Shown here in pieces: positions 1 through 64,000 of a DNA stretch of 64,000 bases. This DNA comes from Escherichia phage vB_EcoM-fFiEco06. How positions within the stretch are numbered: position 1 is the stretch's first letter; each line of letters opens with the position of its first letter. A model generated the notes under the pieces. That model did no database searches, had not been told where the DNA came from, and saw only the letters and a program-made list of their open reading frames with translations. The stretch lies in sequence record NC_054914.1; one strand, given 5' to 3'. The position numbers and the translations under genes were made by a program.

Positions 1-1235
1 CTGCATTACTGCCAATTTATCCAGGTGGTGGTACTCGTGCATCTACTGCCAAGGCAGTATTTGGATATGGGCCGCAGACTGACTCACAGTACGCTATTAT
101 AGTTCGTCGAAATGATGCTATTGTTCAAAGCGTTGTTCTTTCAACTAAGTGTGGTGAAAAAGATATTTACGATAGTAACATCTATATCGATGACTTTTTC
201 GCAAAAGGTGGTTCAGAATATATTTTTGCAACTGCACAAAACTGGCCAGAAGGATTCTCTGGAATTTTAACTCTTTCTGGTGGATTATCATCAAATGCTG
301 AAGTTACAGCAGGAGATTTGATGGAAGCTTGGGACTTCTTTGCTGACCGTGAATCTGTTGACGTTCAACTGTTTATTGCGGGTTCTTGTGCCGGTGAATC
401 TTTAGAAACAGCATCTACTGTCCAAAAACACGTCGTTTCAATTGGAGATGCTCGCCAAGATTGCTTAGTATTGTGCTCACCACCGCGTGAAACTGTTGTT
501 GGAATTCCTGTAACTCGTGCAGTAGATAATTTAGTTAACTGGAGAACTGCGGCAGGTTCATATACTGATAATAACTTTAATATTAGTTCAACCTACGCAG
601 CAATTGATGGTAACTACAAATATCAGTATGACAAATATAATGATGTAAATCGTTGGGTTCCATTAGCAGCTGACATTGCTGGTTTATGCGCGAGAACTGA
701 TAACGTTTCTCAGACTTGGATGTCTCCAGCTGGTTATAATCGTGGTCAGATTCTTAACGTTATTAAACTTGCTATTGAAACTCGCCAAGCTCAGCGCGAC
801 CGTTTATATCAAGAAGCTATCAACCCAGTAACTGGTACAGGTGGTGATGGTTACGTATTGTATGGTGATAAAACAGCTACTTCTGTTCCTTCTCCATTTG
901 ATCGTATTAACGTTCGTCGTCTGTTTAATATGTTGAAAACGAATATCGGACGTAGTTCAAAATATCGTTTGTTCGAATTAAACAACGCGTTTACTCGTTC
1001 ATCATTCCGCACAGAAACTGCCCAATACTTACAGGGAATTAAAGCTCTCGGTGGAATTTATGAATATCGTGTAGTTTGCGATACAACAAATAACACTCCG
1101 TCAGTAATTGATAGAAATGAGTTTGTTGCAACATTCTACATTCAACCGGCTCGTAGTATAAATTATATCCAACTTAATTTCGTCGCAACTGCTACTGGTG
1201 CAGATTTTGATGAGTTAACTGGTCTTGCAGGTTAA
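1..1235 (+). CDS. 18: tail sheath protein gp18, C-terminal ~410 codons (5' end upstream of window; frame open from nt 3)
   Basis: Frame open from window edge to TAA 1233-1235; sits directly upstream of 19/20 in conserved T4 order. Confidence 0.85.
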   Translation, partial: ALLPIYPGGGTRASTAKAVFGYGPQTDSQYAIIVRRNDAIVQSVVLSTKCGEKDIYDSNIYIDDFFAKGGSEYIFATAQNWPEGFSGILTLSGGLSSNAEVTAGDLMEAWDFFADRESVDVQLFIAGSCAGESLETASTVQKHVVSIGDARQDCLVLCSPPRETVVGIPVTRAVDNLVNWRTAAGSYTDNNFNISSTYAAIDGNYKYQYDKYNDVNRWVPLAADIAGLCARTDNVSQTWMSPAGYNRGQILNVIKLAIETRQAQRDRLYQEAINPVTGTGGDGYVLYGDKTATSVPSPFDRINVRRLFNMLKTNIGRSSKYRLFELNNAFTRSSFRTETAQYLQGIKALGGIYEYRVVCDTTNNTPSVIDRNEFVATFYIQPARSINYIQLNFVATATGADFDELTGLAG

Positions 1236-1880
1236 TTGATTATGGGGCTTCGGCCCCTATTCTCGAGGAAACAAGTGATTATTTCTAAGTTTGTTACAAT
1301 AAAACCAAGAAATCATTCAAAAATGTGGTCGACAATTCTGGGATATAAAGTATCATATCATGATACAGTATCTGTTCCAATAGAATTAATGCCAAAGAAT
1401 AGTAATAAAATAGTTGACGCTAAATGTGATTTGTGTGGTATTAAATTTAGTAGAAGCATTCAGCTTTTAAATAGAACACCCACGCATGCATGTAGAAAAT
1501 GTAGCATTAAACAAGTTGCTATTAAAAATTCGGAAGTTCAATCTGGAATAAGTAGACCATGGCAAAGAGGTGATAAACATCCTCGATGGACTGGTAAAAG
1601 AAAAGAGTTTGCATTATATGCTAGTAGAGTTCATTCTATAACTAAGTCAGCTAAAATAAGAAAAATCTGGTCAAAATGGCCAAATGCTGATAAAATAGGA
1701 GTGTGTGGTGTAGAAGGTGCTTACCAGCTTGATCATAAGGTATCTATCAAATATGGATTTGATAATTTAATTCCGCCGGAAATTATAGCAAGCGTAAAAA
1801 ATTTAGAAATAATCACTTGGGAATCTAACCGAGAAAAGTCAAAAAGAAATAGCGTAGATCTTTGGGATTTACTAGAATGA
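1236..1880 (+). CDS. HNH-family endonuclease-like protein with N-terminal CxxC...CxxC zinc ribbon; probable free-standing homing endonuclease; start codon uncertain (TTG 1236, ATG 1242, GTG 1272 or ATG 1323)
   Basis: C-terminal motif YQLDHKVSIKYGFDNL...ITWESNREKSKRN (D-H...N...N) and CDLCG...CRKC seen in translation; ORF fills the gene 18/19 gap. Confidence 0.55.
   Translation: MIMGLRPLFSRKQVIISKFVTIKPRNHSKMWSTILGYKVSYHDTVSVPIELMPKNSNKIVDAKCDLCGIKFSRSIQLLNRTPTHACRKCSIKQVAIKNSEVQSGISRPWQRGDKHPRWTGKRKEFALYASRVHSITKSAKIRKIWSKWPNADKIGVCGVEGAYQLDHKVSIKYGFDNLIPPEIIASVKNLEIITWESNREKSKRNSVDLWDLLE
1244..1257 (+). terminator. GGGGC-UUCG-GCCCC tetraloop hairpin immediately after gene 18 stop
   Basis: Perfect 5-bp GC stem with UUCG loop read directly; weak U-tract. 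Confidence 0.6.
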
Positions 1881-1887
1881 TTCTAAA

Positions 1888-1905
1888 GGCCTGTTTCGGC
1901 AGGCC
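1888..1905 (+). terminator. hairpin GGCCTG-(TTTCGG)-CAGGCC downstream of HNH ORF
   Basis: 6-bp stem read directly; followed by AT-rich late promoter region. Confidence 0.45.
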
Positions 1906-1906
1906 A

Positions 1907-1914
1907 TATAAATA
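1907..1914 (+). promoter_or_regulatory. T4-type late promoter TATAAATA (distal copy upstream of gene 19)
   Basis: Exact TATAAATA match. Confidence 0.55.
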
Positions 1915-1965
1915 CACTATATCCTTAATTCTTTAATTCTATATGCCCTAGGTTAAACATAGGGA

Positions 1966-1973
1966 TATAAATA
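1966..1973 (+). promoter_or_regulatory. T4-type late promoter TATAAATA (proximal, 15 nt upstream of gene 19 ATG, SD GAGG)
   Basis: Exact TATAAATA followed by GAGG and ATG 1988. Confidence 0.7.
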
Positions 1974-1987
1974 CTACAGAGGCTAAT

Positions 1988-2479
1988 ATGTTTGTAGATG
2001 ATGTAACACGAGCGTTTGAATCTGGTGATTTTGCTCGACCTAACTTATTCCAAGTAGAAATTTCTTATCTTGGACAAAATTTTACATTCCAATGTAAAGC
2101 CACTGCTTTACCAGCTGGTATTGTAGAAAAAATTCCAGTCGGATTTATGAACCGTAAAATTAACGTAGCAGGCGATCGTACATTCGATGACTGGACTGTT
2201 ACAGTAATGAACGATGAAGCTCATGATGCTCGCCAGAAGTTTGTTGATTGGCAAAGCATTGCTGCTGGTCAAGGAAACGAAATTACTGGTGGAAAACCTG
2301 CAGAGTATAAAAAGAGCGCTATTGTTCGTCAATATGCTCGTGATGCTAAAACAGTAACAAAAGAAATTGAAATTAAAGGTCTGTGGCCTACTAACGTGGG
2401 TGAACTTCAATTAGATTGGGATTCAAACAATGAAATCCAAACCTTTGAAGTAACTCTTGCTCTCGATTATTGGGAATAA
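1988..2479 (+). CDS. 19: tail tube protein gp19 (163 aa)
   Basis: Length and position match T4 gp19; late promoter and RBS upstream. Confidence 0.9.
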   Translation: MFVDDVTRAFESGDFARPNLFQVEISYLGQNFTFQCKATALPAGIVEKIPVGFMNRKINVAGDRTFDDWTVTVMNDEAHDARQKFVDWQSIAAGQGNEITGGKPAEYKKSAIVRQYARDAKTVTKEIEIKGLWPTNVGELQLDWDSNNEIQTFEVTLALDYWE

Positions 2480-2485
2480 AATGAA

Positions 2486-2499
2486 TGGGGAGAAATCCC
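2486..2499 (+). terminator. GGGGA-GAAA-TCCCC hairpin after gene 19 (terminator or mRNA-stability hairpin)
   Basis: Stem-loop read directly; no strong U-tract. Confidence 0.4.
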
Positions 2500-2511
2500 C
2501 ATCCTGCTTAA

Positions 2512-4136
<1,625 letters not shown>

Positions 4137-4137
<1 letters not shown>

Positions 4138-4376
4138 TGGAAGGTTTAATTGAAGCTATTAAATCAAACGACCTCGTAGCCGCTCGTAAATTATTTGCTG
4201 AAGCCATGGCTGCAAGAACGACTGATTTAATTAAAGAAGAAAAAATCGCTATCGCTCGTAATTTCTTAATCGAAGGTGAAGAACCTGATGACGAGGATGA
4301 TGACGAAGACGAAGATAGTGATGATAAAGACGACAAAAAAGACAAAGACTCTGACGAAGACGAGGATGATGAATAA
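4137..4376 (+). CDS. 67: prohead core protein gp67 (acidic C-terminal tail)
   Basis: 79 aa, start overlaps gene 20 stop (TAATG); position and size as T4 gp67. Confidence 0.8.
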
Positions 4377-4801
4377 TGCTTCTGATCCCTGAAACTCATG
4401 AATTAGTTCTCGAGAATGTCGAAGCACTTATTCCTGAAGCACAGGGTCGCTTTGACGAATTGTCTTCTGCTTTAAATAAAGACGATATAAATACAATTGT
4501 CGAGAATATGCTTGATGATGAAACTGATTTAGCGGTTGCATTAGCTTCTATTAATGAAAATATGCCGTTAAATGAATTTATCGTTAAACATGTTTCTGCC
4601 CGTGGTGAAATTACTCGCACTAAAGATCGCAAAACCCGCGAACGTAATGCATTTCAAACTACCGGGTTGTCTAAAGCAAAACGTAGACAAATTGCTCGTA
4701 AAGCTACCAAAACGAAGATTGCCAATCCAGCAGGTCAATCTCGTGCTCAGCGTAAGCGTAAAAAAGCTCTTAAACGCCGTAAAGCATTAGGATTAAGCTA
4801 A
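4376..4801 (+). CDS. 68: prohead core protein gp68
   Basis: 141 aa, basic C-terminus; position between 67 and 21. Confidence 0.8.
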
Positions 4802-5439
4802 TGAATGAACCCCAATTACTAATTGAAACTTGGGGTCAACCTGGCGAAATTATTGATGGCGTACCAATGCTTGAATCTCATGATGGAAAAGACTTAGGTT
4901 TAAAACCGGGTTTATACATCGAAGGAATATTCATGCAAGCGGAAGTTGTCAATAGAAATAAACGTCTTTATCCAAAACGTATATTAGAAAAAGCGGTAAA
5001 AGACTATATTAATGAGCAAGTTTTAACTAAACAAGCTCTCGGAGAATTAAATCATCCTCCACGCGCTAATGTTGACCCGATGCAAGCCGCTATCATTATA
5101 GAAGATATGTGGTGGAAAGGAAATGACGTATACGGACGAGCTCGTGTTATTGAAGGTGACCACGGTCCTGGAGATAAATTAGCAGCTAATATTCGTGCCG
5201 GATGGATTCCAGGAGTTTCTTCTCGTGGATTAGGTTCATTGACTGACACAAATAAAGGTTATCGTATCGTAAACGAAGGATTCAAATTAACTGTAGGTGT
5301 TGATGCAGTATGGGGTCCAAGTGCTCCAGATGCATGGGTAACTCCTAAGGAAATTACCGAATCACAGACGGCTGAAGCCGATACAAGTGCCGATGACGCC
5401 TATATGGCTCTCGCAGAGGCCATGAAAAAAGCGTTATAA
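4801..5439 (+). CDS. 21: prohead core protease gp21
   Basis: 212 aa; length and position match T4 gp21. Confidence 0.9.
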   Translation: MNEPQLLIETWGQPGEIIDGVPMLESHDGKDLGLKPGLYIEGIFMQAEVVNRNKRLYPKRILEKAVKDYINEQVLTKQALGELNHPPRANVDPMQAAIIIEDMWWKGNDVYGRARVIEGDHGPGDKLAANIRAGWIPGVSSRGLGSLTDTNKGYRIVNEGFKLTVGVDAVWGPSAPDAWVTPKEITESQTAEADTSADDAYMALAEAMKKAL

Positions 5440-5442
5440 ATA
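5435..5442 (+). promoter_or_regulatory. late promoter TATAAATA for gene 22
   Basis: Exact match 28 nt upstream of ATG 5470. Confidence 0.65.
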
Positions 5443-5469
5443 TTATTATCTAAACAACAGGACTACAAA

Positions 5470-6279
5470 ATGCTTAAAGAACAACTGATTGCCGAAGCGC
5501 AGAAAATTGATGCTTCCGTTGCTCTTGATAGTATTTTCGAATCAGTTAATATTTCTCCGGAAGCAAAAGAAACTTTCGGCACTGTATTCGAAGCTACCGT
5601 CAAGCAGCACGCCGTTAAATTAGCTGAATCTCATATCGCTAAAATTGCTGAAAAAGCAGAAGAAGAAGTAGAAAAAAATAAAGAAGAAGCAGAAGAAAAA
5701 GCTGAGAAGAAAATCGCTGAGCAAGCTTCTAAATTCCTTGACCATCTTGCAAAAGAATGGCTCACTGAAAATAAATTAGCAGTAGATAAAGGTATCAAAG
5801 CCGAACTGTTTGAATCCATGCTTGGTGGATTGAAAGAGCTCTTCGTTGAACACAACGTTGTTGTTCCAGAAGAATCAGTTGATGTTGTAGCTGAAATGGA
5901 AGAAGAACTGCAAGAACATAAAGAAGAATCAGCTCGTCTGTTCGAAGAACTCAATAAGCGTGACGCATATATCAATTATGTGCAGCGTGAAGTGGCATTG
6001 AGCGAAAGTACTAAAGATCTGACTGAGTCTCAAAAAGAAAAAGTCTCTGCTCTGGTCGAAGGTATGGATTATTCAGATGCATTCTCAAGTAAATTGAGTG
6101 CAATCGTAGAAATGGTGAAGAAATCTAATAAAGATGAAAGCACTATTACTGAGAGTATAAATACTCCTGATACTGAAGCAGCCGGACTGAATTTCGTCAC
6201 TGAAGCTGTAGAAGATAAATCTGCACAAGGTGCAGAAGATATTGTAAGTGTATATGCGAAAGTCGCATCTCGTTTCTAA
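5470..6279 (+). CDS. 22: prohead core scaffold protein gp22
   Basis: 269 aa, Glu/Lys-rich coiled-coil-like protein; position upstream of 23. Confidence 0.85.
   Translation: MLKEQLIAEAQKIDASVALDSIFESVNISPEAKETFGTVFEATVKQHAVKLAESHIAKIAEKAEEEVEKNKEEAEEKAEKKIAEQASKFLDHLAKEWLTENKLAVDKGIKAELFESMLGGLKELFVEHNVVVPEESVDVVAEMEEELQEHKEESARLFEELNKRDAYINYVQREVALSESTKDLTESQKEKVSALVEGMDYSDAFSSKLSAIVEMVKKSNKDESTITESINTPDTEAAGLNFVTEAVEDKSAQGAEDIVSVYAKVASRF
6156..6163 (+). promoter_or_regulatory. late promoter TATAAATA inside 3' end of gene 22, candidate promoter for gene 23
   Basis: Exact TATAAATA ~135 nt upstream of gene 23 ATG. Confidence 0.55.
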
Positions 6280-6297
6280 TTTTAAAGGTTAACACAA

Positions 6298-7863
6298 ATG
6301 ACTATCAAAACTAAAGCTGAACTTTTGAACAAATGGAAGCCATTACTGGAAGGTGAAGGTTTACCGGAAATTGCTAATAGCAAACAAGCGATTATCGCTA
6401 AAATCTTTGAAAACCAGGAAAAAGATTTCCAGACAGCTCCGGAATATAAAGACGAAAAAATTGCTCAGGCATTCGGTTCTTTCTTAACAGAAGCTGAAAT
6501 CGGTGGTGACCACGGTTACAATGCTACCAACATCGCTGCAGGTCAGACTTCTGGAGCAGTAACTCAGATTGGCCCAGCTGTTATGGGTATGGTACGTCGT
6601 GCTATTCCTAACCTGATTGCTTTCGATATTTGTGGTGTTCAGCCAATGAACAGCCCGACTGGCCAGGTATTCGCACTGCGCGCAGTATATGGTAAAGACC
6701 CAATCGCTTCCGGTGCTAAAGAAGCATTCCACCCAATGTATGGTCCAGATGCAATGTTCTCTGGTCAGGGTGCTGCTAAGAAATTCGCTGCTTTGAAAGC
6801 AAGTGATACTCTTGAAGTCGGAACTATTTACACTCACTTCTTCCAGGAAACTGGTACAGTATATCTGCAAGCTACAGCAGCTAAACAAATTGATTCAGGC
6901 GCATCTGACGCAGACAAATTAGATGCTGAAATTAAGAAACAAATGGAAGCTGGTGTACTGGTAGAAATCGCTGAAGGTATGGCTACTTCTATCGCTGAAC
7001 TTCAAGAAGGTTTTAACGGTTCTACCGATAACCCGTGGAATGAAATGGGCTTCCGTATCGATAAACAAGTTATCGAAGCTAAATCTCGTCAGCTGAAAGC
7101 TGCTTACTCTATTGAATTAGCACAAGACCTCCGCGCTGTTCACGGTATGGATGCTGATGCTGAACTGTCTGGTATTCTGGCTACAGAAATTATGCTGGAA
7201 ATCAACCGTGAAGTTGTTGATTGGATTAACTACTCCGCTCAGGTTGGTAAATCTGGTATGACCCTGACTCCGGGTTCTAAAGCTGGTGTATTTGACTTCC
7301 AGGACCCAATCGATATTCGTGGTGCTCGCTGGGCAGGTGAATCCTTTAAAGCTCTGTTGTTCCAGATTGACAAAGAAGCAGTTGAAATTGCTCGTCAGAC
7401 TGGTCGCGGCGAAGGTAACTTCATTATCGCTTCCCGTAACGTAGTTAACGTTCTGGCTTCAGTTGATACCGGCATTTCTTATGCTGCACAAGGTCTGGCT
7501 ACTGGCTTTAACACTGATACTACCAAGTCAGTATTTGCTGGTGTTCTGGGTGGTAAATACCGTGTATATATCGACCAGTATGCTAAACAGGATTATTTCA
7601 CCGTAGGTTATAAAGGTCCGAACGAAATGGATGCTGGTATTTACTATGCTCCATATGTAGCTCTGACTCCGCTGCGTGGTTCTGATCCGAAGAACTTCCA
7701 ACCGGTAATGGGATTCAAAACTCGTTACGGTATCGGTATCAACCCATTTGCAGAATCCGCTGCTCAGGCTCCGGCTTCTCGCATCCAGAGCGGTATGCCT
7801 TCTATTCTGAATAGCCTTGGTAAAAACGCTTACTTTAGACGTGTATATGTTAAAGGTATCTAA
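6298..7863 (+). CDS. 23: major capsid protein gp23 (521 aa precursor)
   Basis: Sequence recognisable as T4 gp23 (MTIKTKAELLNKWKPLLEGEG...); length identical. Confidence 0.97.
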   Translation: MTIKTKAELLNKWKPLLEGEGLPEIANSKQAIIAKIFENQEKDFQTAPEYKDEKIAQAFGSFLTEAEIGGDHGYNATNIAAGQTSGAVTQIGPAVMGMVRRAIPNLIAFDICGVQPMNSPTGQVFALRAVYGKDPIASGAKEAFHPMYGPDAMFSGQGAAKKFAALKASDTLEVGTIYTHFFQETGTVYLQATAAKQIDSGASDADKLDAEIKKQMEAGVLVEIAEGMATSIAELQEGFNGSTDNPWNEMGFRIDKQVIEAKSRQLKAAYSIELAQDLRAVHGMDADAELSGILATEIMLEINREVVDWINYSAQVGKSGMTLTPGSKAGVFDFQDPIDIRGARWAGESFKALLFQIDKEAVEIARQTGRGEGNFIIASRNVVNVLASVDTGISYAAQGLATGFNTDTTKSVFAGVLGGKYRVYIDQYAKQDYFTVGYKGPNEMDAGIYYAPYVALTPLRGSDPKNFQPVMGFKTRYGIGINPFAESAAQAPASRIQSGMPSILNSLGKNAYFRRVYVKGI

Positions 7864-7877
7864 TCTTTGACGATTTA

Positions 7878-7895
7878 AGGGACCTTCGGGTCCCT
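7878..7895 (+). terminator. AGGGACC-UUCG-GGUCCCU hairpin with T-rich tail after gene 23
   Basis: 7-bp stem, UUCG loop, followed by TTAGTTGTTTTT. Confidence 0.75.
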
Positions 7896-7911
7896 TTAGT
7901 TGTTTTTATGG

Positions 7912-7919
7912 TATAAATA
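7912..7919 (+). promoter_or_regulatory. late promoter TATAAATA for gene 24
   Basis: Exact match ~28 nt upstream of ATG 7947. Confidence 0.7.
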
Positions 7920-7946
7920 AATCATATAAACCAAAAGGAAAGCGCA

Positions 7947-9230
7947 ATGGCTAAAATCAACGAACTTCTGCGCGAATCAACCACAACGAATAGCAACTCA
8001 ATCGGTCGCCCAAATCTCGTTGCTTTGACTCGCGCTACCACTAAATTAATATATTCTGACATTGTAGCAACGCAAAGAACTAATCAACCTGTTGCTGCTT
8101 TTTATGGTATCAAATACCTTAACCCGGATAACGAATTTACATTTAAAACTGGTGCTACTTACGCTGGCGAAGCTGGGTATGTAGACCGAGAACAAATCAC
8201 AGAATTAACAGAAGAGTCTAAATTAACTCTCAATAAAGGCGATTTATTCAAATATAATAATATCGTTTATAAAGTATTAGAAGATACACCATTTGCTGAT
8301 ATTGAAGAAAGCGATTTAGAATTAGCTCTTCAGATTGCAATCGTTCTTTTAAAGGTTCGTCTATTTTCTGATGCTGCAGTAACAAGCAAATTTGAAAACT
8401 CTGATAGCGAAATTGCGGATGCTAGATTCCAGATTAATAAATGGCAAACCGCAGTTAAATCTCGTAAACTTAAAACTGGTATCACAGTTGAATTAGCACA
8501 AGATTTAGAAGCAAATGGATTCGATGCTCCTAATTTCTTGGAAGATTTGCTTGCAACTGAAATGGCAGATGAAATCAATAAAGATATTCTGCAGTCTTTG
8601 ATTACAGTGTCAAAACGCTATAAAGTTACAGGAATTACTGATACTGGATTCATTGATTTGAGTTATGCATCTGCACCTGAAGCTGGTCGTTCATTATACC
8701 GAATGGTGTGTGAAATGGTTTCACATATCCAGAAAGAATCAACTTATACAGCAACGTTCTGTGTTGCTTCAGCTCGTGCCGCTGCGATTCTTGCTGCATC
8801 AGGTTGGTTAAAACATAAACCAGAAGATGACAAATATCTTTCACAAAATGCCTACGGGTTCTTAGCTAATGGTTTACCGCTTTATTGCGATACCAACAGT
8901 CCATTAGATTATGTAATCGTTGGCGTAGTAGAAAATATTGGTGAAAAAGAAATTGTTGGATCAATTTTCTATGCTCCGTATACAGAAGGTCTTGACTTAG
9001 ATGACCCTGAACATGTAGGTGCATTTAAAGTTGTAGTTGATCCAGAAAGTTTGCAGCCATCTATCGGTTTATTAGTTAGATATGCTTTATCTGCAAATCC
9101 TTACACTGTAGCAAAAGATGAAAAAGAAGCAAGAGTAATTGATGGTGGAGATATGGATAAAATGGCGGGTCGTTCAGATTTGTCTGTTTTATTAGGTGTT
9201 AAGCTACCAAAAATTATCATTGATGAATAA
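7947..9230 (+). CDS. 24: capsid vertex protein gp24 (427 aa)
   Basis: Length and position match T4 gp24. Confidence 0.9.
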   Translation: MAKINELLRESTTTNSNSIGRPNLVALTRATTKLIYSDIVATQRTNQPVAAFYGIKYLNPDNEFTFKTGATYAGEAGYVDREQITELTEESKLTLNKGDLFKYNNIVYKVLEDTPFADIEESDLELALQIAIVLLKVRLFSDAAVTSKFENSDSEIADARFQINKWQTAVKSRKLKTGITVELAQDLEANGFDAPNFLEDLLATEMADEINKDILQSLITVSKRYKVTGITDTGFIDLSYASAPEAGRSLYRMVCEMVSHIQKESTYTATFCVASARAAAILAASGWLKHKPEDDKYLSQNAYGFLANGLPLYCDTNSPLDYVIVGVVENIGEKEIVGSIFYAPYTEGLDLDDPEHVGAFKVVVDPESLQPSIGLLVRYALSANPYTVAKDEKEARVIDGGDMDKMAGRSDLSVLLGVKLPKIIIDE

Positions 9231-9233
9231 AAC

Positions 9234-9255
9234 AAAGGGACCGAAAGGTCCCTTT
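9234..9255. terminator. bidirectional hairpin AAAGGGACC-GAAA-GGTCCCTTT between convergent genes 24 and rnlB
   Basis: 9-bp stem flanked by A-tract and T-tract. Confidence 0.75.
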
Positions 9256-9259
9256 TTAT

Positions 9260-10264
9260 TTAACTTACCAATTCAATCCAAGCCGGACGAAGTACATCTT
9301 GTACCATTTTAACTAATTCCTTCTTAATCAAAGAAGGATTATCCGCTTGAGTTAGAGTAATACCTTCACGAGAAGTTTCTTCCAAAATATCTTGAACAGT
9401 TAGCCCCATCACCTTTCCAAAATCTTTTGGACCAATTTCACCAATTTTAGAAATAACGTTATTTACTCGGTTCAGTGTAACGTAACAAGCTAAAATTCCA
9501 ACCAATTTGTTATCAGCTTCTGACAGTTCAACTTTAGCTTTAATAGGCTTATCAGACTTTTTCTTTTCACTAAATTTAGAGTTCTTGCATTTGATAGCTA
9601 CGCGATTGCCATTAGGCATCCAAGAAGGATAACAAGGTTTCAATACATATCCTTCAGCGGTAAATACTTCGCCTTTTACTTCAGCATTCCAAACGCATTT
9701 ATTTGCATCAACTAATCCAGCATGGTCTACCGTAAAATTATAATCCTGGACGACAGAATCTAAATCATTTGGCAATTTAATAAGTTCTTCAAATTTACCG
9801 CGACCTAAAAGTGGAGCCATTTTAAATTTAAATGTATTGCAGAATGATTCCATCATATAATCATCGACATAAGTCACATCACCACTTTCTGTAGTAACAA
9901 TAATGTCAAATACATAAAAATCTTTATCGCCATAATCGACATTCTTCTGAATGCCAGATCCAGCGAATTCGCCAAAAACTTGATAAGATACAACCGCTGA
10001 AGTTTCCATAATATCTTGTACTGCTTTAATGGAATCAGAGTAATTCTTCAAAATAATTTCATACCCAAAGAAATCTTCAGCAGGAAGAATAGGACCAGTG
10101 CGTTTAGCGCAAGTTACTTTATCACGCTCAATAATCAATGAGAAATTTGTGCCGTGAATCTTTTCACGAGCTACCCACTCCCCACCAGTCAATCCCAAGC
10201 TATAAAGTTTTTCAATAAATTTAGAGTTGTAATGATTTTCAAGACTGCTATACTTTTTAAACAT
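9260..10264 (-). CDS. rnlB: RNA ligase 2 (334 aa)
   Basis: N-terminus [19 protein letters not shown] and KIHGTN nucleotidyl-transfer lysine motif; length matches T4 Rnl2. Confidence 0.9.
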
Positions 10265-10273
10265 AATTAATCC

Positions 10274-10552
10274 TCAAAATGTAATTTCTAACCAATCACC
10301 ATCACGCTGATCACTATTGACTTTAAAGCTAAATCCTTCTTTTCTCAGCCAATCACCAATTTCTTCAGTAATCAATTTATCGCGAGCAGTACAATAATAA
10401 CTAAAATATGTTTTACCTTGTTCAGCTGCTTTATTAGCAAGTTCCGAAAAATCTTTAATAAAACACTCTAGCTTAAACTGTTTACTTTTAAGTGCTTTTT
10501 CGCGTAATCGATTAGCAAAAGATTCATTTTCATAAAGATCATACTGTTCCAT
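10274..10552 (-). CDS. hypothetical protein (position of T4 24.2)
   Basis: 92-aa ORF in compact co-oriented array. Confidence 0.5.
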   Translation of the reverse strand: MEQYDLYENESFANRLREKALKSKQFKLECFIKDFSELANKAAEQGKTYFSYYCTARDKLITEEIGDWLRKEGFSFKVNSDQRDGDWLEITF

Positions 10553-10754
10553 TTTTCACCTTTTTATTGATATGTCTTTTTCTATAGACAACTTTTTCTC
10601 GAGTTTCAAATTTATTCTTAGCAGTCATAGCTCGAGCCCATAATACAGCCACTTCTTTCGCCTGTAAGTTTAATTCACGAGCAATTTCAATGAATGACTT
10701 TCCAGACTCATGAAGAGTAAACACCACAACCTCAGTTCTCATAATCAATCTCAT
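10539..10754 (-). CDS. hypothetical small protein with possible helix-turn-helix (position of T4 24.3)
   Basis: 71-aa ORF; segment GKSFIEIARELNLQAKEVAVLW looks HTH-like. Confidence 0.45.
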   Translation of the reverse strand: MRLIMRTEVVVFTLHESGKSFIEIARELNLQAKEVAVLWARAMTAKNKFETREKVVYRKRHINKKVKNGTV

Positions 10755-10822
10755 GTTATCGAGTTGATGCCATTATATACATCATTTTCTGAGTATGTTT
10801 TGTGTGCTTTCAAAATGAAGAA

Positions 10823-10836
10823 AGGGGCCGAAGCCC
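10823..10836 (-). terminator. GGGGC-UUCG-GCCCC hairpin plus U-tract downstream of hoc (minus strand)
   Basis: Reverse complement reads GGGGCTTCGGCCCCTTT. Confidence 0.7.
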
Positions 10837-10855
10837 CTTATGATTATGATTATGA

Positions 10856-11986
10856 TTATGGATAGGTATAGATGATACCAGTTTCTAAAGCAGTTTTATG
10901 AATGATGTATCCATTGCGTGATTCTTGAACATCAACTTCTGGATAGTCTTTCATCATCTTCTGAAGAGTGTAACGATGCAGGTAGTATTTACTGTCTGGA
11001 TCTTCAGTTTTCCAATCTTTACCTTCTTCGGTCATTTTTTGGATTTCATCCATAACCCACCAACCGCACCAGATATAAGCTGAAGTACGATGTGGAAGAG
11101 GATGAACATAAGGCAATTCACCTTCTGGTTCTGGAGCAACTTTATCAGTTACCTGAACTTGACCTTCTGCTGTAATAGTTTTGCTATCGTAATCAGTTGC
11201 AGTAACGACAGCAGTAACTTCAATAGTTTGACTTCCAACAGATGAGGTATCGACAGTATATACGTTAGTTGACCCTTCTACAGGAGAAGAATCTTTCTTC
11301 CATGAGTAAGTAATTTGTGCTTCTTCTGGAGCACCCGTAACATTAGCCGTAAATGTAGCCGAAGCATCTTGCTGAACGTTAATAGAAGGAGGAGTCAATG
11401 TAACCTGTAGATTCATTGTTTTCTTATTAACAGTCAATGATACTTCATTAGAAGTAACTTCCTTTTCATTGTAATTTTCTGCAGTTACTTGCGCTACACA
11501 CTTAACTGTTTTAGCTCCAACTGTGGTAGGAGTATAGTTAAATGTAGTAGTAGTTTCTCCATCGACCAGAGAACCGTCAACATACCACTGATACGTAGCA
11601 GACGCTCCTGGTGGCTGTGAATCCAAGGCAGCAGTAAATTGAACTGGGGTTCCAATTACTCCGGCAGCAGGATTAGCAGGAGTTACGGCTAAGGTGGTCG
11701 TTTGTGTCTTATTTTGAACTGTGATAGTTGTAGTAGCTTCTGCTGTTTCAGCATCAGTATCTGGAACTGTATTTGTTGCAACTACTTTAATAGTCTTTTG
11801 TCCAGCAGGTCCTTTTAATACATAATCAAAAGTTGCTTCAGCTCCATCTTGTGGAGCATCATCTACAGTCCAAGCATATGTAATAGTTCCGCCTCCAGTT
11901 TCACCACTGGGTGTAGCAGTAAACTGCTTAGTTTCATCAATAACCCCTGTCGGTGTTTTAGGAGTTATATCAACTGTAAAAGTCAT
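10856..11986 (-). CDS. hoc: highly immunogenic outer capsid protein Hoc (Ig-like domain repeats)
   Basis: 376 aa, Thr/Val-rich repeated Ig-like segments; size and position match T4 Hoc. Confidence 0.85.
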   Translation of the reverse strand: MTFTVDITPKTPTGVIDETKQFTATPSGETGGGTITYAWTVDDAPQDGAEATFDYVLKGPAGQKTIKVVATNTVPDTDAETAEATTTITVQNKTQTTTLAVTPANPAAGVIGTPVQFTAALDSQPPGASATYQWYVDGSLVDGETTTTFNYTPTTVGAKTVKCVAQVTAENYNEKEVTSNEVSLTVNKKTMNLQVTLTPPSINVQQDASATFTANVTGAPEEAQITYSWKKDSSPVEGSTNVYTVDTSSVGSQTIEVTAVVTATDYDSKTITAEGQVQVTDKVAPEPEGELPYVHPLPHRTSAYIWCGWWVMDEIQKMTEEGKDWKTEDPDSKYYLHRYTLQKMMKDYPEVDVQESRNGYIIHKTALETGIIYTYP

Positions 11987-11995
11987 AAGTTATCC

Positions 11996-12676
11996 TTATT
12001 TTAATGTTACGAAAGAAGAGTTGCGTGTTTCACGAATTAAAACTGATCCGTCACGGTTAATGTAATAAATTAAGCTAAATAAAGTTTGGTGTGCTGACGC
12101 ATGTTCAAAACTAGTTGGGTGAGATTTCCAATCAGGAGTTTCAGCAATCCATTGATAAATCCACCAAGGAACAGTACAGAATCCTGGATTTTTTCCAATC
12201 AACTGAAGATTCGGGCTAAAGTTTTCCGGAAGAGTAAATACAGACGGCTTTTCAGATTCAATAATCTCAGCTACAGCCTGTTCAAATTTTTCTTCAACAA
12301 ATGGAGTATCTTCAATCAAAACATCGGTATTTTCAGGAATTTTATCTGTTTCTACTACTTCAATTTTAATGTCAGATTTAACCGGAGAATCAATCAAAAG
12401 TGCTGCTTCTGGATTGACTTCTTCATCGTCATATTTTAACCCCTCTGCAGCATCAGCAGCATCAATTAAGTCTTTAATAGATAACCCATCAGTCTCCGGC
12501 ATAGGTTCACTAGCGAGCTTCTGGAGGGCTTCTTCAATATCAACAACGATATTATCAAAAGATTTATTCTTTTTGACCTTTATACCAAACTGTTCAGCAT
12601 ATTCAGCTAATTTAGCTTTAGCTTCTTTGTTATCATCAAGAGCCTTCAGCTCTGCAATATAATCTTTATCTATCAT
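11996..12676 (-). CDS. inh: inhibitor of prohead protease (Inh)
   Basis: 226 aa; position between hoc and uvsW. Confidence 0.75.
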   Translation of the reverse strand: MIDKDYIAELKALDDNKEAKAKLAEYAEQFGIKVKKNKSFDNIVVDIEEALQKLASEPMPETDGLSIKDLIDAADAAEGLKYDDEEVNPEAALLIDSPVKSDIKIEVVETDKIPENTDVLIEDTPFVEEKFEQAVAEIIESEKPSVFTLPENFSPNLQLIGKNPGFCTVPWWIYQWIAETPDWKSHPTSFEHASAHQTLFSLIYYINRDGSVLIRETRNSSFVTLK

Positions 12677-12689
12677 AATATTTCCTCAG

Positions 12690-12697
12690 TATAAATA
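12690..12697 (+). promoter_or_regulatory. late promoter TATAAATA for uvsW
   Basis: Exact match ~30 nt upstream of ATG 12727. Confidence 0.65.
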
Positions 12698-12726
12698 TAG
12701 ATATATTTATTACATGGTATTTAGAC

Positions 12727-14238
12727 ATGACTGACATTAAAGTACATTTTTATGATTTTAGTCACGTGAGAATTGATTGTGAAGAAAGTACATTTCATGA
12801 ACTCCGTGATTTCTTTAGCTTTGAAGCTGATGGGTATCGTTTTAATCCGAAGTACAAATATGGCCACTGGGATGGACGAATTCGTCTTTTAGATTATAAT
12901 CGCCTTCTTCCATTCGGTTTAGTCGGGCAAATTAAAAAGTTCTGCGATAACTTTGGCTATAAAGCCTGGATTGACCCACAGATTAACGAAAAAGAAGAAT
13001 TATCAAGAAAAGATTTTGATGAATGGCTTTCTAAATTAGAAATCTATTCAGGAAATAAAAGAATTGAACCGCATTGGTATCAAAAAGATGCAGTGTTCGA
13101 AGGATTAGTTAATCGTCGTAGAATTCTTAATCTTCCAACATCCGCAGGTAAATCTTTAATTCAAGCTTTGCTTGCTCGGTATTATTTGGAAAATTATGAA
13201 GGCAAAATTCTTATTATTGTTCCAACAACTGCTCTGACAACTCAGATGGCTGATGACTTTGTTGACTATCGTTTATTCAGTCATGCAATGATAAAGAAAA
13301 TCGGTGGTGGAGCATCAAAAGATGATAAATATAAAAATGATGCACCGGTCGTTGTTGGTACATGGCAAACTGTAGTAAAACAACCGAAAGAATGGTTCTC
13401 ACAGTTTGGAATGATGATGAATGATGAATGTCATCTTGCTACAGGAAAAAGTATTTCATCTATCATATCAGGTTTAAATAACTGCATGTTCAAATTCGGT
13501 TTGTCTGGTTCATTACGTGATGGCAAAGCCAATATCATGCAGTATGTTGGAATGTTCGGTGAAATATTTAAGCCAGTAACGACTTCTAAGTTAATGGAAG
13601 ATGGACAAGTAACTGAGCTAAAAATTAATAGTATTTTTCTTCGCTATCCCGATGAGTTCACTACTAAATTAAAGGGAAAAACTTATCAAGAAGAAATAAA
13701 AATTATTACGGGGCTTAGTAAAAGAAATAAATGGATCGCTAAATTGGCTATTAAGCTTGCACAAAAAGATGAAAACGCTTTTGTCATGTTTAAACATGTA
13801 TCGCATGGTAAAGCTATTTTCGATTTAATTAAAAATGAATACGATAAAGTTTATTACGTATCAGGGGAAGTTGATACCGAAACCCGCAATATAATGAAAA
13901 CCTTAGCTGAAAATGGTAAAGGAATAATTATAGTAGCTAGTTATGGTGTATTTTCTACTGGTATTTCAGTTAAAAATCTGCATCACGTTGTTTTAGCGCA
14001 CGGTGTTAAATCAAAAATCATTGTATTACAAACAATCGGTCGTGTATTACGTAAGCATGGTTCTAAGACAATAGCAACCGTCTGGGACCTCATAGATGAT
14101 TGTGGCGTTAAGCCAAAATCTGCTAATACGAAAAAGAAATACGTTCATTTGAACTATCTTTTAAAACACGGCATTGATCGTATTCAGCGCTACGCAGATG
14201 AAAAATTTAATTACGTAATGAAAACAGTTAATTTATAA
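12727..14238 (+). CDS. uvsW: UvsW SF2 DNA/RNA helicase (503 aa)
   Basis: Walker A LPTSAGKS, DEAH-like MNDECH; length matches T4 UvsW. Confidence 0.9.
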   Translation: MTDIKVHFYDFSHVRIDCEESTFHELRDFFSFEADGYRFNPKYKYGHWDGRIRLLDYNRLLPFGLVGQIKKFCDNFGYKAWIDPQINEKEELSRKDFDEWLSKLEIYSGNKRIEPHWYQKDAVFEGLVNRRRILNLPTSAGKSLIQALLARYYLENYEGKILIIVPTTALTTQMADDFVDYRLFSHAMIKKIGGGASKDDKYKNDAPVVVGTWQTVVKQPKEWFSQFGMMMNDECHLATGKSISSIISGLNNCMFKFGLSGSLRDGKANIMQYVGMFGEIFKPVTTSKLMEDGQVTELKINSIFLRYPDEFTTKLKGKTYQEEIKIITGLSKRNKWIAKLAIKLAQKDENAFVMFKHVSHGKAIFDLIKNEYDKVYYVSGEVDTETRNIMKTLAENGKGIIIVASYGVFSTGISVKNLHHVVLAHGVKSKIIVLQTIGRVLRKHGSKTIATVWDLIDDCGVKPKSANTKKKYVHLNYLLKHGIDRIQRYADEKFNYVMKTVNL

Positions 14239-14250
14239 GGGCTTCGGCCC
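14239..14250 (+). terminator. GGGC-UUCG-GCCC hairpin + UUU directly after uvsW stop
   Basis: Read directly; the downstream GGAG RBS follows the hairpin. Confidence 0.55.
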
Positions 14251-14263
14251 TTTGGAGAAAAAG

Positions 14264-14494
14264 ATGTTACTAGAATTTAAACAATTTCTTTATGAAGCTT
14301 CTATTGATGAATTTATGGGTAAAATTGCCTCTTGTCAAACATTAGAAGGTTTAGAAGAACTTGAAGCTTATTATAAGAAAAGAGTTAAAGAAACTGAATT
14401 AAAAGATACTGATGACATCTCAGTCAGAGATGCTTTGGCAGGAAAAAGAGCTGAATTAGAAGATTCAGACGATGAAGTAGAAGAAAGCTTTTAA
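14264..14494 (+). CDS. uvsW.1: UvsW.1 small acidic protein (76 aa; start ATG 14264 after GGAG)
   Basis: Size matches T4 UvsW.1; RBS spacing 6 nt. Confidence 0.7.
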   Translation: MLLEFKQFLYEASIDEFMGKIASCQTLEGLEELEAYYKKRVKETELKDTDDISVRDALAGKRAELEDSDDEVEESF

Positions 14495-14549
14495 ATTAAA
14501 AAAGGCCCAACCAAAAAGGAAGGGCCAAAACTATAGACTAAAGGTCACA

Positions 14550-14717
14550 CTATAGCAAAAGTTGCGTTTCATTTAATTGTTCTTCCGAACTTTCTGAAAC
14601 TGGTAGTTCTTTAATGTAATTATAGCAAGGCCCAGGATGTACAGGACCTTTGTCTGTTTCAACAACCAATGCAGAATCGATTGGAGTTTTACAGACAACA
14701 CAAATCTTATCTGACAT
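14550..14717 (-). CDS. small Cys-containing protein, 55 aa (position of T4 uvsY.-2); missing from the ORF track because <60 aa
   Basis: Hand translation MSDKICVVCKTPIDSALVVETDKGPVHPGPCYNYIKELPVSESSEEQLNETQLLL; GAGGAG RBS and late promoter upstream. Confidence 0.55.
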   Translation of the reverse strand: MSDKICVVCKTPIDSALVVETDKGPVHPGPCYNYIKELPVSESSEEQLNETQLLL

Positions 14718-14742
14718 GATTGTCTCCTCTGAATTATATATC

Positions 14743-14750
14743 TATTTATA
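14743..14750 (-). promoter_or_regulatory. late promoter TATAAATA (minus strand) upstream of the 55-aa ORF
   Basis: Exact TATTTATA on plus strand, 25 nt from ATG 14717. Confidence 0.5.
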
Positions 14751-14970
14751 CAACTCTCATATGCATATCAATGCCCATATCTTTAGAATAAAAATATTCA
14801 TCAAGATATCCGGCAAATTTTCCTTTAATATAAAGAACATCTTCACCGCACGGGTGGTCGGCCAGGATACGAATATCCTGACGCTTGAGATTATACTTTT
14901 TCATTAAGAATTGAATTTCCGTTTCGAATTCTTCTTCATAATTAAAAGCATCATCAATGCTATATCTCAT
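14746..14970 (-). CDS. hypothetical protein (position of T4 uvsY.-1), 74 aa
   Basis: ORF start overlaps uvsY stop (ATGA-type coupling). Confidence 0.6.
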   Translation of the reverse strand: MRYSIDDAFNYEEEFETEIQFLMKKYNLKRQDIRILADHPCGEDVLYIKGKFAGYLDEYFYSKDMGIDMHMRVV

Positions 14971-15383
14971 TATTTTCCAGCCTCAAATGCTCGCATGTCT
15001 TGAATATGCTTAATAGCAAATCCACGTGATTTAATAGCATCAAGAGCTCCGCTACAGAAATCTAATAAAATCCCCCAATACTGTAACGAGGTATCAACCT
15101 TTAAAACATCCTTATCAGCTGATAGAACTGTCTTCATTTCTGATTTCTCGTAACGATCCATACTAAATTCATCACCATCTCCTCGTCCCGAGTAGTAGTC
15201 TAATTTAGCTTTAAGAGCAACTTTTTTCTGTGCATCAATTCTAAGCATTTCCTTTTTAATACTTGAATGCTTATTAAGCCATTTACTATATAACATCACA
15301 TTATTAGCTGCTTCATACTGTAATTTAGTCGAATCTATAAATACATCTTTCTTCAATTCTTCTTGAAGATCTTCTAATCTCAT
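14970..15383 (-). CDS. uvsY: recombination mediator UvsY (137 aa)
   Basis: Sequence recognisable as T4 UvsY (MRLEDLQEELKKDVFIDSTKLQYEAANN...). Confidence 0.93.
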   Translation of the reverse strand: MRLEDLQEELKKDVFIDSTKLQYEAANNVMLYSKWLNKHSSIKKEMLRIDAQKKVALKAKLDYYSGRGDGDEFSMDRYEKSEMKTVLSADKDVLKVDTSLQYWGILLDFCSGALDAIKSRGFAIKHIQDMRAFEAGK

Positions 15384-15423
15384 ATTGTTCTCTATTCAAT
15401 TGTTATTGGATGGACTTAGATTC

Positions 15424-15452
15424 ATTATACCACGTTTATACGTGAAGCATTA
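15424..15452 (-). promoter_or_regulatory. MotA-dependent middle promoter for uvsY: MotA box TAATGCTTCA (15452-15443), 13-nt spacer, -10 TATAAT (15429-15424)
   Basis: Perfect match to (a/t)3TGCTT(t/c)A with correctly spaced TATAAT, read on minus strand. Confidence 0.7.
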
Positions 15453-15848
15453 TACTCTATTACTGGAAGCCAGTTGTAGTTTTATCTGCTCAATATCATC
15501 AGGGTTATCGATGACTGAAAAGCGTATTTCTACTATCAAAGTATAATCATCATAAACCGGTATTACATTAACTGCTAATTTATCAATACGTGGCTCATAG
15601 TTTCTTACTGCGCTTTCGATATTACGCTCAACCGTGTCAGCAGTAAGAGGAGTCATATTCTCAAAAAGTTGGTCAGATAAATCGCATCCAAATTCAGGGT
15701 CAAACGGTCTTGAACCTTTTCTTGTTGTAATAATTCCTAAAAGACTATTTTTAATTGACCTTAATCCAAGTGATCTTGAAACGTCTTTGTTCCAATCCAT
15801 TTTCATCTCTGGGTCAATATCAGAATAAAGCTTATTAATATTTGCCAT
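15450..15848 (-). CDS. 25: baseplate wedge protein gp25 (132 aa)
   Basis: Length and position match T4 gp25. Confidence 0.9.
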   Translation of the reverse strand: MANINKLYSDIDPEMKMDWNKDVSRSLGLRSIKNSLLGIITTRKGSRPFDPEFGCDLSDQLFENMTPLTADTVERNIESAVRNYEPRIDKLAVNVIPVYDDYTLIVEIRFSVIDNPDDIEQIKLQLASSNRV

Positions 15849-16474
15849 TACAATAGCTCAAAGAATTCTTTGAGTCCTCTTATTACATGAGCGTGAGTTT
15901 TTCCACACTCTGGACATTTAATTGGAACAGCCAAATAAACAGTAGGCTTTAAAAGCATATCTTTTATAGCTACAATATCTGACTCTGCGATGATAGAATA
16001 TAAATCTTCCAGTTCTTTTTCATTTAAGTCTTCAACTGGAATGCTTTCACCGTTAGCATGAATCGTTTCTATACATGATACTATCATGTGGGCTATATTT
16101 TTATCATCAAAAATTTTAGGGTAATGGAATTTAATTTTAATGTCACCCAGTGTATACCAGAGGTCTTCTGGTGCATCTATTTGTGTATGTAATAGATTTA
16201 TATGGGTTGGTATTTCAGTTCCACAGGTGCACTTCCAGGAGTTTTCGTGATTAACTTCTCCAAGAGAATGCGCCCATAAATGAATCAGTAATAGTTCTGA
16301 TTCTTGGCGGTTTAAATCTTTTGCATTTGTACAGTCTTTGATTAGCTTTTTAACAATCTCTTCTACTGAACCATTCTTTTTAGCAGTAATAAGTTCTAGA
16401 TATTCTTTAAGAGTAAATGCGCGACAGTTGATTATTTTAGAACCAACTCTCACATCAAATTTGTATTCATACAT
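15848..16474 (-). CDS. 26: baseplate hub protein gp26 (208 aa)
   Basis: Length/position; divergent from gene 51. Confidence 0.85.
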
Positions 16475-16495
16475 ATTTAGCTCCTTTATTTATCA

Positions 16496-16503
16496 TATTT
16501 ATA
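16496..16503 (-). promoter_or_regulatory. late promoter TATAAATA for gene 26 (minus strand), overlapping the divergent gene 51 promoter
   Basis: Plus-strand TATTTATAAATA contains both orientations. Confidence 0.6.
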
Positions 16504-16507
16504 AATA
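16500..16507 (+). promoter_or_regulatory. late promoter TATAAATA for gene 51
   Basis: Exact match 18 nt upstream of AGGAG-ATG 16525. Confidence 0.65.
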
Positions 16508-16524
16508 GAATAAAAGGAGCATCT

Positions 16525-17277
16525 ATGGCAAACATTATTCGTTGTAAATTACCAGATGGTGTTCATCGTTTTAAACCATTTACGGTAGAAGATTATCGAG
16601 ATTTTTTGTTAGTTCGAAACGATATAGAACATCGGTCACCACAAGAACAAAAAGAAGTAATTGCTGATTTAATTGCTGATTATTTTGGAGACTATCCAAA
16701 GACTTGGCAACCATTTATATTTTTGCAGGTATTTGTAGGTTCAATAGGTAAAACTAAAGTACCGGTCACATTTGTATGTCCAAAATGTAAAAAAGAAAAG
16801 ACAGTTCCATTTGAAATATATCAAAAAGAATTAAAGGAACCTGTTTTTGATGTAGCTAATGTTAAAATTAAATTAAAGTTTCCTTCTGAGTTTTATGAAA
16901 ATAAAGCAAAGATGATTACTGAAAATATTCATTCTGTTCAAGTAGATGAAATATGGTATGATTGGAAGGAAATTAGCGAGTCCAGTCAAATAGAACTAGT
17001 TGACGCCATCGAGATAGAAACATTAGAAAAAATTCTCGATGCAATGAATCCTATTAATTTAACATTGCACATGTCGTGTTGTGATAAGTACATTAAAAAA
17101 TACACTGATATAGTAGATGTGTTTAAGCTATTAGTTAATCCAGATGAGATATTTACTTTTTATCAAATTAATCACACGCTTGTAAAAAGTAATTATAGCT
17201 TAAATTCAATAATGAAAATGATTCCTGCCGAGCGCGGATTCGTATTAAAACTGATTGAGAAGGATAAACATCAATGA
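16525..17277 (+). CDS. 51: baseplate hub assembly catalyst gp51
   Basis: 250 aa; position between 26 and 27. Confidence 0.8.
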
Positions 17278-18446
17278 GTATGTTACAACGTCCTGGATAT
17301 CCAAATCTCAGCGTTAAATTATTTGAGAGTTATGACGCTTGGAGTAATAATAGATTTGTTGAATTAGCTGCTACTATTACCACATTAACTATGCGTGACT
17401 CTCTTTATGGTCGAAATGAAGGAATGCTACAATTTTATGATTCTAAAAACATCCATACAAAAATGGATGGAAATGAAATAATTCAGATTTCTGTAGCTAA
17501 TGCAAATGATATTAATAATGTTAAAACACGAATTTATGGATGTAAGCATTTTTCCGTGTCAGTAGATTCAAAAGGCGATAACATCATTGCTATTGAATTG
17601 GGAACTATTCATTCTATAGAAAATCTTAAATTTGGTAGACCATTTTTCCCTGATGCCGGTGAATCTATAAAAGAAATGCTTGGTGTCATTTATCAAGACC
17701 GTACATTATTAACTCCAGCAATAAATGCTATAAATGCTTATGTTCCTGATATTCCATGGACTAGCACATTTGAAAACTATTTGTCATATGTCAGAGAAGT
17801 TGCTCTAGCTGTAGGAAGTGACAAATTTGTATTTGTATGGCAAGACATCATGGGAGTTAACATGATGGACTATGATATGATGATAAATCAAGAACCATAT
17901 CCAATGATTGTAGGTGAGCCAACTTTAATAGGTCAATTCGTCCAAGAATTGAAATATCCATTAGCATATGATTTTGTTTGGTTGACTAAATCAAACCCGC
18001 ATAAACGTGATCCAATGAAAAATGCTACTATCTATGCTCATTCGTTTTTAGATTCTTCACTGCCAATGATTACTACAGGAAAGGGTGAAAACTCTATTGT
18101 AGTGTCAAGGTCAGGTGCTTATTCTGAAATGACTTATAGAAATGGCTATGAAGAAGCTATTCGTCTTCAAACTATGGCGCAATATGATGGCTATGCTAAA
18201 TGTTCTACTGTCGGTAATTTTAACTTGACTCCTGGTGTTAAAATTATTTTTAATGATAGTAAAAACCAATTTAAAACAGAATTTTACGTTGATGAAGTTA
18301 TCCATGAATTATCAAATAATAATTCAGTAACTCATCTATATATGTTCACTAATGCGACGAAACTGGAAACAATAGACCCAGTTAAGGTTAAAAATGAATT
18401 TAAATCTGATACTACCACTGAAGAAAGTAGTTCTTCCAATAAGTAA
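17274..18446 (+). CDS. 27: baseplate hub protein gp27
   Basis: 390 aa; ATGA overlap with gene 51. Confidence 0.85.
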
Positions 18447-18927
18447 TAAAGAAGTTTCTATTCCTAAGATGGGTCTTAAACATTATAACATTTTAAAAGA
18501 TGTTAAAGGTCCTGATGAAAATTTAAAACTTCTTATTGATTCTATTTGTCCGAATTTATCACCGGCAGAAGTTGATTTCGTTTCCATTCATTTATTGGAA
18601 TTTAATGGAAAGATTAAATCCCGTAAAGAAATAGATGGTTATACTTATGACATTAATGATGTTTATGTGTGCCAAAGATTAGAATTTCAATACCAAGGAA
18701 ATACATTTTATTTTAGACCTCCTGGAAAATTTGAGCAATTTTTGACAGTAAGCGATATGTTATCTAAATGCTTGCTTAAGGTCAATGATGAAGTTAAAGA
18801 AATTAATTTTCTTGAGATGCCAGCATTTGTTTTAAAATGGGCAAATGATATTTCTACAACTTTAGCAATTCCTGGCCCTAATGGTCCAATAACCGGAATT
18901 GGCAATATTATTGGATTATTTGAATGA
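18394..18927 (+). CDS. 28: baseplate hub distal subunit gp28 (177 aa)
   Basis: Length/position; overlaps 3' end of 27. Confidence 0.8.
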
Positions 18928-20696
18928 AAAAGCCACAAGAAATGCAAACGATGCGTAGAAAAGTTATTTCAGATAATAAACCAACACAGGAAGCGGCTAA
19001 ATCCGCTTCTAATACTTTATCTGGTCTTAATGACATTTCTACAAAATTAGATGATGCTCAAGCTGCCTCTGAATTAATAGCTCAGACTGTTGAAGAAAAA
19101 TCAAATGAAATAGTTGGAGCAATTGATAACGTTGAAAGCGCAGTGAGTGATACTACTGCCGGTTCTGAGTTAATTGCCGAGACTGTTGAAATTGGCAATA
19201 ATATCAATAAAGAAATAGGCGAATCACTCGGAAGCAAATTAGATAAATTAACGAGTTTATTAGAACAAAAAATTCAAACAGCTGGAATTCAACAGACTGG
19301 AACGAGTTTAGCAGTAGTCGAAAATGCTATTCCTGTTAAAGTCGTCGAGGATGATACAGCTGAATCTGTGGGTCCTTTATTACCGGCTCCTGAAGCAGTT
19401 AATAATGATCCTGATGCTGATTTTTTCCCTACTCCTCAGCCAATTGAACCAAAACAAGAGTCTCCAGAAGAGAAGCAAAAAAGAGACGCATTTAACTTAA
19501 AATTATCTCAAGCTTTAGATAAATTAACAAAGACAGTTGATTTCGGATTTAAGAAATCTATTTCAATTACTGATAAAATATCTAGCATGCTATTTAAGTA
19601 TACCGTCAGTGCTGCTATTGAAGCTGCTAAAATGGTTGCATTGATAATGGCTGTTGTTATTGGAATAGACCTGCTGATGGTTCATTTTAAATACTGGTCA
19701 GATAAATTTTCAAAAGCCTGGGATTTATTTAGCACTGATTTTAAAACTTTCTCAAGCGAAACAGGAACTTGGGGCCCTTTATTACAAAGCATCTTTGAAT
19801 CTATTGATGAAATTAAAAAGTTCTGGGAAGCTGGAGATTGGGGCGGATTAACAGTAGCTATTGTTGAAGGGCTTGGAAGTGTTCTTTATAATTTAGGAGA
19901 GCTTATTCAATTAGGTATGGCTAAATTATCTGCAGCAATTCTTCGAGTCATTCCTGGCATGAAGGATACTGCTGATGAAGTAGAAGGAAGAGCATTAGAA
20001 AATTTCCAAAATTCTACTGGAGCATCTCTTAATAAAGAAGACCAAGAAAAAGTAGCAAATTATCAAGATAAACGAATGAATGATGATCTTGGCCCAATAG
20101 CAAAAGGATTAGACAAAATTGCGAACTGGAAAACTCGTGCATCTAACTGGATTCGTGGTGTAGATAATAAAGAAGCATTGACTACTGACGAAGAACGTGC
20201 AGCAGAAGAAGAAAAATTAAAACAACTTTCACCGGAAGAAAGAAAAAATGCTTTAATGAAAGCTAATGAAGCTCGTGCTGCGATGATTCGTTTTGAAAAA
20301 TATGCTGATTCAGCTGATATGAGCAAAGACTCGACAGTTAAATCAATTGAAGCTGCTCATGAAGACCTTAAAAAACGAATGAATGATCCGGATTTAAATA
20401 ATTCACCAGCAGTTAAAAAAGAACTTGCTTCTAGATTTGCTAAAATTGATGCCACTTATCAAGAGCTCAAGAAAAATCAACCTGAAGCAAAACCTGAAAC
20501 TTCTGCTAAATCACCAGAAGCAAAACAGGTCCAGGTGATTGAAAAGAACAAAGCACAACAAGCTCCTGTTCAACAAGCATCTCCTTCAATCAATAATACT
20601 AATAATGTTATTAAGAAAAATACTGTCGTTCATAATATGACACCTGTCACAAGCACAACTGCTCCTGGTGTATTTGGTGCGACGGGAGTTAATTAA
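18924..20696 (+). CDS. 29: tail tape-measure / baseplate hub protein gp29 (590 aa)
   Basis: Length matches T4 gp29; internal hydrophobic segment. Confidence 0.85.
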   Translation: MKKPQEMQTMRRKVISDNKPTQEAAKSASNTLSGLNDISTKLDDAQAASELIAQTVEEKSNEIVGAIDNVESAVSDTTAGSELIAETVEIGNNINKEIGESLGSKLDKLTSLLEQKIQTAGIQQTGTSLAVVENAIPVKVVEDDTAESVGPLLPAPEAVNNDPDADFFPTPQPIEPKQESPEEKQKRDAFNLKLSQALDKLTKTVDFGFKKSISITDKISSMLFKYTVSAAIEAAKMVALIMAVVIGIDLLMVHFKYWSDKFSKAWDLFSTDFKTFSSETGTWGPLLQSIFESIDEIKKFWEAGDWGGLTVAIVEGLGSVLYNLGELIQLGMAKLSAAILRVIPGMKDTADEVEGRALENFQNSTGASLNKEDQEKVANYQDKRMNDDLGPIAKGLDKIANWKTRASNWIRGVDNKEALTTDEERAAEEEKLKQLSPEERKNALMKANEARAAMIRFEKYADSADMSKDSTVKSIEAAHEDLKKRMNDPDLNNSPAVKKELASRFAKIDATYQELKKNQPEAKPETSAKSPEAKQVQVIEKNKAQQAPVQQASPSINNTNNVIKKNTVVHNMTPVTSTTAPGVFGATGVN

Positions 20697-20704
20697 GGAA
20701 TAAT

Positions 20705-21799
20705 ATGGCAATTGTTAAAGAAATAACTGCTGATTTAATTAAAAAGTCCGGTGAAACAATTTCAGCCGGACAGAGTACTAAATCAGAAGTAGGAACTAAA
20801 ACATACACAGCCCAGTTTCCAACTGGGCGTGCTAGTGGTAATGACACTACAGGGGACTTCCAGGTAACAGATCTATATAAGAATGGATTATTATTTACTG
20901 CATACAATATGTCATCTAGGGATTCTGGAAGTCTTAGAACGATGAGATCTAACTACTCTTCTTCATCTTCGAGTATTTTACGTACAGCCAGAAACACTAT
21001 CAGTAATACAGTATCAAAACTATCAAATGGACTAATATCAGATAATAATTCAGGAACAATAAGTAAAGTTCCTGTTGCAAATATTCTTTTACCTAGATCT
21101 AAATCTGACGTCGATACGTCATCACATAGATTTAATGATGTTCAAGATAGTCTTATTACAAAAGGTGGAGGTACTGCTACTGGTGTGCTAAGCAATATGG
21201 CTTCAACCGCAGTATTTGGAGCGCTGGAAAGTATAACACAAGGTATAATGGCTGATAATAATGAACAGATTTATACGACAGCCAGAAGCATGTACGGCGG
21301 TGCTGAAAATAGAACTAAAGTGTTCACTTGGGATTTGACTCCGCGCTCAACAGAAGATTTAATGGCTATTATTAATATCTATCAGTATTTTAACTATTTT
21401 TCTTACGGTGAAACTGGTAAATCTCAATATGCTGCTGAAATAAAAGGATATTTAGATGAGTGGTACCGTTCTACTTTTATTGAGCCGTTAACTCCAGAAG
21501 ATGCAGTTAAAAATAAGACGTTATTTGAGAAAATGACATCGAGTTTAACTAACGTTCTTGTAGTTTCAAACCCGACAATTTGGATGGTGAAAAACTTTGG
21601 TGCAACATCTAAGTTTGATGGAAAAACGGAAATATTCGGTCCATGTCAAATCCAGAGTATCAGATTTGATAAAACACCTAATGGTAACTTTAACGGATTA
21701 GCTATTGCTCCAAATCTCCCTAGTACATTTACTCTCGAGATTACTATGAGAGAAATTATCACGTTAAACCGTGCTTCTTTATATGCGGGGACTTTTTAA
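20705..21799 (+). CDS. 48: baseplate tail-tube cap protein gp48 (364 aa)
   Basis: Length/position. Confidence 0.85.
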   Translation: MAIVKEITADLIKKSGETISAGQSTKSEVGTKTYTAQFPTGRASGNDTTGDFQVTDLYKNGLLFTAYNMSSRDSGSLRTMRSNYSSSSSSILRTARNTISNTVSKLSNGLISDNNSGTISKVPVANILLPRSKSDVDTSSHRFNDVQDSLITKGGGTATGVLSNMASTAVFGALESITQGIMADNNEQIYTTARSMYGGAENRTKVFTWDLTPRSTEDLMAIINIYQYFNYFSYGETGKSQYAAEIKGYLDEWYRSTFIEPLTPEDAVKNKTLFEKMTSSLTNVLVVSNPTIWMVKNFGATSKFDGKTEIFGPCQIQSIRFDKTPNGNFNGLAIAPNLPSTFTLEITMREIITLNRASLYAGTF

Positions 21800-22764
21800 T
21801 GTATTCTTTAGAGGAATTTAATAATCAAGCAATAAACGCAGATTTCCAACGTAATAATATGTTCAGCTGTGTTTTTGCTACAACTCCATCAACTAAAAGC
21901 TCTTCGTTGATAAGTTCAATTAGCAACTTTTCTTATAATAACTTGGGCCTAAATTCAGATTGGTTAGGATTAACTCAAGGCGATATTAATCAGGGAATTA
22001 CTACGCTAATTACAGCTGGCACACAAAAACTGATAAGAAAATCAGGGGTTAGTAAATATCTTATTGGTGCCATGAGTCAACGTACAGTTCAAAGTTTATT
22101 AGGCTCATTTACAGTTGGTACATATTTAATTGACTTCTTTAACGTGGCATATAACTCATCTGGATTGATGATATACTCTGTAAAAATGCCAGAGAATAGA
22201 TTATCCTATGAAACTGACTGGAACTATAATTCTCCTAATATTCGTATAACTGGGAGAGAATTAGACCCTTTGGTTATTTCATTCAGAATGGATTCAGAAG
22301 CTTGTAACTATCGTGCAATGCAAGACTGGGTTAACGCTGTTCAAGACCCAGTAACTGGATTGCGTGCTTTGCCGCAAGATGTCGAGGCAGATATTCAGGT
22401 TAATCTTCATTCTCGCAATGGATTACCACATACTGCGGTGATGTTCACTGGATGCATTCCAGTGTCCGTAAGCGCTCCTGAGTTATCATATGATGGAGAT
22501 AACCAAATAACTACATTTGATGTTACTTTTGCGTATAGAGTGATGCAGGCTGGAGCAGTTGATAGACAAGCTGCCCTTGAATGGCTTGAATCTGCTACTA
22601 TAAATGGTATTCAAAGCGTTCTCGGAAATAGTGGAGGTGTTACTGGACTATCTAATTCGCTTTCACGACTTAGTAGATTAGGGGGAACTGCAGGAAGCAT
22701 TTCAAATATTAATACTATGACAGGAATTGTCAATTCGCAGAGTAAAATATTAGGAGCAATATAA
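21799..22764 (+). CDS. 54: baseplate tail-tube initiator gp54
   Basis: 321 aa; position after 48. Confidence 0.85.
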   Translation: MYSLEEFNNQAINADFQRNNMFSCVFATTPSTKSSSLISSISNFSYNNLGLNSDWLGLTQGDINQGITTLITAGTQKLIRKSGVSKYLIGAMSQRTVQSLLGSFTVGTYLIDFFNVAYNSSGLMIYSVKMPENRLSYETDWNYNSPNIRITGRELDPLVISFRMDSEACNYRAMQDWVNAVQDPVTGLRALPQDVEADIQVNLHSRNGLPHTAVMFTGCIPVSVSAPELSYDGDNQITTFDVTFAYRVMQAGAVDRQAALEWLESATINGIQSVLGNSGGVTGLSNSLSRLSRLGGTAGSISNINTMTGIVNSQSKILGAI

Positions 22765-22768
22765 CAAT

Positions 22769-22786
22769 GGGGACCTTTCGGTCCCC
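22769..22786. terminator. bidirectional hairpin GGGGACC-UUUC-GGUCCCC after gene 54 and the convergent small ORF
   Basis: 7-bp GC-rich stem followed by ATATTTTTATTT. Confidence 0.75.
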
Positions 22787-22792
22787 ATATTT

Positions 22793-23083
22793 TTATTTAC
22801 GGAATGAAATGAAAGCAGAAACTGAAGCAACTAAACTGTCTTCAATATAAACTTCAATTTTTACCGGAGCTTCTGACTCAAATTTACCTGTTACTACACC
22901 TTGGAAAATACTTTCAGTCTGTTCTGGCTTTGAAAAATTTTCAGAAGGAAAAATTCCGAACTTTTTATCTGTTCCAAAAATTTTGATAAATTCATCGTAA
23001 ACTGCTTCATTAAAAGCATTATCAGCAGGAATAACTCCTTCAACTACAAGTTCTTGACCTAAAAAGCGCAAAGAAGATTTCAT
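22793..23083 (-). CDS. hypothetical protein, 96 aa (downstream of Alt paralogs; possibly alt.-3-like)
   Basis: ORF in co-oriented array. Confidence 0.45.
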   Translation of the reverse strand: MKSSLRFLGQELVVEGVIPADNAFNEAVYDEFIKIFGTDKKFGIFPSENFSKPEQTESIFQGVVTGKFESEAPVKIEVYIEDSLVASVSAFISFRK

Positions 23084-23143
23084 TTTGTGTTCCTCATGTT
23101 ATGTCAGTAAGACTACTATAACACAACACGAGGGACTTGTAAA

Positions 23144-25201
23144 CTACATTTTGAACTTTTTAGACATTCCGTTGATGTTAACCAAAGAAGTCAAGATTTG
23201 AGAAACTTCATTTTCCTCTTCTTTTGATTCTTCTACAAGGAATTGATTAAATCCAGCCATTGGACGAACTTCACCAGTTTCCATTAGATGGTCTCCATCA
23301 TATACTGATTCTTCTAATTGTTCAGAAGGAGGAACGATTGTACCTTCGATTAGATACTTGTTATAAGCAGTTTCTTTCATAAAGTACGTACTTACTTTAT
23401 TAATCTTCAGTAAAATTCCACGTGGTAGAATAACTTCAGCTTCTGATGGAAATCCTGATAAATGACCTGGAACGATAACTTTGATTCGCTCAGCTCCTTT
23501 AATTACCATACCCACGCTAGTTTCTGCATCTTCATTAGCATATGTAGAATGACTACCCATATGCATCAAATCTTCTGCATCAACGGAACCTTCTCCTTCA
23601 CCAGAAAATACTGCGCCGGAATCATCTAGAGCCATATAGTTTTTACCATGCTCACCGAAGATATTTGGTTTAAGCGATGTGGATACGAAGTTCTTGAAAT
23701 AGAACATTTTATTTTCAATGTTATGACGCAAAGTTTTAAAGGTAACTTCTTGCCCACGGTAAAGTGTAGTTCCTGGAGGAAGAACTGATCCTTTGGCAAA
23801 GGCAGAATCTAACGTCTCGATGTGCTTAATAGCTCGTTCCATGTATTCTTCACGGGTAGAATCTGGTTTACCCAAAAGGAACGAGTTCATTTCAACATAT
23901 GAATCTGCACAATAATCTTCAATTACATCAGATTCAGCCTGAGTCAGTCCTTTTGGAGCTACTTCGGTGCTTGCGTATTCATATGCCTGGGCAGCAGATT
24001 CATTAATCAATTTATAAATGCCATTCATTACAAATTGAATAATAGCTGTCTTTTCATCTGGTGTGGTTTTAGAACCTTTAACTAAATCATTAATAATTTT
24101 CTTAATAACATCAAAGCTATTAGAAATATTAATGTCAGCAAGATCGCTTAAAATTTTATCAGTTTTATAATCAAAGAATTCTTTATTCTTTAAATATTCT
24201 TGAGAACCTTGATATGTTATATCGCTCTGCAACTTGATAGATGGATCACGTAAACGTGCATGGGCCAATGCAATATGATTTCGGAAGCTTTCTAGTTCAT
24301 AATCGCTAGATTTAAAACGAGAAGCACTTCTCATACCACCGATAGCTCCTTTGCTGAAGTTTGAACCAATCTGGATAACGCCAGAGTTCATTGGTCCTTC
24401 TGCTTTATATACCGGAACTTTAGATTCAAACTCTTGATATTTCTTGGCAGCGAAGCTATCACCCTGTAGCGAAGCATCGACAGTAGAATATTGAGCTTGT
24501 GCTGCTAATCGACGACTAATTTTAGTTTTCTGAATAACAGCTTGGTCCGTGCGCTTATCATTTTCTAAAGCAATAGAAGCAGCAACAGCGACAGCTTTAG
24601 GAACAGCATTTCCTGTTTTAACGTCTACATAAACATCACCGACCTTTGATTCAACTTTTGTGAATAACTCAGTTGAAATGGGAGGTACACCTGGAATGTC
24701 TTCTAAATTGGCATTTTTACGGTAAACCATAATATATGCGTACTTTTTATCGTAATCCCAGATTTCCTTTAAAAGAACATATCGACCTGCTCCTTTAGTA
24801 CGTACTAAACGGTCAGCAATAACTTGCATTTGACGAGCTGCGCCATTTGTTTTACTCTTTAGTACACGGAATAAGCACGCGTCAATTTTATACTGCTTCA
24901 TTGTTTGAAGAGCAGTATCAAAAACGGCATTAATGACACCAATTGGATTTCCACCCAAGTTTTTAAGCTTAACTAATGATAGTTTCTCATTAACACCTAT
25001 CATTACGATATGCATCATTTTATCGCCTGGCTTAACGTTTTTATTCGTATCACCACCAGAGGTGTATGTACAAAATCTAAATCCAGGAAGCACGCTTTCT
25101 TCGCCGGCTTGAATAGCAAAAATTTGTGGTATTTTATGCTTAGGATTTAAGTTAACAACCGGCGCCGAAGCGCCGTCAAATAATTCTGTAATAAGTTCCA
25201 T
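23144..25201 (-). CDS. Alt-like ADP-ribosyltransferase paralog (685 aa), R-S-E motifs intact
   Basis: N-terminus MELITELFD shared with the upstream copy; TLYRGQ, NFVSTSL, EAEVILPRG motifs seen. Confidence 0.75.
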   Translation of the reverse strand: MELITELFDGASAPVVNLNPKHKIPQIFAIQAGEESVLPGFRFCTYTSGGDTNKNVKPGDKMMHIVMIGVNEKLSLVKLKNLGGNPIGVINAVFDTALQTMKQYKIDACLFRVLKSKTNGAARQMQVIADRLVRTKGAGRYVLLKEIWDYDKKYAYIMVYRKNANLEDIPGVPPISTELFTKVESKVGDVYVDVKTGNAVPKAVAVAASIALENDKRTDQAVIQKTKISRRLAAQAQYSTVDASLQGDSFAAKKYQEFESKVPVYKAEGPMNSGVIQIGSNFSKGAIGGMRSASRFKSSDYELESFRNHIALAHARLRDPSIKLQSDITYQGSQEYLKNKEFFDYKTDKILSDLADINISNSFDVIKKIINDLVKGSKTTPDEKTAIIQFVMNGIYKLINESAAQAYEYASTEVAPKGLTQAESDVIEDYCADSYVEMNSFLLGKPDSTREEYMERAIKHIETLDSAFAKGSVLPPGTTLYRGQEVTFKTLRHNIENKMFYFKNFVSTSLKPNIFGEHGKNYMALDDSGAVFSGEGEGSVDAEDLMHMGSHSTYANEDAETSVGMVIKGAERIKVIVPGHLSGFPSEAEVILPRGILLKINKVSTYFMKETAYNKYLIEGTIVPPSEQLEESVYDGDHLMETGEVRPMAGFNQFLVEESKEEENEVSQILTSLVNINGMSKKFKM

Positions 25202-25204
25202 GAT

Positions 25205-27259
25205 TTATCCTTGAACGAACTTGTAAGGCATGTTTGCAATATCTATACAAGACGCAATAATTCCAAGAGATGATTCTACTTTCTGTTTAACGTTTGATGA
25301 AACAAATGATGTAAAGTCAACTCTGTCTTCTATTTCAATATCACCTGTCATTGCAACTACTTCGCCGGTTTCCATTAGACGGTCACCGTCATAAATTACC
25401 GATTCGGTGAGTTCTTCTGTGGTCATAACTTCAGCTTGAATAAGCTTGTTGTTAGTTTTAACTGTTCCATCATTGTAAGATGCATCGGTTATTTTATTAA
25501 CTTTGACCATTAATCCACGTGGCAAAATGACTTCCATTTCATTTGAAGGTGCTAAACTTCCACCTGGTAAAACAACATTGACTTTATCAGCCCCAGTAAT
25601 AACCCATCCAATTCCAACTAAATTATCGCTAGAATTTACTAGTCCTTCATCAGTTTTATCAATAGAAACACTTAAACGCTTTTCGTCTGGTAAAACACCC
25701 ACAGATGAATCAGTCATCCAGGTACCAAAAATATTTGGATATAATGATGTTGACACAAAATTTCTAAAATAAAAAACTCGATTTTTTACCAGTGCTTCAT
25801 ATATTGAAGGTAACATTCGTTGTGAACGATACAAAGTAATACCTTTTGGTAATCGTTCACCATTTTTAAAGGCAGAATCTAAATTATCAATAGCTTTTTC
25901 TATATCAGATGCTGTCAAAATACTTGTACGCTCATCTGGATTATATAATCCCAAAAGAGCGTTATTTATGTCTACATATCCTGAACTTACGTATTCACGA
26001 ATTCCGCGTTTTTGTGCCGGTGTGTATTTAGATGAATCTTTATTTTCGACTATAGGATGTAGTGACCATCCAGCGGTAAGAGCATATCCACGCAATTCTC
26101 TTCGAATAATCTTTGTTTTTATTGCATTCCAAGAATTTTGTACTAACTCATTCGCAGCATCTTGATTTAAATGCGAATGCTTGTTAATGTTTCTTTCTAA
26201 CCAAGCACCTTTATATTTTTCTAAAGTATCATCAACTATAGAAGCAATAGTTTCTAAAGTTTTTATTGAAGTAATAGATTCTTTTCGTAATCTTTCTAAA
26301 GCTTTATTTTTTATTTCTGCATTAACATCAGATTCTTTATCTTCAGGAATTATAGAAGCTTCTCTGAATGCCATTCCAGCTGTAACACTACTAAGAGCAT
26401 TCTCTAATGCAAATCCTGAAGTAGAAATAACAGTTAATTCATTAGCGTCAGAAATTAAAGGAGCGTCAGCAGGTTTATTTAATTCTGCTGCTGAAGCCTC
26501 AAATTTTTGAAACATCGGCGTTTCAAATCTAGAAGATTCCAATGATTGACTTTGCGCAATTGCTCTACGGGAAATTTTAACTTTAACGATTACAGCTTGG
26601 TCAGAACGTTTATCATTTTCTTGCGCAATAGATGCTGCAATTGCCTCATTTTTAGTTACTTGAGCTCCAGTATCTTTATTGATATAAACATCACCGACCT
26701 TCGATTCAACTTTAGTAAAGAGCTCAGTACTAATTTCCGGAACTCCCGGAATGTCTTCTAGTGATACATTTTTGCGATGTATAAGAATATATGCATACTT
26801 TTTATCGTAATCCCAGAGTTCCTTAAGAAGGACATATCTGCCACCTGAACGACTACGGATAAGTCTATCAGCAATAACTTGAATTTGTCGAGCTTGACCA
26901 GCGGTTTTAGACTTAAGAATACGAAGCATACAGGCATCAATTTTATACTGACGCATTGTTTGCATCGCAACAGTAAAAACTGAATTGATATAATTAATTG
27001 GGCTTGGACCAAGACCTTTTAATTTAGCAATTGAACCTTTAGCAGTTAATGTAAAAGGAACAATATGCATCATTTTATCGCCCATCTTTAAATCGCGATT
27101 AGTATCACCTCCAGATGTATAGGTACATAAACGAAAGCCTGGTTGTTCAATTGCATCATCAACATGAACTGAAAAAATTTGCGGTATTTTCTTCTTTGGA
27201 TTTAAGTTTGTAATCGGAAGAGTAGTATCTTCGTCAAATAATTCTGTAATAAGTTCCAT
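25205..27259 (-). CDS. alt: ADP-ribosyltransferase Alt (virion-packaged); start taken as second ATG (MELITELFDEDTT...)
   Basis: LYRSQ, FVSTSL, EMEVILPRG (R-S-E ART motifs); late promoter and RBS upstream; ~684 aa. Confidence 0.8.
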   Translation of the reverse strand: MELITELFDEDTTLPITNLNPKKKIPQIFSVHVDDAIEQPGFRLCTYTSGGDTNRDLKMGDKMMHIVPFTLTAKGSIAKLKGLGPSPINYINSVFTVAMQTMRQYKIDACMLRILKSKTAGQARQIQVIADRLIRSRSGGRYVLLKELWDYDKKYAYILIHRKNVSLEDIPGVPEISTELFTKVESKVGDVYINKDTGAQVTKNEAIAASIAQENDKRSDQAVIVKVKISRRAIAQSQSLESSRFETPMFQKFEASAAELNKPADAPLISDANELTVISTSGFALENALSSVTAGMAFREASIIPEDKESDVNAEIKNKALERLRKESITSIKTLETIASIVDDTLEKYKGAWLERNINKHSHLNQDAANELVQNSWNAIKTKIIRRELRGYALTAGWSLHPIVENKDSSKYTPAQKRGIREYVSSGYVDINNALLGLYNPDERTSILTASDIEKAIDNLDSAFKNGERLPKGITLYRSQRMLPSIYEALVKNRVFYFRNFVSTSLYPNIFGTWMTDSSVGVLPDEKRLSVSIDKTDEGLVNSSDNLVGIGWVITGADKVNVVLPGGSLAPSNEMEVILPRGLMVKVNKITDASYNDGTVKTNNKLIQAEVMTTEELTESVIYDGDRLMETGEVVAMTGDIEIEDRVDFTSFVSSNVKQKVESSLGIIASCIDIANMPYKFVQG

Positions 27260-27282
27260 CATAGCCTCTCTAGTGTTTATTC

Positions 27283-27290
27283 TATTTATA
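27283..27290 (-). promoter_or_regulatory. late promoter TATAAATA (minus strand) for alt
   Basis: Plus-strand TATTTATA ~20 nt upstream of GAGAGG-ATG. Confidence 0.6.
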
Positions 27291-27295
27291 AAATT

Positions 27296-27313
27296 AAAGG
27301 CCCGAAGGCCTTT
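27296..27313 (-). terminator. AAAGGCC-CGAA-GGCCTTT hairpin downstream of the 62-aa ORF
   Basis: 7-bp stem read directly; overlaps the ORF stop. Confidence 0.5.
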
Positions 27314-27500
27314 AATAATCTAGTGGTAAGAGAGTACGGTATATTTCAAACTTTGGACCTTTTTCATAGGCATCAAATGTTTCTGTGAATTTATTATAAG
27401 CGTATGCATCTACAAATTCGAGAATGACTTGTGATACAGAAGTAGAAACATCTCCACCTTCTTTTTGAGCAATGACAATTGTTTCTAAGTAAGCTTTCAT
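27312..27500 (-). CDS. hypothetical small protein, 62 aa, between gene 30 and alt
   Basis: Start overlaps ligase stop (ATGA). Confidence 0.4.
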   Translation of the reverse strand: MKAYLETIVIAQKEGGDVSTSVSQVILEFVDAYAYNKFTETFDAYEKGPKFEIYRTLLPLDY

Positions 27501-28960
27501 AAACCAGTTACCTCATGAAAATCACCAAATACATCCTCGAATGTATTAGCTTTAGTTTTATCTTCACGCAAACGAATCGCAATCGGAAGAAATAATTTAA
27601 CGTAATCAGTGCGGCCATCAGATTTTAACCAACCGTTGCATTCGCACTCTAGAATTTTTCCAATATAATAATTTTGGTTTTCCATAATGCGAGTACGGTC
27701 AAGTTCATGCGATTTTACACCGGCTTTATCTTTTAAGCCTGAACCAGCATTTACTTTAATTTTTCCACACTCTGACTCAAGAATAAATCCACCTGCTTTA
27801 GTAGGGTCTTTACGGTGAGGATAAATTCCTACAATTTTTAAATCAACATCAATTACTTCTTTAAATTTATAGAGATTTTTTGAACGAGCATTTTCCCATA
27901 ATCCATCGATATTTTTGAGAATAATACCTTCAAGACCTTGGTCAATATACTTTTTATAAATTACCTTGGCTTCGTCTAGGTTATTTACTACCTGGTTTTC
28001 AATTAAAATTACTTTATCATAGCCTGATGTCATTTGTTCTAGTTTAGAAAAACGTACATCATATTTCAAACGAAATGCAGGAAGACCGTATATTTCTACC
28101 AACGGTACATAATCCCAGACCTGAAACTTCATGCATTGTGCTTCTTTTTCAGAAATGGTTCCCTTTAAAGATTTATTGGCGATGCCATTAGATGCAGTAC
28201 GTGATTCAGCTACTTCGGCGAATTCTTTAGCTTTACTGTTTTCAGGATAAGCATCAAAAAGAAAATCTAGGCCTTCTGGCTCCTTTTCAACTTGCTCATG
28301 GTATACCAATTCGCCATCAATTAACACACCTTCTGGATGAATCTGGCGAGCTTCTGCAGTCATTTTGATTAACTCTTCTTTGAGAAGATCTAATCCTAGA
28401 TATTCATTACCAGCTCGTGATAAAAGACGAACATCATCTAATTCATCACCTCTGACTTCAGCAAAGCACCGAGCTCCATCAGCTTTTAATTGGGCAAAGG
28501 CTGGAAATTTGATATTCTTGCTAATGCCTTTTTCATCATAAGAACTTGCCAGCATTTGAGGTTGTTCAGGAATTAAACCTGGCCAAACTTTGTTTGCAAT
28601 AGATACTGATGCACCGCATTCAAGGTCTCGCATCATCACCCGACGCAAAACTTCAACATCATCTTTTTTACCGTCAGCAATATATCCAGTCAATTCCTCA
28701 ATTGCCGCATTTCCAGTCAATTTCCGAGTAGCTAATGTGAATTCAATGAAGTCAAGCATATCGGTAAGAGTCAACATTCCAAAACTCTGGGTAGCAATAC
28801 CAGGTTTAGGCCATTTCTTGATATAATACTGTAACCCACGAGAATAAGTTAGACGATATACTCGTTTAAGCAATTCATTATCTTTATTCTTTTCAAGAAT
28901 TGCTTGCTTCTGCTTAGTTGAACCAATAGATGCTATTTTGTTCAGAATTTTAAGAATCAT
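27497..28960 (-). CDS. 30: ATP-dependent DNA ligase gp30 (487 aa)
   Basis: Sequence recognisable as T4 DNA ligase (MILKILN...; adenylation lysine in KADGARC). Confidence 0.97.
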   Translation of the reverse strand: MILKILNKIASIGSTKQKQAILEKNKDNELLKRVYRLTYSRGLQYYIKKWPKPGIATQSFGMLTLTDMLDFIEFTLATRKLTGNAAIEELTGYIADGKKDDVEVLRRVMMRDLECGASVSIANKVWPGLIPEQPQMLASSYDEKGISKNIKFPAFAQLKADGARCFAEVRGDELDDVRLLSRAGNEYLGLDLLKEELIKMTAEARQIHPEGVLIDGELVYHEQVEKEPEGLDFLFDAYPENSKAKEFAEVAESRTASNGIANKSLKGTISEKEAQCMKFQVWDYVPLVEIYGLPAFRLKYDVRFSKLEQMTSGYDKVILIENQVVNNLDEAKVIYKKYIDQGLEGIILKNIDGLWENARSKNLYKFKEVIDVDLKIVGIYPHRKDPTKAGGFILESECGKIKVNAGSGLKDKAGVKSHELDRTRIMENQNYYIGKILECECNGWLKSDGRTDYVKLFLPIAIRLREDKTKANTFEDVFGDFHEVTGL

Positions 28961-29226
28961 TGTTCATCCTTTAGAGTTTGGTTTACAGCTCTATTATAAA
29001 TCAATTCATCATTAAGCTCAGTCAAAGACTTGTGGTACGTGGTTCTAACTTTATTTCCTTGCATCCAGTGCTTGACGTAAATGAAACCTTGCTCTACACA
29101 TTTTTTAAAAATTCGTTCGTCTTTTTGAGCTCGGAATTCTGGATTGCATCTAAAAAATTGATTTACGTGACCGTAATCACGTGTAGTATTACCTTCATTT
29201 TCATAAATAGTGTGAACGACAAACAT
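28957..29226 (-). CDS. hypothetical early protein, 89 aa (positional equivalent of T4 30.1)
   Basis: ATGA overlap with gene 30. Confidence 0.5.
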   Translation of the reverse strand: MFVVHTIYENEGNTTRDYGHVNQFFRCNPEFRAQKDERIFKKCVEQGFIYVKHWMQGNKVRTTYHKSLTELNDELIYNRAVNQTLKDEQ

Positions 29227-30062
29227 TAGAATGCTCCTTGAAAAATATTATCACCACTAGTAGGTCTATTATACAAATACTCTATGCCACCGGGTTTAAT
29301 ATAGTTCCATGTCTGAAACGGATGCGTCTGATATGGATGATATAGATTATAAGGATTAAATCCAGGAGTTCTCCAGGTAGTGTTCCAAGGAAAAGAATCG
29401 TTTTTAATCATCTTTTCAATTACATCTTTTATAGCTTTTTCACTATCAAAACTTTCTTTATTTTCATTCGATGGAAAAAGCTTATTCTCTACATCATTCC
29501 ATGTATAAACTCGCTGTGCAGTTTTTGGAATACTGTCACGCTCCCCTCGAGCCATCCAATAAACAGGAACATTTAATATTTCACTCGCATGATCGCAGTG
29601 GTGAGCGAGATCGTCAATATAACAAATTACGTTATATTTCTCTTTTGCCTTTTTGAACAACTCTTCTTTTGAAGAATCATGACCACACATCAATACTTCT
29701 GAGAAGGCACCAGGAAAAAGAGCATTCAAATTAAATTGACGATTCAGCAGAGCGTCAATAGAATCACCCAGTGCTGTAACAGCTACAAAATTATAATCTT
29801 CTTTTAATTTGTTAATTACACACAGGGCATCTTTATATGGAGACAAATAGCGAATAAAATCTGAACGATTATACTTTTCGATTAATTTAACACCAAGTTC
29901 TTCATCGCAATTAAAGAGCTTACCAGGAGAAATAAATTTTTCGTCCTGAATCATTTTTAAAATATGTTCCAACGGAAGATTATATTTTTGGGCAAAATAA
30001 GGAAGGCCCGATTGCCAGCTTAAACACACCCCGTCAATATCAGTCAAAATAGTAGGCTTCAT
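29226..30062 (-). CDS. HAD-superfamily-like hydrolase/phosphatase candidate, 278 aa (position of T4 30.2)
   Basis: N-terminal ILTDIDGV (DxDG[VT]) and later YIDD motif; aromatic/Pro-rich C-terminal tail. Confidence 0.5.
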   Translation of the reverse strand: MKPTILTDIDGVCLSWQSGLPYFAQKYNLPLEHILKMIQDEKFISPGKLFNCDEELGVKLIEKYNRSDFIRYLSPYKDALCVINKLKEDYNFVAVTALGDSIDALLNRQFNLNALFPGAFSEVLMCGHDSSKEELFKKAKEKYNVICYIDDLAHHCDHASEILNVPVYWMARGERDSIPKTAQRVYTWNDVENKLFPSNENKESFDSEKAIKDVIEKMIKNDSFPWNTTWRTPGFNPYNLYHPYQTHPFQTWNYIKPGGIEYLYNRPTSGDNIFQGAF

Positions 30063-30523
30063 AGAGAGTCTCTTAATAGGTTTAACACATCAATAAATTC
30101 AGCTTCGGTTAGTATTGTATCATCTTTTGTTAGACCACTAGCCATGCTATGCTTCAAAATTTTTCCTTTAGAGGCTTGTAAGGCATCACGAAACCCCTTG
30201 TTTTGAATCGCTGCTTCAAAATATGCATTTGTATACAACTCTTTCCATGCTGCAGAGTATCTTGAAAAGGGAATTCCAAGCCAGAAAAGCGTCCCACGGT
30301 CCGCAGCTCTTGCATAAGCTCTTCCACTTTGCTGGGCGGCCAAGCCGGAGAGCCCAAATATACGTTTTTGTTGTTCAACATTTTTCACCTTGCATCCTTG
30401 GAGGAATCCTTCAAGACCTCCGAATTGAATACCATCCATGACGAAAGGCCATTGGGCGAAATTACTTAATGCACACGATGGCCATCTAAAATTGCTTCTA
30501 ATCTCTAACTCAGACATTTTCAA
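30059..30523 (-). CDS. NADAR (YbiA/DUF1768)-like domain protein candidate, 154 aa (position of T4 30.3)
   Basis: Motif ALSNFAQWPF-x2-DG-x-FGGLEGFLQG-x-K resembles the NADAR core as I recall it. Confidence 0.45.
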   Translation of the reverse strand: MKMSELEIRSNFRWPSCALSNFAQWPFVMDGIQFGGLEGFLQGCKVKNVEQQKRIFGLSGLAAQQSGRAYARAADRGTLFWLGIPFSRYSAAWKELYTNAYFEAAIQNKGFRDALQASKGKILKHSMASGLTKDDTILTEAEFIDVLNLLRDSL

Positions 30524-30716
30524 TACTTATAATTTCAACATCAGCCCAATGACCATAGCAAGGAAGACGAAATTCAACTGGCCAGTTAGGGTCCTTTTCT
30601 AATATAATAGACTTAACTTGTGGTTCTTCATGTTCATCAGTATACGGATTTTTATCTGTTACTTTATATGTGACCTTAATGTACTGAATTCCAAAAATCT
30701 TATTAATTATATTCAT
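30510..30716 (-). CDS. hypothetical early protein, 68 aa
   Basis: ORF in overlapping array. Confidence 0.45.
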   Translation of the reverse strand: MNIINKIFGIQYIKVTYKVTDKNPYTDEHEEPQVKSIILEKDPNWPVEFRLPCYGHWADVEIISIENV

Positions 30717-30910
30717 ACTAATTCCTTTAATCCGTAAATAGGAGACAATTCATCACCCATACGAAGGTCTTCATTTCCATCTACCCAGGAAACAATATAA
30801 GCCTCTTTTATTTGAATACCACTCCATTTAAATGGAGGTAGAACCTTAGAAATTAATCCAGGTATACCAACTCCCTTTAATTCAACAGTTTGACCTAAAA
30901 AGAATTTCAT
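30713..30910 (-). CDS. hypothetical early protein, 65 aa
   Basis: ATGA-coupled ORF. Confidence 0.45.
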   Translation of the reverse strand: MKFFLGQTVELKGVGIPGLISKVLPPFKWSGIQIKEAYIVSWVDGNEDLRMGDELSPIYGLKELV

Positions 30911-31197
30911 TAGAACCTCATCTGAAAGCCATGCGATTTAACATTACCGCCGCCAATATCAGAAATATTAATTTCACGCGCAATTGAAGGGTCAATGTCA
31001 ATTTCACGATTGAGTTTAGTGATAGCTAAAGTATCGCGCCCATTTACTGTACGGAACTCTAGAGGACAAACCACATTAACGTAGTTTTTAATCGATTCAC
31101 TGGTAGGTTGCAAATGAGCAGGAAGATCTTTAGGCGCCTTAGAGAAAACTACTTCGCAGAAGTTTTTACGAGTATCAAAATAAGTAGTCATAAACAT
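30910..31197 (-). CDS. hypothetical early protein, 95 aa
   Basis: ORF with GAGG RBS after hairpin. Confidence 0.5.
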   Translation of the reverse strand: MFMTTYFDTRKNFCEVVFSKAPKDLPAHLQPTSESIKNYVNVVCPLEFRTVNGRDTLAITKLNREIDIDPSIAREINISDIGGGNVKSHGFQMRF

Positions 31198-31214
31198 AGT
31201 ATTTTCCTCAGTAA

Positions 31215-31228
31215 GGGGCCGAAGCCCC
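31215..31228 (-). terminator. GGGGC-UUCG-GCCCC hairpin between two early ORFs (stability/processing hairpin or terminator)
   Basis: Same hairpin sequence as the hoc terminator. Confidence 0.4.
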
Positions 31229-31238
31229 TCATTTTATT

Positions 31239-31616
31239 TTAAATATCAAATTCGTTAAGAACTACATCAAAGATTGCTTCAAGATGCTCAGGTTTAGCTC
31301 TGTTACTCAGAATATGACGAATCCAAGTTTTAACCAAAAGCTTGCGATTAGCGCCATTCCAGCAAGGATGAGTCCCTAAATCGCGTTGACGGAAATCATC
31401 ATCCAGAGCGATTTTAAAGTTGGAACCTTCCATTGTGATTGAAACCGTGATACCGTTTTCAAATCGCATATAAACGTAATTAGGAGTCATATACTGTTCA
31501 ATTTCGCATACTGAACCATTTTGATGTTTCCAAAGGCAGATGGTATCAATAGAACCTGTAATACCATTAGAAACATATTTACGTTCAAAGTTAATGTAGT
31601 TCATTTTATTCTCCAA
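31239..31616 (-). CDS. hypothetical early protein, 125 aa
   Basis: ORF preceded by early promoter cassette. Confidence 0.5.
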   Translation of the reverse strand: MENKMNYINFERKYVSNGITGSIDTICLWKHQNGSVCEIEQYMTPNYVYMRFENGITVSITMEGSNFKIALDDDFRQRDLGTHPCWNGANRKLLVKTWIRHILSNRAKPEHLEAIFDVVLNEFDI

Positions 31617-31629
31617 GATGTTTAATTGC

Positions 31630-31669
31630 GGTACAGGTATATAATATCATGTCCTGTACCAAAGTAAAC
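31630..31669 (-). promoter_or_regulatory. early promoter/stem-loop cassette (PeSL-like): -35 GTTTAC (31669-31664), 17-nt spacer, -10 TATTAT (31646-31641), inside inverted repeat GGTACAGG/CCTGTACC
   Basis: Sigma70-like hexamers with 17-nt spacing and 8-bp inverted repeat read directly. Confidence 0.55.
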
Positions 31670-31673
31670 TATT

Positions 31674-32042
31674 TTATGCAACTTTAATCCAATTATCTAA
31701 ATTTAATTCACCTTTGGCTTTCATTTTTTCAATCAAGAGGTCAGCGGTAATACGACCATTTTGATACCACGTAACATCTTCAGAGTAACCAGTTTCTTTA
31801 TCTTCATAAGTCTCACAGCGAATTTTACCAAGAATCAAAGTTTTTAATTCGTATGTATCTCCAGTAAAAAAGTTAGTTAACATTATTTTCCAAGAGAAAT
31901 CATCAGAAGGACCTTCAGGAGTCATACAATCTACAAATTCAAATTGTTCTTTATATAAATGCCACTGAAGTTCTTTAGTTTCGATAGCTTTATAGCCGTC
32001 GTGATCTTTACCTTTGATGTATGAGTTAAGATTGATTTTCAT
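31674..32042 (-). CDS. hypothetical early protein, 122 aa
   Basis: ORF in array. Confidence 0.5.
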   Translation of the reverse strand: MKINLNSYIKGKDHDGYKAIETKELQWHLYKEQFEFVDCMTPEGPSDDFSWKIMLTNFFTGDTYELKTLILGKIRCETYEDKETGYSEDVTWYQNGRITADLLIEKMKAKGELNLDNWIKVA

Positions 32043-32069
32043 TTTATTCTCCTTTGTTTGTGTAAGATA

Positions 32070-32099
32070 ATACTATCACAAAGGAACCATACTGTAAAC
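32070..32099 (-). promoter_or_regulatory. candidate early promoter: -35 GTTTAC (32099-32094), -10 TAGTAT, 18-nt spacer
   Basis: Hexamers read on minus strand; -10 is weak. Confidence 0.35.
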
Positions 32100-32128
32100 A
32101 ACTTTGTGCAATCTTTGGAAAATAAAAA

Positions 32129-32148
32129 AGGACTCCCGAAGGAGTCCT
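32129..32148 (-). terminator. AGGACUCC-UUCG-GGAGUCCU hairpin + U-tract downstream of the lysine-rich ORF
   Basis: 8-bp stem; minus strand reads hairpin then TTTTTATTTTCC. Confidence 0.7.
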
Positions 32149-32152
32149 CAAC

Positions 32153-32329
32153 TTATGCTTTCTGCTTACCAAAACGAGAAGCATCATCTCGAAGAACCGC
32201 ACGTGCTCGGCGCATGATCTTCTCAACAGTTTGATTGATACGAGAGTTCGACCCACGCTTGTAGCCAGCGCGTTTAGAATCACCAACTTTCTTTTCAACT
32301 GCTTTCTTTGCTTTAACTTGTTTTGCCAT
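32153..32329 (-). CDS. small lysine-rich basic protein, 58 aa (MAKQVKAKKAVEKK...; position of T4 30.9)
   Basis: Start chosen at ATG 32329; highly basic composition. Confidence 0.5.
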   Translation of the reverse strand: MAKQVKAKKAVEKKVGDSKRAGYKRGSNSRINQTVEKIMRRARAVLRDDASRFGKQKA

Positions 32330-32574
32330 TATAAATTCTCTTTTAAATGAAAATGCAGGACTTATTGACATTGCCTGCGCAAGCCCTCAAGGGGAACATA
32401 GGTTTTTGGATATTTAACGACCAGGATAACCATAAACCCGTCATCATTCACATTCAAGAGGTACACCGTAAAACTGCCGGGGTCTTAAAACTATAATGAT
32501 TCGCAAATCATTAATCAGACAGTTCGACGGCTCCTCGATTTTAGCTCACACTAAGGCAGTGAATCTCCAATAAA

Positions 32575-32823
32575 TTACTTCAATGTTACCACAAAGTGAC
32601 GAACTGCTTTTCGTGCAGCAGAAGCCAGAGGCTTAGCATATTTAAGTTCATCTTTTTCCTGAAGCTCAGCAGCTAATGCAGTTTGAGCAGGATTCAGATG
32701 TTTGAAATAACGCAGGATTTCAAGAGCTTCGGCTTCAACATCAATAGATGCGCCATAGTTTTCGTGACCATTATTCCATGCGTTTCGTTGCAGTTCAAGA
32801 GCGTGTTGTAATTGTTTAATCAT
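32575..32823 (-). CDS. rIII: lysis-inhibition accessory protein rIII (82 aa)
   Basis: Length and position match T4 rIII. Confidence 0.85.
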   Translation of the reverse strand: MIKQLQHALELQRNAWNNGHENYGASIDVEAEALEILRYFKHLNPAQTALAAELQEKDELKYAKPLASAARKAVRHFVVTLK

Positions 32824-32970
32824 TTAAAAATTCTCGTTAGAGATTAAAACTCGGTAGTCACGTTCTTCTGAATTTCATCTTCTTTCGACAGATCTCTCAG
32901 TTGTAGACTACCACATAGAATTGTTCGGTTAACTTATTATTCCGACACCCAATTCATATTATTATTTATA

Positions 32971-33306
32971 TCACTTATAAAGACACGGAATAGCTTTATA
33001 GTGACAAGTAACGAATTTTTGTTTAATTTCTTTTGGCTGCTTAAGACCCAGAGCTACAAAAGGATGCGGAACATTTCGAATTTGACCAACTGGAAGAGAA
33101 GTCAAATCACCAACTTCGCAGAAACCTTCAGGAACATCAGGACCAACAGAGTGAACTACACACAGTTCAGGAACTTCACCTTGGACACGTTTACCAATAA
33201 TAAGTCCTGATTCTGTAACTTCTTCATCACCGGCTTGTGCAGGTTCAGAAACTAAAATAACATATTCACCGACAGCACGAATTGGTAGCTGTTGTACTTC
33301 AGACAT
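32971..33306 (-). CDS. 31: co-chaperonin gp31 (GroES-like, 111 aa)
   Basis: Sequence recognisable as T4 gp31 ([21 protein letters not shown]...). Confidence 0.92.
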
Positions 33307-33362
33307 CGTTTTTCCTTTTTGTTAACAGATGAATTAATAATAACAAATAGTTCTTAAAGCAT

Positions 33363-33671
33363 TTATTTACCAATAAATTGAAGCAAATGCTCAACTTTCA
33401 TACCATTAACGGAAATCAATTTGTCAATAGAAAAACCTCGCCACGCACCAAGCTCAACATCAAATACTGGAATCATGTCAGTAGATTCTTTCCGAGTAGA
33501 TTCAGTCAATTTGCCAGTTTGCATGGTTGGCATAAAGTCCGCGTCGCGAGTACCTTTCATAACACGAATAGTACCGTCAGACTTTTCAAAAACTACGTTT
33601 GAAACACCCATGGACAATTTAGTTTTCAAAATTTCACGAATTGCTACTTTTTGTTCAGTCGTCAGTTTCAT
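33363..33671 (-). CDS. hypothetical protein, 102 aa (position of T4 31.1)
   Basis: ORF in array. Confidence 0.5.
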   Translation of the reverse strand: MKLTTEQKVAIREILKTKLSMGVSNVVFEKSDGTIRVMKGTRDADFMPTMQTGKLTESTRKESTDMIPVFDVELGAWRGFSIDKLISVNGMKVEHLLQFIGK

Positions 33672-33908
33672 TTATTTACCTATTACAGTTTTAATATGAG
33701 TTGTTCCACGTTCTTTAAGAGTGGAAAGTAATTTTTGGCATTTTTCTAAATCAGATTTCCAACTATATGGTCTATCAATACAAACCCATTCTGACTTATA
33801 ATACTGCTTCCATTTAGAGAAAAAATATTTCTTATACTCTACAGCAAATGAAATATTCTCATTAGAATAAGAACTAATTGCTGTGAGCTGTACCAAACGA
33901 AATTTCAT
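33672..33908 (-). CDS. hypothetical protein, 78 aa (position of T4 31.2)
   Basis: ORF in array. Confidence 0.5.
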   Translation of the reverse strand: MKFRLVQLTAISSYSNENISFAVEYKKYFFSKWKQYYKSEWVCIDRPYSWKSDLEKCQKLLSTLKERGTTHIKTVIGK

Positions 33909-34489
33909 TATTCACCACAGAATTCGTTGATATTTTCCCAGTTTAACTTATTCAAGTTTTTCTTAGGAACATTAAACACTTCAATACCTGCATTTCGCAG
34001 AATATCATCCCAGCCAGGTTTATTTTTATCGTATGTTTCACAATAAACCAGCTTTTTAATTCCAGATTGAGCTATTGCTTTTGCACAATCTGGGCAAGGA
34101 GAAAGTGTTACATACATAGTAGCACCTTCAATTGAAGAACCGTTTCGTGCAGCAAACAAAATCGCATTTAGTTCAGCATGAATTTCATTTTTAGACGACC
34201 ATTCAGAGTGCGCGCTACGATGTTCTTTCGCCAATACAAAACGATCAGTTGAACCAAACGATACACATTCAGGCTTATGACCTTGAATGATAGTATGTTT
34301 AGGTTTATTCAGCAACCAACCTTGCTCAGCAGCATAATCACAACAGTTCACACCACCTGCAGGTGAACCATTATATCCAGTAGAAATAATACGTCCATTC
34401 TTTTCAATTACTGCTCCTACTTTCCAGGAGCAACATTTTGATTCTTGTGATACTAAATATGCAATTTGAAGTACTGTACTCGCTTTCAT
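33908..34489 (-). CDS. cd: dCMP deaminase (193 aa)
   Basis: Zinc-binding deaminase motifs HAELNAI and PCPDCAKAI; length matches T4 Cd. Confidence 0.92.
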   Translation of the reverse strand: MKASTVLQIAYLVSQESKCCSWKVGAVIEKNGRIISTGYNGSPAGGVNCCDYAAEQGWLLNKPKHTIIQGHKPECVSFGSTDRFVLAKEHRSAHSEWSSKNEIHAELNAILFAARNGSSIEGATMYVTLSPCPDCAKAIAQSGIKKLVYCETYDKNKPGWDDILRNAGIEVFNVPKKNLNKLNWENINEFCGE

Positions 34490-34824
34490 TTCATAATCAC
34501 CAGATAAGCAGATTTAGCAGTTTCAACACGATAAATTTCGTGACGAAGTTTAGTTATACTTTTAATAACAGAACTAATTATATTCTGCCCATCTTTAAAG
34601 CGGTTTTTCTTATCAATAAAAATTGCGCCAACCATCTTTTTGTGAAGCTCAACCGGATACTTCGTCACAATAATAGCATCATACACAGAAGGATGAATAC
34701 TATTCACCAAAGTATCATTCATTAAAGTTATTCTAATGAACTTTGCTGTTTCAGAGTCAAGCGCTCTATGATCGCCAGTATCATTTTCAAGACAATTATC
34801 AATTATATCAGTTAAATTCATCAT
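34486..34824 (-). CDS. hypothetical protein, 112 aa (cd.1 position)
   Basis: ATGA-coupled ORF. Confidence 0.5.
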   Translation of the reverse strand: MMNLTDIIDNCLENDTGDHRALDSETAKFIRITLMNDTLVNSIHPSVYDAIIVTKYPVELHKKMVGAIFIDKKNRFKDGQNIISSVIKSITKLRHEIYRVETAKSAYLVIMK

Positions 34825-35057
34825 AGTACGCCATACACCCTTTGTGCTTCAACTAATCCATCAAAATCCAATTTGAGATGTGTTATTTGGTCACCATCAC
34901 CTGGATTCACAATTACTAATACTGAACGAGGAGTTTCGGTAATAACACGAACCGATGTTTCGGGAAATCGTTCAGAAACCTTATTTACTAATTCCTGCGC
35001 AAATAGTTTAACTTTTTCTTGGAATTCTTTAACAGTAATTGGTTTTTCACTTAGCAT
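34821..35057 (-). CDS. hypothetical protein, 78 aa (cd.2 position)
   Basis: ATGA-coupled ORF. Confidence 0.5.
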   Translation of the reverse strand: MLSEKPITVKEFQEKVKLFAQELVNKVSERFPETSVRVITETPRSVLVIVNPGDGDQITHLKLDFDGLVEAQRVYGVL

Positions 35058-35578
35058 GTTGATCCCAGCTCCTTACTTTCAACGTTTTTAACTAATTTGA
35101 CAGAAACTAATTCAGCATCTTGGGTAATCATTACCGGGCCTTCTTCATGCTCTTCAAGATATTCTAGAGCTTTCTTTTTAGCTTCTTCCTTCGTATCAGT
35201 TTGAGCATAGATATAGAACATACAACCAGTAATACCTACTACTTTCCACTTAATTTCTTTATCAGTTTTAATTTCAAATTTACTTACAGAATCATCTTTT
35301 TGAACTTCTTCGAAAAAAGAATATTCTAACATATAAGCAATTGAAAATAACGGGCTAACTTTATAGGATTCACCCATTACATCAACAGCTTTATACCAAC
35401 AATCATCAATTTCGCGTTTAATGCTAATAACATTTTTCGCAGGATCTATTTTTACTTTAAATGAATTTTCCCCAATAAACTGGGCAATTCGTTTATTAGC
35501 CCCGCAAGTTTCATTAAAAATATCTTTATACCCAGTTTTAAAGCGATAAACCTTATCTTCTTCAAACCATTCGCTCAT
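35051..35578 (-). CDS. hypothetical protein, 175 aa (cd.3 position)
   Basis: ORF preceded by promoter cassette. Confidence 0.5.
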   Translation of the reverse strand: MSEWFEEDKVYRFKTGYKDIFNETCGANKRIAQFIGENSFKVKIDPAKNVISIKREIDDCWYKAVDVMGESYKVSPLFSIAYMLEYSFFEEVQKDDSVSKFEIKTDKEIKWKVVGITGCMFYIYAQTDTKEEAKKKALEYLEEHEEGPVMITQDAELVSVKLVKNVESKELGSTC

Positions 35579-35599
35579 TTCAATTTCCTCGTTTGTTTT

Positions 35600-35638
35600 G
35601 GTAGAGCTATAATATCACAACTCTACCGTAAAGTAAAC
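35600..35638 (-). promoter_or_regulatory. early promoter/stem-loop cassette: -35 GTTTAC (35638-35633), 18-nt spacer, -10 TATTAT (35614-35609), inverted repeat GGTAGAG/CTCTACC
   Basis: Same architecture as the 31630-31669 element. Confidence 0.5.
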
Positions 35639-35639
35639 T

Positions 35640-35945
35640 TTAAATTGCTTTGAATTCTGATGTCTGTGATTTAAAGCGAATATCGCCTTTGATGACTAGC
35701 TCAGCATCAAGACCGAATACGACAATGATATGCGCGGAACCTGGATACAACGTGATGGCAACAGAATCCACCTGGTCTGGAAGCAAAGTGTTCAATACAT
35801 GAGTCACTTGAGCATGGATTCGAAGCTCAGCTGCGTTATCAAGTTTTTCAAACATATTATTAGCGATAATTTGGCTAAACACTACTTCTACGATTTTAGA
35901 GTAAGTCGGAAACATATTTACCTCACATAATTTTCTTCGAGCCAA
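35640..35945 (-). CDS. hypothetical protein, 101 aa (cd.4 position)
   Basis: ORF in array. Confidence 0.5.
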   Translation of the reverse strand: MARRKLCEVNMFPTYSKIVEVVFSQIIANNMFEKLDNAAELRIHAQVTHVLNTLLPDQVDSVAITLYPGSAHIIVVFGLDAELVIKGDIRFKSQTSEFKAI

Positions 35946-36110
35946 TCAATAACATCCAAAGCGTTATCAAAAGTTGCGCCATCTACTTTGTCTTCTGTTT
36001 CATAATCAAGAACATCTAGGCCTACTCTTCCGTCAACAATAGGCCATAGACAAAATAGATATTTCTTTTCTTTTTCAATTTTATCACAAAGACGATAAAT
36101 CTTTTCTAGG

Positions 36111-36118
<8 letters not shown>
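35918..36118 (-). CDS. hypothetical protein, 66 aa (cd.5 position)
   Basis: ORF in array. Confidence 0.45.
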
Positions 36119-37526
<1,408 letters not shown>

Positions 37527-37530
<4 letters not shown>

Positions 37531-37757
37531 TTATTTTTCTCAACCAATGATTGAATATAATCATGCAGGTCTTTAGATGCTTTGCCCCACTTATTTTGGT
37601 ATTCATTTTTAAGATTAGCACGTGATTGAGCTAATAAAACATCATTAGTTGGAGGTAAAGATTCTAATCGCTGAATCTGGCGTCCATAAATCATTGCAGC
37701 CATCTCGGATTCATAAATCAATCCTTTGAGATGTTCAAATTGATGCCATGAAATCAT
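37527..37757 (-). CDS. hypothetical protein, 76 aa
   Basis: ATGA-coupled ORF. Confidence 0.45.
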
Positions 37758-38053
37758 TTACATTTATCCTCTTTTAACTCTTGACGATAATAACATATCA
37801 TAGTTTTCTGGTCGTGTACATATCGTTTTACATCATTAAGCCAAATACGAAATTCCTGAGAATCTTCAAATGGCATACCGACCCAAGCTTTACCATCAAT
37901 AACTTTAACTTGCCAAGATAATTTAGCTTCGTCATATGACTTTATTTGTACAGGCCAATTAGGATGAACTGTTTCTTTCTTTACTTCTAGAGGCTTTGTC
38001 GAACAACCAACTAGAAGACCAATAGATAATATTACTGCTGATAGTTTAATCAT
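37754..38053 (-). CDS. outer-membrane spanin (o-spanin) lipoprotein, 99 aa; probably the T4 pseT.2 equivalent
   Basis: Signal peptide with lipobox LLVGC (MIKLSAVILSIGLLVGCS). Confidence 0.7.
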   Translation of the reverse strand: MIKLSAVILSIGLLVGCSTKPLEVKKETVHPNWPVQIKSYDEAKLSWQVKVIDGKAWVGMPFEDSQEFRIWLNDVKRYVHDQKTMICYYRQELKEDKCK

Positions 38054-38403
38054 TTAGAAAGGTCCTGGATGTCTTCTGCGAACTTGTTGAAGGAGTTGTT
38101 GATTTGTTTTTCAACCAATCCTGGCTTACGAGCCACCACATCCGCCTTCTTTGCATCTTTGCGCAGTTTTTCATTTTCACGCTCAATAGCAGCAATCGCC
38201 TCACGATTTTTATTATTCATCGCATCAATATAATTATACTGAATTCGCAAATTATTTAATGCTAAGGCGTTTTCATTGGCCGTTTTTGTAATTTCTACAA
38301 CAGACGTTTCTAATCTTTCAATTTTATTTTTTAAAATTAAAGAAGTTCCGCCTAATGCAATTACAATTAATAGCAAACCTGCTGTCGTATTACTTAATTG
38401 CAT
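38050..38403 (-). CDS. inner-membrane spanin (i-spanin), 117 aa; probably the T4 pseT.3 equivalent
   Basis: N-terminal transmembrane helix (AGLLLIVIALGGTSLIL) then coiled-coil-like periplasmic domain; directly upstream of the lipoprotein gene. Confidence 0.7.
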   Translation of the reverse strand: MQLSNTTAGLLLIVIALGGTSLILKNKIERLETSVVEITKTANENALALNNLRIQYNYIDAMNNKNREAIAAIERENEKLRKDAKKADVVARKPGLVEKQINNSFNKFAEDIQDLSK

Positions 38404-38900
38404 AAAGTTTTAATAACCTCTATAATATCGTCTTGAGAAAGACCGTTAATTAAAATATGATGTTCAGCCGGAGATTTAGAAATTTTAAAGCACGCCGCAA
38501 CATCTTCTGCCATATCCGATGCGCTACGATTTGGATTACTAATTCCAAGACGATGTTTTCCCGTTAAAGGATTAACGATGATATAGCATTTACAGTTGTT
38601 AATATGAACATTAGGTTGAGTCTGATTAATGAACACATCGCAATCATATTTCGCAAGCTGATTTTCTAAAAAGACTTTCATCTCCTCAACCGCATCAGGA
38701 AGCATATCACGGGCTTGCTCAAGACGACGATTTCGATATTCTTTAATGGTCGTTTTCCGCTTGACTTGCTTAGCTAAATCTTTCTTAAGATCGGTGATAT
38801 ATCCAACTCGACGATTTCCTTTAAATACAGAAATCCCATCTGTAGTATCACCGTATGCTTCAACGACCATTTCAGTAGTAATAAGCTGCAAATCCATCAT
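38394..38900 (-). CDS. alc: Alc transcription-termination protein candidate (168 aa)
   Basis: Assigned by size and position next to rnlA. Confidence 0.55.
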   Translation of the reverse strand: MMDLQLITTEMVVEAYGDTTDGISVFKGNRRVGYITDLKKDLAKQVKRKTTIKEYRNRRLEQARDMLPDAVEEMKVFLENQLAKYDCDVFINQTQPNVHINNCKCYIIVNPLTGKHRLGISNPNRSASDMAEDVAACFKISKSPAEHHILINGLSQDDIIEVIKTLCN

Positions 38901-38961
38901 AAAGTCCTCATGTTATGTCAGTAAGACTACTATAACACAACACGAGGGACTTGTAAACAGC

Positions 38962-40549
<1,588 letters not shown>

Positions 40550-40557
40550 AATAAAAT

Positions 40558-40571
40558 GGGCCTTGCGGCCC
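40558..40571 (-). terminator. GGGCC-GCAA-GGCCC hairpin between nrdB stop and denA start
   Basis: 5-bp GC stem read on minus strand, followed by AUUUUAUU. Confidence 0.5.
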
Positions 40572-40576
40572 ACTCC

Positions 40577-41755
40577 TTAAAAGTATTTTTTAAAACTCAT
40601 CATAACTTTATCATCAACATCATTATCAATCTGTGCAACAAGGTAAGATGACAATTCTACTTCTTGTGGCGCAGATTGAACATTATCAGAATTAAGATAT
40701 TCACGAATCCAAGGATATGGATGTTTAACCGGAGCATCGGTAATTGGGCATGGAAGACCACACTGCTTCATACGAGATACAGTTAAGTAATCAATAAAGC
40801 TCCACATGCTATTTGTATTTAATCCAGGAACATCTCCATCTTTAAATAAATGAACTGCCCAATCTTTTTCTTGGCGGTTAACTTCCATGAAAATATCAAC
40901 TGCTTCTTGTTCACACTCTTGAGCAATTTTAACCCATTGATCGCCATCAGTACCAGATTGAAGTTGACGAATAATATATTGGGTGCCTTTAAGGTGAAGC
41001 TGTTCATCGCGTGCAATGAACTTCATAATCTTGGCATTACCTTCCATGATTTCCATGTTCTTATGGAAGTTAAAGGTACATGCAAAAGATACATAAAAAC
41101 GAATAGCTTCCAATGCGTTGATTACATGCAAACAGAGGTAAAGAGATTTCATTAGCTCACGCTTCCAATATGTCTCATGCTCAATAGCATCTTCAATAAC
41201 GTCTTCGTCTGCATTAATTTCTTTTTGGTATTCGATATCAGCTTTAGCGTTTTCCCAATAACGAGTTTTAATCAGAACATCATCATAATAACGTCCAATG
41301 GATTCAGCACGTTTCATAATAGCTTCATCTAATACAATCTCATCAAATACCTTCGATGGATCAGTATAAAGATTTCGCATGATATGAGTATATGAACGAC
41401 TGTGAATAGTTTCACTAAAAGTCCATGTAGCAACCCATGTATCAAGACTTGGGTCTGAAATTAATGACATAAGTACAGCAGACGGCGCACGACCCTGAAT
41501 GCTATCTAAAAGTGATTGATACTTCAGGTTGTTAGTAAAAATATTTTGCTGGTACTGAGGAAGCTTATTAAACTGTGCAGCATCCATCATCAAGTTTACT
41601 TCTTCAGGACGCCAGAAAAATGATAATTGCTTTTCGGTTAAATCTTCAAAAACTTTATGACGTTGAATATCATAACGCGCAATACCAAGACCTGAACCAA
41701 AAAACATAGGTTCTTTTAAAACATCAACTGGATTTGTATTAAAAACTGTGCTCAT
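40577..41755 (-). CDS. nrdB: ribonucleotide reductase small subunit NrdB, uninterrupted
   Basis: Continuous 392-aa ORF recognisable as R2. Confidence 0.9.
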   Translation of the reverse strand: MSTVFNTNPVDVLKEPMFFGSGLGIARYDIQRHKVFEDLTEKQLSFFWRPEEVNLMMDAAQFNKLPQYQQNIFTNNLKYQSLLDSIQGRAPSAVLMSLISDPSLDTWVATWTFSETIHSRSYTHIMRNLYTDPSKVFDEIVLDEAIMKRAESIGRYYDDVLIKTRYWENAKADIEYQKEINADEDVIEDAIEHETYWKRELMKSLYLCLHVINALEAIRFYVSFACTFNFHKNMEIMEGNAKIMKFIARDEQLHLKGTQYIIRQLQSGTDGDQWVKIAQECEQEAVDIFMEVNRQEKDWAVHLFKDGDVPGLNTNSMWSFIDYLTVSRMKQCGLPCPITDAPVKHPYPWIREYLNSDNVQSAPQEVELSSYLVAQIDNDVDDKVMMSFKKYF

Positions 41756-41806
41756 AAATTTTCCGCTTAGTTAATAGTTGGTGACTCGTCCGTGAGTCAA
41801 ATTATA

Positions 41807-44071
41807 TCATAATTTACAGGATGAACAATCTTCAGCTTTTGGAGTTTCTATTTCATAATCATCAGTACCAGAACCATCGCGGGTATTATGATAATAGAAA
41901 TTTTTTCCGCCAAAATACCAAAAATACAAAAGGTCATCAATCATTATTGACATTGGAACCTTGCCTTTAGGGAAGATTTGGGGGTCATAGTATGTATTCG
42001 CCGAAGCTGATTGACAAACCCATTTCAGCATAATAGCTACCTGCGTAAGATAAGGTTTATTACCTTTCTTAGCTAATTTCCATGTATAGTCGTAAAGGTC
42101 TATGTTATGCTCAATATTGGGCACGACTTGATTAAAGGAACCCTCTTTTGATTCTTTAACAGAGACTGGTCCACGTGGAGGCTCGATACCGTTTGTACTG
42201 TTAGAAACTTGGGAAGATGACTCACATGGCATAAGTGCTGATAATGTGCTATTACGGATGCCAAAGAGCTTAAGGTCTTCCCGCAGCGCCGACCAGTCAC
42301 AAACGTATTTTGGAGCTGCGATTTGGTCAATCTTTTTATTGTACCAGTCGATAGGTAATTCGCCTCGAGACCAACGAGTGTCTGAATAATATTCGCAAGG
42401 TCCTTTTTCTTTGGCGAGCTTAATGGATGCTTTAATGAGTCCATACTGTAATCTCTCAAATAGTTCATGTGTTAAATCATTAGCATCTTCATAAGAAGCA
42501 AAGTTACTTGCCAGCCAAGCTGCATAGTTGGTAACACCTACACCGAGGTTACGACGCTTTTTAGCTTTTTCTGCTTCAGGAACTGGATATCCTTGGTAAT
42601 CCAACAGATTATCAAGAGCACGAACTTGAACTTCTGCCAATTCATTAATTTTATCTTGGTCTTGCCAGTCAAAATTATCTAGTACGAATGCAGAGAGAGT
42701 ACACAATCCAATTTCAGCATCAGGACTATTCACATCATTTGTTGGAATAGCAATTTCACAGCACAAGTTACTCTGACGAATAGGTGCCTTTTCACGAATA
42801 AACGGAGTATAGTTATTCGTATTATCAATGAACTGTACATAAATTCTTGCTGTTCCTGAGCGTTCAGTCATGAGCAATTCAAATAGTTCACGGGCTTTAA
42901 TACGCTTTTTACGAATATTAGGGTCTTTTTCTGCTGCTTCGTATAATTCACGGAAACGGTCTTGGTCTTTAAAATAAGAATAATAAAGCTCTCCGCCCAT
43001 TTCATGGGGACTGAACAAAGTAATGTAATCGTTCTTTCCAAAACGTTCCATCATCAAATCATTCAGTTGAACACCATAATCCATATGACGAATGCGGTTT
43101 TCTTCTACGCCTTTGTTATTTTTCAAAACAAGAAGATTTTCAACTTCCAAATGCCAAATAGGATAATAAGCAGTAGCAGCGCCGCCACGAATTCCACCCT
43201 GTGAGCATGATTTAACAGCAGTCTGAAAATGTTTCCAAAAAGGAATAACACCAGTATGGCGTACTTCACCCATGCCAATCTTAGAACCTTCAGCACGAAT
43301 CATACCAACGTTAATACCAATTCCAGCGCGTTTAGAGATATATTCAACAATTGAAGCAGAAGCCTTATTGATAGACTTCAGTGAATCGCCTGCCTCAATA
43401 ACAACGCATGAACTAAACTGCCGAGTTGGAGTACGGCAACCAGCCATAATAGGAGTTGGTAATGAAATCTGTCGAGTAGATACCGCTTCATAAAAACGGA
43501 TAACATGTTTTAATCTATCAACAGGTTCATCTTGATGCAAGGCCATTCCAATAGTCATAAATGCAAACTGTGGAGTTTCATAAATTTGACCAGTGGTTTT
43601 ATCTTTAACTAGATATTTTTCTTTTAATTGCATCGCCCCGGAATAAGTAAATTCCATATCCCGTTCGTGCTTAATTTTTGATTCTAAAAATGTAATTTCT
43701 TCTGCTGAATATTTTGACAACAGTTCAGGGTCGTATTTACCTTCATTTACACAGTAAGAAATATGGTCAATAAATGAACGCGGTTCATACTGCCCATAAA
43801 CATGCTTACGAAGAGCGAACATTAGACAACGTGCAGCTACATATTGATAATCAGGCTCTTCGACCGAAATAGAATTCGCAGCGGCCTTAATGACAATAGT
43901 CTGAATATCATCAGTTGTCATTCCATCACGGAGATAAGATTTAATATTTTCATATAATTCATAAGGATCTACTGATGTTCCCTCAGATGCCCAAGATAAA
44001 ACTTTAATAATTTTTTGCGGGTCAAAGCTCTGAGAAACACCACTACTTTTGATAACATTAATTAATTGCAT
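41807..44071 (-). CDS. nrdA: ribonucleotide reductase large subunit NrdA (754 aa)
   Basis: Length matches T4 NrdA; class I RNR large subunit. Confidence 0.93.
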   Translation of the reverse strand: MQLINVIKSSGVSQSFDPQKIIKVLSWASEGTSVDPYELYENIKSYLRDGMTTDDIQTIVIKAAANSISVEEPDYQYVAARCLMFALRKHVYGQYEPRSFIDHISYCVNEGKYDPELLSKYSAEEITFLESKIKHERDMEFTYSGAMQLKEKYLVKDKTTGQIYETPQFAFMTIGMALHQDEPVDRLKHVIRFYEAVSTRQISLPTPIMAGCRTPTRQFSSCVVIEAGDSLKSINKASASIVEYISKRAGIGINVGMIRAEGSKIGMGEVRHTGVIPFWKHFQTAVKSCSQGGIRGGAATAYYPIWHLEVENLLVLKNNKGVEENRIRHMDYGVQLNDLMMERFGKNDYITLFSPHEMGGELYYSYFKDQDRFRELYEAAEKDPNIRKKRIKARELFELLMTERSGTARIYVQFIDNTNNYTPFIREKAPIRQSNLCCEIAIPTNDVNSPDAEIGLCTLSAFVLDNFDWQDQDKINELAEVQVRALDNLLDYQGYPVPEAEKAKKRRNLGVGVTNYAAWLASNFASYEDANDLTHELFERLQYGLIKASIKLAKEKGPCEYYSDTRWSRGELPIDWYNKKIDQIAAPKYVCDWSALREDLKLFGIRNSTLSALMPCESSSQVSNSTNGIEPPRGPVSVKESKEGSFNQVVPNIEHNIDLYDYTWKLAKKGNKPYLTQVAIMLKWVCQSASANTYYDPQIFPKGKVPMSIMIDDLLYFWYFGGKNFYYHNTRDGSGTDDYEIETPKAEDCSSCKL

Positions 44072-44388
44072 AAGTCCTCAACTTGAAAATCGTCTTTAAA
44101 CAGTCGGTTAACTATATGAGCTATTATATCACCATGACACGGCTTTGGTTTACATGTGCATCCTAGCCTCATTCCACGTAAAGGCTCTAAATGTGCTTTA
44201 GTTATTTCTCCGGATTTAATTCGACGTATAAAATCTTTTTTGAATAATTCAATGGCAGCCTCCCGGCTGCCAGCATCTTTACCGACGTAATTTCCCCAAA
44301 ATGTACCACGGTGAATATTCACATCAAAGTCGGATTTGTATTTATTCACTACCCGACATAGACGGCCCGCGCGGTGATAATTCGGCAT
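44062..44388 (-). CDS. hypothetical protein, 108 aa (nrdA.1 position)
   Basis: ORF overlapping nrdA start. Confidence 0.5.
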
Positions 44389-44605
44389 ATTGTTTTTCCG
44401 TTAAAACAGTAATATCGTAGTAACAGTCAGAAGAAGTTTTAACTGTGGAAATTTTATTATCAAAATACTCACGAGTCATTTTATGAGTATAATATTTTTT
44501 GCCATAAATGATAATAGGCTGATTTGGTCCTGGAACTTCTAACTCACTTGGGTTAGGAAGTGTAAAAAGAACTACACCAGAAGTATCTTTAAATCGTAAA
44601 ATCAT
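44342..44605 (-). CDS. hypothetical protein, 87 aa (nrdA.2 position)
   Basis: ORF in array. Confidence 0.5.
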
Positions 44606-44628
44606 AAATCCTCACAATTAAATTAAAA

Positions 44629-44940
44629 TTACACCGCCATTTTTCCTTTCAAGACGCCGTGGGACTGATAATCTTTGAGAACGAAATCTTTAGGCCTGAG
44701 TTTAAGAATGTATTCCAATTGTTCTTTAGTAGAAAGATAGCGGAATTTATAAGGCAATCCGCCTATTACCAGTTCACAAAGCTCTTTAGGTTCACGACGC
44801 AAAATTTCTTTACATTGTTCTACGTGATTCATATAGATATGAGTATTACCACCGGAAAATATCAAATCTCCCGGAATAAGATTACACATCTTAGCTACAA
44901 TATGAACTAACGTAGCATATGATGCAATATTAAATGGAAG
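44629..44940 (-). CDS. td: thymidylate synthase exon 2 (103 codons, begins LPFNIASYA...)
   Basis: TS C-terminal sequence; exon junction deduced from reading frame. Confidence 0.92.
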   Translation of the reverse strand, partial: LPFNIASYATLVHIVAKMCNLIPGDLIFSGGNTHIYMNHVEQCKEILRREPKELCELVIGGLPYKFRYLSTKEQLEYILKLRPKDFVLKDYQSHGVLKGKMAV

Positions 44941-45956
44941 CATTATGTTCAGATAAGGTCGTTAATCTTACCCCGGAATTATATCCAGCTGCATGTCACC
45001 ATGCAGATCAGACTATATCTCCAACTTGTTAAAGCAAGTTGTCTATCGTTTCGAGTCACTTGACCCTACTCCCCAAAGGGATAGTCGTTAGGCATTTATG
45101 TAGAACCAATTCCATTTATCAGATTTTACACGATAAGTAACTAATCCAGACGAAATTTTAAAATGTCTAGCTGCATCTGCTGCACAATCAAAAATAACCC
45201 CATCACATGAAATCTTTTTAATATTACTAGGCTTTTTACCTTTCATCTTTTCTGATATTTTAGATTTAGTTATGTCTGAATGCTTATGATTAAAGAATGA
45301 ATTATTTTCACCTGAACGATTTCTGCATTTACTACAAGTATAAGCAGAAGTTTGTATGCGAACACCGCACTTACAAAACTTATGGGTTTCTGGATTCAAA
45401 CGCCCGTTTTTACTTCCGGGTTTACTGTAAAGAGCTTTCCGACCATCAGGTCCAAGTTTAAGCATCTTAGCTTTAACAGTTTCAGAACGTTTCTTAATAA
45501 TTTCTTCTTTTAATGGATGCGTAGAACATGTATCACCAAACGTTGCATCAGCAATATTGTATCCATTAATTTTAGAATTAAGCTCTTTAATCCAAAAATT
45601 TTCTCGTTCAATAATCAAATCTTTCTCATATGGAATTTCTTCCAAAATAGAACATTCAAACACATTACCATGTTTGTTAAAAGACCTCTGAAGCTTTATA
45701 GAAGAATGGCATCCTTTTTCTAAATCTTTAAAATGCCTCTTCCATCTCTTTTCAAAATCTTTAGCACTTCCTACATATACTTTATTGTTTAAAGTATTTT
45801 TAATCTGATAAATTCCGCTTTTCATAAATACCTCTTTAAATATAGAAGTATTTATTAAAGGGCAGTCCTACAATTTAGCACGGGATTGTCTACTAGAGAG
45901 GTTCCCCGTTTAGATAGATTACAAGTATAAGTCACCTTATACTCAGGCCTCAATTA
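44941..45956 (-). mobile_element. td group I self-splicing intron (1016 nt) carrying I-TevI
   Basis: Intron 5' sequence TAATTGAGGCCTGAGTATAAGGTGACTTATACTTGTAATC... recognised; length equals T4 td intron. Confidence 0.92.
45088..45825 (-). CDS. I-TevI: GIY-YIG homing endonuclease I-TevI (245 aa), intron-encoded
   Basis: N-terminus MKSGIYQIKNTLNNKVYVGSAKDFEKRWKRH (GIY...YVG) and zinc finger; length matches. Confidence 0.93.
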   Translation of the reverse strand: MKSGIYQIKNTLNNKVYVGSAKDFEKRWKRHFKDLEKGCHSSIKLQRSFNKHGNVFECSILEEIPYEKDLIIERENFWIKELNSKINGYNIADATFGDTCSTHPLKEEIIKKRSETVKAKMLKLGPDGRKALYSKPGSKNGRLNPETHKFCKCGVRIQTSAYTCSKCRNRSGENNSFFNHKHSDITKSKISEKMKGKKPSNIKKISCDGVIFDCAADAARHFKISSGLVTYRVKSDKWNWFYINA

Positions 45957-46504
45957 ACCCAAGAAAACATCTACTGATCGTTGATACCACTGCAAATCCA
46001 AATAGCCATTACGCACATTAAACTGATAGAACATATGACAAGGCGGTAATGCCATCTGCTTGAGTTCAGCTGGATTCCATGCTGAAACAATTTGACGCCT
46101 ATCATTTGGCAATTTTTTAATACGATCAATAACTTCTATAATTTGGTCTACACCACCAAAATCACGCCACTGTTTTCCATAAATTGGACCAAGTTCACCG
46201 CTATGGTATCCTAAATCTTTTGCTTGATTTTCGTAATTTTCATCCCAAACTGTTTTGCCTTGGATTAACGAATCATGTTGAATTAATCGCAAATCATTGA
46301 CATTTGTGCTTCCCGATAAAAACCAAAGCAGCTCAGCAATGCAAGCTTTCCAGGCGAGCTTCTTAGTTGTTACTGCAGGAAAACCTTTAGTTAAATCCCA
46401 GCGTAATTTAGTACCGAACAAAGCAATTGTTCCTGTGCCTGTTCGGTCATCGGTTTCGTAGCCATTTTCCAGGATATCTTTAATTAAAAATTGGTATTGT
46501 TTCA

Positions 46505-46505
<1 letters not shown>
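45957..46505 (-). CDS. td: thymidylate synthase exon 1 (183 codons, MKQYQ...VDVFLG)
   Basis: TS N-terminal sequence; exons 1+2 give 286 aa as in T4. Confidence 0.92.
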
Positions 46506-47534
<1,029 letters not shown>

Positions 47535-47544
47535 ATTATTTTCC

Positions 47545-47787
47545 TTAAACAGACTTTTTCACAATTTTCCAATCAGCTTTAAACTGCTCGACGTCAGAAT
47601 GGTAAATCCAGAATCCTGCGCTTTCACCGTCTTCATAAAGCGGACACCCATCACATTCATCTTCCCATCCCATGCCACGTAAAAGGTGTTCAGCTTTTTC
47701 AACAAGTTCAGAATCTTTACCGATGATATTAAAATACCATTTACCTCTAACTTCTGAATCTTTGATGCTCTGGCGTTGTAATCTCAT
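47545..47787 (-). CDS. hypothetical protein, 80 aa
   Basis: ORF in array. Confidence 0.5.
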   Translation of the reverse strand: MRLQRQSIKDSEVRGKWYFNIIGKDSELVEKAEHLLRGMGWEDECDGCPLYEDGESAGFWIYHSDVEQFKADWKIVKKSV

Positions 47788-47925
47788 TTTATTCTCCTTA
47801 GCAAGCTTTAATCAAAAGATATAAACAGACCAACATAACTGCTGCCATAATATAAGGTGCGAACATTTTCTTTTCTCCATTAGTTTTGATAGGGTAATAG
47901 TATCACACTACTACCCTTCTGTAAA

Positions 47926-48291
47926 CTACTTTTTGAAAGTTTTTCGCAAAAGTTCAATGATTTCATCTACATTGTTTTCGTCAACAATGCAGTGAATTTT
48001 TGTTACGCCAGAAACTTTGTCTTTGACTTCATCTTCTTCAGAAGTCGGTTCTTTATACTCACGAAAACAATGAAATTCGTCTTCACAAACGTTAAAGTAA
48101 AAATGCTTTCCATTTGCGCATTCAATGTGTTTTATTACTCTAAATCCATCAACAAAGAAAGCTTCTTTAACTTCAAACCATCCGCCATTTTCTTGAATAA
48201 TTTTAACTATTGCTGAATTAGAACGTGGGCGATAATTAATAAATGTATCAATAAGTCTTGGAACAAGTTCATACTTTTTACCGATATACAT
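47926..48291 (-). CDS. hypothetical protein, 121 aa
   Basis: ORF with GAGG RBS after hairpin. Confidence 0.5.
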   Translation of the reverse strand: MYIGKKYELVPRLIDTFINYRPRSNSAIVKIIQENGGWFEVKEAFFVDGFRVIKHIECANGKHFYFNVCEDEFHCFREYKEPTSEEDEVKDKVSGVTKIHCIVDENNVDEIIELLRKTFKK

Positions 48292-48312
48292 TATGTTTTC
48301 CTCATTTTAACG

Positions 48313-48329
48313 GGGCTGTAATAGCCCCT
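48313..48329 (-). terminator. GGGGCT-(5 nt)-AGCCCC hairpin between early ORFs
   Basis: 6-bp stem read directly. Confidence 0.4.
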
Positions 48330-48335
48330 TGATAA

Positions 48336-48563
48336 TTATTGTTCAATCAATCCCATGTAAAATTCTGCGTCTTCAGAATCCATACCATCACAATATTCAT
48401 TAGCCATAAAGCGGGTGAGGTCTTCAAGAGGACCTTCAATAACGATTTGAATACTCCAAAACTTAGAATCTTGCACGCTTGTGATACTAAGTTCAGGATA
48501 ACGATTACGAATAATTTCTTCGATATATTCAAAATCAACGATGTCAATATCAACTTTAGCCAT
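48336..48563 (-). CDS. hypothetical acidic protein, 75 aa (start ATG 48563 with GAGGA RBS rather than the upstream in-frame ATG)
   Basis: Strong RBS TTAAAGAGGAAAATAAT-ATG. Confidence 0.5.
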
Positions 48564-48666
48564 ATTATTTTCCTCTTTAATCATCAGCAGTATTGCCGAT
48601 AGTTGTATAGTACCATGGAAGGACAAGGATGTAAACCGTTTTGTGAAAAAATTTTTGAAATAAAAA

Positions 48667-48685
48667 GGGGACCTCTAGGGTCCCC
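48667..48685 (-). terminator. GGGGACC-(5 nt)-GGTCCCC hairpin + U-tract downstream of gene 32
   Basis: 7-bp stem followed by TTTTTA on minus strand. Confidence 0.75.
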
Positions 48686-48707
48686 AATTAATTAGTAATA
48701 TAATCTA

Positions 48708-49616
48708 TTAAAGGTCATTCAAAAGGTCATCTAGGTCCGTGTCATCAGCACTAGATGAACTGCCAGAGCTTGAGCTCATAAAATCATCTTCAGTTTTTGT
48801 ATTGAAGTCATCAACATTGAATGCATCCAAATCATCAGCAACTTTATCAGCTTTCTTAGCAGCAGTTGCAGCAGCACCGCCCATCACAGCAGTTCCCATA
48901 ACTTGACCGAATTTAGTGCTCAGTTCTTCAAACGATTTGAATTTATCTTTAGAAGTCATTTCAGAAAGGTCAACCATTTGTTCGAACAGTTCTTTCTGGA
49001 AAGATTCATCGTCAATGTTTGGAATCGCAGATTGATTCAGGAATTTAGATTCGTCGTAGTTACTAAATCCAGAAACCTGTTTAACTTTCAGTACAAAGTT
49101 AGCACCTTCCCACGGACAAGTTACATCAACCGGAGTTTCACCCATTTCAACATCAACCGCAATCATCGCGTTGATTTTATCCCAGATTTTCTTACCGAAA
49201 CGATATTTAAATACTTTACCTTCATTTTCTGGAGCAGCTGGGTCTTTTACAACAAGAATATTAGCCCAGTAAGAAGTTTTACGTTTAACAAGACTGTACT
49301 CTTTATTGTCAGTGTTGTACAGATCATTTTTACTGATGTACTGACATACTGGACAAGAATCGTAATCACCGTGGGTAGATGAACAGTTTTCAATATACCA
49401 TTTACCATTTTTCTTGAAACCGTGATTTACAAGAATTGCGAACGGTGCTTGTTCATCATTTTTAGACGGAAGAAAACGAATTACTGCTTGACCGTTACCC
49501 GCATTGTCGAGTTTCAGTTTCCACTCGCCTTTATCTTCAGAAGAAAAACCACCTTTATTTCCAGCCAGTTTAGCCATTTGTGCAGCGAGTTCAGCAGTAG
49601 ATTTACGTTTAAACAT
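48708..49616 (-). CDS. 32: single-stranded DNA-binding protein gp32
   Basis: Sequence recognisable as T4 gp32 ([17 protein letters not shown]...; acidic Ser-rich C-terminus). Confidence 0.95.
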
Positions 49617-49682
49617 TTTTATTTCCTTTTTAATTTAATTAACAGTTGGTGCTATGACGATGTATGACCTCATAGCTGGTCA
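49617..49682 (-). promoter_or_regulatory. gene 32 autoregulatory translational operator: A/U-rich leader (UUAAUUAAAUUAAAAAGGAAAUAAAAAUG) preceded by an RNA pseudoknot
   Basis: Minus-strand leader read directly; pseudoknot stems UGACC/GGUCA and GCUAUGA/UCAUAGC. Confidence 0.75.
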
Positions 49683-49699
49683 GTGAGATAATTATAATC

Positions 49700-49707
49700 T
49701 ATTTATA
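49700..49707 (-). promoter_or_regulatory. late promoter TATAAATA (minus strand) upstream of gene 32 leader
   Basis: Exact TATTTATA on plus strand. Confidence 0.55.
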
Positions 49708-49715
49708 ATAAGCAA

Positions 49716-50369
49716 TTAATACTTGCAAGATTTCACAGTTTCAATGAAAACATTTTTAGCTTTCTGTGAATCAATATTTAAAATTTTTCTATAAGCCTTT
49801 AACTTTATAGAATAATTATTCCAGACTAAATTATCAGTCTGTTCATCATGTTTATCAATTATATTTAAAAACGAATCAAGCAAGATAAACGTTTCAAACG
49901 AAATTATATTCGATTGAAGTAGTTTAAAAATATAACTTGATTGAACTTTTGGATTATACTCAAAGATTTCTTTAAAAGCAGAAACTTCAACTTTCTTACT
50001 AAAATAATAAATGTTGCGAATATCTTCTTCAAACTTAAATTTAATTTGCTTTAAGCGTCCGATATATTCACGATAAAACACAAGTGCATCAGCGTCAGAG
50101 ATGTCGCCAATCCAAGCATCCTGGTTAGCAACAAGATTGCTTATAAAGATTAAAGCAAGTTCCTTTAATTTATATTTTTCTGATAACTTCTGGAAAAAAT
50201 ACTTATCCCTTCGCTTTTGATAAGCGGCATCAGACACCCGCATGCACCAATTATACTTAATAACATCATACTTTCCATTCATATGTTGTTTTATCATTAA
50301 GTATAATTTATAAACTGATTTACCATCAATGTATCTTTCACCACCAGCAGGCATGCGGAGTTTAATCAT
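49716..50369 (-). CDS. 59: helicase loader gp59 (217 aa)
   Basis: Sequence recognisable as T4 gp59 (MIKLRMPAGGERYIDGKSVYKLY...). Confidence 0.92.
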   Translation of the reverse strand: MIKLRMPAGGERYIDGKSVYKLYLMIKQHMNGKYDVIKYNWCMRVSDAAYQKRRDKYFFQKLSEKYKLKELALIFISNLVANQDAWIGDISDADALVFYREYIGRLKQIKFKFEEDIRNIYYFSKKVEVSAFKEIFEYNPKVQSSYIFKLLQSNIISFETFILLDSFLNIIDKHDEQTDNLVWNNYSIKLKAYRKILNIDSQKAKNVFIETVKSCKY

Positions 50370-50704
50370 AGTAGAAAATCTAATGTATTAGTTTTTTCAC
50401 AACGAACAACAGAAGGACGTAAAAGATTTTCGTCAATGGCTTCTGACTGAATTTTTTCAATTATACCCGAAGGAATAAATTTAGCAAATTGAGTTTCAGG
50501 AATAGAGTTTTCTTCTAAGAATGCTGTTGTAGCTTCAAGATAACTCATTCCAAACTCTTCTACCATTTTTTCAATAATAAATCCATTTTCTTGACGATCA
50601 AGAAGCTTTGCTATTTCATCCTTTTCTTTCTTGATTGAAAGTTCTTTTTCTGAAAGACCGGTCTCATCGACCGGACGAATGTCATTTAGAGAAAACTGTG
50701 TCAT
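50366..50704 (-). CDS. 33: late transcription co-activator gp33 (112 aa; start ATG 50704)
   Basis: N-terminus MTQFSLNDIRPVDE...; length matches T4 gp33. Confidence 0.85.
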   Translation of the reverse strand: MTQFSLNDIRPVDETGLSEKELSIKKEKDEIAKLLDRQENGFIIEKMVEEFGMSYLEATTAFLEENSIPETQFAKFIPSGIIEKIQSEAIDENLLRPSVVRCEKTNTLDFLL

Positions 50705-50951
50705 AAAGTTCAACTACCTCTTCAGTTTCAGCTTCAAACACATCACGGTTATCTTTATGATACAAAGCTAATAGACGATTAAACATCTTACCATCAACGC
50801 CAAGTTCATCTTTGGCACGAATTCGAATATCTTTAATCAGTTCATTATAACCGGAAATTTTCAGTTTATGATCAGATGCTTCTTTAATAAATTTAGCCAA
50901 GTCTTCGCCATGGATAGCTTCATCAAATTCAACCATTTCTTTTTTAGCCAT
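50682..50951 (-). CDS. dsbA: dsDNA-binding protein DsbA (89 aa)
   Basis: Size/position; overlaps gene 33 start. Confidence 0.75.
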   Translation of the reverse strand: MAKKEMVEFDEAIHGEDLAKFIKEASDHKLKISGYNELIKDIRIRAKDELGVDGKMFNRLLALYHKDNRDVFEAETEEVVELYDTVFSK

Positions 50952-50959
50952 TATTCACC

Positions 50960-51877
50960 TCAAAATTCATTAATGCTATTAGTTAATTTAGAAAGACCCG
51001 CTTTTACAAAATATGAATAAATTTTGCCACGCGGTGGTAATTTATATGAATTATAGTAATTCACAATGTTTGAAGCAATATTATCAGGAATATAATCAAA
51101 ATCAATTAGAACTAAATTTTCTTTATAACGATTATACTCAGATTCTGAGAGAAGCACCTTAGCTTGCTCACGGTCATTAGCAATAGCTTCAACGATTGAA
51201 GTTTTCATTGAAGGAGTTCGTTCACCTTCAACTCTGGTAAACCAAAAGTCAGATCGTACTTTAACTGAAGCAACGTTATCCTTTTTGTCGCCTTTAAGGA
51301 TTTTAGTCATACAGTCAATTTCAGCAGAACCGCTTTTAATTTTAACCCATTTCTTATGCATCGGTGACCATTGCTTAACATTTGGATATTTGTGAAGCTG
51401 TGTAAAGTCACCATCCGACGAAATGATTAAAATCTTGTGTCCTTCTAAAGAGAACTTTTTAACAAGAACAGCAATATGGTCATCTGCTTCATACTTATCA
51501 ATATCCATAACAATGTATGGCATATAAGCTTTCAATTCATCTATAACTTTATGGCTGGATTCAAAATAACCTTCCCAGTCCCAAGTAGATTCTTCTCGTG
51601 CTTTTCCACGGTTTTTCTTATAATAATAAGCAAAATCACGACGCCAGTATCCAGATTTCGCGTTATCAATACACAGCACAATTTTAGTGTATCCAAGCGT
51701 TTTTGCTTTTTTGACATTAAACTTAATTGAGTTCAATATCAAATGACGAACCATTGATAAATTAATTTTTTCTTTATCTGGGAAGTTTACCAGAGCAGTT
51801 GAAAGAGCAATTTGACTAAAGTCAATAAAGCAAATTCCTTCTTTGTAATCTTCATCCAGCATCATTTCTAAATCCAT
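50960..51877 (-). CDS. rnh: RNase H / 5'-3' exonuclease (305 aa; start ATG 51877 with GAGG RBS)
   Basis: N-terminus MDLEMMLDEDYKEGI...; FEN-family acidic residues. Confidence 0.9.
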   Translation of the reverse strand: MDLEMMLDEDYKEGICFIDFSQIALSTALVNFPDKEKINLSMVRHLILNSIKFNVKKAKTLGYTKIVLCIDNAKSGYWRRDFAYYYKKNRGKAREESTWDWEGYFESSHKVIDELKAYMPYIVMDIDKYEADDHIAVLVKKFSLEGHKILIISSDGDFTQLHKYPNVKQWSPMHKKWVKIKSGSAEIDCMTKILKGDKKDNVASVKVRSDFWFTRVEGERTPSMKTSIVEAIANDREQAKVLLSESEYNRYKENLVLIDFDYIPDNIASNIVNYYNSYKLPPRGKIYSYFVKAGLSKLTNSINEF

Positions 51878-51939
51878 ATGAACCTCGTTCAATTAGTGAG
51901 ATTTCTATTATATACTATCTAAATCTTAAAGTAAACAGG

Positions 51940-51947
51940 TATAAATA
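51940..51947 (+). promoter_or_regulatory. late promoter TATAAATA for gene 34
   Basis: Exact match ~35 nt upstream of ATG 51982. Confidence 0.65.
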
Positions 51948-51981
51948 CTTATTATTGAAAACACAATAGGAGCCCGGGAGA

Positions 51982-54900
51982 ATGGCCGAGATTAAAAGAA
52001 AGTTCAGAGCAGAAGATGGTCTGGACGCAGGTGGCGATAAAATAATCAACGTAGCTTTAGCTGATCGTACCGTAGGAACTGACGGTGTTAACGTTGATTA
52101 CTTAATTCAAGAAAACACAGTTCAGCAATATGACCCAACTCGTGGATATTTAAAAGATTTTGTAATCATTTATAATAATCGTTTTTGGGCAGCAACGGAT
52201 AATATTCCAAAACCTGCTGGAAATTTTAATAGAATTCGTTGGAAAGCATTACGTACTGATGCCGTATATACAACCGTATCATCTGGACCATATCAATTAA
52301 AATCCGGAGAAGCAATTTCAGTAGATACATCAGTTGGCAATGACATTGAGTTTACTTTACCACCTTCTCCGCTTGATGGAGAAACCGTAATAATTCAAGA
52401 TATCGGTGGAAAACCTGGCATAAATCAGGTTAAAATAAATTCTTCAAATCAGAGTATTGTCAATTTTAGAGGTGAACAGGTACGTTCAGTTTTAATGACT
52501 CATCCAAAGTCACAGATGGTATTCATTTTTAATAATCGTTTGTGGCAAATGTATATTGCTGATTATAGCAGAGAAGCTGCGATTGTTACTCCATCGACTG
52601 CATATCAAGCACAATCTAATGATTTTATCGTACGTAGATTTACTTCTGCTGCACCAATTAATGTTAAACTTCCGAGATTTGCTAATCATGGCGATATTAT
52701 TAATTTCGTTGATTTAGATAAACTGAATCCACTTTATCATACAATTGTTACTACATACGATGAAACGACTTCAGTACAAGAAGTTGGAACTCATTCCATT
52801 GAAGGCCGTACATCGATTGACGGTTTCTTGATGTTTGACGATAATGAGAAATTGTGGAGATTGTTTGACGGGGATAGTAAAGCACGTTTACGCATTATAA
52901 CAACTAATTCAAATATTCGTCCAAATGAAGAAGTCATGGTATTTGGCGCGAATAATGGAACAACCCAAACAATTGAACTTCAGCTTCCGACTGATATTTC
53001 TGTTGGTGATACTGTTAAAATTTCCATGAATTACATGAGAAAAGGACAAACAGTTAAAATCAAAGCTGCTGGTGAAGATAAAATTGCTTCTTCAGTTCAA
53101 TTGCTGCAATTCCCAAAACGTTCAGAATATCCGCCTGAAGCTGAATGGGTAACAGTTCAAGAATTAGTTTTTAACGGTGAAACTAATTATGTACCAGTTT
53201 TGCAACTTGCTTATATAGAAGATTCTGATGGAAAATACTGGGTTGTACAGCAAAACGTTCCAACAGTTGAAAGAGTCGATTCTTTAAATAATTCTACTAG
53301 AGCAAGATTAGGCGTAATTGCTTTAGCTACACAAGCTCAAGCAAATGCTGATTTAGAAAATTCTCCGCAAAAAGAATTGGCAATTACTCCAGAAACGTTA
53401 GCTAATCGTACTGCTACAGAAACTCGCAGAGGTATTGCAAGAATAGCAACTACTGCTCAAGTGAATCAGAACACCACATTCTCTTTTGCAGATGACCTTA
53501 TCATCACTCCTAAAAAGCTGAATGAAAGAACTGCTACAGAAACTCGCAGAGGTGTCGCTGAAATTGCTACGCAGCAGGAAACTAATACAGGTACTGATGA
53601 TACTACAATCATTACTCCTAAAAAGCTTCAAGCTCGCCAAGGTTCTGAATCATTATCTGGTATTGTAACTTTTGTATCTACCGCAGGAGCTACTCCAGCT
53701 TCTAGTCGTGAATTAAATGGTACGAATGTTTATAATAAAAACACTAATAATTTAGTTGTTTCACCTAAAGCTTTGGATCAGTATAAAGCTACTCCAACGC
53801 AACAAGGCGCAGTAATTTTAGCAGTTGAAAGTGAAGTAATTGCTGGACAAAGCCAAGAAGGATGGGCAAATGCGGTTGTAACGCCAGAAACGTTACATAA
53901 AAAGACATCAACTGATGGAAGAATTGGTTTAATTGAAATTGCTACGCAAAGTGAAGTTAATACAGGAACTGACTATACTCGTGCAGTCACTCCTAAAACT
54001 TTAAATGACCGTAGAGCAACTGAAAGTTTAAGTGGTATAGCTGAAATTGCTACGCAAGTTGAATTCGACGCAGGCGTCGACGATACTCGTATCTCTACAC
54101 CATTAAAAATTAAAACCAGATTTAATAGTACTGATCGTACTTCTGTTGTTGCTCTATCTGGATTAGTTGAATCAGGAACTCTCTGGGACCATTATACCCT
54201 TAATATTCTTGAAGCAAATGAGACACAGCGTGGTACACTTCGTGTAGCTACACAAGTTGAAGCTGCTGCAGGAACATTGGATAATGTTCTAATAACTCCT
54301 AAAAAGCTTTTAGGTACTAAATCTACTGAAGCGCAGGAAGGCGTTATTAAAGTTGCAACTCGGTCTGAAACTGTAGCTGGAACGTCAGCAAATACTGCTG
54401 TATCTCCAAAAAATTTAAAATGGATTGTGCAGAGTGAACCTACTTGGGCAGCGACTACTGCGATAAGAGGTTTTGTTAAAACTTCGTCTGGTTCAATTAC
54501 ATTCGTTGGTAATGATACAGCTGGTTCAACACAGCCATTAGAATCATATGAGAAAAATGGTTATGCAGTATCACCATATGAATTAAATCGCGTATTAGCA
54601 AATTATTTGCCGTTAAAAGCAAAAGCCGTAGATAGTAATTTATTAGATGGTCTAGATTCGCTCCAGTTCATTCGTAGGGACATTGCACAAACAGTTAATG
54701 GTTCACTAACCTTAACCCAACAAACGAATCTGAGTGCCCCTCTTGTATCATCTAGTACTGCTACATTCGGTGGATCAGTTTCAGCAAATAGTACATTAAC
54801 TATTTCTAATACTGGAACGGCAACTCGTCTGATTTTTGAGAAAGGACCTCAAACTGGAACAAACCCGGCTCAAACGATGACAGTCAGAGTGTGGGGAAAT

Positions 54901-55851
54901 CAATTTAGCGGGGAATCAGACACAACACGTTCTACCGTATTTGAAGTTAGTGATGAAACGTCTAGTCATTTTTATTCTCAGCGTAATAAAGCTGGAAATA
55001 TAACATTTAATATCAACGGTACAGTAACACCGATAAATGTTAATGCTTCAGGAACATTGAATGCAAATGGTGTAGCAACATTTGGTAATTCAGTCACTGC
55101 AACTGGTGAAATTATTTCTCGAAGCGCAAATGCTTTCCGTGCTATTAACGGAAATTATGGTTTCATTGTTCGCAATGATGGGTCAGTAACGAATTTTATG
55201 CTTACTGCATCGGGTGATCAAACTGGCGGATTTAATGGATTGCGTCCTTTAGCTATTAATAATGCATCTGGCCAAGTAACGATTGGTGAAAGCTTAATCA
55301 TTGCAAAAGGTGCTACTATAAGTTCGGGTGGTTTGACTGTTAACTCGAGAATTCGTTCTCAGGGTACTAAAACCTCTGATTTATATACCCGTGCGCCAAC
55401 ATCTGATACAGTAGGATTCTGGTCAATCGATATTAATGATTCAGCCACTTATAACCAGTTCCCGGGTTATTTTAAAATGGTTGAAAAAACTAATGAAGTG
55501 ACTGGACTTCCATACTTAGAACGTGGTGAAGAAGTTAAATCTCCTGGTACATTGACTCAGTTTGGTAACACACTTGATTCACTTTACCAAGATTGGATTA
55601 CTTATCCAACGACCCCAGAAGCACGTACCACTCGCTGGACACGTACATGGCAGAAAACCAAAAACTCTTGGTCAAGTTTTGTTCAGGTATTTGACGGAGG
55701 TAACCCTCCTCAACCTTCAGATATAGGAGCGATCCCATCTGATAATGGAATAATAGGTAATCTTACTATTCGCGATTTCTTGCGAATTGGTAATGTTCGC
55801 ATTATTCCTGACCCAGTGAATAAAACTGTTAAATTTGAGTGGATTGAATAA
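51982..55851 (+). CDS. 34: long tail fibre proximal subunit gp34 (1289 aa)
   Basis: Length identical to T4 gp34; internal tandem repeats. Confidence 0.9.
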   Translation: MAEIKRKFRAEDGLDAGGDKIINVALADRTVGTDGVNVDYLIQENTVQQYDPTRGYLKDFVIIYNNRFWAATDNIPKPAGNFNRIRWKALRTDAVYTTVSSGPYQLKSGEAISVDTSVGNDIEFTLPPSPLDGETVIIQDIGGKPGINQVKINSSNQSIVNFRGEQVRSVLMTHPKSQMVFIFNNRLWQMYIADYSREAAIVTPSTAYQAQSNDFIVRRFTSAAPINVKLPRFANHGDIINFVDLDKLNPLYHTIVTTYDETTSVQEVGTHSIEGRTSIDGFLMFDDNEKLWRLFDGDSKARLRIITTNSNIRPNEEVMVFGANNGTTQTIELQLPTDISVGDTVKISMNYMRKGQTVKIKAAGEDKIASSVQLLQFPKRSEYPPEAEWVTVQELVFNGETNYVPVLQLAYIEDSDGKYWVVQQNVPTVERVDSLNNSTRARLGVIALATQAQANADLENSPQKELAITPETLANRTATETRRGIARIATTAQVNQNTTFSFADDLIITPKKLNERTATETRRGVAEIATQQETNTGTDDTTIITPKKLQARQGSESLSGIVTFVSTAGATPASSRELNGTNVYNKNTNNLVVSPKALDQYKATPTQQGAVILAVESEVIAGQSQEGWANAVVTPETLHKKTSTDGRIGLIEIATQSEVNTGTDYTRAVTPKTLNDRRATESLSGIAEIATQVEFDAGVDDTRISTPLKIKTRFNSTDRTSVVALSGLVESGTLWDHYTLNILEANETQRGTLRVATQVEAAAGTLDNVLITPKKLLGTKSTEAQEGVIKVATRSETVAGTSANTAVSPKNLKWIVQSEPTWAATTAIRGFVKTSSGSITFVGNDTAGSTQPLESYEKNGYAVSPYELNRVLANYLPLKAKAVDSNLLDGLDSLQFIRRDIAQTVNGSLTLTQQTNLSAPLVSSSTATFGGSVSANSTLTISNTGTATRLIFEKGPQTGTNPAQTMTVRVWGNQFSGESDTTRSTVFEVSDETSSHFYSQRNKAGNITFNINGTVTPINVNASGTLNANGVATFGNSVTATGEIISRSANAFRAINGNYGFIVRNDGSVTNFMLTASGDQTGGFNGLRPLAINNASGQVTIGESLIIAKGATISSGGLTVNSRIRSQGTKTSDLYTRAPTSDTVGFWSIDINDSATYNQFPGYFKMVEKTNEVTGLPYLERGEEVKSPGTLTQFGNTLDSLYQDWITYPTTPEARTTRWTRTWQKTKNSWSSFVQVFDGGNPPQPSDIGAIPSDNGIIGNLTIRDFLRIGNVRIIPDPVNKTVKFEWIE
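53299..54427 (+). repeat. tandem ~40-residue repeats within gp34 (motif ...TE.RRG.A.IAT..E.N.GTDDT..ITP.KL...), with DNA-level repeats such as ACTGCTACAGAAACTCGCAGAGGT
   Basis: Repeated peptide motif seen at least six times; near-identical 24-nt DNA segment twice. Confidence 0.7.
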
Positions 55852-55859
55852 GAGGTATT

Positions 55860-56975
55860 ATGGAAAAATTTATGGCAGAGTTTGGACAAGGATATGTCCA
55901 AACGCCATTTTTATCGGAAAGCAATTCAGTAAGATATAAAATAAGCATAGCGGGTTCTTGCCCGCTTTCTACTGCGGGGCCATATGTTAAATTTCAGGAT
56001 AATCCCGTTGGAAATCAAACATTTAGTGCAGGTCTTCATTTAAGAGTTTTTGACCCTTCTACAGGAGCATTAGTTGATAGTAAGTCATATGCTTTTTCTA
56101 CTTCAAATAATACTACATCAGCTGCTTTTGTTAGTTTCATGAATTCTTTGTCAAACAATAGACTTGTTGCTATATTAACTAGCGGAAAGGTTAATTTTCC
56201 TCCTGAAGTGGTATCTTGGTTAAGGGGAGCAGGAACTTCAGTTTTTCCATCAGATTCAGTATTGTCAAGATTTGACGTATCATATGCTGCTTTTTATACT
56301 TCTTCTAAAAGAGCTATTGCATTAGAGCATGTTAAACTAAGTAATAGAAAAAGCACAGATGATTATCAAACTATTTTAGATGTTGTATTTGATAGTTTAG
56401 AAGACGTCGGAGCGACAGGATTTCCAAAAAGAACTTATGAAAGTGTCGAGCAATTCATGTCAGCAGTTGGTGGAACTAATAACGAAATTGCGCGATTGCC
56501 AACTTCAGCTGCTATAAGTAAACTTTCTGACTATAATTTAATTCCTGGTGATGTTCTTTATCTTAAAGCACAGTTATATGCTGATGCTGATTTACTTGAT
56601 CTTGGAACTACAAACATATCCATTCGTTTTTATGATGCATCAAATGGATATATTTCCTCGACCCAAGCTGAGTTTACTGGGCAAGCTGGGTCTTGGGAAT
56701 TAAAAGAAGACTATGTAGTTGTTCCAGAAAACGCCGTAGGATTTACGATATATGCGCAAAGAACTGCTCAAGCAGGTCAAGGCGGCATGAGAAATTTAAG
56801 TTTTTCTGAAGTATCAAGAAATGGCGGCATTTCAAAACCTGCCGAATTTGGCGTCAACGGTATTCGCGTTAATTATGTCTGTGAATCGGCTTCACCTCCA
56901 GATATAATGGTACTTCCTACACAAGCCTCTTCTAAAACTGGCAAAGTGTTTGGACAGGAATTTAGAGAAGTTTAA
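55860..56975 (+). CDS. 35: long tail fibre hinge protein gp35
   Basis: 371 aa; position between 34 and 36. Confidence 0.85.
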   Translation: MEKFMAEFGQGYVQTPFLSESNSVRYKISIAGSCPLSTAGPYVKFQDNPVGNQTFSAGLHLRVFDPSTGALVDSKSYAFSTSNNTTSAAFVSFMNSLSNNRLVAILTSGKVNFPPEVVSWLRGAGTSVFPSDSVLSRFDVSYAAFYTSSKRAIALEHVKLSNRKSTDDYQTILDVVFDSLEDVGATGFPKRTYESVEQFMSAVGGTNNEIARLPTSAAISKLSDYNLIPGDVLYLKAQLYADADLLDLGTTNISIRFYDASNGYISSTQAEFTGQAGSWELKEDYVVVPENAVGFTIYAQRTAQAGQGGMRNLSFSEVSRNGGISKPAEFGVNGIRVNYVCESASPPDIMVLPTQASSKTGKVFGQEFREV

Positions 56976-56980
56976 ACTGA

Positions 56981-56998
56981 GGGAGCCTTCGGGTTCCC
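56981..56998 (+). terminator. GGGAGCC-UUCG-GGUUCCC hairpin + U-tract after gene 35
   Basis: 7-bp stem (one G-U pair), UUCG loop, followed by TTTTTC. Confidence 0.7.
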
Positions 56999-57006
56999 TT
57001 TTTCTT

Positions 57007-57014
57007 TATAAATA
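57007..57014 (+). promoter_or_regulatory. late promoter TATAAATA for gene 36
   Basis: Exact match 24 nt upstream of ATG 57038. Confidence 0.7.
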
Positions 57015-57037
57015 ATATTAAAATAAAGGGGCATATA

Positions 57038-57688
57038 ATGGCTGATTTAAAAGTAGGTTCAACTGTGGGTGGATCTGTCATTTGGCATCAAGGAAATTTT
57101 CCATTGAATTCAGCCGGTGACGATGTACTCTACAAATCATTTAAAATATATTCAGAATATAATAAACCGCAGGCAGCTGATAACGATTTCGTTTCTAAAG
57201 CTAATGGTGGTACTTACGCCGGTCCAATTACTATTAATTACGGGGTAAATAGTTATCTTCAATTAAGTAATAATGAAACCCCTATCCGAATTCGTTCTGG
57301 TGGCGGCACTGGTAATACTCTTGTAGTTGGTGGCTCTTCTGGCGGTATTAGTTTTAGACCAGCAGGTAGTGAAATCACTACTGGACAAATTACTATTACG
57401 CCAGAAGGTTTGACAACATTTACCAAAGCTGTAACGGCTCCATCTGTAACTGTTACATCTACTCCTTCCGCAGCATCTGATGTTACTCGCAAAGATTATG
57501 TTGATGGAGCAATAAATACTGTTACAGCAAATGCAAACTCTAGGGTATTACGCTCTGGAGACACTATGACAGGAAATTTAACTGCGCCAAACCTTTTTTC
57601 ACAGAATCCTGCATCTCAACCTTCACACGTTCCACGATTTGACCAAATCGTAATTAAGGATTCTGTTCAAGATTTCGGCTATTATTAA
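57038..57688 (+). CDS. 36: long tail fibre distal connector gp36
   Basis: 216 aa; position. Confidence 0.85.
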
Positions 57689-57696
57689 GAGGACTT

Positions 57697-60681
57697 ATGG
57701 CTACTTTAAAACAAATACAATTTAAAAGAAGCAAAACTGCAGGTCAACGTCCTGCTGCTTCAGTATTAGCCGAAGGTGAATTGGCTATAAACTTAAAAGA
57801 TAAAACAATTTTCACAAAAGATGACTCAGGTAGTGTTATAGAATTAGGTTTAAAATATGGAGGAACAATTGATGGTTCTTTAACTGTTAATGGAAATATA
57901 ATTGGAAATTTAACAGGTAACGCTGCAACTGCAACGAAATTAAAAACAGCACGAAAAATTAATGGTATATCCTTTGATGGGTCAAAAGATATCACGCTAA
58001 CTCCATCTGACATAAATGTCAATAGCACAACGTTTATAAAAAATAATGGCGAATTACCTGTTGATGCTAATTTAGATACGTATGGGCCTGTTGAAGAATG
58101 TCTTGGAGTTTGGTCGAAAGCAACTTCAACCAACGCTCAACCAGCAAATAAATTTCCAGAAGAAAATGCTGTAGGTGTGCTAGAAGTATTTGTGGCCGGT
58201 CAATTTGCTGGTACTCAGAGATATACAACTAGATACGGAAATGTTTATATTCGTTCCTTGACTGCTACATGGAACGGAGTAAATGGTCCGTGGAGTGTGT
58301 GGCGAAATATTCAATCTGGTACTCGTCCACTGTCAACAACAATTGATCTTAATGATCTAGGAGGCGCTGAACACTTTGGTTTGTGGCGAAATAGTTCAAA
58401 TTCCATTGCTACCTTTGACAGAAATTTCCCAGAAGAAGGATCGTCCGCTCAAGGACTTTTAGAAGTATATGAAGGTGGAAACTATTCTCGCACACAGAGA
58501 TATACGACCAGATTTGGTGTTGTTTATACTCGTTGTCTTACTGCTGCGTGGGATGCTTCTGCGCCTAAATGGGGACCTTGGCAACAAGTCGGTAATGTCA
58601 CACCGGCGACTTTCTATGACGGAGATCTGAATGATTTTAAAACTCCTGGGTTATATAATATTTTAGGCACTGATGCCGTTATTAACTGTCCTACCGGTGA
58701 AGGTTTGCCGACTGTTATTGTTGGTTTGCTGGAAGTTAAACAGCGTGCTTCTGGCGGTGCTATTTTCCAAAAATTTACTACTGCCGGAACGGGTGCAACT
58801 ACTCGCGATCGTATTTTTGAGCGTGCATATACTGGTGGTGTGTGGGGTGCATGGAACGAAGTATATACATCTTATTCTCTTCCAATTACTTTGGGTATGG
58901 GTGGTATTAAAGCTCAATTAGCGGAGTTAGATTGGCAAACCTTTGATTTTGTTCCTGGTAGTATGTTTAGCGTTCCTTTGAACAAAATAAAGAACATGCC
59001 AGCAAATATGGATTGGGGGACGATTGACGGAAACCTGGTTATGTTTTCCGTTGGTCCTAGCGAACACACTAGCACAGGGCGTACTGTTCAGGTTTGGCGC
59101 GGTACTGTATCCCAGACAAACTACCGTTATTTTGTCGTTCGTGTGTTCGGTAATTCTGGAAATAGAACTTGCACAGTCCGCCGTGTTGTTCTTGAAGATG
59201 GTCGCCACACATGGACAGCTCAACAAGATTTTAATGGTGCTGTTAACTTCGGTGCTCCTACCAATTTTAACTCTACTGTTAACCTTAATAACACTACCAC
59301 ATTTAAAACAGAAGTTAAATTCCGCTCATCTAATGCATTCCGTATGTATGGCGGAAAATTTGGTACAATTTTCCGTAATGATGGAGAGAGTCTTTATATT
59401 CTTTCCACCGACGAAAATGATCAAGATGGAAACTTTAATACAAATAGACCTTTCCGTTATGAATTAAGAACTGGTGATGTTACTTTGGGTGGTACTAGTG
59501 GTGCTAACGTTTTAAAATTAAAACGCGATTCTCTCACCGCATTTTTTGGTGGTGATATTAATATAAAAGGCTTGATGACTTTTGATGCCGGACGTTTAGG
59601 ATCACGAGATTATTTTAAATTTAACCATTGGGGTGATAGTAATAATGCGCGCGATAACATTATTCAGTTAGAAGACAGCAAAGGCGTTCATTTTTCCACT
59701 GAACGTACTTTAGCGACTGGTGCAATTAAAACTAAATTCTTTGGTGAAGTTGAATCCGAAGGTAGATTGATTATTAAACGTCCGGGTGATTCTATTGTAT
59801 TATCAACAACTGCTGGTAATGCTTTGCATATTCGTGGTGACGTAGACGGGAGTGGTAACTGGTATATTGGTAAGGGTGGTGCTGATAATTCGCTAGCATT
59901 TTATAGCTATGCTACTCAGGCGGCAGTACATATCACAAACAATGGTGAGATTTCGCTAAATCCACAAAATATCGCAATGGTTAACGTTAACCGCGATCGT
60001 GTACACATTAACGGTTCTGGATGGATTGCTAGACAACCGGGTGATTGGGGCAACCAATGGCGAGTAGAAGCTCCATTATTCGTCGATCATGGTTATGTTT
60101 CACAGGATTGTTATTATCCAATTATTAAAGGAAGAAGTGTAATCACCAATCAAGGGTTTGTAACTGCCGTCGATCTTGGTATTCGTCGTGTCCCTAACAA
60201 TTGGGGGCAAGCAATTATTCGTGTTGGATCTGCAGAGGCATCGCCAGCGGCTGGACACCCTAACGCGGTATTTGAATTTCATTACGACGGTACTTTCTAT
60301 TCTCCTGGTAATGGTAACTTTAACGATGTGTATATTCGTTCCGATGGTCGTCTTAAGATTAATAAAAAAGAGCTAGAAAACGGAGCACTTGAAAAAGTAT
60401 GTCGACTGAAAGTTTATATTTACGATAAAGTTAAGTCTATTAAAGACCGTAGTGTTATTAAACGTGAAGTTGGTATTATTGCTCAGGACCTTGAAAAGGA
60501 ATTACCGGAAGCTGTATCTAAAGTTGAAGTTGATGGATCTGATGTTCTGACAATTTCTAACTCTGCTGTGAATGCTCTTTTAATTAAGGCTATTCAGGAA
60601 ATGAGTGAAGAAATTAAAGAATTGAAAACGCCTCTCTTTACTAAAATTGCTCGCAAAATTAGTAAATATTTTAAATTCTAA
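57697..60681 (+). CDS. 37: long tail fibre distal subunit gp37 (994 aa), T2-type with C-terminal intramolecular chaperone-like domain
   Basis: Position/size; N-terminus conserved with T4 gp37; C-terminal SDGRLK motif. Confidence 0.9.
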
Positions 60682-60687
60682 CAACAA

Positions 60688-60702
60688 GGGGGAAATGCCC
60701 CC
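60688..60702 (+). terminator. GGGGG-AAAUG-CCCCC hairpin + UUU after gene 37
   Basis: 5-bp G/C stem read directly. Confidence 0.55.
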
Positions 60703-60716
60703 TTTGGAGTATAATT

Positions 60717-61517
60717 ATGGCAGTAGTTGGTGTTCCTGGTTGGATTGGAAGTTCAGCCGCAAATGAAACAGGACAGCGCTGGATGAGTCAAGCGGCTGGT
60801 CAATTAAGATTGGGTGTTCCTTGCTGGATGAGTCAATTTGCAGGTCGCTCACGAGAAATTATTCACACCCTTGGAGCGGACCATAACTTCAATGGTCAAT
60901 GGTTCCGAGATAGATGTTTTGAGGCAGGTAGTGCACCTATAGTGTTTAATATTACCGGAAATTTGGTATCATATTCTAGAGACGTTCCTTTATTCTTCAT
61001 GTATGGAGATACACCTAATGAATATGTTCAGTTGAATATTGGTGGCGGCGTCCATATGTGGGGTAGAGGTGGACAAGGTGGATGGACCCATTCCGGCGGA
61101 GATGGTAATGGTCAACAAGGTGGTCATTGTATTCAAAATGACATCGGTGGACGATTAAGAATTAATAACGGTGGAGTAATTTGTGGTGGAGGTGGAGGTG
61201 GAGGTGGTATCGCTTATCGTCCTCACTCTGGTGCAAATTGGCAAGATATTGGTGGTGGTGGAGGAAGACCATTTGGCCCAGGAGGAGGCGGAGGTTATTC
61301 CGGCGGCGCAGCTTCTTATGATGGCCCAGGAGGTGGTTATAATTATGGTAATGCTCACTCTGGCCAGGGTGGTGATGCTGGCGCAAATGGACAAAATGCC
61401 TGGTATGATGGCGGTAAAGTTCTAAAAGTTGGAGCTGGTGGCGCTGCCGGATATGCTGTTATAGGATCAGCTCCAACATGGCAAAATGTTGGAGTAATAT
61501 ATGGTCCAAGGGTATAA
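60717..61517 (+). CDS. 38: gp38 receptor-binding adhesin (T2/T6 type, glycine-rich motifs), 266 aa
   Basis: Conserved N-terminal domain followed by Gly-rich motifs and variable segments; between 37 and t. Confidence 0.8.
61035..61451 (+). repeat. glycine-rich motif region of gp38 (GGG.., GGGGGGGG, GGGGG, GGGGG runs separated by variable segments)
   Basis: Poly-Gly runs in translation; GGT/GGA/GGC codon runs in DNA. Confidence 0.8.
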
Positions 61518-61548
61518 TTTTGAATAAATATCCTTAAAAGGAGGGTCT

Positions 61549-62205
61549 ATGGCAGCACCTAGAATATCATTTTCGCCCTCTGATATTCTATTTGGTGTTC
61601 TAGATCGCTTGTTCAAAGATAACGCTACCGGGAAAGTTCTTGCTTCTCGGGTAGCTGTCGTAATTCTTTTGTTTATGATGGCGATTGTTTGGTATAGGGG
61701 AGATAGTTTCTTTGAGTACTATAAGCAATCAAAGTATGAAACATACAGTGAAATTATTGAAAAGGAAAGAAATGCACGCTTTGAATCTGTCGCCCTGGAA
61801 CAACTCCAGATAGTTCACATATCATCTGAGGCAGACTTTAGTGCGGTGTATTCTTTCCGCCCTAAAAACTTAAACTATTTTGTTGATATTATAGCATATG
61901 AAGGAAAATTACCTTCAACAATAAGTGAAAAATCACTTGGAGGATATCCTGTTGATAAAACTATGGATGAATATACAGTTCATTTAAATGGACGTCATTA
62001 TTATTCCGACTCAAAATTTGCTTTTTTACCAACTAAAAAGCCTACTCCCGAAATAAACTACATGTACAGTTGTCCATATTTTAATTTGGATAATATCTAT
62101 GCTGGAACGATAACCATGTACTGGTATAGAAATGATCATATAAGTAATGACCGCCTTGAATCAATATGTGCTCAGGCGGCCAGAATATTAGGAAGGGCTA
62201 AATAA
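61549..62205 (+). CDS. t: holin T (218 aa)
   Basis: Sequence recognisable as T4 T holin (MAAPRISFSPSDILFGVLDRLFKDN...; single TMD, large periplasmic domain). Confidence 0.93.
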   Translation: MAAPRISFSPSDILFGVLDRLFKDNATGKVLASRVAVVILLFMMAIVWYRGDSFFEYYKQSKYETYSEIIEKERNARFESVALEQLQIVHISSEADFSAVYSFRPKNLNYFVDIIAYEGKLPSTISEKSLGGYPVDKTMDEYTVHLNGRHYYSDSKFAFLPTKKPTPEINYMYSCPYFNLDNIYAGTITMYWYRNDHISNDRLESICAQAARILGRAK

Positions 62206-62478
62206 TTATTTGTTCGTATACATTTCTAGATATCGATATACACCCTCAAAACCCTCGTTGAATTCATCGATGAGGGTTTTCTTATCTTCTTGAGTTAATT
62301 CAGAAACAATTTTACGAAATGAATTCTGATTTAACTTTCTACCTTCATGCGTTACTCCAATCTCATTAAGAAATGCAATAAAATTAGCACGATTCTCAAC
62401 AATATCTTCTCTGGAAAATTTAATCAAAATAGATGCAACAGTAATAATTTCACGAACTGTATCAATGTTTTTATTCAT
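62206..62478 (-). CDS. asiA: anti-sigma70 factor AsiA (90 aa)
   Basis: Sequence recognisable as T4 AsiA (MNKNIDTVREIITVASILIKFSRED...). Confidence 0.93.
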   Translation of the reverse strand: MNKNIDTVREIITVASILIKFSREDIVENRANFIAFLNEIGVTHEGRKLNQNSFRKIVSELTQEDKKTLIDEFNEGFEGVYRYLEMYTNK

Positions 62479-62490
62479 TAACTATACCAC

Positions 62491-62643
62491 TCAATTAGTT
62501 GACTTTGTTATAATATCATCAGACGCTTGATTTGTAAACTGGTCTGTGTTATTTTCTTCAAAAATTTTTTCTACGAATTCCTTGAACGACTCGCGTTCCT
62601 GAGCTACATTATGCTCGATTACCTTTTCAAGATTATGACTCAT
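62491..62643 (-). CDS. candidate small ORF, 50 aa (MSHNLEKVIEHNVAQERESFKEF...), ATGA-coupled to upstream arn-like gene; not in ORF track
   Basis: Hand translation; start overlaps upstream stop. Confidence 0.3.
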   Translation of the reverse strand: MSHNLEKVIEHNVAQERESFKEFVEKIFEENNTDQFTNQASDDIITKSTN

Positions 62644-62918
62644 TCGAAATAATCTTCAATTTCGTAATCATAGACATAAATCATTATAGTTTTTAATACA
62701 TCATCAATACTTTTTCCTGGAGCTGGAATTACGTAAAAATATCCTGCTTTTGAGAGGTCTTTATAAGTTCCAATCAAGAAATCATTATTCTCAAGATGTA
62801 ACTCTTCAACTAATTCATTGACAATTGAATGGTATAGGTTTGGTAGAAACTTATATAGCTTTTCTAGAATATCAATTTTGATTGTGTATTGAACCACGGA
62901 CTGAGAATCAATAATCAT
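62640..62918 (-). CDS. arn: acidic 92-aa protein, probable Arn (anti-restriction, McrBC inhibitor)
   Basis: Size equals T4 Arn, acidic composition, position after asiA. Confidence 0.5.
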   Translation of the reverse strand: MIIDSQSVVQYTIKIDILEKLYKFLPNLYHSIVNELVEELHLENNDFLIGTYKDLSKAGYFYVIPAPGKSIDDVLKTIMIYVYDYEIEDYFE

Positions 62919-62995
62919 AGACCTTCCCCTTATGTTTCTGTTTGCGATTAGATTCTTTAAACGCTTTCTTCTTATCCTTATGGACAGAAGCTTTA

Positions 62996-63220
62996 TTAAA
63001 ATTGTGTTTTGCGACTAAATTGTTCATAGTGCTGAATTACCTCTCTCAAACACTTGCATGTGAATGAAAACTTTTTAGCTACACCACATTCAAATATATG
63101 TTCTCTTAAATCACGTGTGTCAGTATATCCCATCTCAACAATAAAATGTCTTATTAGATTTTTATCTTTATCATTGAGAGAATTAAAATAATCGGATTTT
63201 GAATTAATTTCCCTGGCCAA
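62996..63220 (-). CDS. hypothetical protein, 74 aa
   Basis: ORF in early array. Confidence 0.4.
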   Translation of the reverse strand: MAREINSKSDYFNSLNDKDKNLIRHFIVEMGYTDTRDLREHIFECGVAKKFSFTCKCLREVIQHYEQFSRKTQF

Positions 63221-63500
63221 ATTGAATCACCTTCAGTTGACGTTTTAGTTCTTTTATCATTTCTTCGTTCATCGCAATATAAAGATCGCGTAAAGCAGGT
63301 TTTAACATTCCATTTACTGGAGAACTAAATGGACATACATAATCTTTTCCTACGAGCTTTTTGGTGAATTCCATATCACAGAACTGAAATGCCGGTTCAT
63401 TGGCATAAATTCCCCAATTAGTTGACATCATTTTATTGGCATATTCCAACGCCTGGATTTGATTCTTAATTCCATCAATTTGAAACTTTTTAATATTCAT
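63204..63500 (-). CDS. hypothetical protein, 98 aa
   Basis: ORF in early array. Confidence 0.4.
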   Translation of the reverse strand: MNIKKFQIDGIKNQIQALEYANKMMSTNWGIYANEPAFQFCDMEFTKKLVGKDYVCPFSSPVNGMLKPALRDLYIAMNEEMIKELKRQLKVIQFGQGN

Positions 63501-63961
63501 TAGTAAAGGTCCTCAGAGTAAAGTTCTTTTTCACTACCACCGCGTTCAATACGTACTTGTCCGGCGTAAGTTGCAATAATCATTGCTTCTTCACGTGTCC
63601 AGTAATTGCTATACTGATCAATAAACCCTTGGTCATCATCACAAACTTGCTGAGTAACTAATTGGGGTTTAACTGCATCTAAAACTTCTGCCATATCTTT
63701 AGAATAATGACGAGCACCTGGAATAACAAGAGTTCGTCCATCTTTTAATTTAAAACGGTTGGCGGCACAAACAATTCGTCGTTGATACTTTTGGTTTTCA
63801 TCCCAGTATGCGGTCTGCCAACAGATTTCAGGAACTTCTTTTAGAATATCTTCTTCTGTGCATTTATAACCATGCGCTTTAAATTTTTCAACAAGACTTT
63901 CTGGAGTTTCACGACATAAAGGAACATTCAGCATTTTTAAACGATTAATAAATGGGTTCAT
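63500..63961 (-). CDS. hypothetical protein, 153 aa
   Basis: ORF with start overlap to the downstream gene. Confidence 0.45.
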
Positions 63962-64000
63962 TTAAACCATCCTTTAATACGCTGCCACAAAGTTTTCTGT

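Follow-up and report, generated by a model that had tools for sequence, protein, structure and literature searches.

The tail sheath and tail tube genes of T4-like phages lie next to each other in a conserved operon, and the locus studied here raises the question of what an open reading frame is doing between them in a T6-like phage, how it came there and what its product may be. The window, by which we mean the whole stretch of 64,000 nucleotides that was analysed, belongs to Escherichia phage vB_EcoM-fFiEco06 (NC_054914.1), a T6-like Tequatrovirus, and over positions 1000-2200 it matches Escherichia phage vB_EcoM-fHoEco02 at 100% identity and T6, PST, PP01 and further Tequatrovirus genomes at about 99%. 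A sequence-only reading had proposed that the frame encodes an HNH homing endonuclease inserted into this structural operon. Nearly all matching records examined label the gene 'hypothetical protein', with an occasional 'HNH endonuclease', 'homing endonuclease', 'type II restriction endonuclease' or 'putative head morphogenesis protein', and no account of a gene at the 18/19 junction turned up in the literature searched. The frame is bordered as follows:

1-1235, + strand: 3' part of gene 18 (tail sheath), about 95% identical at the nucleotide level to T4 gene 18 and annotated as tail sheath in fHoEco02
1233-1235, + strand: gene 18 stop codon, TAA
1988-2479, + strand: gene 19 (tail tube), encoding a protein 100% identical to T4 gp19

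The frame is absent from T4, as had been supposed, and also from T2, the gap between genes 18 and 19 being 116 bp long and empty in both phages; it is present in T6. By manual comparison of the junctions, the insert begins directly after the region of the gene 18 stop codon, where T4 reads TAA-T-ACGGTGC-ATTCTAAAGG and the window reads TAA-T-[1237-1879]-ATTCTAAAGG. From 1880 to the start of gene 19 the window is identical to T4, including a hairpin at 1888-1905, both late-promoter boxes and a third hairpin. The elements concerned are:

1237-1879: segment missing from T4 and T2, 643 bp standing in place of the 7 bp ACGGTGC
1888-1905, + strand: native hairpin following gene 18 (-12.8 kcal/mol, z -3.4), the same in T4
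1907-1914, + strand: late-promoter box TATAAATA, native and identical in T4
1966-1973, + strand: second late-promoter box TATAAATA, native and identical in T4

The hairpin and the two TATAAATA boxes are thus found exactly where they had been described. Their interpretation as a promoter region duplicated through the insertion was ruled out, since both boxes and the downstream hairpin occur base for base in insert-free T4. A transposon-like insertion was likewise ruled out, as neither a target-site duplication nor terminal inverted repeats flank the insert. Comparison of the insert with E. coli genomes gave no match.

An ORF does span 1236-1880 on the + strand as announced, but its proposed start, TTG 1236, appears to be off by 39 nt. 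Coding most likely begins at GTG 1275, because this codon is preceded by a Shine-Dalgarno sequence, agrees with the start of the PHROG 5104 profile (which matches the long ORF from residue 14 onward, E 5e-82), is the GTG used in the T6 annotation and corresponds to the starts of the homologues. The gene product has 46 homologue clusters; homologues from other genera start at equivalent (M/V)I(I/T/L) codons, mostly GTG-ATT, and GTG is the start codon in most members of the enterobacterial branch. The gene and its leader can be described as follows:

1244-1257, + strand: leader hairpin GGGGC-UUCG-GCCCC (RNA fold), belonging to the inserted cassette
1265-1269, + strand: Shine-Dalgarno sequence GAGGA, read from the sequence, 5 nt upstream of the GTG
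1275-1880, + strand: endonuclease-like gene with GTG start and TGA stop, 201 aa, 606 bp with the stop codon

With coding starting at GTG 1275, the hairpin at 1244-1257, which folds as previously described, lies in the leader and not within the ORF. A stable hairpin separates the gene 18 stop codon from the start codon in every occupied locus, its sequence differing by lineage; that of S16, GGGCC-UUCG-GGCCC, shows a G-C to C-G swap relative to the window phage. The 39-nt leader contains no late-promoter box, and a scan for sigma-70 promoters and terminators returned nothing above chance near the gene.

Two regions of the 201-residue protein bear on its possible function:

1425-1502, + strand: CxxC...CxxC zinc ribbon (C51, C54, C73, C76), an N-terminal, presumably DNA-binding domain
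1731-1829, + strand: predicted beta-beta-alpha-metal core, with D153-H154 at 1731-1736, N176 at 1800-1802 and N185 at 1827-1829

Both the zinc ribbon and the LDHKVSIKYGFDN...NLEIITWESNREK motif had been reported from the letters alone, and both are there: the four cysteines (in the 201-aa numbering) are kept in at least 90% of homologues, and weak matches to the DUF4379 treble-clef fall in the N-terminal half of 15 of 43 members (best E 8e-4). Invariant in these 43 homologues are C54, Y115, G145, Q151, D153, H154, S157, G161, N176, L177, W182, N185, R186 and K188. When 144 distant relatives, otherwise about 30% identical, were aligned, D153, H154, N176 and N185 were the only invariant columns left, so that the HNH residues of the sequence-only reading do fall on catalytic-type positions, on a predicted beta-beta-alpha element and in the Asp-His / Asn / Asn layout of cysteine-less HNH sites. 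An AlphaFold2 model (pLDDT 91.7) places the motif residues on a strand at 150-154, a second strand at 177-181 and a helix at 182-188. The predicted model hence has the two antiparallel strands followed by a helix that carry an HNH active site, and the sequence supplies a candidate general-base His preceded by Asp, a structural Asn and an Asn as metal ligand. A profile of the 106 C-terminal residues, searched against a library of 1.84 billion proteins (E<=0.001), matched 4033 cluster representatives, among whose N-terminal partners are NUMOD3, HTH_23/7/28/38, Sigma70_r4, DUF7487 and DUF4379, zinc-finger modules being one of the kinds represented, that is, a nuclease domain combined with interchangeable DNA-binding modules as in homing endonucleases.

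Curated profiles gave a different answer from this comparative evidence. Scans of the whole protein and of its C-terminal half with Pfam, NCBIfam and PADLOC returned no HNH model at threshold, and neither PF01844 nor PF13392, the two models that had been suggested as a check, detects the protein. The best scores among relatives were sub-threshold, at 20.9 bits for HNH_4 (cut-off 22; E 3.5e-4) and 18.1 bits for HNH (cut-off 21.4), and in 6 of the 10 relatives scanned such matches fall on the DH...N...N region. HMMER profiles built from 43, 26 and 54 sequences found no HNH protein among PDB sequences, the Cas9 HNH domain appearing only at E 0.6; they returned zinc fingers and the kinetoplastid mitoribosomal protein mS66, which are not HNH, and leucine-rich-repeat matches to 'IPPEIIGxIxNLxxIxWxxN', which are spurious. 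Foldseek gave nothing significant with the full-length model. The best structural matches are the small nicking enzymes Gme HNH (4h9d) and GVE2 HNH (5h0o), with weak similarity, and the zinc-binding cysteines usual in many HNH domains are absent. The core of the earlier proposal, an HNH homing endonuclease in a structural operon, is therefore upheld by the comparative evidence and not by a curated HNH profile. We estimate at about 0.7 the probability that the protein represents a divergent, so far unnamed HNH-like (beta-beta-alpha-metal) family of the free-standing homing-endonuclease type. Its N-terminal zinc ribbon would presumably recognise DNA, and its C-terminal half would presumably be a cysteine-less nuclease domain with a D-H...N...N site.

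A feature beyond those of the sequence-only reading, and new in this analysis, is a complementarity between the start-codon region and the codons of the catalytic motif:

1272-1297, + strand: 5' arm of the long-range helix, comprising the last 3 leader nucleotides, GUG and codons 2-8
1794-1819, + strand: 3' arm of the long-range helix, codons V174-W182 (VKNLEIITW), N176 included

The arms form a 26-nt inverted repeat, 24 of 26 positions being complementary at a distance of about 500 nt, and no other separated inverted repeat in the 64-kb window is as strong. The helix appears in both the MFE and centroid folds of the 671-nt transcript, where pairing also takes in some of the Shine-Dalgarno region (z -3.5). 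In the RB9-type allele, S16, the Klebsiella phage, UP19, PSD9 and further GTG-start homologues, it is again this partner that complements the start region best. Across 13 distinct GTG-start homologues, in-register pairing holds for 77% of cells, as compared with 35-49% once the arms are slid, and at seven pairs both partners have changed; covariation scores 0.130, the shuffled controls 0.098 +/- 0.009, one of 500 shuffles scoring as high, with the qualification that the 13 sequences are related and that the helix was defined on one of them. Compensatory changes include Ile3 ATT to ATC with Glu178 GAA to GAG (3 of 13 sequences), a leader A to U with Thr181 ACU to ACA, and a C-G to G-C swap; several other changes keep wobble pairs. 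Synonymous sites in the arm codons are nearly frozen, Leu177 being TTA and Asn176 AAT in 13/13 while adjacent codons vary freely, and the first 25 nt or so of the ORF are kept between alleles whose N-domains are only about 55% identical in nucleotide sequence. The pairing is missing in distant ATG-start members.

From the predicted folds we infer that the mRNA may mask its start codon by folding back, with repression of translation as the expected result. The repeat could instead have no function in RNA and have arisen incidentally from shared ancestry and the conservation of two peptides, MIISK and NLEIIT. Both arms do encode conserved peptides, and the kinship of the 13 sequences, the derivation of the structure from one among them and the loss of pairing in the ATG-start members all speak for such an origin, which we regard as a serious contender, if not the one that we would choose. 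It accounts less well for the co-variation at third codon positions and the wobble-preserving changes, for the fixed TTA and AAT codons amid variable neighbours, for in-register pairing and a covariation score rarely equalled by shuffling, or for a conserved beginning of the ORF ahead of strongly diverged N-domains. Fold-back repression by the helix, which we prefer, would have precedents: long-range fold-back controls toxic or low-copy products in the hok mRNA and the MS2 maturation gene. As in these two, in I-TevI and in Aeh1 mobE, whose ribosome-binding site is sequestered by a hairpin (PMC2988022), a paired initiation region would let little of a potentially toxic protein be made. Such hairpins over the ribosome-binding site are reported for T-even endonuclease genes (PMC2988022); unlike these local structures, the partner here lies about 500 nt downstream, in the gene's own catalytic-motif codons, and its effect is predicted.

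The distribution of the gene was examined with a 200-nt probe of the T4 junction, which matches 500 phage records (about 500 Tequatrovirus). The site is empty, that is contiguous, in 382 of these 500; the window-type allele is carried by 68 records at >=95% protein identity, and a second allele, the RB9-type (RB3, RB9, RB10), by 48. All 18 empty Tequatrovirus loci inspected share the 7-bp junction, one base being altered in L031. Close relatives are thus polymorphic for presence or absence of the gene at one precise site. Family members occupy the sheath-tube junction in at least seven genera or lineages, namely Tequatrovirus, Gelderlandvirus, Jiaodavirus, Dhakavirus, Karamvirus, Gaprivervirus and the Acinetobacter Hadassahvirus. 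Outside Tequatrovirus, the following have a member between the sheath and tube genes:

S16 (Gelderlandvirus)
a Klebsiella phage (Jiaodavirus)
Bp7, UP19 and PSD9 (Dhakavirus)
EnA02 and CkP1 (Karamvirus)
TH57 (Gaprivervirus)
Serratia 92A1 and Citrobacter Ci1
Acinetobacter Melin (Twarogvirinae)
several metagenomic contigs

Sinorhizobium phiM12 has its copy immediately 3' of the sheath gene, and other genomes of the same genera have a short empty gap of 58-210 bp. A search of IMG/VR with the single protein found no relative, and 80 loci were recovered with an alignment as query. All ORFs inspected were intact, none of the copies being frameshifted or truncated.

The phylogeny of the family members departs from that of the phages, as judged by identity comparisons without formal tree reconciliation. 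The tail tube protein gp19 is 100% identical between the window phage and RB9, and again among UP19, PSD9 and Bp7, yet the N-domains encoded next to it are only 22-33% identical. Across genera, the N-domain of the window allele is 60% identical to that of UP19 (Dhakavirus), and that of RB9 has 51-57% identity with its counterparts in PSD9, S16 and the Klebsiella phage; both N-domain classes are therefore present in Tequatrovirus as well as in Dhakavirus, with a between-genus identity of 51-60%. The window and RB9 alleles are mosaic with respect to each other, with nucleotide identities of 95% in the 40-nt leader, about 55% in the part coding for the N-domain and 90-97% in the last 200 nt, a pattern which, on these identities, would amount to a swap of recognition domains on one nuclease core. 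Finally, copies of the window allele from several Tequatrovirus species share 98-100% identity, and about 76% of records have no insert at all.

Occupied and empty genomes also differ in the adjoining end of the sheath gene, most clearly in one short region:

1152-1184, + strand: near-wholly synonymous cluster, codons R-S-I-N-Y-I-Q-L-N-F-V, a candidate co-conversion tract or target region

Here the window differs from T4 at 14 positions in 33 nt, whereas the rest of gene 18 has about 2 per 50 nt, and all differences in the cluster are synonymous except for a Q/T codon. At 1152-1154, Arg is encoded by CGT in 6/6 genomes with the window allele and by AGA or CGC in 18/18 empty Tequatrovirus genomes, these samples being small and related. 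In pairs of occupied and empty genomes from three genera, divergence is confined to the last 100 nt or so of gene 18 and peaks at the PARSINYI codons. S16 and an empty Gelderlandvirus contig are near-identical over 1400 nt and then show 27 differences over the final 100 nt of gene 18; between an occupied Dhakavirus-like contig and each of two empty ones there are 22-24 over the same 100 nt, again with the PARSINYI peak. In those two other genera the empty genomes read CGC AGC ATC AA(T/C) and the occupied ones AG(A/G) TCG ATA AAT. This pattern agrees with co-conversion of the stretch running from a gene 18 cut site to the insert, a match which is not proof. Empty T2-type genomes have the very gene 18 flank that adjoins the RB9-type insert, and some genomes without insert (TB004, SP21535, OES_C-2) differ from the occupied gene 18 haplotype at only a few positions, always including the Arg codon 1152-1154. 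The flanking polymorphism is therefore no clean mark of the target site, and both observations speak against a simple 'resistant allele' model for gene 18, which was rejected.

Empty genomes with near-occupied haplotypes of this kind are also what deletion would leave behind, and they belong to the case for an old resident of the sheath-tube junction, inherited vertically with many losses and serving the phage, for example in competition or DNA processing, rather than homing. Occupation of the same position in Tevenvirinae, Twarogvirinae and a Sinorhizobium phage, the intactness of all inspected ORFs and the strong conservation of catalytic-type residues would all agree with such a history. 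We nevertheless consider it unlikely: vertical descent does not readily give N-domains 22-33% identical beside identical gp19 proteins, the same N-domain classes in different genera, or an allele 98-100% identical across several Tequatrovirus species of which most records are empty. Moreover, a 7-bp junction shared by 18/18 empty loci is more easily explained by a site never invaded than by precise deletion on many separate occasions, and the wider family displays the modular architecture of homing endonucleases. Less probable still is that the protein no longer cuts DNA, being a zinc-ribbon DNA/RNA binder with a degenerate HNH-like relic or the decaying remnant of a homing endonuclease, as the lack of an HNH profile at threshold, the weak structural similarity and the missing HNH zinc cysteines might suggest, for the four expected metal-binding and general-base residues are the only invariant positions among 144 sequences otherwise about 30% identical, the loci inspected hold no frameshifted or truncated copy, and cysteine-less D-H/N/N sites are active in I-HmuI and the Cas9 HNH domain.

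An HNH-like homing endonuclease, the reading that we favour, can be compared with several known systems. The predicted active site resembles those of the I-HmuI and Cas9 type, with Asp-His, a structural Asn and a metal-binding Asn on a beta-beta-alpha-metal element; I-HmuI carries NUMOD3 modules, as do relatives of the 18/19 protein. By analogy, the likeness to I-HmuI, Cas9, Gme and GVE2 suggests a nickase rather than a double-strand cutter. T4 MobA-MobE and I-TevIII are similar in being small nuclease genes, sporadically distributed, in or beside conserved essential T-even genes, without a promoter of their own or weakly expressed, and in combining an HNH-type motif with a zinc-binding DNA-recognition module. 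The domain order of the T4 Mob proteins is, however, opposite to that of the 18/19 protein (PMC2988022), and HNH_3, by which membership of the T4 Mob family was judged, matches neither this protein nor any of its 144 relatives. The 18/19 locus is not among the T4 sites listed in PMC2988022, where T-even HNH homing endonuclease genes are described as inherited together with flanking markers. Hef of phage U5 offers another parallel, as a free-standing T-even homing endonuclease which fell into no classical family when first described. Hef-type enzymes form a Vsr-like (EDxHD) family (PMC3239194), and a Hef-like identity was rejected in view of the HNH-like motif found here and the lack of a Vsr-like similarity, the two being set apart on the published description of Hef-type enzymes.

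We infer nuclease activity, a target site, homing and a regulatory effect of the helix, and these can be assembled into the following scheme. In a mixed infection, a co-infecting T-even genome without the insert would be nicked or cut by the enzyme in its 18/19 region, the probable site being the final 100 bp or so of gene 18 or the empty junction itself. During recombination-dependent repair the gene would then be copied from the donor, along with the neighbouring end of gene 18. Expression would be kept low: with no promoter of its own in the 39-nt leader, the gene would depend on read-through of gene 18 transcripts past the leader hairpin and on a GUG start. In the long-range helix, the catalytic-motif codons would be paired with the surroundings of the start codon and, according to the predicted fold, with some of the Shine-Dalgarno region too, and the finished mRNA would as a result be poorly translatable. 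A broader proposition, which we advance as a tentative one and would not yet rely on, is that the junction is a long-lived niche of an unrecognised HNH-like clade (more than 4000 clusters at 50% identity) exchanging DNA-binding domains; that its enterobacterial branch is held in check by a fold-back helix of about 20-40 bp, such that only nascent or ribosome-opened mRNA could be translated; and that the synonymous clusters in gene 18, the T4 allele included, are the trace of an arms race between target site and recognition domain.

T6 and its relatives are classical model and therapy phages, yet this gene of theirs is still mostly labelled hypothetical. If the reading holds, it adds a homing-endonuclease family that current HNH profiles miss, with a conserved domain that has thousands of relatives in phage-like contigs. 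The two Tequatrovirus alleles would constitute a natural pair in which recognition domains have been swapped on the same nuclease core. The helix, if functional, would show in a compact and testable form how translation of a toxic gene can be controlled over a long distance. The gene would, moreover, mark a hot spot of recombination within the tail gene operon, which bears on mosaicism and on marker exclusion in T-even crosses.

Within the haplotype of sheath gene 18 carried by this phage, window 1156-1163 reads TATAAATT, a sequence one base away from the late-promoter box and located about 110 nt upstream of the GTG start of the 18/19 gene, the HNH-like gene between genes 18 and 19. At the equivalent gene 18 codons, GATAAATT was found in S16 and in one Dhakavirus-like contig, both occupied by a family gene at this junction, and CATAAATT in T2-type genomes, although these are empty; TATAAATT itself is retained in TB004 and SP21535, two empty Tequatrovirus genomes. 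By allele comparison, no such sequence was present at those codons in the T4-type allele or in the empty alleles of the other genera. The leaders of Melin and Bp7, between the gene 18 stop and the 18/19 gene, carry a perfect TATAAATA. As a driver of the 18/19 gene, TATAAATT in gene 18 can be regarded as a promoter-like candidate only. In phage N2 (L040), the leader (locus positions 1593-1640) contains a 4-nt duplication (TAATTGATTGATTGTGGGG), which shows that an indel is tolerated upstream of the GTG start; the same phage has GTG in place of the upstream ATG.

Three features bear on the other endonuclease genes of this phage:
Window 45088-45825, minus strand: ORF of 245 aa; domains: GIY-YIG, I-TevI zinc finger, I-TevI DNA-binding
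Window 7863-7947: short gap, taken as 23/24 from the ORF list alone
Window 41755-41807: short gap, taken as nrdB/nrdA from the ORF list alone
Judging by the GIY-YIG and I-TevI domains of the 245-aa ORF, the phage seems to encode I-TevI, the endonuclease of the td intron. The two gaps were assigned by the sizes of the ORFs and the order of genes in T4; if these presumed identities are right, the shortness of both gaps would mean that segD and mobE, two endonuclease genes of T4, are absent from this phage.

Elsewhere in the window, two adjoining ORFs correspond to Alt-like paralogues in tandem:
Window 23144-25201, minus strand: ORF of 685 aa, ADP-ribosyltransferase domain
Window 25205-27262, minus strand: ORF of 685 aa, ADP-ribosyltransferase domain

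Among the relatives, Bp7 (L009; 3769-4350 and 4408-5630 noted) possesses, in addition to its 18/19 gene, a second gene labelled 'HNH endonuclease', which lies between genes 19 and 20, and its portal gene annotation is split into two pieces. Jumbo-phage-like contigs (L043 versus L044/L045, around 5867-7050) encode a DUF7487 protein that shares the C-terminal nuclease domain; after it, two of the contigs have a block of four small genes that is missing from a third.

The N-terminal, zinc-ribbon half of the 18/19 protein (window 1275-1560) weakly matched the kinetoplastid mitoribosomal protein mS66 and DUF4379 in sequence and fold comparisons, which suggests that the three have a treble-clef module in common. 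Residues ~166-186 (window 1770-1830), IPPEIIASVKNLEIITWESN, resemble a leucine-rich-repeat unit and produced spurious LRR matches in profile searches; this stretch is a pitfall for automated annotation.

What the first reader, a model, noticed from the sequence alone, without database searches (positions are those of the whole stretch)
6574..6663. Gol-like region of gp23 (potential trigger for Lit-type abortive infection)
A short internal peptide of T4 gp23 is known to activate the e14 Lit protease, which cleaves EF-Tu. The corresponding segment here (about ...VRRAIPNLIAFDICGVQPMNSPTGQVFALRA...) appears conserved, so this phage would likely remain Lit-sensitive. The boundaries are recalled approximately.
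Basis: established knowledge. Interest (0 to 1): 0.3.

Follow-up and report, generated by a model that had tools for sequence, protein, structure and literature searches.

The report
T4 Gol peptide in capsid gene
This stretch encodes residues 93-122 of the major capsid protein of a T4-like coliphage, identical to the T4 "Gol" peptide that sets off the E. coli K-12 Lit suicide protease, so it is a correct but already well-known feature.

Summary
Observation confirmed. Window 6298..7863 (+) is gene 23, the 521-aa major capsid protein of a Tequatrovirus. It is 96% identical to T4 gp23, and residues 1-135 are 100% identical. The stated coordinates 6574..6663 are in frame and encode P93-G122 (PAVMGMVRRAIPNLIAFDICGVQPMNSPTG). 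The quoted peptide V99-A129 lies at 6592..6684. Within the segment the DNA differs from T4 by one synonymous base (P116, CCG to CCA).

Because the segment and the whole N-terminal quarter equal wild-type (gol+) T4, every gol escape position must carry the wild-type residue. The prediction of T4-like Lit sensitivity is therefore well supported, but it was not tested experimentally here.

Caveats:
- Lit restriction of T4 is reported only when Lit is over-produced.
- e14 lit occurs in only 283 of 5,426 complete E. coli genomes.
- The segment is conserved at about 2-3 times the protein average, yet it is not the most conserved part of gp23.
- The primary Gol papers could not be opened, so the exact published peptide boundaries and gol allele positions remain unchecked.

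Side lead: a GenBank "T2 ymfE mutant" carries I111T inside this segment. It is the only substitution in 50 kb. The window has wild-type I111.

Verdict: already known, low interest.

The parts
6298..7863 (+). Gene 23: major capsid protein precursor gp23, 521 aa plus stop codon
   Evidence: ORF list. Pfam Gp23 PF07068, E 4e-121. 96% identical to T4 gp23 over the full length. 100% DNA identity to the major capsid gene of Escherichia phage UPWr_E4. Solved T4 capsid structures 6uzc, 7vs5 and 5vf3 match at E=0.
6574..6663 (+). Codons P93-G122, the coordinates given in the finding. This is the Gol-type segment PAVMGMVRRAIPNLIAFDICGVQPMNSPTG, 30/30 identical to T4.
   Evidence: An identical peptide occurs in 609 phage records.
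6592..6684 (+).
   Evidence: Coordinates computed. Identical to T4.
6628..6630 (+). Codon I111 (ATT), wild type here. This site is changed to Thr (ACT) in GenBank PV958097.1 'Escherichia phage T2 ymfE mutant'.
   Evidence: Position 111 is Ile in 110 and Val in 11 of 121 aligned sequences, never Thr.
6643..6645 (+). Codon P116, CCA here against CCG in T4 and T2. It is the only nucleotide difference from T4 inside the segment and is synonymous.
6490..6495 (+). Codons E65|A66, the gp21 prohead-protease maturation site. The Gol segment lies downstream and so stays in mature gp23*.
   Evidence: Mature gp23* chains in 5vf3 and 8t9r start at query residue 66. Residues G92-G132 map to positions 27-67 of the mature chain.
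6156..6163 (+). TATAAATA, the T4 late-promoter consensus, 135 nt upstream of the gene 23 start and inside the 3' end of gene 22. It fits late synthesis of the trigger.
   Evidence: 18 matches in the window against 7.95 expected, and 0 of 100 shuffles reach 18. Promoter function is inferred from the motif only.

Best explanation
[quoted passage not shown] The segment is identical to the Gol determinant of wild-type T4. Its primary job is structural. By residue numbering it covers the end of the extended N-arm of mature gp23*, including Met98 of the portal-anchoring cluster, and the chain that runs on towards the first I-domain linker. Its secondary, host-imposed role follows the published model. 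When gp23 is made in bulk late in infection, this segment of unassembled gp23 binds domains II-III of EF-Tu, preferentially the GDP form. The EF-Tu/Gol complex becomes the substrate of Lit, the zinc metalloprotease of the cryptic prophage e14. Lit cuts EF-Tu between Gly59 and Ile60, translation stops, and the infection aborts. Shown here: the identity of the gene, the frame, the coordinates, complete identity to gol+ T4, above-average conservation, and absence of RNA structure. Inferred: that this phage triggers Lit just as T4 does.
For: Gene identity and synteny. Genes 20-67-68-21-22-23-24 are colinear with T4 at 94-98% DNA identity, and the neighbouring proteins are 94-100% identical. Segment identity: 30/30 for the segment and 135/135 for the N-terminal quarter. 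Mechanism from the literature: PMC3014915 section 37, PMC13581612, PMC9712102, PMC13228613, PMC10286901 and the bioRxiv preprint 10.1101/2022.08.27.505566. Structural placement: Fang et al. 2022, PMC9546572, gives aa 66-105 as the N-terminal region/N-arm, Met98 in the portal-anchoring cluster, and aa 132-160 as an I-domain linker. Conservation: across 119 homologue clusters plus T4 (69-99% identity to the window protein), the segment has mean identity 0.894 against 0.775 for the whole protein. It accumulates 0.1-0.67 of the substitutions expected at the whole-protein rate. Independent pointer: a T2 mutant named after ymfE, the e14 gene next to lit, has I111T in this segment as its only substitution in 49.6 kb. 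Late-promoter motif upstream of the gene.
Against: No experiment was done, so Lit sensitivity of this particular phage is inferred. T4 restriction is reported only when Gol and Lit are over-produced. A plain K-12 host may therefore plate this phage normally. e14 lit was found by megablast in only 283 of 5,426 complete E. coli genomes, all at least 99% identical, and the sampled rows are mostly K-12 laboratory derivatives. Lit is thus unlikely to be a major selective force on this phage in nature. The exact 29-residue peptide and the gol alleles could not be checked against the primary papers. The segment is not the most conserved part of gp23 in my sample: rank 103 of 492 for 30-aa windows, and the best 20-aa core, 97-116, ranks 15 of 502. 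This differs from the statement relayed in the review.
Confidence: 0.85

Rival explanations
1. The segment is identical to T4 Gol, but this phage is not Lit-sensitive. Differences elsewhere would prevent the trigger from acting: the 19 substitutions in gp23, 18 of them in the surface I-domain region 136-220, or accessory genes that T4 lacks.
For: gp23 differs from T4 at 19 positions, all outside residues 1-135. The window carries genes T4 lacks, such as ORF 1236..1880. No phenotype data exist for this phage.
Against: A short Gol region alone defines Gol function, and the first quarter of gp23 suffices for stable EF-Tu binding. Both are 100% identical here. No anti-Lit factor is described in the papers read. 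T2, whose I-domain region resembles the window's, yields an e14-linked mutant altered in this very segment. That implies T2-type gp23 is sensed.
Confidence: 0.08
2. The e14 function that senses this segment is not Lit alone. The neighbouring uncharacterised gene ymfE takes part, or is a separate sensor, so 'Lit-type trigger' describes the biology incompletely.
For: GenBank PV958097.1 is titled 'T2 ymfE mutant' and its host is K-12 BW25113. Over 49,640 aligned bases it differs from RefSeq T2 by one substitution, gp23 I111T. ymfE (b1138) lies next to lit (b1139) and is transcribed divergently from it. A 2026 bioRxiv preprint on H-NS silencing of immunity loci contains 'ymfE' 11 times, 'e14' 6 times, 'gp23' 6 times and 'EF-Tu' 0 times.
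Against: The preprint could not be opened, so the meaning of 'ymfE mutant' is a guess. YmfE matches no Pfam or PADLOC family. Purified Lit plus synthetic Gol peptide are reported to suffice for EF-Tu cleavage in vitro (Georgiou et al. 1998, cited; the in-vitro detail is from my own knowledge). Only 30% of the T2 mutant genome was compared.
Confidence: 0.12
3. The gol determinant acts as a cis-acting DNA or RNA site, as first proposed in 1982, rather than as a peptide.
For: [quoted passage not shown]
Against: Later work established a peptide that binds EF-Tu. RNA of 6560..6690 folds no better than shuffles: z = 0.00, and 101 of 200 shuffles fold at least as well. No Rfam family matches. The only base change relative to T4 is synonymous.
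Confidence: 0.01

Closest known systems
T4 gp23 Gol peptide with the e14 Lit protease (Peptidase_U49), causing abortive infection through EF-Tu cleavage
   Same: Same gene, same position in the protein, and 30/30 identical residues. The whole N-terminal 135 residues are identical, and there is the same late-gene context.
   Different: Nothing differs at the protein level in the segment. There is one synonymous base change (P116). The rest of gp23 differs at 19 residues, 18 of them in the I-domain region. The phenotype is untested for this phage.
CapRel(SJ46) toxin-antitoxin sensing of the SECphi27 major capsid protein Gp57
   Same: An abortive-infection system triggered by newly made major capsid protein. 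Escape occurs by point mutations in the capsid gene.
   Different: CapRel binds the capsid protein directly. Lit recognises a capsid-peptide/EF-Tu complex and destroys EF-Tu. The capsid families and effectors are unrelated.
Avs7 STAND NTPase sensing of Drexlerviridae major capsid proteins with EF-Tu as a structural subunit
   Same: Major capsid protein and host EF-Tu occur together in the activated immune complex.
   Different: Avs7 wraps the folded HK97-fold protein and uses EF-Tu structurally. Lit reads a short motif and cleaves EF-Tu.
PifA (F plasmid) exclusion of T7, escaped by mutations in capsid gene 10
   Same: A classical abortive system whose escape mutations map to the major capsid protein.
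   Different: Different phage family and different effector. No EF-Tu involvement is described.

Membership tests
T4-type major capsid protein gp23 (Pfam PF07068; HK97 fold with inserted I domain) | Significant full-length match to the Gp23 family profile | tested here: met
   PF07068, 405.4 bits against a cut-off of 24.4, residues 88-517
T4-type major capsid protein gp23 (Pfam PF07068; HK97 fold with inserted I domain) | Colinear, gap-free similarity to T4 gp23 and to solved T4 capsid chains | tested here: met
   502/521 identical with 0 gaps. 6uzc, 7vs5 and 5vf3 match at E=0 to 1e-290.
T4-type major capsid protein gp23 (Pfam PF07068; HK97 fold with inserted I domain) | Head-gene synteny 20-67-68-21-22-23-24 | tested here: met
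   Colinear blastn blocks at 94-98% identity. Neighbouring proteins are 93.8-100% identical to their T4 counterparts.
T4-type major capsid protein gp23 (Pfam PF07068; HK97 fold with inserted I domain) | Maturation cleavage after Glu65 by the gp21 protease | tested here: met
   The sequence around E65|A66 is identical to T4. Deposited mature chains begin at residue 66. Cleavage itself was not observed.
Gol determinant (Lit-activating segment of T4 gp23) | A translated segment about one quarter into gene 23, in the gp23 reading frame | tested here: met
   6574..6663 is in frame with the ORF that starts at 6298 and covers codons 93-122 of 521. The review places Gol in the first quarter of gp23.
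Gol determinant (Lit-activating segment of T4 gp23) | Wild-type T4 residues across the 29-residue Gol region, including the 13 important residues of its 20-residue core | tested here: met
   Residues 1-135 are all identical to T4 NC_000866. The requirement is therefore met whichever residues are meant. The list of 13 residues (Copeland and Kleanthous 2005) could not be read.
Gol determinant (Lit-activating segment of T4 gp23) | No substitution at gol escape positions | tested here: met
   Met by identity to gol+ T4. The one candidate escape site recoverable here, I111 (T2 'ymfE mutant' I111T), is wild type: ATT at 6628..6630.
Gol determinant (Lit-activating segment of T4 gp23) | Binds domains II-III of EF-Tu | not testable with these tools
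   Biochemical property. No solved Gol/EF-Tu/Lit complex was found by sequence in the PDB.
Gol determinant (Lit-activating segment of T4 gp23) | Promotes Lit cleavage of EF-Tu at Gly59-Ile60 and restricts growth on Lit-overproducing hosts | not testable with these tools
   Needs plating and EF-Tu cleavage assays
Gol determinant (Lit-activating segment of T4 gp23) | Made late in infection | tested here: inconclusive
   A late-promoter consensus TATAAATA lies at 6156..6163, upstream of gene 23. This is motif evidence only.
cis-acting gol nucleic-acid site (historical model) | Stable or conserved RNA/DNA structure in the segment | tested here: not met
   z-score 0.00 against 200 shuffles. No Rfam match.

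The most novel reading that the evidence does not exclude
The segment is a general EF-Tu docking motif needed for gp23 biogenesis, as Bingham et al. proposed, and is kept in all Straboviridae. It is recognisable down to cyanophages at 50-63% identity. In K-12 it would be read by an H-NS-silenced e14 module that includes YmfE as well as Lit. This phage, and the roughly 600 sequenced phages with the identical peptide, would then be restricted by de-silenced K-12 and would escape by changes such as I111T.
Probability: 0.12. Interest if true: 0.45.

Novelty: already known. Interest (0 to 1): 0.1.

Why it matters
It matters little beyond annotation. The finding correctly marks a textbook abortive-infection trigger in a T4-like phage. 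Practically, it predicts that this phage, like T4, would be aborted by E. coli K-12 derivatives that over-express Lit. That is relevant when choosing propagation or assay hosts for therapeutic Tequatrovirus phages. The survey adds three points. The identical peptide is in 609 sequenced phages. The segment evolves 2-3 times more slowly than gp23 as a whole but is not its most conserved part. Finally, e14 lit is confined to about 5% of complete E. coli genomes, most of the sampled ones being K-12 laboratory strains. The trigger is therefore probably kept by capsid-assembly constraints rather than shaped by Lit.

Tried and rejected
1. Primary Gol/Lit papers could not be opened, so the exact peptide boundaries and gol allele positions rest on a review and on logic. 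The papers tried were Georgiou 1998 (DOI and PMC19665), Yu and Snyder 1994 (PMC43037), Kao 1987 (PMC211924), Copeland and Kleanthous 2005, Bingham 2000, the Miller 2003 T4 genome review, and a guessed id for Champness and Snyder 1984.
2. The 2026 H-NS/ymfE preprint could not be opened under three forms of its id. Only word counts were obtained.
3. The AlphaFold2 model of gp23 from a 44-sequence alignment was poor: mean pLDDT 43.8, pTM 0.26, and about 27-31 over the segment. It was discarded, and no fold search was run. Structural placement was taken from the published cryo-EM description instead.
4. A PDB sequence search with the 41-aa region found only T4 capsid entries and no Gol/EF-Tu/Lit complex.
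5. The RNA-structure and Rfam checks for a cis-acting site were negative.
6. The antisense ORF 6484..6888 (134 aa) lies wholly inside gene 23 on the opposite strand. I treated it as a chance ORF, and there is no evidence that it is a gene.
7. The claim relayed in the review that Gol is the most conserved region of gp23 was not reproduced in my 121-sequence alignment.

Full report
**What is at the coordinates.** The window carries an ORF at 6298..7863 on the + strand that encodes 521 aa. It matches the Pfam family Gp23 (PF07068) at 405 bits against a cut-off of 24.4. It is 502/521 identical to T4 gp23 with no gaps. At the DNA level it is 100% identical to the major capsid gene of Escherichia phage UPWr_E4, and at least 99% identical to that of 62 phage records, mostly Escherichia phages.

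The stated coordinates 6574..6663 are in frame. They encode P93-G122, PAVMGMVRRAIPNLIAFDICGVQPMNSPTG.

**Comparison with T4.** Residues 1-135 are identical to T4. In those 405 nt the only differences are two synonymous changes, G86 GGC->GGA and P116 CCG->CCA. Only the second lies in the segment. The 19 amino-acid differences from T4 all lie downstream: 18 between residues 136 and 220, and one at residue 405. By the published domain description, residues 136-220 fall in the I-domain linker and the surface I domain.

The surrounding genes 20, 67, 68, 21, 22, 23 and 24 are colinear with T4 at 94-98% DNA identity. Their proteins are 93.8-100% identical. A T4 late-promoter consensus TATAAATA sits at 6156..6163, 135 nt upstream of the start codon. 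This fits the late synthesis of gp23.

**What the segment is known to do.** The review by Uzan and Miller (PMC3014915, section 37) summarises the system as follows.
- Translation of the gol region of T4 gene 23 in cells carrying the cryptic prophage e14 activates the latent protease Lit.
- A 29-residue region defines Gol function, and 13 residues in a 20-residue core matter most.
- About 100 residues from the first quarter of gp23 bind EF-Tu more stably.
- Gol binds domains II-III of EF-Tu, preferring the GDP form. Lit, an HEXXH zinc protease, then cuts between Gly59 and Ile60.

Recent papers restate this. They class Lit among the systems that read the capsid protein through a short motif. One of them notes that activation is seen when both Gol and Lit are over-produced.

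I confirmed that K-12 lit (b1139) is in e14 and belongs to PADLOC 'Lit' and Pfam Peptidase_U49.

The primary papers were not available. I therefore could not read the exact peptide or the gol alleles. This does not affect the conclusion. The window protein equals gol+ T4 over the entire N-terminal quarter, so every gol position must carry the wild-type residue.

**Where the segment sits in the capsid protein.** Mature gp23* starts at residue 66, so the segment stays in the virion protein, at positions 28-57 of the mature chain.

Fang et al. 2022 describe residues 66-105 as the N-terminal region. It is disordered in the unexpanded head and becomes an extended N-arm after expansion. Met98 joins a portal-anchoring methionine/histidine cluster, and residues 132-160 form an I-domain linker. 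A review adds a 25-residue N-fist at the very N terminus of gp23*.

By residue numbering, the segment is therefore the distal N-arm plus the chain leading to the first I-domain linker. This placement is my inference from the numbering. My own AlphaFold2 model was too poor to use, with mean pLDDT 43.8.

**Conservation.** One protein search returned 120 cluster representatives at 69-99% identity. My alignment held 121 sequences: 119 of those, plus T4 and the window protein.
- The segment has mean identity 0.894 to the window sequence, against 0.775 for the whole protein.
- It ranks 103rd of 492 among 30-aa windows.
- The best 20-aa stretch inside it, residues 97-116, scores 0.941 and ranks 15th of 502.
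- N118 and S119 are freely variable.
- In every identity band the segment has 0.1-0.67 of the substitutions expected at the whole-protein rate.

The segment is thus clearly constrained. It is not the single most conserved part of gp23, as the review reports Copeland and Kleanthous to have noted. Stretches around residues 261-300 and 441-480 are more conserved.

A tblastn of the 30-aa peptide against 50,697 phage records found it identical in 609. It is recognisable in 2,033, down to cyanophages at 50-63% identity.

**How relevant Lit is to the phage.** By megablast, lit occurs in 283 of 5,426 complete E. coli genomes. All copies are at least 99% identical, always chromosomal, and most of the sampled rows are K-12-type laboratory strains. 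More diverged Lit homologues would be missed by this search. Conservation of the segment is therefore best explained by capsid and assembly constraints, possibly including the proposed EF-Tu association. Lit exploits a feature the phage cannot easily change.

**A side lead.** The tblastn rows included 'Escherichia phage T2 ymfE mutant' (PV958097.1, host K-12 BW25113) at 29/30 identity.
- The difference is I111T (ATT->ACT).
- It is the only base change in the first 666 nt of gene 23 relative to seven other T2-type records: six T2 genomes and phage SV76.
- It is also the only substitution across 49,640 aligned bases against RefSeq T2. That stretch contains all head genes and differs otherwise by two single-base indels.
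- Thr is never seen at position 111 in the 121 aligned sequences.
- ymfE is the uncharacterised gene beside lit in e14, transcribed divergently from it. It matches no Pfam or PADLOC family.
- A September 2026 preprint on H-NS silencing of immunity loci mentions ymfE, e14 and gp23 but could not be opened.

The window has the wild-type Ile at this site. I record this as a lead. It fits the segment being the sensed determinant in T2-type gp23 as well. It also raises the possibility that YmfE takes part in the sensing.

**Rivals.** The original cis-acting-site model has no support. RNA of 6560..6690 folds no better than shuffled sequence (z = 0.00), and no Rfam family matches. The later literature requires a peptide. 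The antisense ORF 6484..6888 is treated as a chance ORF inside a highly expressed gene. The idea that changes elsewhere make this phage Lit-insensitive cannot be excluded without plating. It is unlikely, because the short region alone defines Gol function.

**Verdict.** The feature is already known: it is the T4 Gol determinant, present unchanged in a close T4 relative. Interest is low. The only mildly new elements are the quantitative conservation picture, the narrow distribution of e14 lit, and the T2 I111T lead.

Noticed in passing
L003:25-690 and L006:1-50000 (PV958097.1). The corresponding window codon is 6628..6630.: GenBank 'Escherichia phage T2 ymfE mutant' carries gp23 I111T inside the Gol segment. 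It is the only substitution in 49.6 kb against RefSeq T2. ymfE is the e14 gene next to lit. A 2026 preprint on H-NS silencing mentions ymfE, e14 and gp23 but could not be opened.
   Followed up: partly
window 7864..7946: The gap between genes 23 and 24 is only 83 bp. T4 has the homing-endonuclease gene segD here (about 790 bp, absent from the window). The spacer holds a GC-rich hairpin with a TTCG loop (about 7879..7894) followed by T's, and then a late-promoter motif TATAAATA at 7912..7919.
   Followed up: partly
window 12714..12732: The T4 homing-endonuclease gene segE (T4 locus 12046..12680 of L001) is also absent from the window. The flanking blocks join within about 20 bp.
   Followed up: no
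window 1236..1880 (+): A 214-aa ORF lies between genes 18 and 19 and has no counterpart in T4. It matches phrog_5104 (unknown function, E 5e-82) and, weakly, a homing-endonuclease PHROG (E 8e-4). It has no Pfam match. It is probably another mobile endonuclease-type insertion.
   Followed up: partly
window 6703..6960 (gp23 residues 136-221): Eighteen of the 19 amino-acid differences from T4 gp23 cluster here, in the I-domain linker and surface I-domain region. The sequence resembles T2's version more than T4's.
   Followed up: no
L002:3696-4589 (E. coli K-12 lit): e14 lit is detectable by megablast in only 283 of 5,426 complete E. coli genomes. All copies are at least 99% identical, and the sampled rows are mostly K-12 laboratory derivatives.
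   Followed up: partly
window, whole: The T4 late-promoter consensus TATAAATA occurs 18 times against 7.95 expected, and 0 of 100 shuffles reach 18. Copies lie upstream of genes 20, 22, 23 and 24.
   Followed up: no
window 6298..7863 (gp23 alignment): In 121 aligned gp23 sequences the Gol segment is well conserved but is not the most conserved region. Residues about 261-300 and 441-480 score higher. This differs from the statement relayed in the 2010 review.
   Followed up: yes

Follow-up and report, generated by a model that had tools for sequence, protein, structure and literature searches.

Genes 23 and 24 of the T-even phages meet at a junction that in some phages holds the GIY-YIG endonuclease gene segD and in others does not, and a junction without the gene raises the question of whether it is a vacant homing site or simply the usual form of the spacer. 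In T4, segD lies between genes 23 and 24 in antisense orientation and lacks its own promoter; a review of 2010 gives its target as unknown (PMC2988022). We examined this junction in a 64,000-nucleotide stretch of Escherichia phage vB_EcoM-fFiEco06 (NC_054914.1), the whole of which is called the window below. Over its first 25 kb the window shows 99.9% identity, and at the junction 100%, with Escherichia phage vB_EcoM-fHoEco02 (MG781191). We consider it highly probable that the region is the ordinary short-allele 23/24 spacer of a Tequatrovirus, consisting of a terminator and a promoter and free of segD by default. The features on which the argument turns are the following.

6298 to 7863, plus strand: gene 23, encoding the major capsid protein of 521 aa (from the ORF list; stop codon TAA at 7861-7863).
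7834 to 7839, plus strand: codons F513-R514 of gene 23, which read TTT-AGA here and TTC-CGY in the alternative form, the difference being synonymous and confined to bases 7836, 7837 and 7839.
7864 to 7946, plus strand: intergenic spacer of exactly 83 bp, the short, segD-less T2-type allele (from the sequence and the ORF list).
7877 to 7896, plus strand: putative intrinsic terminator hairpin of gene 23, with an 8-bp stem and a C(UUCG)G tetraloop.
7912 to 7919, plus strand: T4-type late promoter motif TATAAATA, predicted to serve gene 24 from 27 nt ahead of its ATG.
7935 to 7942, plus strand: Shine-Dalgarno region, AAGGAAAG as read from the sequence, placed 7 nt ahead of the ATG that starts gene 24.
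7947 to 9230, plus strand: gene 24, encoding the capsid vertex protein of 427 aa (from the ORF list and matches).

The product of gene 23 is labelled 'major capsid protein' in fHoEco02 and in hundreds of other matching records, and the gene shows 95.4% nucleotide identity between the window and T4. The first-pass annotation had described the junction as 83 bp holding a terminator hairpin and a late promoter, with no room for segD. This description was borne out: the spacer reads TCTTTGACGATTTAAGGGACCTTCGGGTCCCTTTAGTTGTTTTTATGGTATAAATAAATCATATAAACCAAAAGGAAAGCGCA in full, no ORF fits within its 83 bp, and the window has no GIY-YIG ORF between genes 23 and 24. The hairpin lies 13 nt past the stop codon of gene 23; its stem, formed by 7877-7884 and 7889-7896, reads AAGGGACC-TTCG-GGTCCCTT with the TTCG loop at 7885-7888, and a T-rich tail, TTTAGTTGTTTTT, follows directly on its 3' side and extends to about 7908. 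When the whole window was searched by tblastn with T4 SegD and the SegD-like protein of LF82 as queries, the only match was I-TevI of the td intron (45091-45825). Scanned against Rfam at E<=1, positions 7500-8300 matched nothing.

We found that the terminator of gene 23 is a real and conserved structure. A terminator scan picked up the hairpin at 7877-7896, with two sites in the 400-bp region as compared with 0.3 expected, and the fold of the hairpin region had an energy of -24.1 kcal/mol (z = -2.5). Among 59 diverse T4-like loci from IMG/VR, 31 carried a C(UUCG)G hairpin 3' of gene 23, in 11 stem variants. Compensatory changes were present at six of the eight stem pairs, 96.6% of the cells were paired, and the covariation score was matched by none of 500 shuffles. 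A G+C-rich stem-loop and a T-rich run after the stop codon, together with compensatory conservation in relatives, are the marks of a rho-independent terminator. Similarly, the motif TATAAATA was enriched, with 18 copies in the window versus 7.95 +/- 2.6 expected, a count that was reached in none of 100 shuffles. In 36 of the 59 loci it stood within the 70 nt that precede gene 24, and it also occurs in the spacers of T4, T6 and Mosigvirus. Its place on the coding strand, shortly 5' of the late gene 24, is that of a T4 late promoter. The ribosome-binding site AAGGAAA is likewise conserved in the T4 and Mosigvirus spacers.

On the basis of what is known of T4, of the sequence and of its conservation, the functions of these elements can be predicted. 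Gene 23 is very highly expressed, and its late transcripts would end at a rho-independent terminator formed by the C(UUCG)G hairpin and its U-rich tail, and the late promoter, sixteen bases beyond the terminator, would restart transcription for gene 24, which would be served by its own ribosome-binding site. A short allele that works in this manner would never need segD.

The segD-bearing form of the junction is that of T4 (NC_000866), in which gene 23 ends at 106510, segD occupies 106561-107232 on the minus strand, and gene 24 starts at 107323. The T4 spacer (106511-107322) is 812 bp long with the antisense segD inside it, and the statement in the first-pass annotation that T4 carries segD at this place, and not elsewhere, was correct according to this map. 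The gene is also found at the 23/24 junction in T6, PST, RB18, RB55 and others. T4 SegD is a protein of 223 aa with a SegE_GIY-YIG, a GIY-YIG and a C-terminal HTH domain (Pfam PF19835, PF01541 and PF12728). In an alignment of 12 Tequatroviruses, five with and seven without segD, the spacers were of two sharply separate kinds, one of 83 bp and the other of 811-812 bp, with sequences nearly invariant within each kind and different between them. Seven segD-less phages whose spacers were measured (RB51, slur07, HY01, Sf21, Shinka, ESh24 and T2) all had exactly 83 bp. In the T4 spacer, the 50 nt at the left end proved to be a diverged copy of the terminator, with 34 of 37 aligned bases identical and a 12-nt insert, and the T4 stem, GGGAACC/GGTTCCC, is a compensatory variant of that in the window. 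The right 40 nt are a diverged copy of the promoter and ribosome-binding site, with 27 of 36 bases identical. Since both ends of the T4 spacer align to the short spacer, the T4 allele can be described as the short spacer with about 730 bp placed between terminator and promoter. A wholesale replacement of the T4 spacer by a Mosigvirus-like one was also considered, and was dropped because pairwise alignment shows its ends to be these diverged homologues of the short spacer.

The flanking genes, the terminator hairpin, TATAAATA and the ribosome-binding site are thus homologous in T4 and in the window, whereas T4 has about 730 extra bp containing the antisense GIY-YIG gene segD and its 90-bp upstream region. 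The T4 allele thus has a somewhat diverged form of this terminator and promoter, with segD and its upstream region lying between them. The junction of T2 (PV958097, LC348380), the classical phage without segD, in contrast, has the whole 83-bp spacer with its terminator and late promoter, as well as TTT-AGA in gene 23, and does not differ from that of the window at all: the two are identical over 7684-8125, although 87 substitutions separate them across genes 23-24 as a whole (97.0% identity). Because of this identity, lessons from T2-type junctions hold for the window, whose spacer is simply the T2 spacer in a phage that had already been sequenced and annotated.

A side observation from the 12-phage alignment concerns the start of gene 24, where the first 92 nt (7947-8038) contain no variable site, as compared with a regional mean of one variable column per approximately 10 nt. 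Within this start, AGCAACTCAATCGGTCGCCCAAATCTCGTTGCTTTGACTCGCGCTAC, a block of about 45 nt, is nearly identical in Mosigvirus too. The conservation could reflect a signal at the level of RNA or translation, or a target for an endonuclease.

The short 83-bp spacer is the majority state of the junction, and the absence of segD from it is not special. In an evenly spaced sample of the matching Tequatrovirus records, the short junction was present in 25 of 28, and segD in the other three (T4, T6 and CJY920). Among approximately 490 records matching the junction, 55 (about 11%) carried the T4-type spacer and about 89% the short one. That T-even phages are polymorphic for segD between genes 23 and 24 was already known, and the finding as stated matters little. 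That the short junction is an artefact, segD having been lost in the laboratory or collapsed in assembly, is vanishingly improbable: only the difference in length from T4 speaks for it, and hundreds of phages that were sequenced independently, T2, RB51 and HY01 among them, already refute it by having the identical 83-bp spacer.

The first-pass annotation had further proposed that, in a cell co-infected by a segD-bearing phage, this junction would serve as a target site. On this reading, SegD would cut at or near the empty junction, and repair from the segD-bearing genome would copy segD into it, with the exclusion of local markers. The enzyme combines a GIY-YIG domain with an HTH at its C-terminus, and its activity is easily detected in extracts of T4-infected cells, where it is an active and specific endonuclease (PMC2330249), and SegB, SegE, SegF and SegG do act in this way on T2 or RB30 (PMC2330249, PMC2988022). 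Genes of the SegD family are found at the 23/24 junction in at least four lineages, and segD sits on mosaic flanks in which the sole fixed coding difference between segD-bearing and segD-less phages is a linked 6-mer, the pair of codons listed above. Moreover, compared with T4, T6, PST and others, the window does present an endonuclease-less allele homologous to an endonuclease-bearing one, as a homing site should. However, no base distinguishes the window from T4 in the final 180 nt of gene 23 or in the opening 179 nt of gene 24, so that window, T2 and T4 agree for no less than 179 nt in either coding flank, and the window has the 6-mer haplotype of every segD-bearing phage. Donor and recipient therefore differ only in the spacer, and any SegD site within the coding flanks would be the same, and equally present or absent, in both.

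The SegD cleavage site is reportedly the same in segD-less and segD-bearing phages, in T4 and T2, which fits the flank identity measured here; SegD is said to cut this site, and the site placed in rII was reportedly not recombinogenic. A literature search on the SegD cleavage site yielded nothing further. The title of Sokolov et al. 2018, as it stands in the reference list of PMC10448857, states that SegD does not initiate homing, and PMC9523250 paraphrases the result as neither homing nor recombination at a SegD site inserted in rII. We infer the behaviour of the junction in mixed infection from this title and from such secondary citations.

The homing sites of SegB, SegE, SegF and SegG in T2 or RB30 resemble the window in that, at a locus where T4 has a free-standing GIY-YIG gene beside an essential gene, the allele is endonuclease-less and its flanks are homologous and available for recombination. 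For these enzymes homing or marker exclusion has been shown, and the recipient site differs from that of T4 (PMC2330249, PMC2988022). SegD is unlike them in that the published result, as conveyed by the title and the paraphrase, is an absence of homing, and in that the flanks of the window equal those of T4. On co-infection with a segD-bearing phage, the allele of the window would be expected to behave like that of T2, because the allele is T2-identical, carries TTT-AGA and has the coding flanks of T4. The gene could enter by ordinary homologous recombination; efficient homing driven by SegD would not be expected. With T4-identical flanks, a published result of no homing, the majority allele and the TTT-AGA haplotype of segD-bearing phages, the proposed target site is unsupported for the allele of the window. 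We regard the homing-site reading as very doubtful, and the prediction can be set aside for this allele.

The 6-mer itself deserves closer attention, since, in the 12-phage alignment, no coding site near the junction other than bases 7836, 7837 and 7839 distinguishes segD-bearing from segD-less phages. TTT-AGA was present in all 55 Tequatrovirus records with segD in a T4-type spacer, versus approximately 53 (about 12%) of approximately 433 records with the short spacer, a comparison for which Fisher p-values are nominal only, as database records are far from independent; about 380 of the short-spacer records had TTC-CGC. The short-spacer records with TTT-AGA include T2, PE37 and the relatives of the window. 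A similar division was found in Mosigvirus, in which all of the LF82-type records seen to carry the SegD-like gene had TTT-AGA, as did about 18 endonuclease-less records such as TH58, while the bulk of the genus had TTC-CGY. In 67 sequences from many genera, TTT-AGA occurred 12 times and TTC-CGN 55 times, with no intermediates. Column-wise conservation of the gene 23 tail across genera was read over the last 15 codons, as indels break the register upstream of about 7816. The three bases have flipped together on at least eight backgrounds, some of them in sister pairs with 99-100% identity in the remaining 237 nt. In LF82-16 and in a second locus (L037), the tract of synonymous differences linked to the endonuclease begins exactly at the 6-mer and extends to the endonuclease gene.

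These properties recall I-TevI and its site at the td intron. SegD has an I-TevI-like layout, with an N-terminal GIY-YIG and a C-terminal HTH domain. I-TevI cuts CNNNG, after the second and the fourth base, upstream of its binding site (PMC12774661), and the 6-mer, about 26 nt from the insertion boundary, resembles such a cleavage position; TTT-AGA abolishes both of the CNNNG motifs of the TTC-CGC form, which lie about 26 nt from the spacer boundary. Unlike I-TevI, segD is free-standing and antisense and has no intron. Judging from these sequence patterns, the 6-mer may mark a target of the SegD family or an immunity determinant.

One possible explanation is therefore that the SegD family targets codons ~512-515 of gene 23 in the TTC-CGY form and that TTT-AGA is immune to cleavage, in which case the window and T2 would be empty but resistant. 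The distribution of TTT-AGA over the spacer types in the two genera, the joint change of all three bases, the starting point of the difference tract and the loss of the CNNNG motifs are all consistent with this explanation. If it is true, about 78% of Tequatrovirus records, those with TTC-CGC, would be real homing substrates and still invadable, the activity of SegD without homing in the crosses tried would be explained, given T2 as the segD-less partner, and the junction of the window would be predicted not to be a target. However, tight linkage over 27 nt can by itself give such an association. Moreover, the Dhakavirus-like loci L026/IME341 and L021 carry an endonuclease and yet have TTC-CGT or TTC-CGG, and TTT-AGA is found in six endonuclease-less IMG/VR loci. 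The reported cutting by SegD of a site common to T4 and T2 also points to inactivity in vivo and not to immunity of the site. We consider a resistant site unlikely; in either case, the bimodal 6-mer tracks SegD-family genes in two genera and bears on why an active, expressed SegD does not home.

TTT-AGA in a short-spacer phage might also be a footprint of secondary loss, the lineage having once carried segD and having lost it by a crossover with a short-allele phage within the 24 nt that separate the 6-mer from the stop codon. TTT-AGA is fully linked to segD and rare among short alleles, and about 18 Mosigvirus records, TH58 for example, combine an endonuclease-type gene 23 tail and terminator with the absence of an endonuclease, as such a loss would leave them. 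But the 83-bp spacer of the window is that of the TTC-CGC phages and has no remnant of segD, and TTT-AGA with a short spacer may equally be the background on which segD was first inserted, as the data give no direction. We consider a secondary loss quite improbable, and prefer the view that the window simply carries the ordinary short allele.

The Mosigvirus records just mentioned (TH58, WFL6982 and others) are 100% identical to LF82-16 (L006) over 76 nt of the gene 23 tail and the start of the terminator but lack a SegD-like gene; they represent either the state before insertion or a precise loss of the gene.

In other genera, too, the junction has received SegD-family genes. The Mosigvirus (RB69-like) junction resembles that of the window in its C(UUCG)G terminator, in the framing by TATAAATA and in the split between TTT-AGA and TTC-CGY, and it is polymorphic for an antisense SegD-like gene as the Tequatrovirus junction is for segD. 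This gene, whose product is 57% identical to T4 SegD, was found in 33 Mosigvirus records. The Mosigvirus spacer also contains an antisense ORF of 88-89 aa (phrog_6003), which is absent from the window. Further antisense relatives of SegD lie at the junction in Dhakavirus-like phages, in CGG4-1-like phages and in other lineages, and in Slopekvirus-like phages the relative lies in sense orientation and differs in its C-terminal domain (see also PMC8778798). The recurrence of SegD-family genes at this junction in several genera argues for repeated invasion over evolutionary time. A search of IMG/VR with an alignment of the SegD family recovered, as full-length matches, only the six loci already known; the other matches covered the N-terminal domain only and belonged to other Seg-like families. 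Unrelated genes were seen in the spacer as well. Five IMG/VR loci of other T4-like genera (L048, L065, L070, L072 and L073) have an antisense ORF of approximately 480-505 aa that belongs to phrog_3339, annotated as 'homing endonuclease', and in a further one (L056) the spacer ORF is in sense orientation and encodes a tail-needle-knob domain (PF16532).

A patchwork of mobile endonuclease genes is usual in T-even phages (PMC2988022), and several other differences of this kind from T4 were observed in the window. It is without segE (at the inh/uvsW junction), the nrdB intron with I-TevIII, nrdB.1 and mobE, and segG, the sites of the missing endonucleases being at 12714-12732, 41080, 41756-41810 and 49680-49714. 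The td intron with I-TevI is kept (45091-45825), and its protein is 99.6% identical to that of T4. Between genes 18 and 19, where T4 has a gap of 116 bp, the window has a 643-bp insertion containing an ORF of 212 aa (1242-1880, plus strand). Its product belongs to phrog_5104, of unknown function, has a weak match to a homing-endonuclease PHROG (E = 8e-4) and is called 'hypothetical protein' in fHoEco02; a Pfam search with this ORF gave no match. The C-terminus resembles an HNH motif (DH...N...N) by eye, which makes the ORF a candidate free-standing homing endonuclease.

Four small ORFs that are absent from T4, all on the minus strand, lie at 35051-35578 (cd.2/cd.3), 37210-37530 (pseT/pseT.1), 46505-46711 (td/frd) and 47289-47534 (frd/frd.1); they belong to phrog_3710, 2364, 9550 and 3183, all of unknown function, and a Pfam search with them was blank. 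The distal tail-fibre and adhesin region at 57852-61523 (genes 37/38) does not align to T4. At about 23164-27262, the alt region contains extra alt-like sequence whose identity to alt and alt.-1/-2 of T4 is approximately 69%, and it may therefore hold a tandem paralogue of alt.

Follow-up and report, generated by a model that had tools for sequence, protein, structure and literature searches.

The inh–uvsW junction of a T4-like Escherichia phage: a 50-bp spacer without segE and a potential recipient site for SegE homing

Genes and putative expression signals at the inh–uvsW junction

The DNA analysed here, a stretch of 64,000 nucleotides from Escherichia phage vB_EcoM-fFiEco06 (NC_054914.1; hereafter the window), is a Tequatrovirus (T4-like) segment. 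Over the 64 kb, 34 mismatches and 6 gaps separate it from Escherichia phage vB_EcoM-fHoEco02 (MG781191.1), an identity of 99.93%, and positions 11900-13300 are 100% identical in both phages. At the locus of interest, the minus-strand gene inh, whose start codon appears as the complement 'cat' at 12674-12676, and the plus-strand gene uvsW are separated by exactly 50 bp of non-coding DNA, as judged from the ORF list and the raw sequence (Table 1). The product of uvsW matches the Pfam domains UvsW_N (E 3.9e-43), ResIII, DEAD and Helicase_C. No ORF of at least 40 aa is listed within the spacer. An earlier note on this DNA had claimed that the 50 bp between inh and uvsW leave no room for segE, and the ORF coordinates, with inh ending at 12676 and uvsW starting at 12727, agree with this. 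As the spacing is a fixed property of the sequence, no chance test is applicable to it.

Table 1 Features of the inh–uvsW junction in the window
Feature	Position	Strand	Basis and remarks
inh (hoc.1), inhibitor of prohead protease, 226 aa	11996..12676	-	ORF; annotated as inh in MG781191.1 and T4; left flank
inh/uvsW intergenic spacer, 50 bp, unoccupied segE site	12677..12726	.	Sequence; same spacer in T2
Putative Shine-Dalgarno sequence of inh, GAGGAAA, 4 nt 5′ of the inh ATG	12681..12687	-	Sequence; identical in T2 and T4
Putative late-promoter box facing uvsW, TATAAATA	12690..12697	+	Exact consensus match; 29 nt 5′ of the uvsW ATG
Putative late-promoter-like box facing inh, AATAAATA	12704..12711	-	7/8 consensus match
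uvsW leader, ATGGTATTTAGAC, 13 bp	12714..12726	+	Alignment with T4
uvsW, helicase, 503 aa	12727..14238	+	ORF; annotated as uvsW in MG781191.1; right flank
Dimorphic tract, uvsW nt 19-141, 123 bp, T2-type allele in the window	12745..12867	+	Alignment with T4

In hoc (11143-11800), blocks that are 53-78% identical to T4 lie inside a region with otherwise 93-100% identity, and most of the scarce differences from fHoEco02 also cluster in this gene, from around 11408-11560. Judged by these patterns, hoc appears to be a mosaic, fast-evolving stretch of head decoration gene. On the other side of the junction, the window resembles most relatives in having uvsW followed by a separate uvsW.1 (14264-14494). 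In the T4 reference, uvsW is a single ORF of 1764 bp that carries a note on a sequence discrepancy (4678-6441 of the retrieved T4 segment versus 12727-14494 of the window), and in T6 (MH550421) uvsW is present as two ORFs.

The spacer contains two putative promoter boxes. The first, TATAAATA, which matches the T4 late-promoter consensus exactly, is suitably placed 5′ of a late gene to serve as a late promoter for uvsW. In the window as a whole there are 18 copies of the motif, compared to 7.95 expected, and the copy at this position is invariant among seven aligned sequences that represent five genera. Located 6 bp past this box, the plus-strand sequence TATTTATT reads as AATAAATA on the minus strand, that is, towards inh. 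Its plus-strand form TATTTAT[T/A] is conserved across all aligned genera, and in JS10, CGG4-1 and Gravdalen it is the exact complement of TATAAATA. The whole core, GTATAAATATA..TATATTTAT[T/A]AC, is invariant in the same seven sequences. While the conservation is observed directly, the arrangement suggests that the two boxes may act as back-to-back late promoters for uvsW and inh.

A different type of putative expression signal was found elsewhere in the window. When read on the minus strand, an identical 54-bp repeat, GTTTACAAGTCCCTCGTGTTGTGTTATAGTAGTCTTACTGACATAACATGAGGA, is found at 23091-23144 and at 38905-38958, with its copies upstream of the minus-strand alt.-3 homologue and of alc. It contains an early-promoter-like sequence (GTTTAC ... 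TATAGT), then a short inverted repeat (TGTTAT...ATAACA) and a probable Shine-Dalgarno sequence, and resembles the promoter-early-stem-loop cassettes known from T4-type phages. Directly downstream of alt lies a second alt-like gene (23144-25201, minus strand), which encodes an ADP-ribosyltransferase of about 685 aa; according to the note in its record, the N-terminus of the product is similar to that of T4 Alt.-1.

The segE insertion in T4 and the distribution of empty junctions

In T4 (NC_000866), inh (111327..112007, minus strand) is followed by segE (112057..112674, plus strand) and by uvsW, which starts at 112677 on the plus strand. The T4 segE gene has a length of 618 bp and encodes a protein of 205 aa that matches the Pfam family PF19835 (SegE_GIY-YIG), with PF01541 just under the cutoff. 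That segE lies between inh and uvsW in T4 had been claimed in the earlier note, and the annotation as well as our alignments are in agreement with it. The alignment with T4 placed segE nowhere else in the T4 genome and returned different junctions for T4 and the window.

The position of the insertion could be narrowed down by comparing both loci. inh differs from its T4 counterpart at 15 of 681 nt, the last of which is at 12497. From there on, window and T4 are identical over 216 bp (12498-12713), ending with ...GTATAAATATAGATATATTTATTAC. In place of the 13-bp leader of the window, T4 has TCGGAAAATAGT (12 bp), segE (618 bp) and TT, which together amount to 632 bp. The insertion boundary at 12713/12714 was set by eye from this pairwise comparison together with the BLAST break point, as the BLAST alignments of segE-bearing phages end at query position 114, which corresponds to window position 12713. 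A MAFFT alignment put the gap inside the promoter core; this position was dropped, since direct sequence comparison and the BLAST break both give 12713/12714. We also noticed a weak resemblance between the leader and the 3′ end of segE (common ATTTAG), which was judged to be due to chance. Across the T4 inh-segE-uvsW locus (NC_000866 111327-114440), identity to the window is 96-100% in inh, in the promoter core as far as 12713 and in uvsW past nt 141. T4 differs in having 632 bp where the window has 13 bp, in missing the Thr2 codon of uvsW that is present in the window, and in a stretch of uvsW (nt 19-141) with an identity of only 73%.

The TATAAATA box is located 5′ of segE in T4, and in T4, CGG4-1 and Gravdalen alike the endonuclease gene starts just 3′ of the promoter core. 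This fits the reported transcription of segE from a promoter in the non-coding region 5′ of its ORF (Edgell et al. 2010, PMC2988022).

The window itself has no SegE-like GIY-YIG ORF between inh and uvsW. A tblastn search with T4 SegE did not find segE anywhere in the 64 kb (best E = 4), and neither tblastn nor blastn found it in the complete genome of the near-identical fHoEco02. To place this state among related phages, a 261-nt junction query was used. It was matched in one uninterrupted piece (at least 80% coverage) in 775 of the 996 matching records, which include T2 (99.6%), Mosigvirus (about 83%), Dhakavirus (about 72%) and Klebsiella T4-like phages (about 68%) as well as a few hundred further Tequatrovirus records. 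SegE at an identity of at least 95% was present in 159 records. Most records therefore have the empty junction. In T2 (LC348380.1), spacer and uvsW 5′ tract are the same as in the window bar one substitution, leaving essentially no difference at the locus.

The spacer of the segE-less Mosigvirus ATK47 is clearly homologous to that of the window, and 11 of the 13 leader positions match. Since the outgroup genera have the empty junction, the leader matches that of ATK47 and the promoter core is invariant, the comparison argues for the empty inh/uvsW junction being ancestral rather than a deletion scar.

Genes related to segE were also observed at the inh/uvsW junction of phages from other genera. 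The encoded proteins are 65% identical to SegE in Salmonella phage CGG4-1 (Gelderlandvirus; 2486-3115 of the retrieved segment), 48% in Escherichia phage BEU50 (Mosigvirus; about 2450-3232) and 39% in Erwinia phage Gravdalen (Winklervirus; 2351-3001). All three genes start just 3′ of the conserved late-promoter core.

Four further sites that are occupied in T4 by segD, I-TevIII, mobE or segG (Edgell et al. 2010, PMC2988022, Table 1) are empty in the window as well. segD is absent from the 83-bp gap between genes 23 and 24 (7864-7946), and segG from the 99-bp gap between genes 32 and 59 (49617-49715). Within 40577-41806, nrdB (392 aa) is uninterrupted and thus has no intron and no I-TevIII, and the 51-bp gap between nrdB and nrdA is devoid of mobE. 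In turn, td is split by an intron encoding I-TevI (245 aa; 45088-45825, minus strand). A 212-aa ORF (1242-1880, plus strand) is located between the genes for gp18 (tail sheath) and gp19 (tail tube); the near-identical fHoEco02 record lists it as hypothetical. In T4, gene 19 follows directly after gene 18. The ORF product gave no Pfam matches; it matches phrog_5104 (unknown function; E 5e-82) and has a weak match to a 'homing endonuclease' phrog (E 8e-4). With the HNH-like motif in its C-terminus (...YQLDHKVSIKYGF...NLEIITWESNREK), it is probably a free-standing HNH homing endonuclease.

A dimorphic 5′ tract in uvsW

The differences between the uvsW genes of window and T4 are unevenly distributed. 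Of a total of 72, 34 fall within the first 141 nt, and the identity between the window and the segE-linked T4-type allele is 73.2% in the tract, 95.7% in the next 162 nt and 96-100% in the flanks. Beyond nt 141, 38 of 1368 positions differ, equivalent to about 97% identity past 12867. In the first 141 nt, 20 of the 25 differing codons are synonymous, and several of the changes in the tract take more than one step within a six-fold degenerate codon (AGC/TCG, CGT/AGA, CTC/TTA).

In the phage collection, the identity of the tract to the T4 type is bimodally distributed, with 158 records of the T4 type (at least 95% identity), about 25 between 80 and 90%, and the rest between 60 and 80%. The numbers of records with a T4-type tract (158) and with segE (159) are nearly equal as overall totals. 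The intermediate class includes PE37, CJY920 and BCH953P4, which possess the empty 50-bp junction and a tract that is T2-type in its 5′ part and T4-type in its 3′ part. The breakpoints in these mosaics lie near the window-equivalent positions 12849 (PE37), 12834 (CJY920) and 12817 (BCH953P4); the mosaic region corresponds to 12817-12865 of the window. None of their T4-type substitutions occurs in the aligned window tract, whose sequence is the plain T2-type allele that nearly all Tequatrovirus records without segE share. With respect to Mosigvirus, the window allele is 80.5% identical and the T4-type allele 67.5%. A sensitive blastn search for a donor lineage of the T4-type tract found nothing above about 77% outside Tequatrovirus.

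Such a pattern would be expected from co-conversion together with a homing endonuclease gene, or from divergence of the target site. The dimorphic tract is likely the region of the SegE target and of co-conversion, and the mosaic segE-less alleles may be products of partial co-conversion. The same mosaics bear on a second possible history of the empty junction, according to which an ancestor carried segE and the gene was later precisely deleted, leaving the 50-bp spacer. Homing-endonuclease genes cycle through gain, decay and loss, and the roughly 25 segE-less records with part of the T4-type tract demonstrate that exchange between the allele classes occurs. However, the leader and the tract of the window are both T2-type and show homology to the corresponding sequences of the outgroup, segE-less Mosigvirus (11/13 and 80.5%, respectively), the T4-type polymorphisms of the mosaics are lacking, and no segE remnant is present in the window or in the fHoEco02 genome. 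We therefore regard secondary loss as very improbable. If segE had been lost through conversion from an empty allele, the result would look the same as a site that was never occupied.

Tentatively, the tract may be read further. In this scenario, which we consider possible but would not favour, an unsampled lineage was the source from which Tequatrovirus received segE along with a short, foreign uvsW piece, the mosaics (roughly 25) are partial conversions, some of them perhaps SegE-resistant, and the junction is a homing hot spot in multiple genera with an arms race over the target site, in which the window allele is naive. The proposed foreign origin of the uvsW piece is based on the divergence of the tract, which resembles that between genera (73%, with saturated synonymous changes) in the midst of flanks with 96-100% identity, and on the lack of a close match in the sampled genera. 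The proposed hot spot is based on the distinct SegE-family genes at this junction in Gelderlandvirus, Mosigvirus BEU50 and Winklervirus.

The junction as a potential recipient site for SegE

segE is a free-standing, active GIY-YIG endonuclease gene with inh/uvsW as insertion site and uvsW as target gene (Edgell et al. 2010, PMC2988022, Table 1). The earlier note had further claimed that SegE cleaves segE-less relatives at the inh-uvsW junction. This is upheld by Brok-Volchanskaya et al. (2008, PMC2330249, citing Kadyrov et al. 1997), according to whom RB30 and RB52, both lacking segE, have a SegE cleavage site in their hoc.1(inh)-uvsW region. The same authors describe SegE-driven homing of segE into RB30 as almost 100% efficient, homology-dependent and accompanied by co-conversion. 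In general, homing proceeds by a double-strand break, resection and repair from the donor.

The window shares several prerequisites of such a recipient. It has a syntenic inh/uvsW junction without segE, and homology to a T4-type donor extends to both sides of the insertion point, with the 216 identical bp to the left and uvsW beyond nt 141 to the right. The junction thus resembles those of RB30 and RB52, the experimental segE-less recipients, in its inh and uvsW flanks, in the absence of segE and in belonging to a T-even host phage. This likeness is one of synteny and segE absence, and the window phage is a relative of fHoEco02. We conclude that the window most probably contains a naive SegE recipient site, the allele of which should be cleavable.

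Where SegE would cut can be approached from the tract. The cut site, given as uvsW or as the hoc.1-uvsW region, may lie outside 12677-12726. In 1997, Kadyrov reportedly found the cut in RB30 DNA to lie at the 5′ end of uvsW, and T4 DNA to be cleaved less efficiently; such a position of the cut in RB30 is consistent with the dimorphic tract. A comparison can be drawn with SegF at gene 56 and SegG at gene 32, as studied in crosses of T4 and T2. Like segE, their genes are free-standing GIY-YIG genes of variable presence beside a conserved target, with co-conversion of flanking markers. SegF and SegG are reported to cut hundreds of bp away from their own genes, whereas the divergent tract described here starts within about 25 bp of the insertion point, and SegE therefore probably cuts closer to its own gene than SegF and SegG.

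The reported weaker cleavage of T4's own allele also indicates that variation in the tract matters, and mosaic segE-less alleles exist. Both would be compatible with an empty site that is immune, its target being uncleavable by SegE through differences from RB30 or through its pattern of glucosyl-hydroxymethylcytosine. We consider this improbable, though less so than a secondary loss of segE. The window carries no T4-type substitutions, and its tract is the plain T2-type of nearly all segE-less Tequatrovirus phages in a distribution with 158 T4-type alleles, 25 mosaics and T2-type alleles for the rest. RB30 and RB52, as segE-less T-even phages, most probably have the same allele.

Taken together, we hold it to be highly probable that the junction in the window is the ancestral, never-occupied inh/uvsW form, with divergent expression signals and the potential to receive segE. 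According to this model, the ancestral 50-bp spacer would provide the ribosome-binding site of inh, a late-promoter box to uvsW and a late-promoter-like box to inh. segE would have been copied into T4 and roughly 160 sequenced relatives at a position 16 bp 3′ of the TATAAATA box, replacing the 13-bp leader, and because of this position would be transcribed from the same upstream late promoter. The window phage, segE-less and with a T2-type uvsW 5′ end, would be a possible recipient. On co-infection with a phage that carries segE, a SegE cut would be expected at the 5′ end of uvsW or slightly within it. The break would be repaired from the donor, with segE and the flanking T4-type polymorphisms transferred together (intronless homing with co-conversion).

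Polymorphism in the presence of segE and homing of SegE into empty sites have already been known since 1997, and the finding reported here is correct but ordinary. In co-infections with T4-type phages, the window phage would probably be on the receiving side of gene conversion driven by SegE. Beyond annotation this matters little; its relevance is to marker exclusion and to mosaicism, be it in phage cocktails or in evolution experiments. A natural dataset on the co-conversion tracts of free-standing endonucleases is provided by the dimorphic tract of 123 bp, the empty alleles of mosaic type and the occupancy of the junction in other genera; it extends the known biology of these phages and does not change it.

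Follow-up and report, generated by a model that had tools for sequence, protein, structure and literature searches.

The Alt protein of phage T4 is an ADP-ribosyltransferase (ART) that resides inside the head, at about 40 copies per head, and is injected (PMC9026906; PMC5512222). It ADP-ribosylates host proteins, the RNA polymerase alpha subunit among them, in an NAD+-dependent manner (PMC5512222), and its cleavage sites for the protease gp21 are ITE-6 and LTE-619 (PMC5694885). The R-S-E ARTs of this phage group also include the paralogs ModA and ModB of T4 (PMC5512222); these are small, expressed early, unpackaged, and without the N-terminal domain. The C3, VIP2, iota, CDTa, and Vis R-S-E toxins (PF03496) resemble the phage copies in their ART fold and in carrying catalytic R, S-T-S, and E-x-E motifs. 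The phage proteins differ from these toxins in a Tevenvirinae-specific N-domain, a helical middle, and propeptides that a protease would remove; their route into the host would be the phage head and injection along with the DNA, and not secretion or a binary toxin partner.

T4 also carries two fragments, alt.-1 (NP_049810) and alt.-2 (NP_049809), and the annotation notes of T4 and RB32 speak of an "old duplication of the first part of alt" and of an "apparent insertion in alt.-2." A two-gene alt arrangement is already known; most Tequatrovirus genomes have it. It has little weight as a discovery, being common, already annotated (as "alt.-2" in RB32 and as "Alt-like ... x2" in RefSeq), and in print with an identical interpretation (PMC13600099, 2026). 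Here, we analyze such a locus in a window of 64,000 nucleotides from Escherichia phage vB_EcoM-fFiEco06 (NC_054914.1); all positions are those of the window.

Results

The alt locus is flanked by gene 30/alt.1 on one side and alt.-3/gene 54 on the other and is encoded on the opposite strand from the baseplate genes; the order ligase, alt.1, copy 1, copy 2, alt.-3, gp54 is the same as in T4. It holds two tandem open reading frames (ORFs) on the minus strand, copy 1 at 25205-27259 (or to 27262, from the first ATG) and copy 2 at 23144-25201. An earlier note on this DNA had reported two adjacent ORFs of 685 codons each at 23144-27262, and this is borne out if copy 1 is read from its first ATG. The locus is 100% identical to that of Escherichia phage vB_EcoM-fHoEco02 (MG781191; Tequatrovirus), in which copy 1 is labeled alt (HE2_204). 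The next gene downstream is alt.-3 (DUF5498; 22793..23083, minus strand; Pfam PF17602, E = 5e-64). A promoter scan places an early-type promoter-like site of alt.-3, GTTTACA-17-TATAGT, at 23143..23115, and in a terminator scan the first terminator-like hairpin on the minus strand lies past alt.-3, at 22788-22767.

Copy 1 (25205..27259 including the stop codon, minus strand) is alt, the ortholog of T4 Alt (NP_049811), to which it is 98% identical over 684 aligned positions; T4 Alt occupies the same place, between alt.1/gene 30 and gene 54. Translation from the first ATG (27262) gives 685 aa with the N terminus MM, and from the second (27259) it gives 684 aa. The second ATG is the likelier start, since a GAGG Shine-Dalgarno sequence stands 5 nt ahead of it, GenBank made the same choice, and the N terminus of T4 Alt is MELITE. 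The protein matches PF03496 (ADPrib_exo_Tox) with an E value of 5.5e-35 (120.9 bits against a gathering cutoff of 23.4) and phrog_802 end to end (E = 1e-261). Its catalytic arginine motif, LYRSQ (aa 476-480; 25820..25834), aligns with TVYR of CdtA. The E-x-E motif of the ARTT loop, EMEVILPRG (aa 574-582; 25514..25540), aligns with GEYEVLL of CdtA; the S-T-S motif is FVSTSL (aa 501-506; 25742..25759). LTE/S at 25400..25411 is the equivalent of the C-terminal gp21 site of T4 Alt, LTE-619 (PMC5694885). Cut at ITE-6 and LTE-619, copy 1 would yield a protein of 613 aa with a computed mass of 68.1 kDa, against the published 68.2 kDa. Given this near-identity to T4 Alt, copy 1 is expected to carry out NAD+-dependent ADP-ribosylation of host proteins. 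Within copy 1, a variable cassette with sharp edges covers the central helices and the ART core (aa ~246-608; 25437..26522, minus strand). DNA identity to T2 is ~97% on either side of the cassette and ~55-65% within it. The cassette separates T4-type from T2-type alt alleles and is also visible at the protein level.

Copy 2 (23144..25201 including the stop codon, minus strand) is an intact alt.-2-type Alt paralog of 685 aa. It is 41% identical to T4 Alt over 719 alignment columns (E = 5e-157) and matches PF03496 (E = 4.4e-20; 72.3 bits against the cutoff of 23.4) and, end to end, phrog_802 (E = 2e-255). The N-terminal family PF26846 (Tevenvirinae_ADPRT) is among the precomputed hits on record for the Alt family. 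Copy 2 begins with MELITE, carrying the ITE-6 gp21 cleavage motif as in Alt (25184..25201). All three catalytic motifs are present: the arginine motif LYRGQ (aa 480-484; 23750..23764), the S-T-S motif FVSTSL (aa 505-510; 23672..23689), and the E-x-E motif EAEVILPRG (aa 587-595; 23417..23443). R482, S507, S509, E587, and E589 (copy 2 numbering) never vary across an alignment of 21 homologous sequences, in which T508 reaches at least 90% conservation. The complete motif sets that the earlier note ascribed to both ORFs are indeed there, and the disabling R/S/E substitution that it named as grounds for dropping its reading is absent. Toward the C terminus, LEE-631 aligns with LTE-619 of Alt, and this LEE/S (23306..23317) is a putative L-x-E gp21 site followed by the conserved SVYDGDHLMETGE; in both copies L-x-E precedes SV(I)YDGD. 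If cut at both motifs, copy 2 is predicted to have a mature form of 625 aa and 69.1 kDa.

An AlphaFold model of copy 2 (pLDDT 74.7) has an N-domain of the alpha/beta type, then a helical middle, then an ART domain; confidence is low for one loop of the ART domain (aa 516-540) and near the putative C-terminal cleavage site (aa 629-663). In a Foldseek search of this model against the PDB, the ART domain matches Vis (4xzj; E = 1.6e-7, the lowest value), Certhrax, C3bot, CDTa, iota-like toxins, and VIP2, all with a probability of 1.0 and a target TM score of ~0.6.

Each copy is a full-length member of the Alt family. BLASTP aligns them to each other at 41% identity (E = 2e-158), unevenly distributed: about 67-68% in the N-domain (aa 1-238) and about 12-20% in the middle region (aa ~239-480), rising again to about 35-40% in the ART core and to about 44% in the tail. 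The N-terminal strings MELITELFD, YTSGGDTN, and MMHIV occur in both, as had been noticed earlier, and the strong divergence claimed for the central ~300 residues is a fair description of the middle region. The MELITE propeptide and the ~230-aa alpha/beta domain of both copies probably serve incorporation into the prohead core. The E-x-E loop predicts arginine specificity in both. Because the middle region and the ART surface diverge so strongly (12-35% identity), the two copies probably recognize different host targets.

An exact match to the T4-type late promoter motif, TATAAATA, is found at 27283..27290 (minus strand), 24 nt ahead of the copy 1 ATG and where a late promoter had been proposed before. 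No other minus-strand copy of this motif occurs from 16.5 kb to 32.9 kb; in the window as a whole there are 18 copies, against 7.95 expected. Copy 2 is without a late promoter of its own, the nearest candidate being TATAGATA at 25247, with one mismatch. By motif match alone, copy 2 would share the copy 1 transcript from TATAAATA. Just ahead of the promoter, a hairpin, AUUAAAGGCC-UUCG-GGCCUUUAAU, with a U-rich stretch after it, overlaps the alt.1 stop codon (27293..27316, minus strand). It folds at -13.5 kcal/mol (z = -3.7), and 0 of 200 shuffled sequences fold as well. This is probably a terminator shielding the alt operon from upstream transcription; a terminator upstream of alt is conserved in T4-like genomes (Nolan et al. 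2006). At the junction of the two cistrons, CAAGGA-TAA-ATC-ATG (25202..25212, minus strand), the AAGGA Shine-Dalgarno sequence of copy 2 (25212-25208) overlaps the last codons of copy 1. The copy 1 TAA stop (25207-25205) is followed by the spacer ATC and then by the copy 2 ATG at 25201; the 3-nt distance given in the earlier note can thus be read directly. T4 retains the identical junction ahead of alt.-1.

The T4 counterpart of copy 2 is in pieces. T4 alt.-1 has 95% protein identity to aa 1-56 of copy 2, and alt.-2 has 98% identity to aa 62-116; against copy 1, the same fragments reach 58-62%. Relative to copy 2, T4 has a 1-bp frameshift and a deletion of 1,690 bp. According to blastn junctions, the missing block corresponds to 23164..24853 (minus strand) and is also missing from ACG-C40 and SG1, which share the deletion junction of T4. 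The sequences flanking the gap match T4 at 95-96% DNA identity, with a 9-bp overlap at the blastn junction, and the deletion is bounded by the 9-bp near-repeats CTAAAGAGT and CTAAAAAGT. Judged by these comparisons, alt.-1 and alt.-2 of T4 are the broken remnant of an intact copy 2 gene, and the annotation notes of T4 and RB32 have the polarity backwards. The earlier note had allowed that copy 2 might simply be the inactive alt.-2 of T4; the relationship is the reverse.

The intact gene is widespread. About 400 phage records carry copy 2, T2 and RB32 among them, and the 1,690-bp block is present at a coverage of at least 80% in 400 records. RB32 "alt.-2" (YP_803136) and its T2 counterpart (AYD82791) are full-length orthologs, 98-99% identical to copy 2. 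The gene encodes 685 aa without an internal stop in all five genomes compared (the window, RB32, T2, wV7, and 11B), and among these dN/dS is 0.028-0.045 at a dS of 0.11-0.27. Copy 2 is under strong purifying selection. T4, ACG-C40, and SG1 are without it; therefore, copy 2 is dispensable on at least some hosts.

Discussion

We consider it likely that this locus is a late operon for two functional, injected Alt-family mono-ADP-ribosyltransferases with different targets, the function of copy 2 being predicted. A single late transcript would begin at TATAAATA (27290-27283) and cover both cistrons, with copy 2 translated from its own Shine-Dalgarno sequence, 3 nt past the copy 1 stop. Both proteins would enter the prohead, and the gp21 prohead protease would trim them at both ends, the C-terminal propeptide of each lying behind an L-x-E site. 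The trimmed enzymes would be injected into the host and would ADP-ribosylate arginines of host proteins, using NAD+. For copy 2, we infer when it is expressed, its packaging, cleavage, and injection, its enzymatic activity, and its targets. T4 Alt shares with copy 2 its length, domain order, R-S-E motifs, late operon, and both gp21 motifs, and differs from it in sequence (41% identity overall, 12% in the middle, and 35% in the ART domain). Packaging and injection of both copies gain support because copy 2 keeps both gp21 site motifs of T4 Alt. In the literature, we found neither a virion proteomics study nor an enzyme assay that reports copy 2, and no published study on the targets of the enzyme.

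Could copy 2 instead be an active, injected enzyme that is redundant with Alt, a dosage or backup copy acting on the same targets? The two proteins share the R/S-T-S/E-x-E set, the predicted arginine specificity, and the architecture, and T4 has lost copy 2 with no known phenotype. Against this stands the low identity in the middle region (12-20%) and the ART domain (35%), and a pure duplicate is not expected to hold a dN/dS of ~0.03 over hundreds of genomes. Moreover, metagenome contigs carry a single chimeric alt gene that retains the effector part of copy 2 and not that of Alt. Redundancy thus appears unlikely. The chimeras also bear on the idea that copy 2 is an active enzyme that stays unpackaged and acts late inside the producing cell, since they show the N-domains of the two copies to be interchangeable. 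Packaging of copy 2 is something that we infer, and ModA and ModB are T4 ARTs that act without it. However, copy 2 keeps the MELITE/ITE-6 propeptide, the whole ~230-aa N-domain at 67% identity to Alt, and an L-x-E motif where the C-terminal cleavage site of Alt aligns, and it would be cotranscribed with alt from a late promoter, beside the baseplate genes. We regard an unpackaged, late-acting copy 2 as quite improbable.

The homologous locus of T4, a frameshifted and deleted remnant, could suggest that copy 2 is itself a decaying or catalytically dead duplicate. This seems hardly credible, given that the 685-aa ORF is intact, the catalytic residues are all invariant, dN/dS is 0.03-0.045, and none of the five genomes compared has an internal stop. 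The data on selection and on the motifs effectively refute a pseudoenzyme.

T4 is the atypical phage here: it is without a strongly conserved, probably injected enzyme still present in T2, RB32, and about 400 relatives. Copy 2 would be relevant to early host takeover, ADP-ribosylation, and defense evasion by T-even phages. More tentatively, the alt locus may be a two-slot polymorphic-effector system, in which an exchangeable middle/ART cassette is set between a constant delivery domain at the N terminus and a propeptide at the C terminus, with at least three cassette types in Tequatrovirus and a host target of its own for the alt.-2 type. We regard this larger scheme as possible, though less likely than not. 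If it were true, the target of the alt.-2 type might be, for example, a defense or stress protein rather than RNA polymerase, and T4, the basis of all Alt biology, would be a natural null mutant for this cassette. The cassette types in such a scheme would be T4-type Alt, T2-type Alt, and the alt.-2 type, the last being the most conserved and most widespread of the three.

The closest nonorthologous relative of the copy 2 effector part is Alt of Dhakavirus (JS10/JS98 type; P0012): the middle regions are 44% identical and the ART domains 56%. Its N-domain is 45% identical to that of copy 2, against 68% between copies 1 and 2.

Tandem alt genes and their expression signals

The minus strand of the locus carries two Alt-type ADP-ribosyltransferase (ART) genes in head-to-tail order. 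Copy 1, the ortholog of T4 alt, is an open reading frame (ORF) at 25205..27262 (685 aa from the first of two ATGs), and copy 2 occupies 23144..25201 (685 aa). Gene 30 (DNA ligase) and alt.1 (PF24647) lie upstream of copy 1; alt.-3 (DUF5498) lies downstream of copy 2, and past it baseplate genes 54, 48, and 29 are found on the opposite strand. An earlier note on this DNA gave both genes 685 codons. This stands for copy 2. The copy 1 ORF is mechanically of that length, but its start is likely the second ATG, at 27259, giving 684 aa, because GAGG is found 5 nt before it, GenBank usage agrees, and T4 Alt begins with MELITE. Over the surrounding 4.9 kb, the sequence matches Escherichia phage vB_EcoM-fHoEco02 (MG781191, Tequatrovirus) at 100% identity; in that record, copy 1 is annotated as HE2_204 ("alt") and copy 2 as HE2_203 ("hypothetical protein").

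We then considered how the pair is expressed. The late promoter motif previously proposed for copy 1, TATAAATA, is indeed present at 27283-27290 (-), its sole minus-strand occurrence within about 16 kb. A hairpin at 27316-27293 (-), with a folding energy of -13.5 kcal/mol and z = -3.7, overlaps the alt.1 stop codon just before TATAAATA. The junction of the two copies reads CAAGGA-TAA-ATC-ATG, bearing out the claim that copy 2 starts 3 nt past the copy 1 stop and supplying it with an AAGGA Shine-Dalgarno sequence of its own. A pattern scan placed the first terminator-like site of the minus strand at 22788-22767, beyond alt.-3, and found none separating the two copies or immediately following copy 2. 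Both genes would then be cotranscribed from one late promoter. We did not credit copy 2 with a late promoter of its own; the only candidate was TATAGATA at 25240-25247 (-), one mismatch from the consensus. This sequence falls within the final codons of copy 1, ~40 nt ahead of the copy 2 ATG, and is kept in T4. An early-type promoter-like site, GTTTACA-17-TATAGT with a TG, is found at 23115-23143 (-), directly after the copy 2 stop and before alt.-3. The hairpin at 22767-22788, between alt.-3 and gene 54, has a 9-bp stem and scores as terminator-like on both strands.

Domain structure and catalytic residues

Overall identity between the two proteins is 41% (E = 2e-158) but is unevenly spread: about 67% over aa 1 to 238, 12% from 239 to about 415, a middle region that is essentially unalignable, 35% in the ART domain (416 to 625), and 44% in the tail. 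Identity to T4 Alt is 98% for copy 1 and 41% for copy 2. Both match Pfam ADPrib_exo_Tox far over threshold and phrog_802 ("Alt-like RNA polymerase ADP-ribosyltransferase") end to end; neither has a family match in NCBIfam. PF26846 (Tevenvirinae_ADPRT), which appears in precomputed Pfam results for relatives, is taken to cover the N-terminal part.

All sequence motifs quoted in the earlier note are found in the two proteins, and the catalytic motifs are complete, as it stated, with nothing disabled. Across 21 aligned sequences, comprising copy 2 orthologs and a diverse set of Alt homologs, R482, S507, S509, E587, and E589 are invariant and T508 nearly so. When aligned with CdtA, the Arg motif pairs with TVYR and E-x-E with GEYEV; FVSTSL, which holds the S-T-S, resembles FISTS of CdtA, two segments that the alignment left unpaired. 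Among C3/iota-type enzymes, arginine specificity goes along with a loop of the E-x-E rather than the Q-x-E form. The source name "NAD(+)--arginine ADP-ribosyltransferase" agrees with this rule.

A sequence search of solved structures returned no match for copy 2 and only weak CdtA matches for copy 1 (E about 0.01); Alt itself is without a solved structure for comparison. The AlphaFold2 model of copy 2 (pLDDT 74.7, pTM 0.69) has four parts: an alpha/beta part (aa ~12 to 215), an all-helical part (~220 to 470), the ART domain (~475 to 622), and a low-confidence C-terminal stretch. Searched with Foldseek against the PDB, the ART domain matched Vis, Certhrax, C3bot, CDTa, iota-like toxins, and VIP2. 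Among viral models, copy 2 matched Alt-like proteins from other Tevenvirinae.

T4 holds a degraded form of copy 2

Downstream of alt (682 aa), T4 has the short ORFs alt.-1 (61 aa) and alt.-2 (67 aa), annotated as "an old duplication of the first part of gene alt." alt.-1 is 95% identical to residues 1 to 56 of copy 2, and alt.-2 is 98% identical to residues 62 to 116, versus just 58 to 62% identity to copy 1. At the DNA level, the T4 region (L001 5066-5451) is collinear with the window at 95 to 96% identity, with two lesions. One A is lost from an A-run (window about 25044), a frameshift that splits alt.-1 from alt.-2, and 1,690 bp (window 24853-23164) is absent. The deletion junction shows a 9-bp alignment overlap, and in the window the near-repeats CTAAAGAGT and CTAAAAAGT bound the missing segment. 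Given this match and the collinear DNA with its two lesions, the T4 locus is a degraded copy 2 gene rather than a partial duplication. The earlier note had allowed that copy 2 might simply be T4 alt.-2, known to be inactive; instead, T4 holds the 1-bp and 1,690-bp-lesioned form of an intact gene. In the RB32 record, the gene is called alt.-2 and its product "Alt-like RNA polymerase ADP-ribosyltransferase," and the same product appears twice in many RefSeq records. The polarity is reversed both in the RB32 remark on an "apparent insertion in alt.-2" and in the T4 annotation.

The identical deletion junction is found in two natural isolates (L010; L011), ACG-C40 with a T4-type alt and Salmonella phage SG1 with a T2-type alt. 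The common junction reflects either a single old deletion around which recombination has since taken place or more than one deletion at this repeat. The 1,690 bp absent from T4 is found, at a coverage of 80% or higher, in 400 phage records, including T2, RB32, RB18, RB7, and wV7. The locus is matched by 528 records, and in 376 of these the match extends over 80% or more of the two genes together. Most of these phages therefore have both genes, and the T4 arrangement is in the minority.

Copy 2 could still have been a duplicate on its way to decay, as its fate in T4 might suggest. We compared it among the window, RB32, T2, wV7, and 11B_SA_NWU. Protein identity is 97.7 to 99.3%, dS is 0.11 to 0.27, and dN/dS is 0.028 to 0.045; copy 2 is under strong purifying selection. 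Together with the invariant catalytic residues, these ratios led us to reject a decaying duplicate. Shigella phage sb4 (L007) has many fragmented genes at the locus, including both alt copies, the ligase gene, and gene 48; this splitting points to sequencing errors, and we therefore excluded sb4 from the selection analysis.

Possible exchange of the effector part

Copy 1 itself exists as two alleles, of 682 to 684 aa (window, T4) and 697 aa (T2, RB32, wV7, 11B), which are 73 to 75% identical. Window and T2 DNA are about 97% identical outside, but only about 55 to 65% inside, a sharply bounded 1.09-kb block at 25437-26522. The block comprises the middle region and the ART core; the N-terminal domain and C-terminal tail are identical between alleles. 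About 171 phage records contain the T4-type cassette (≥90% identity), and many further Tequatrovirus records are listed with the other version, which is about 46 to 47% identical.

The effector part of copy 2, its middle region and ART domain, is closer to the JS10-type (Dhakavirus) Alt (P0012), at 44% and 56%, respectively, than to copy 1 (12% and 35%). The N-terminal domain has the opposite pattern, 68% identity to copy 1 versus 45% to JS10 Alt. Possibly this domain was homogenized between the tandem copies, or both copies track the same capsid.

Two short-read metagenome assemblies, L008 5001-7055 (Logan SRR24155011) and L009 5001-7061 (Logan SRR19633722), have a single gene between alt.1 and alt.-3. 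It is copy-1-like for the initial ~545 or ~640 nt and copy-2-like from there on, with crossover points that differ between the two assemblies. These genes look like unequal crossovers between tandem copies in which the copy 2 effector was kept. The chimeras could be artifacts of short-read assembly; the longest exact word common to the copies in the window, 28 nt, sits at the 5′ end, away from the crossover points, which makes an artifact less likely. Taken as a whole, the alt locus looks like a modular one in which the ends stay constant and the effector part can be exchanged.

Predicted packaging, processing, and targets

[quoted passage not shown] Both cuts applied to copy 1 give 68.1 kDa, compared to the published 68.2 kDa. 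In copy 2, the N-terminal MELITE is unchanged, and the aligned C-terminal position reads QLEE|SVYDGDHLMETGE, an L-x-E motif followed by a conserved block; a cut at this predicted site would leave 625 aa, 69.1 kDa. Because of these cleavage motifs, the conserved N-terminal domain, and the predicted cotranscription, the best-supported reading is that copy 2 would be packaged, processed by gp21, and injected like T4 Alt. From the strong divergence of the helical middle and ART domain, we propose that the two copies may act on different host targets.

The tandem arrangement is real, was correctly read, and is already known. Duplications of alt, including a full-length one in phage 44RR, have been described (Nolan et al. 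[quoted passage not shown] Its authors suggest that the copies diverged once duplicated and that the range of targets widened, which is also the interpretation of the earlier note. For the second copy, we found genome-level mentions (Nolan 2006; the 2026 BioTech paper) and no experimental functional or proteomic work; Alt is absent from PMC12373910 and PMC13096335. What we add is modest: that the T4 ORFs are the remnant and copy 2 the intact gene, that selection on copy 2 is strong, and that the locus has a cassette structure.

Gene 30.3 (30059-30523, minus strand) is located 3 kb away from the ART gene pair, and the GenBank record of fHoEco02 assigns it to the ADP-ribose-related NADAR superfamily. 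In a Pfam scan, gp30.3 matches Phage_30_3 (PF08010) alone.
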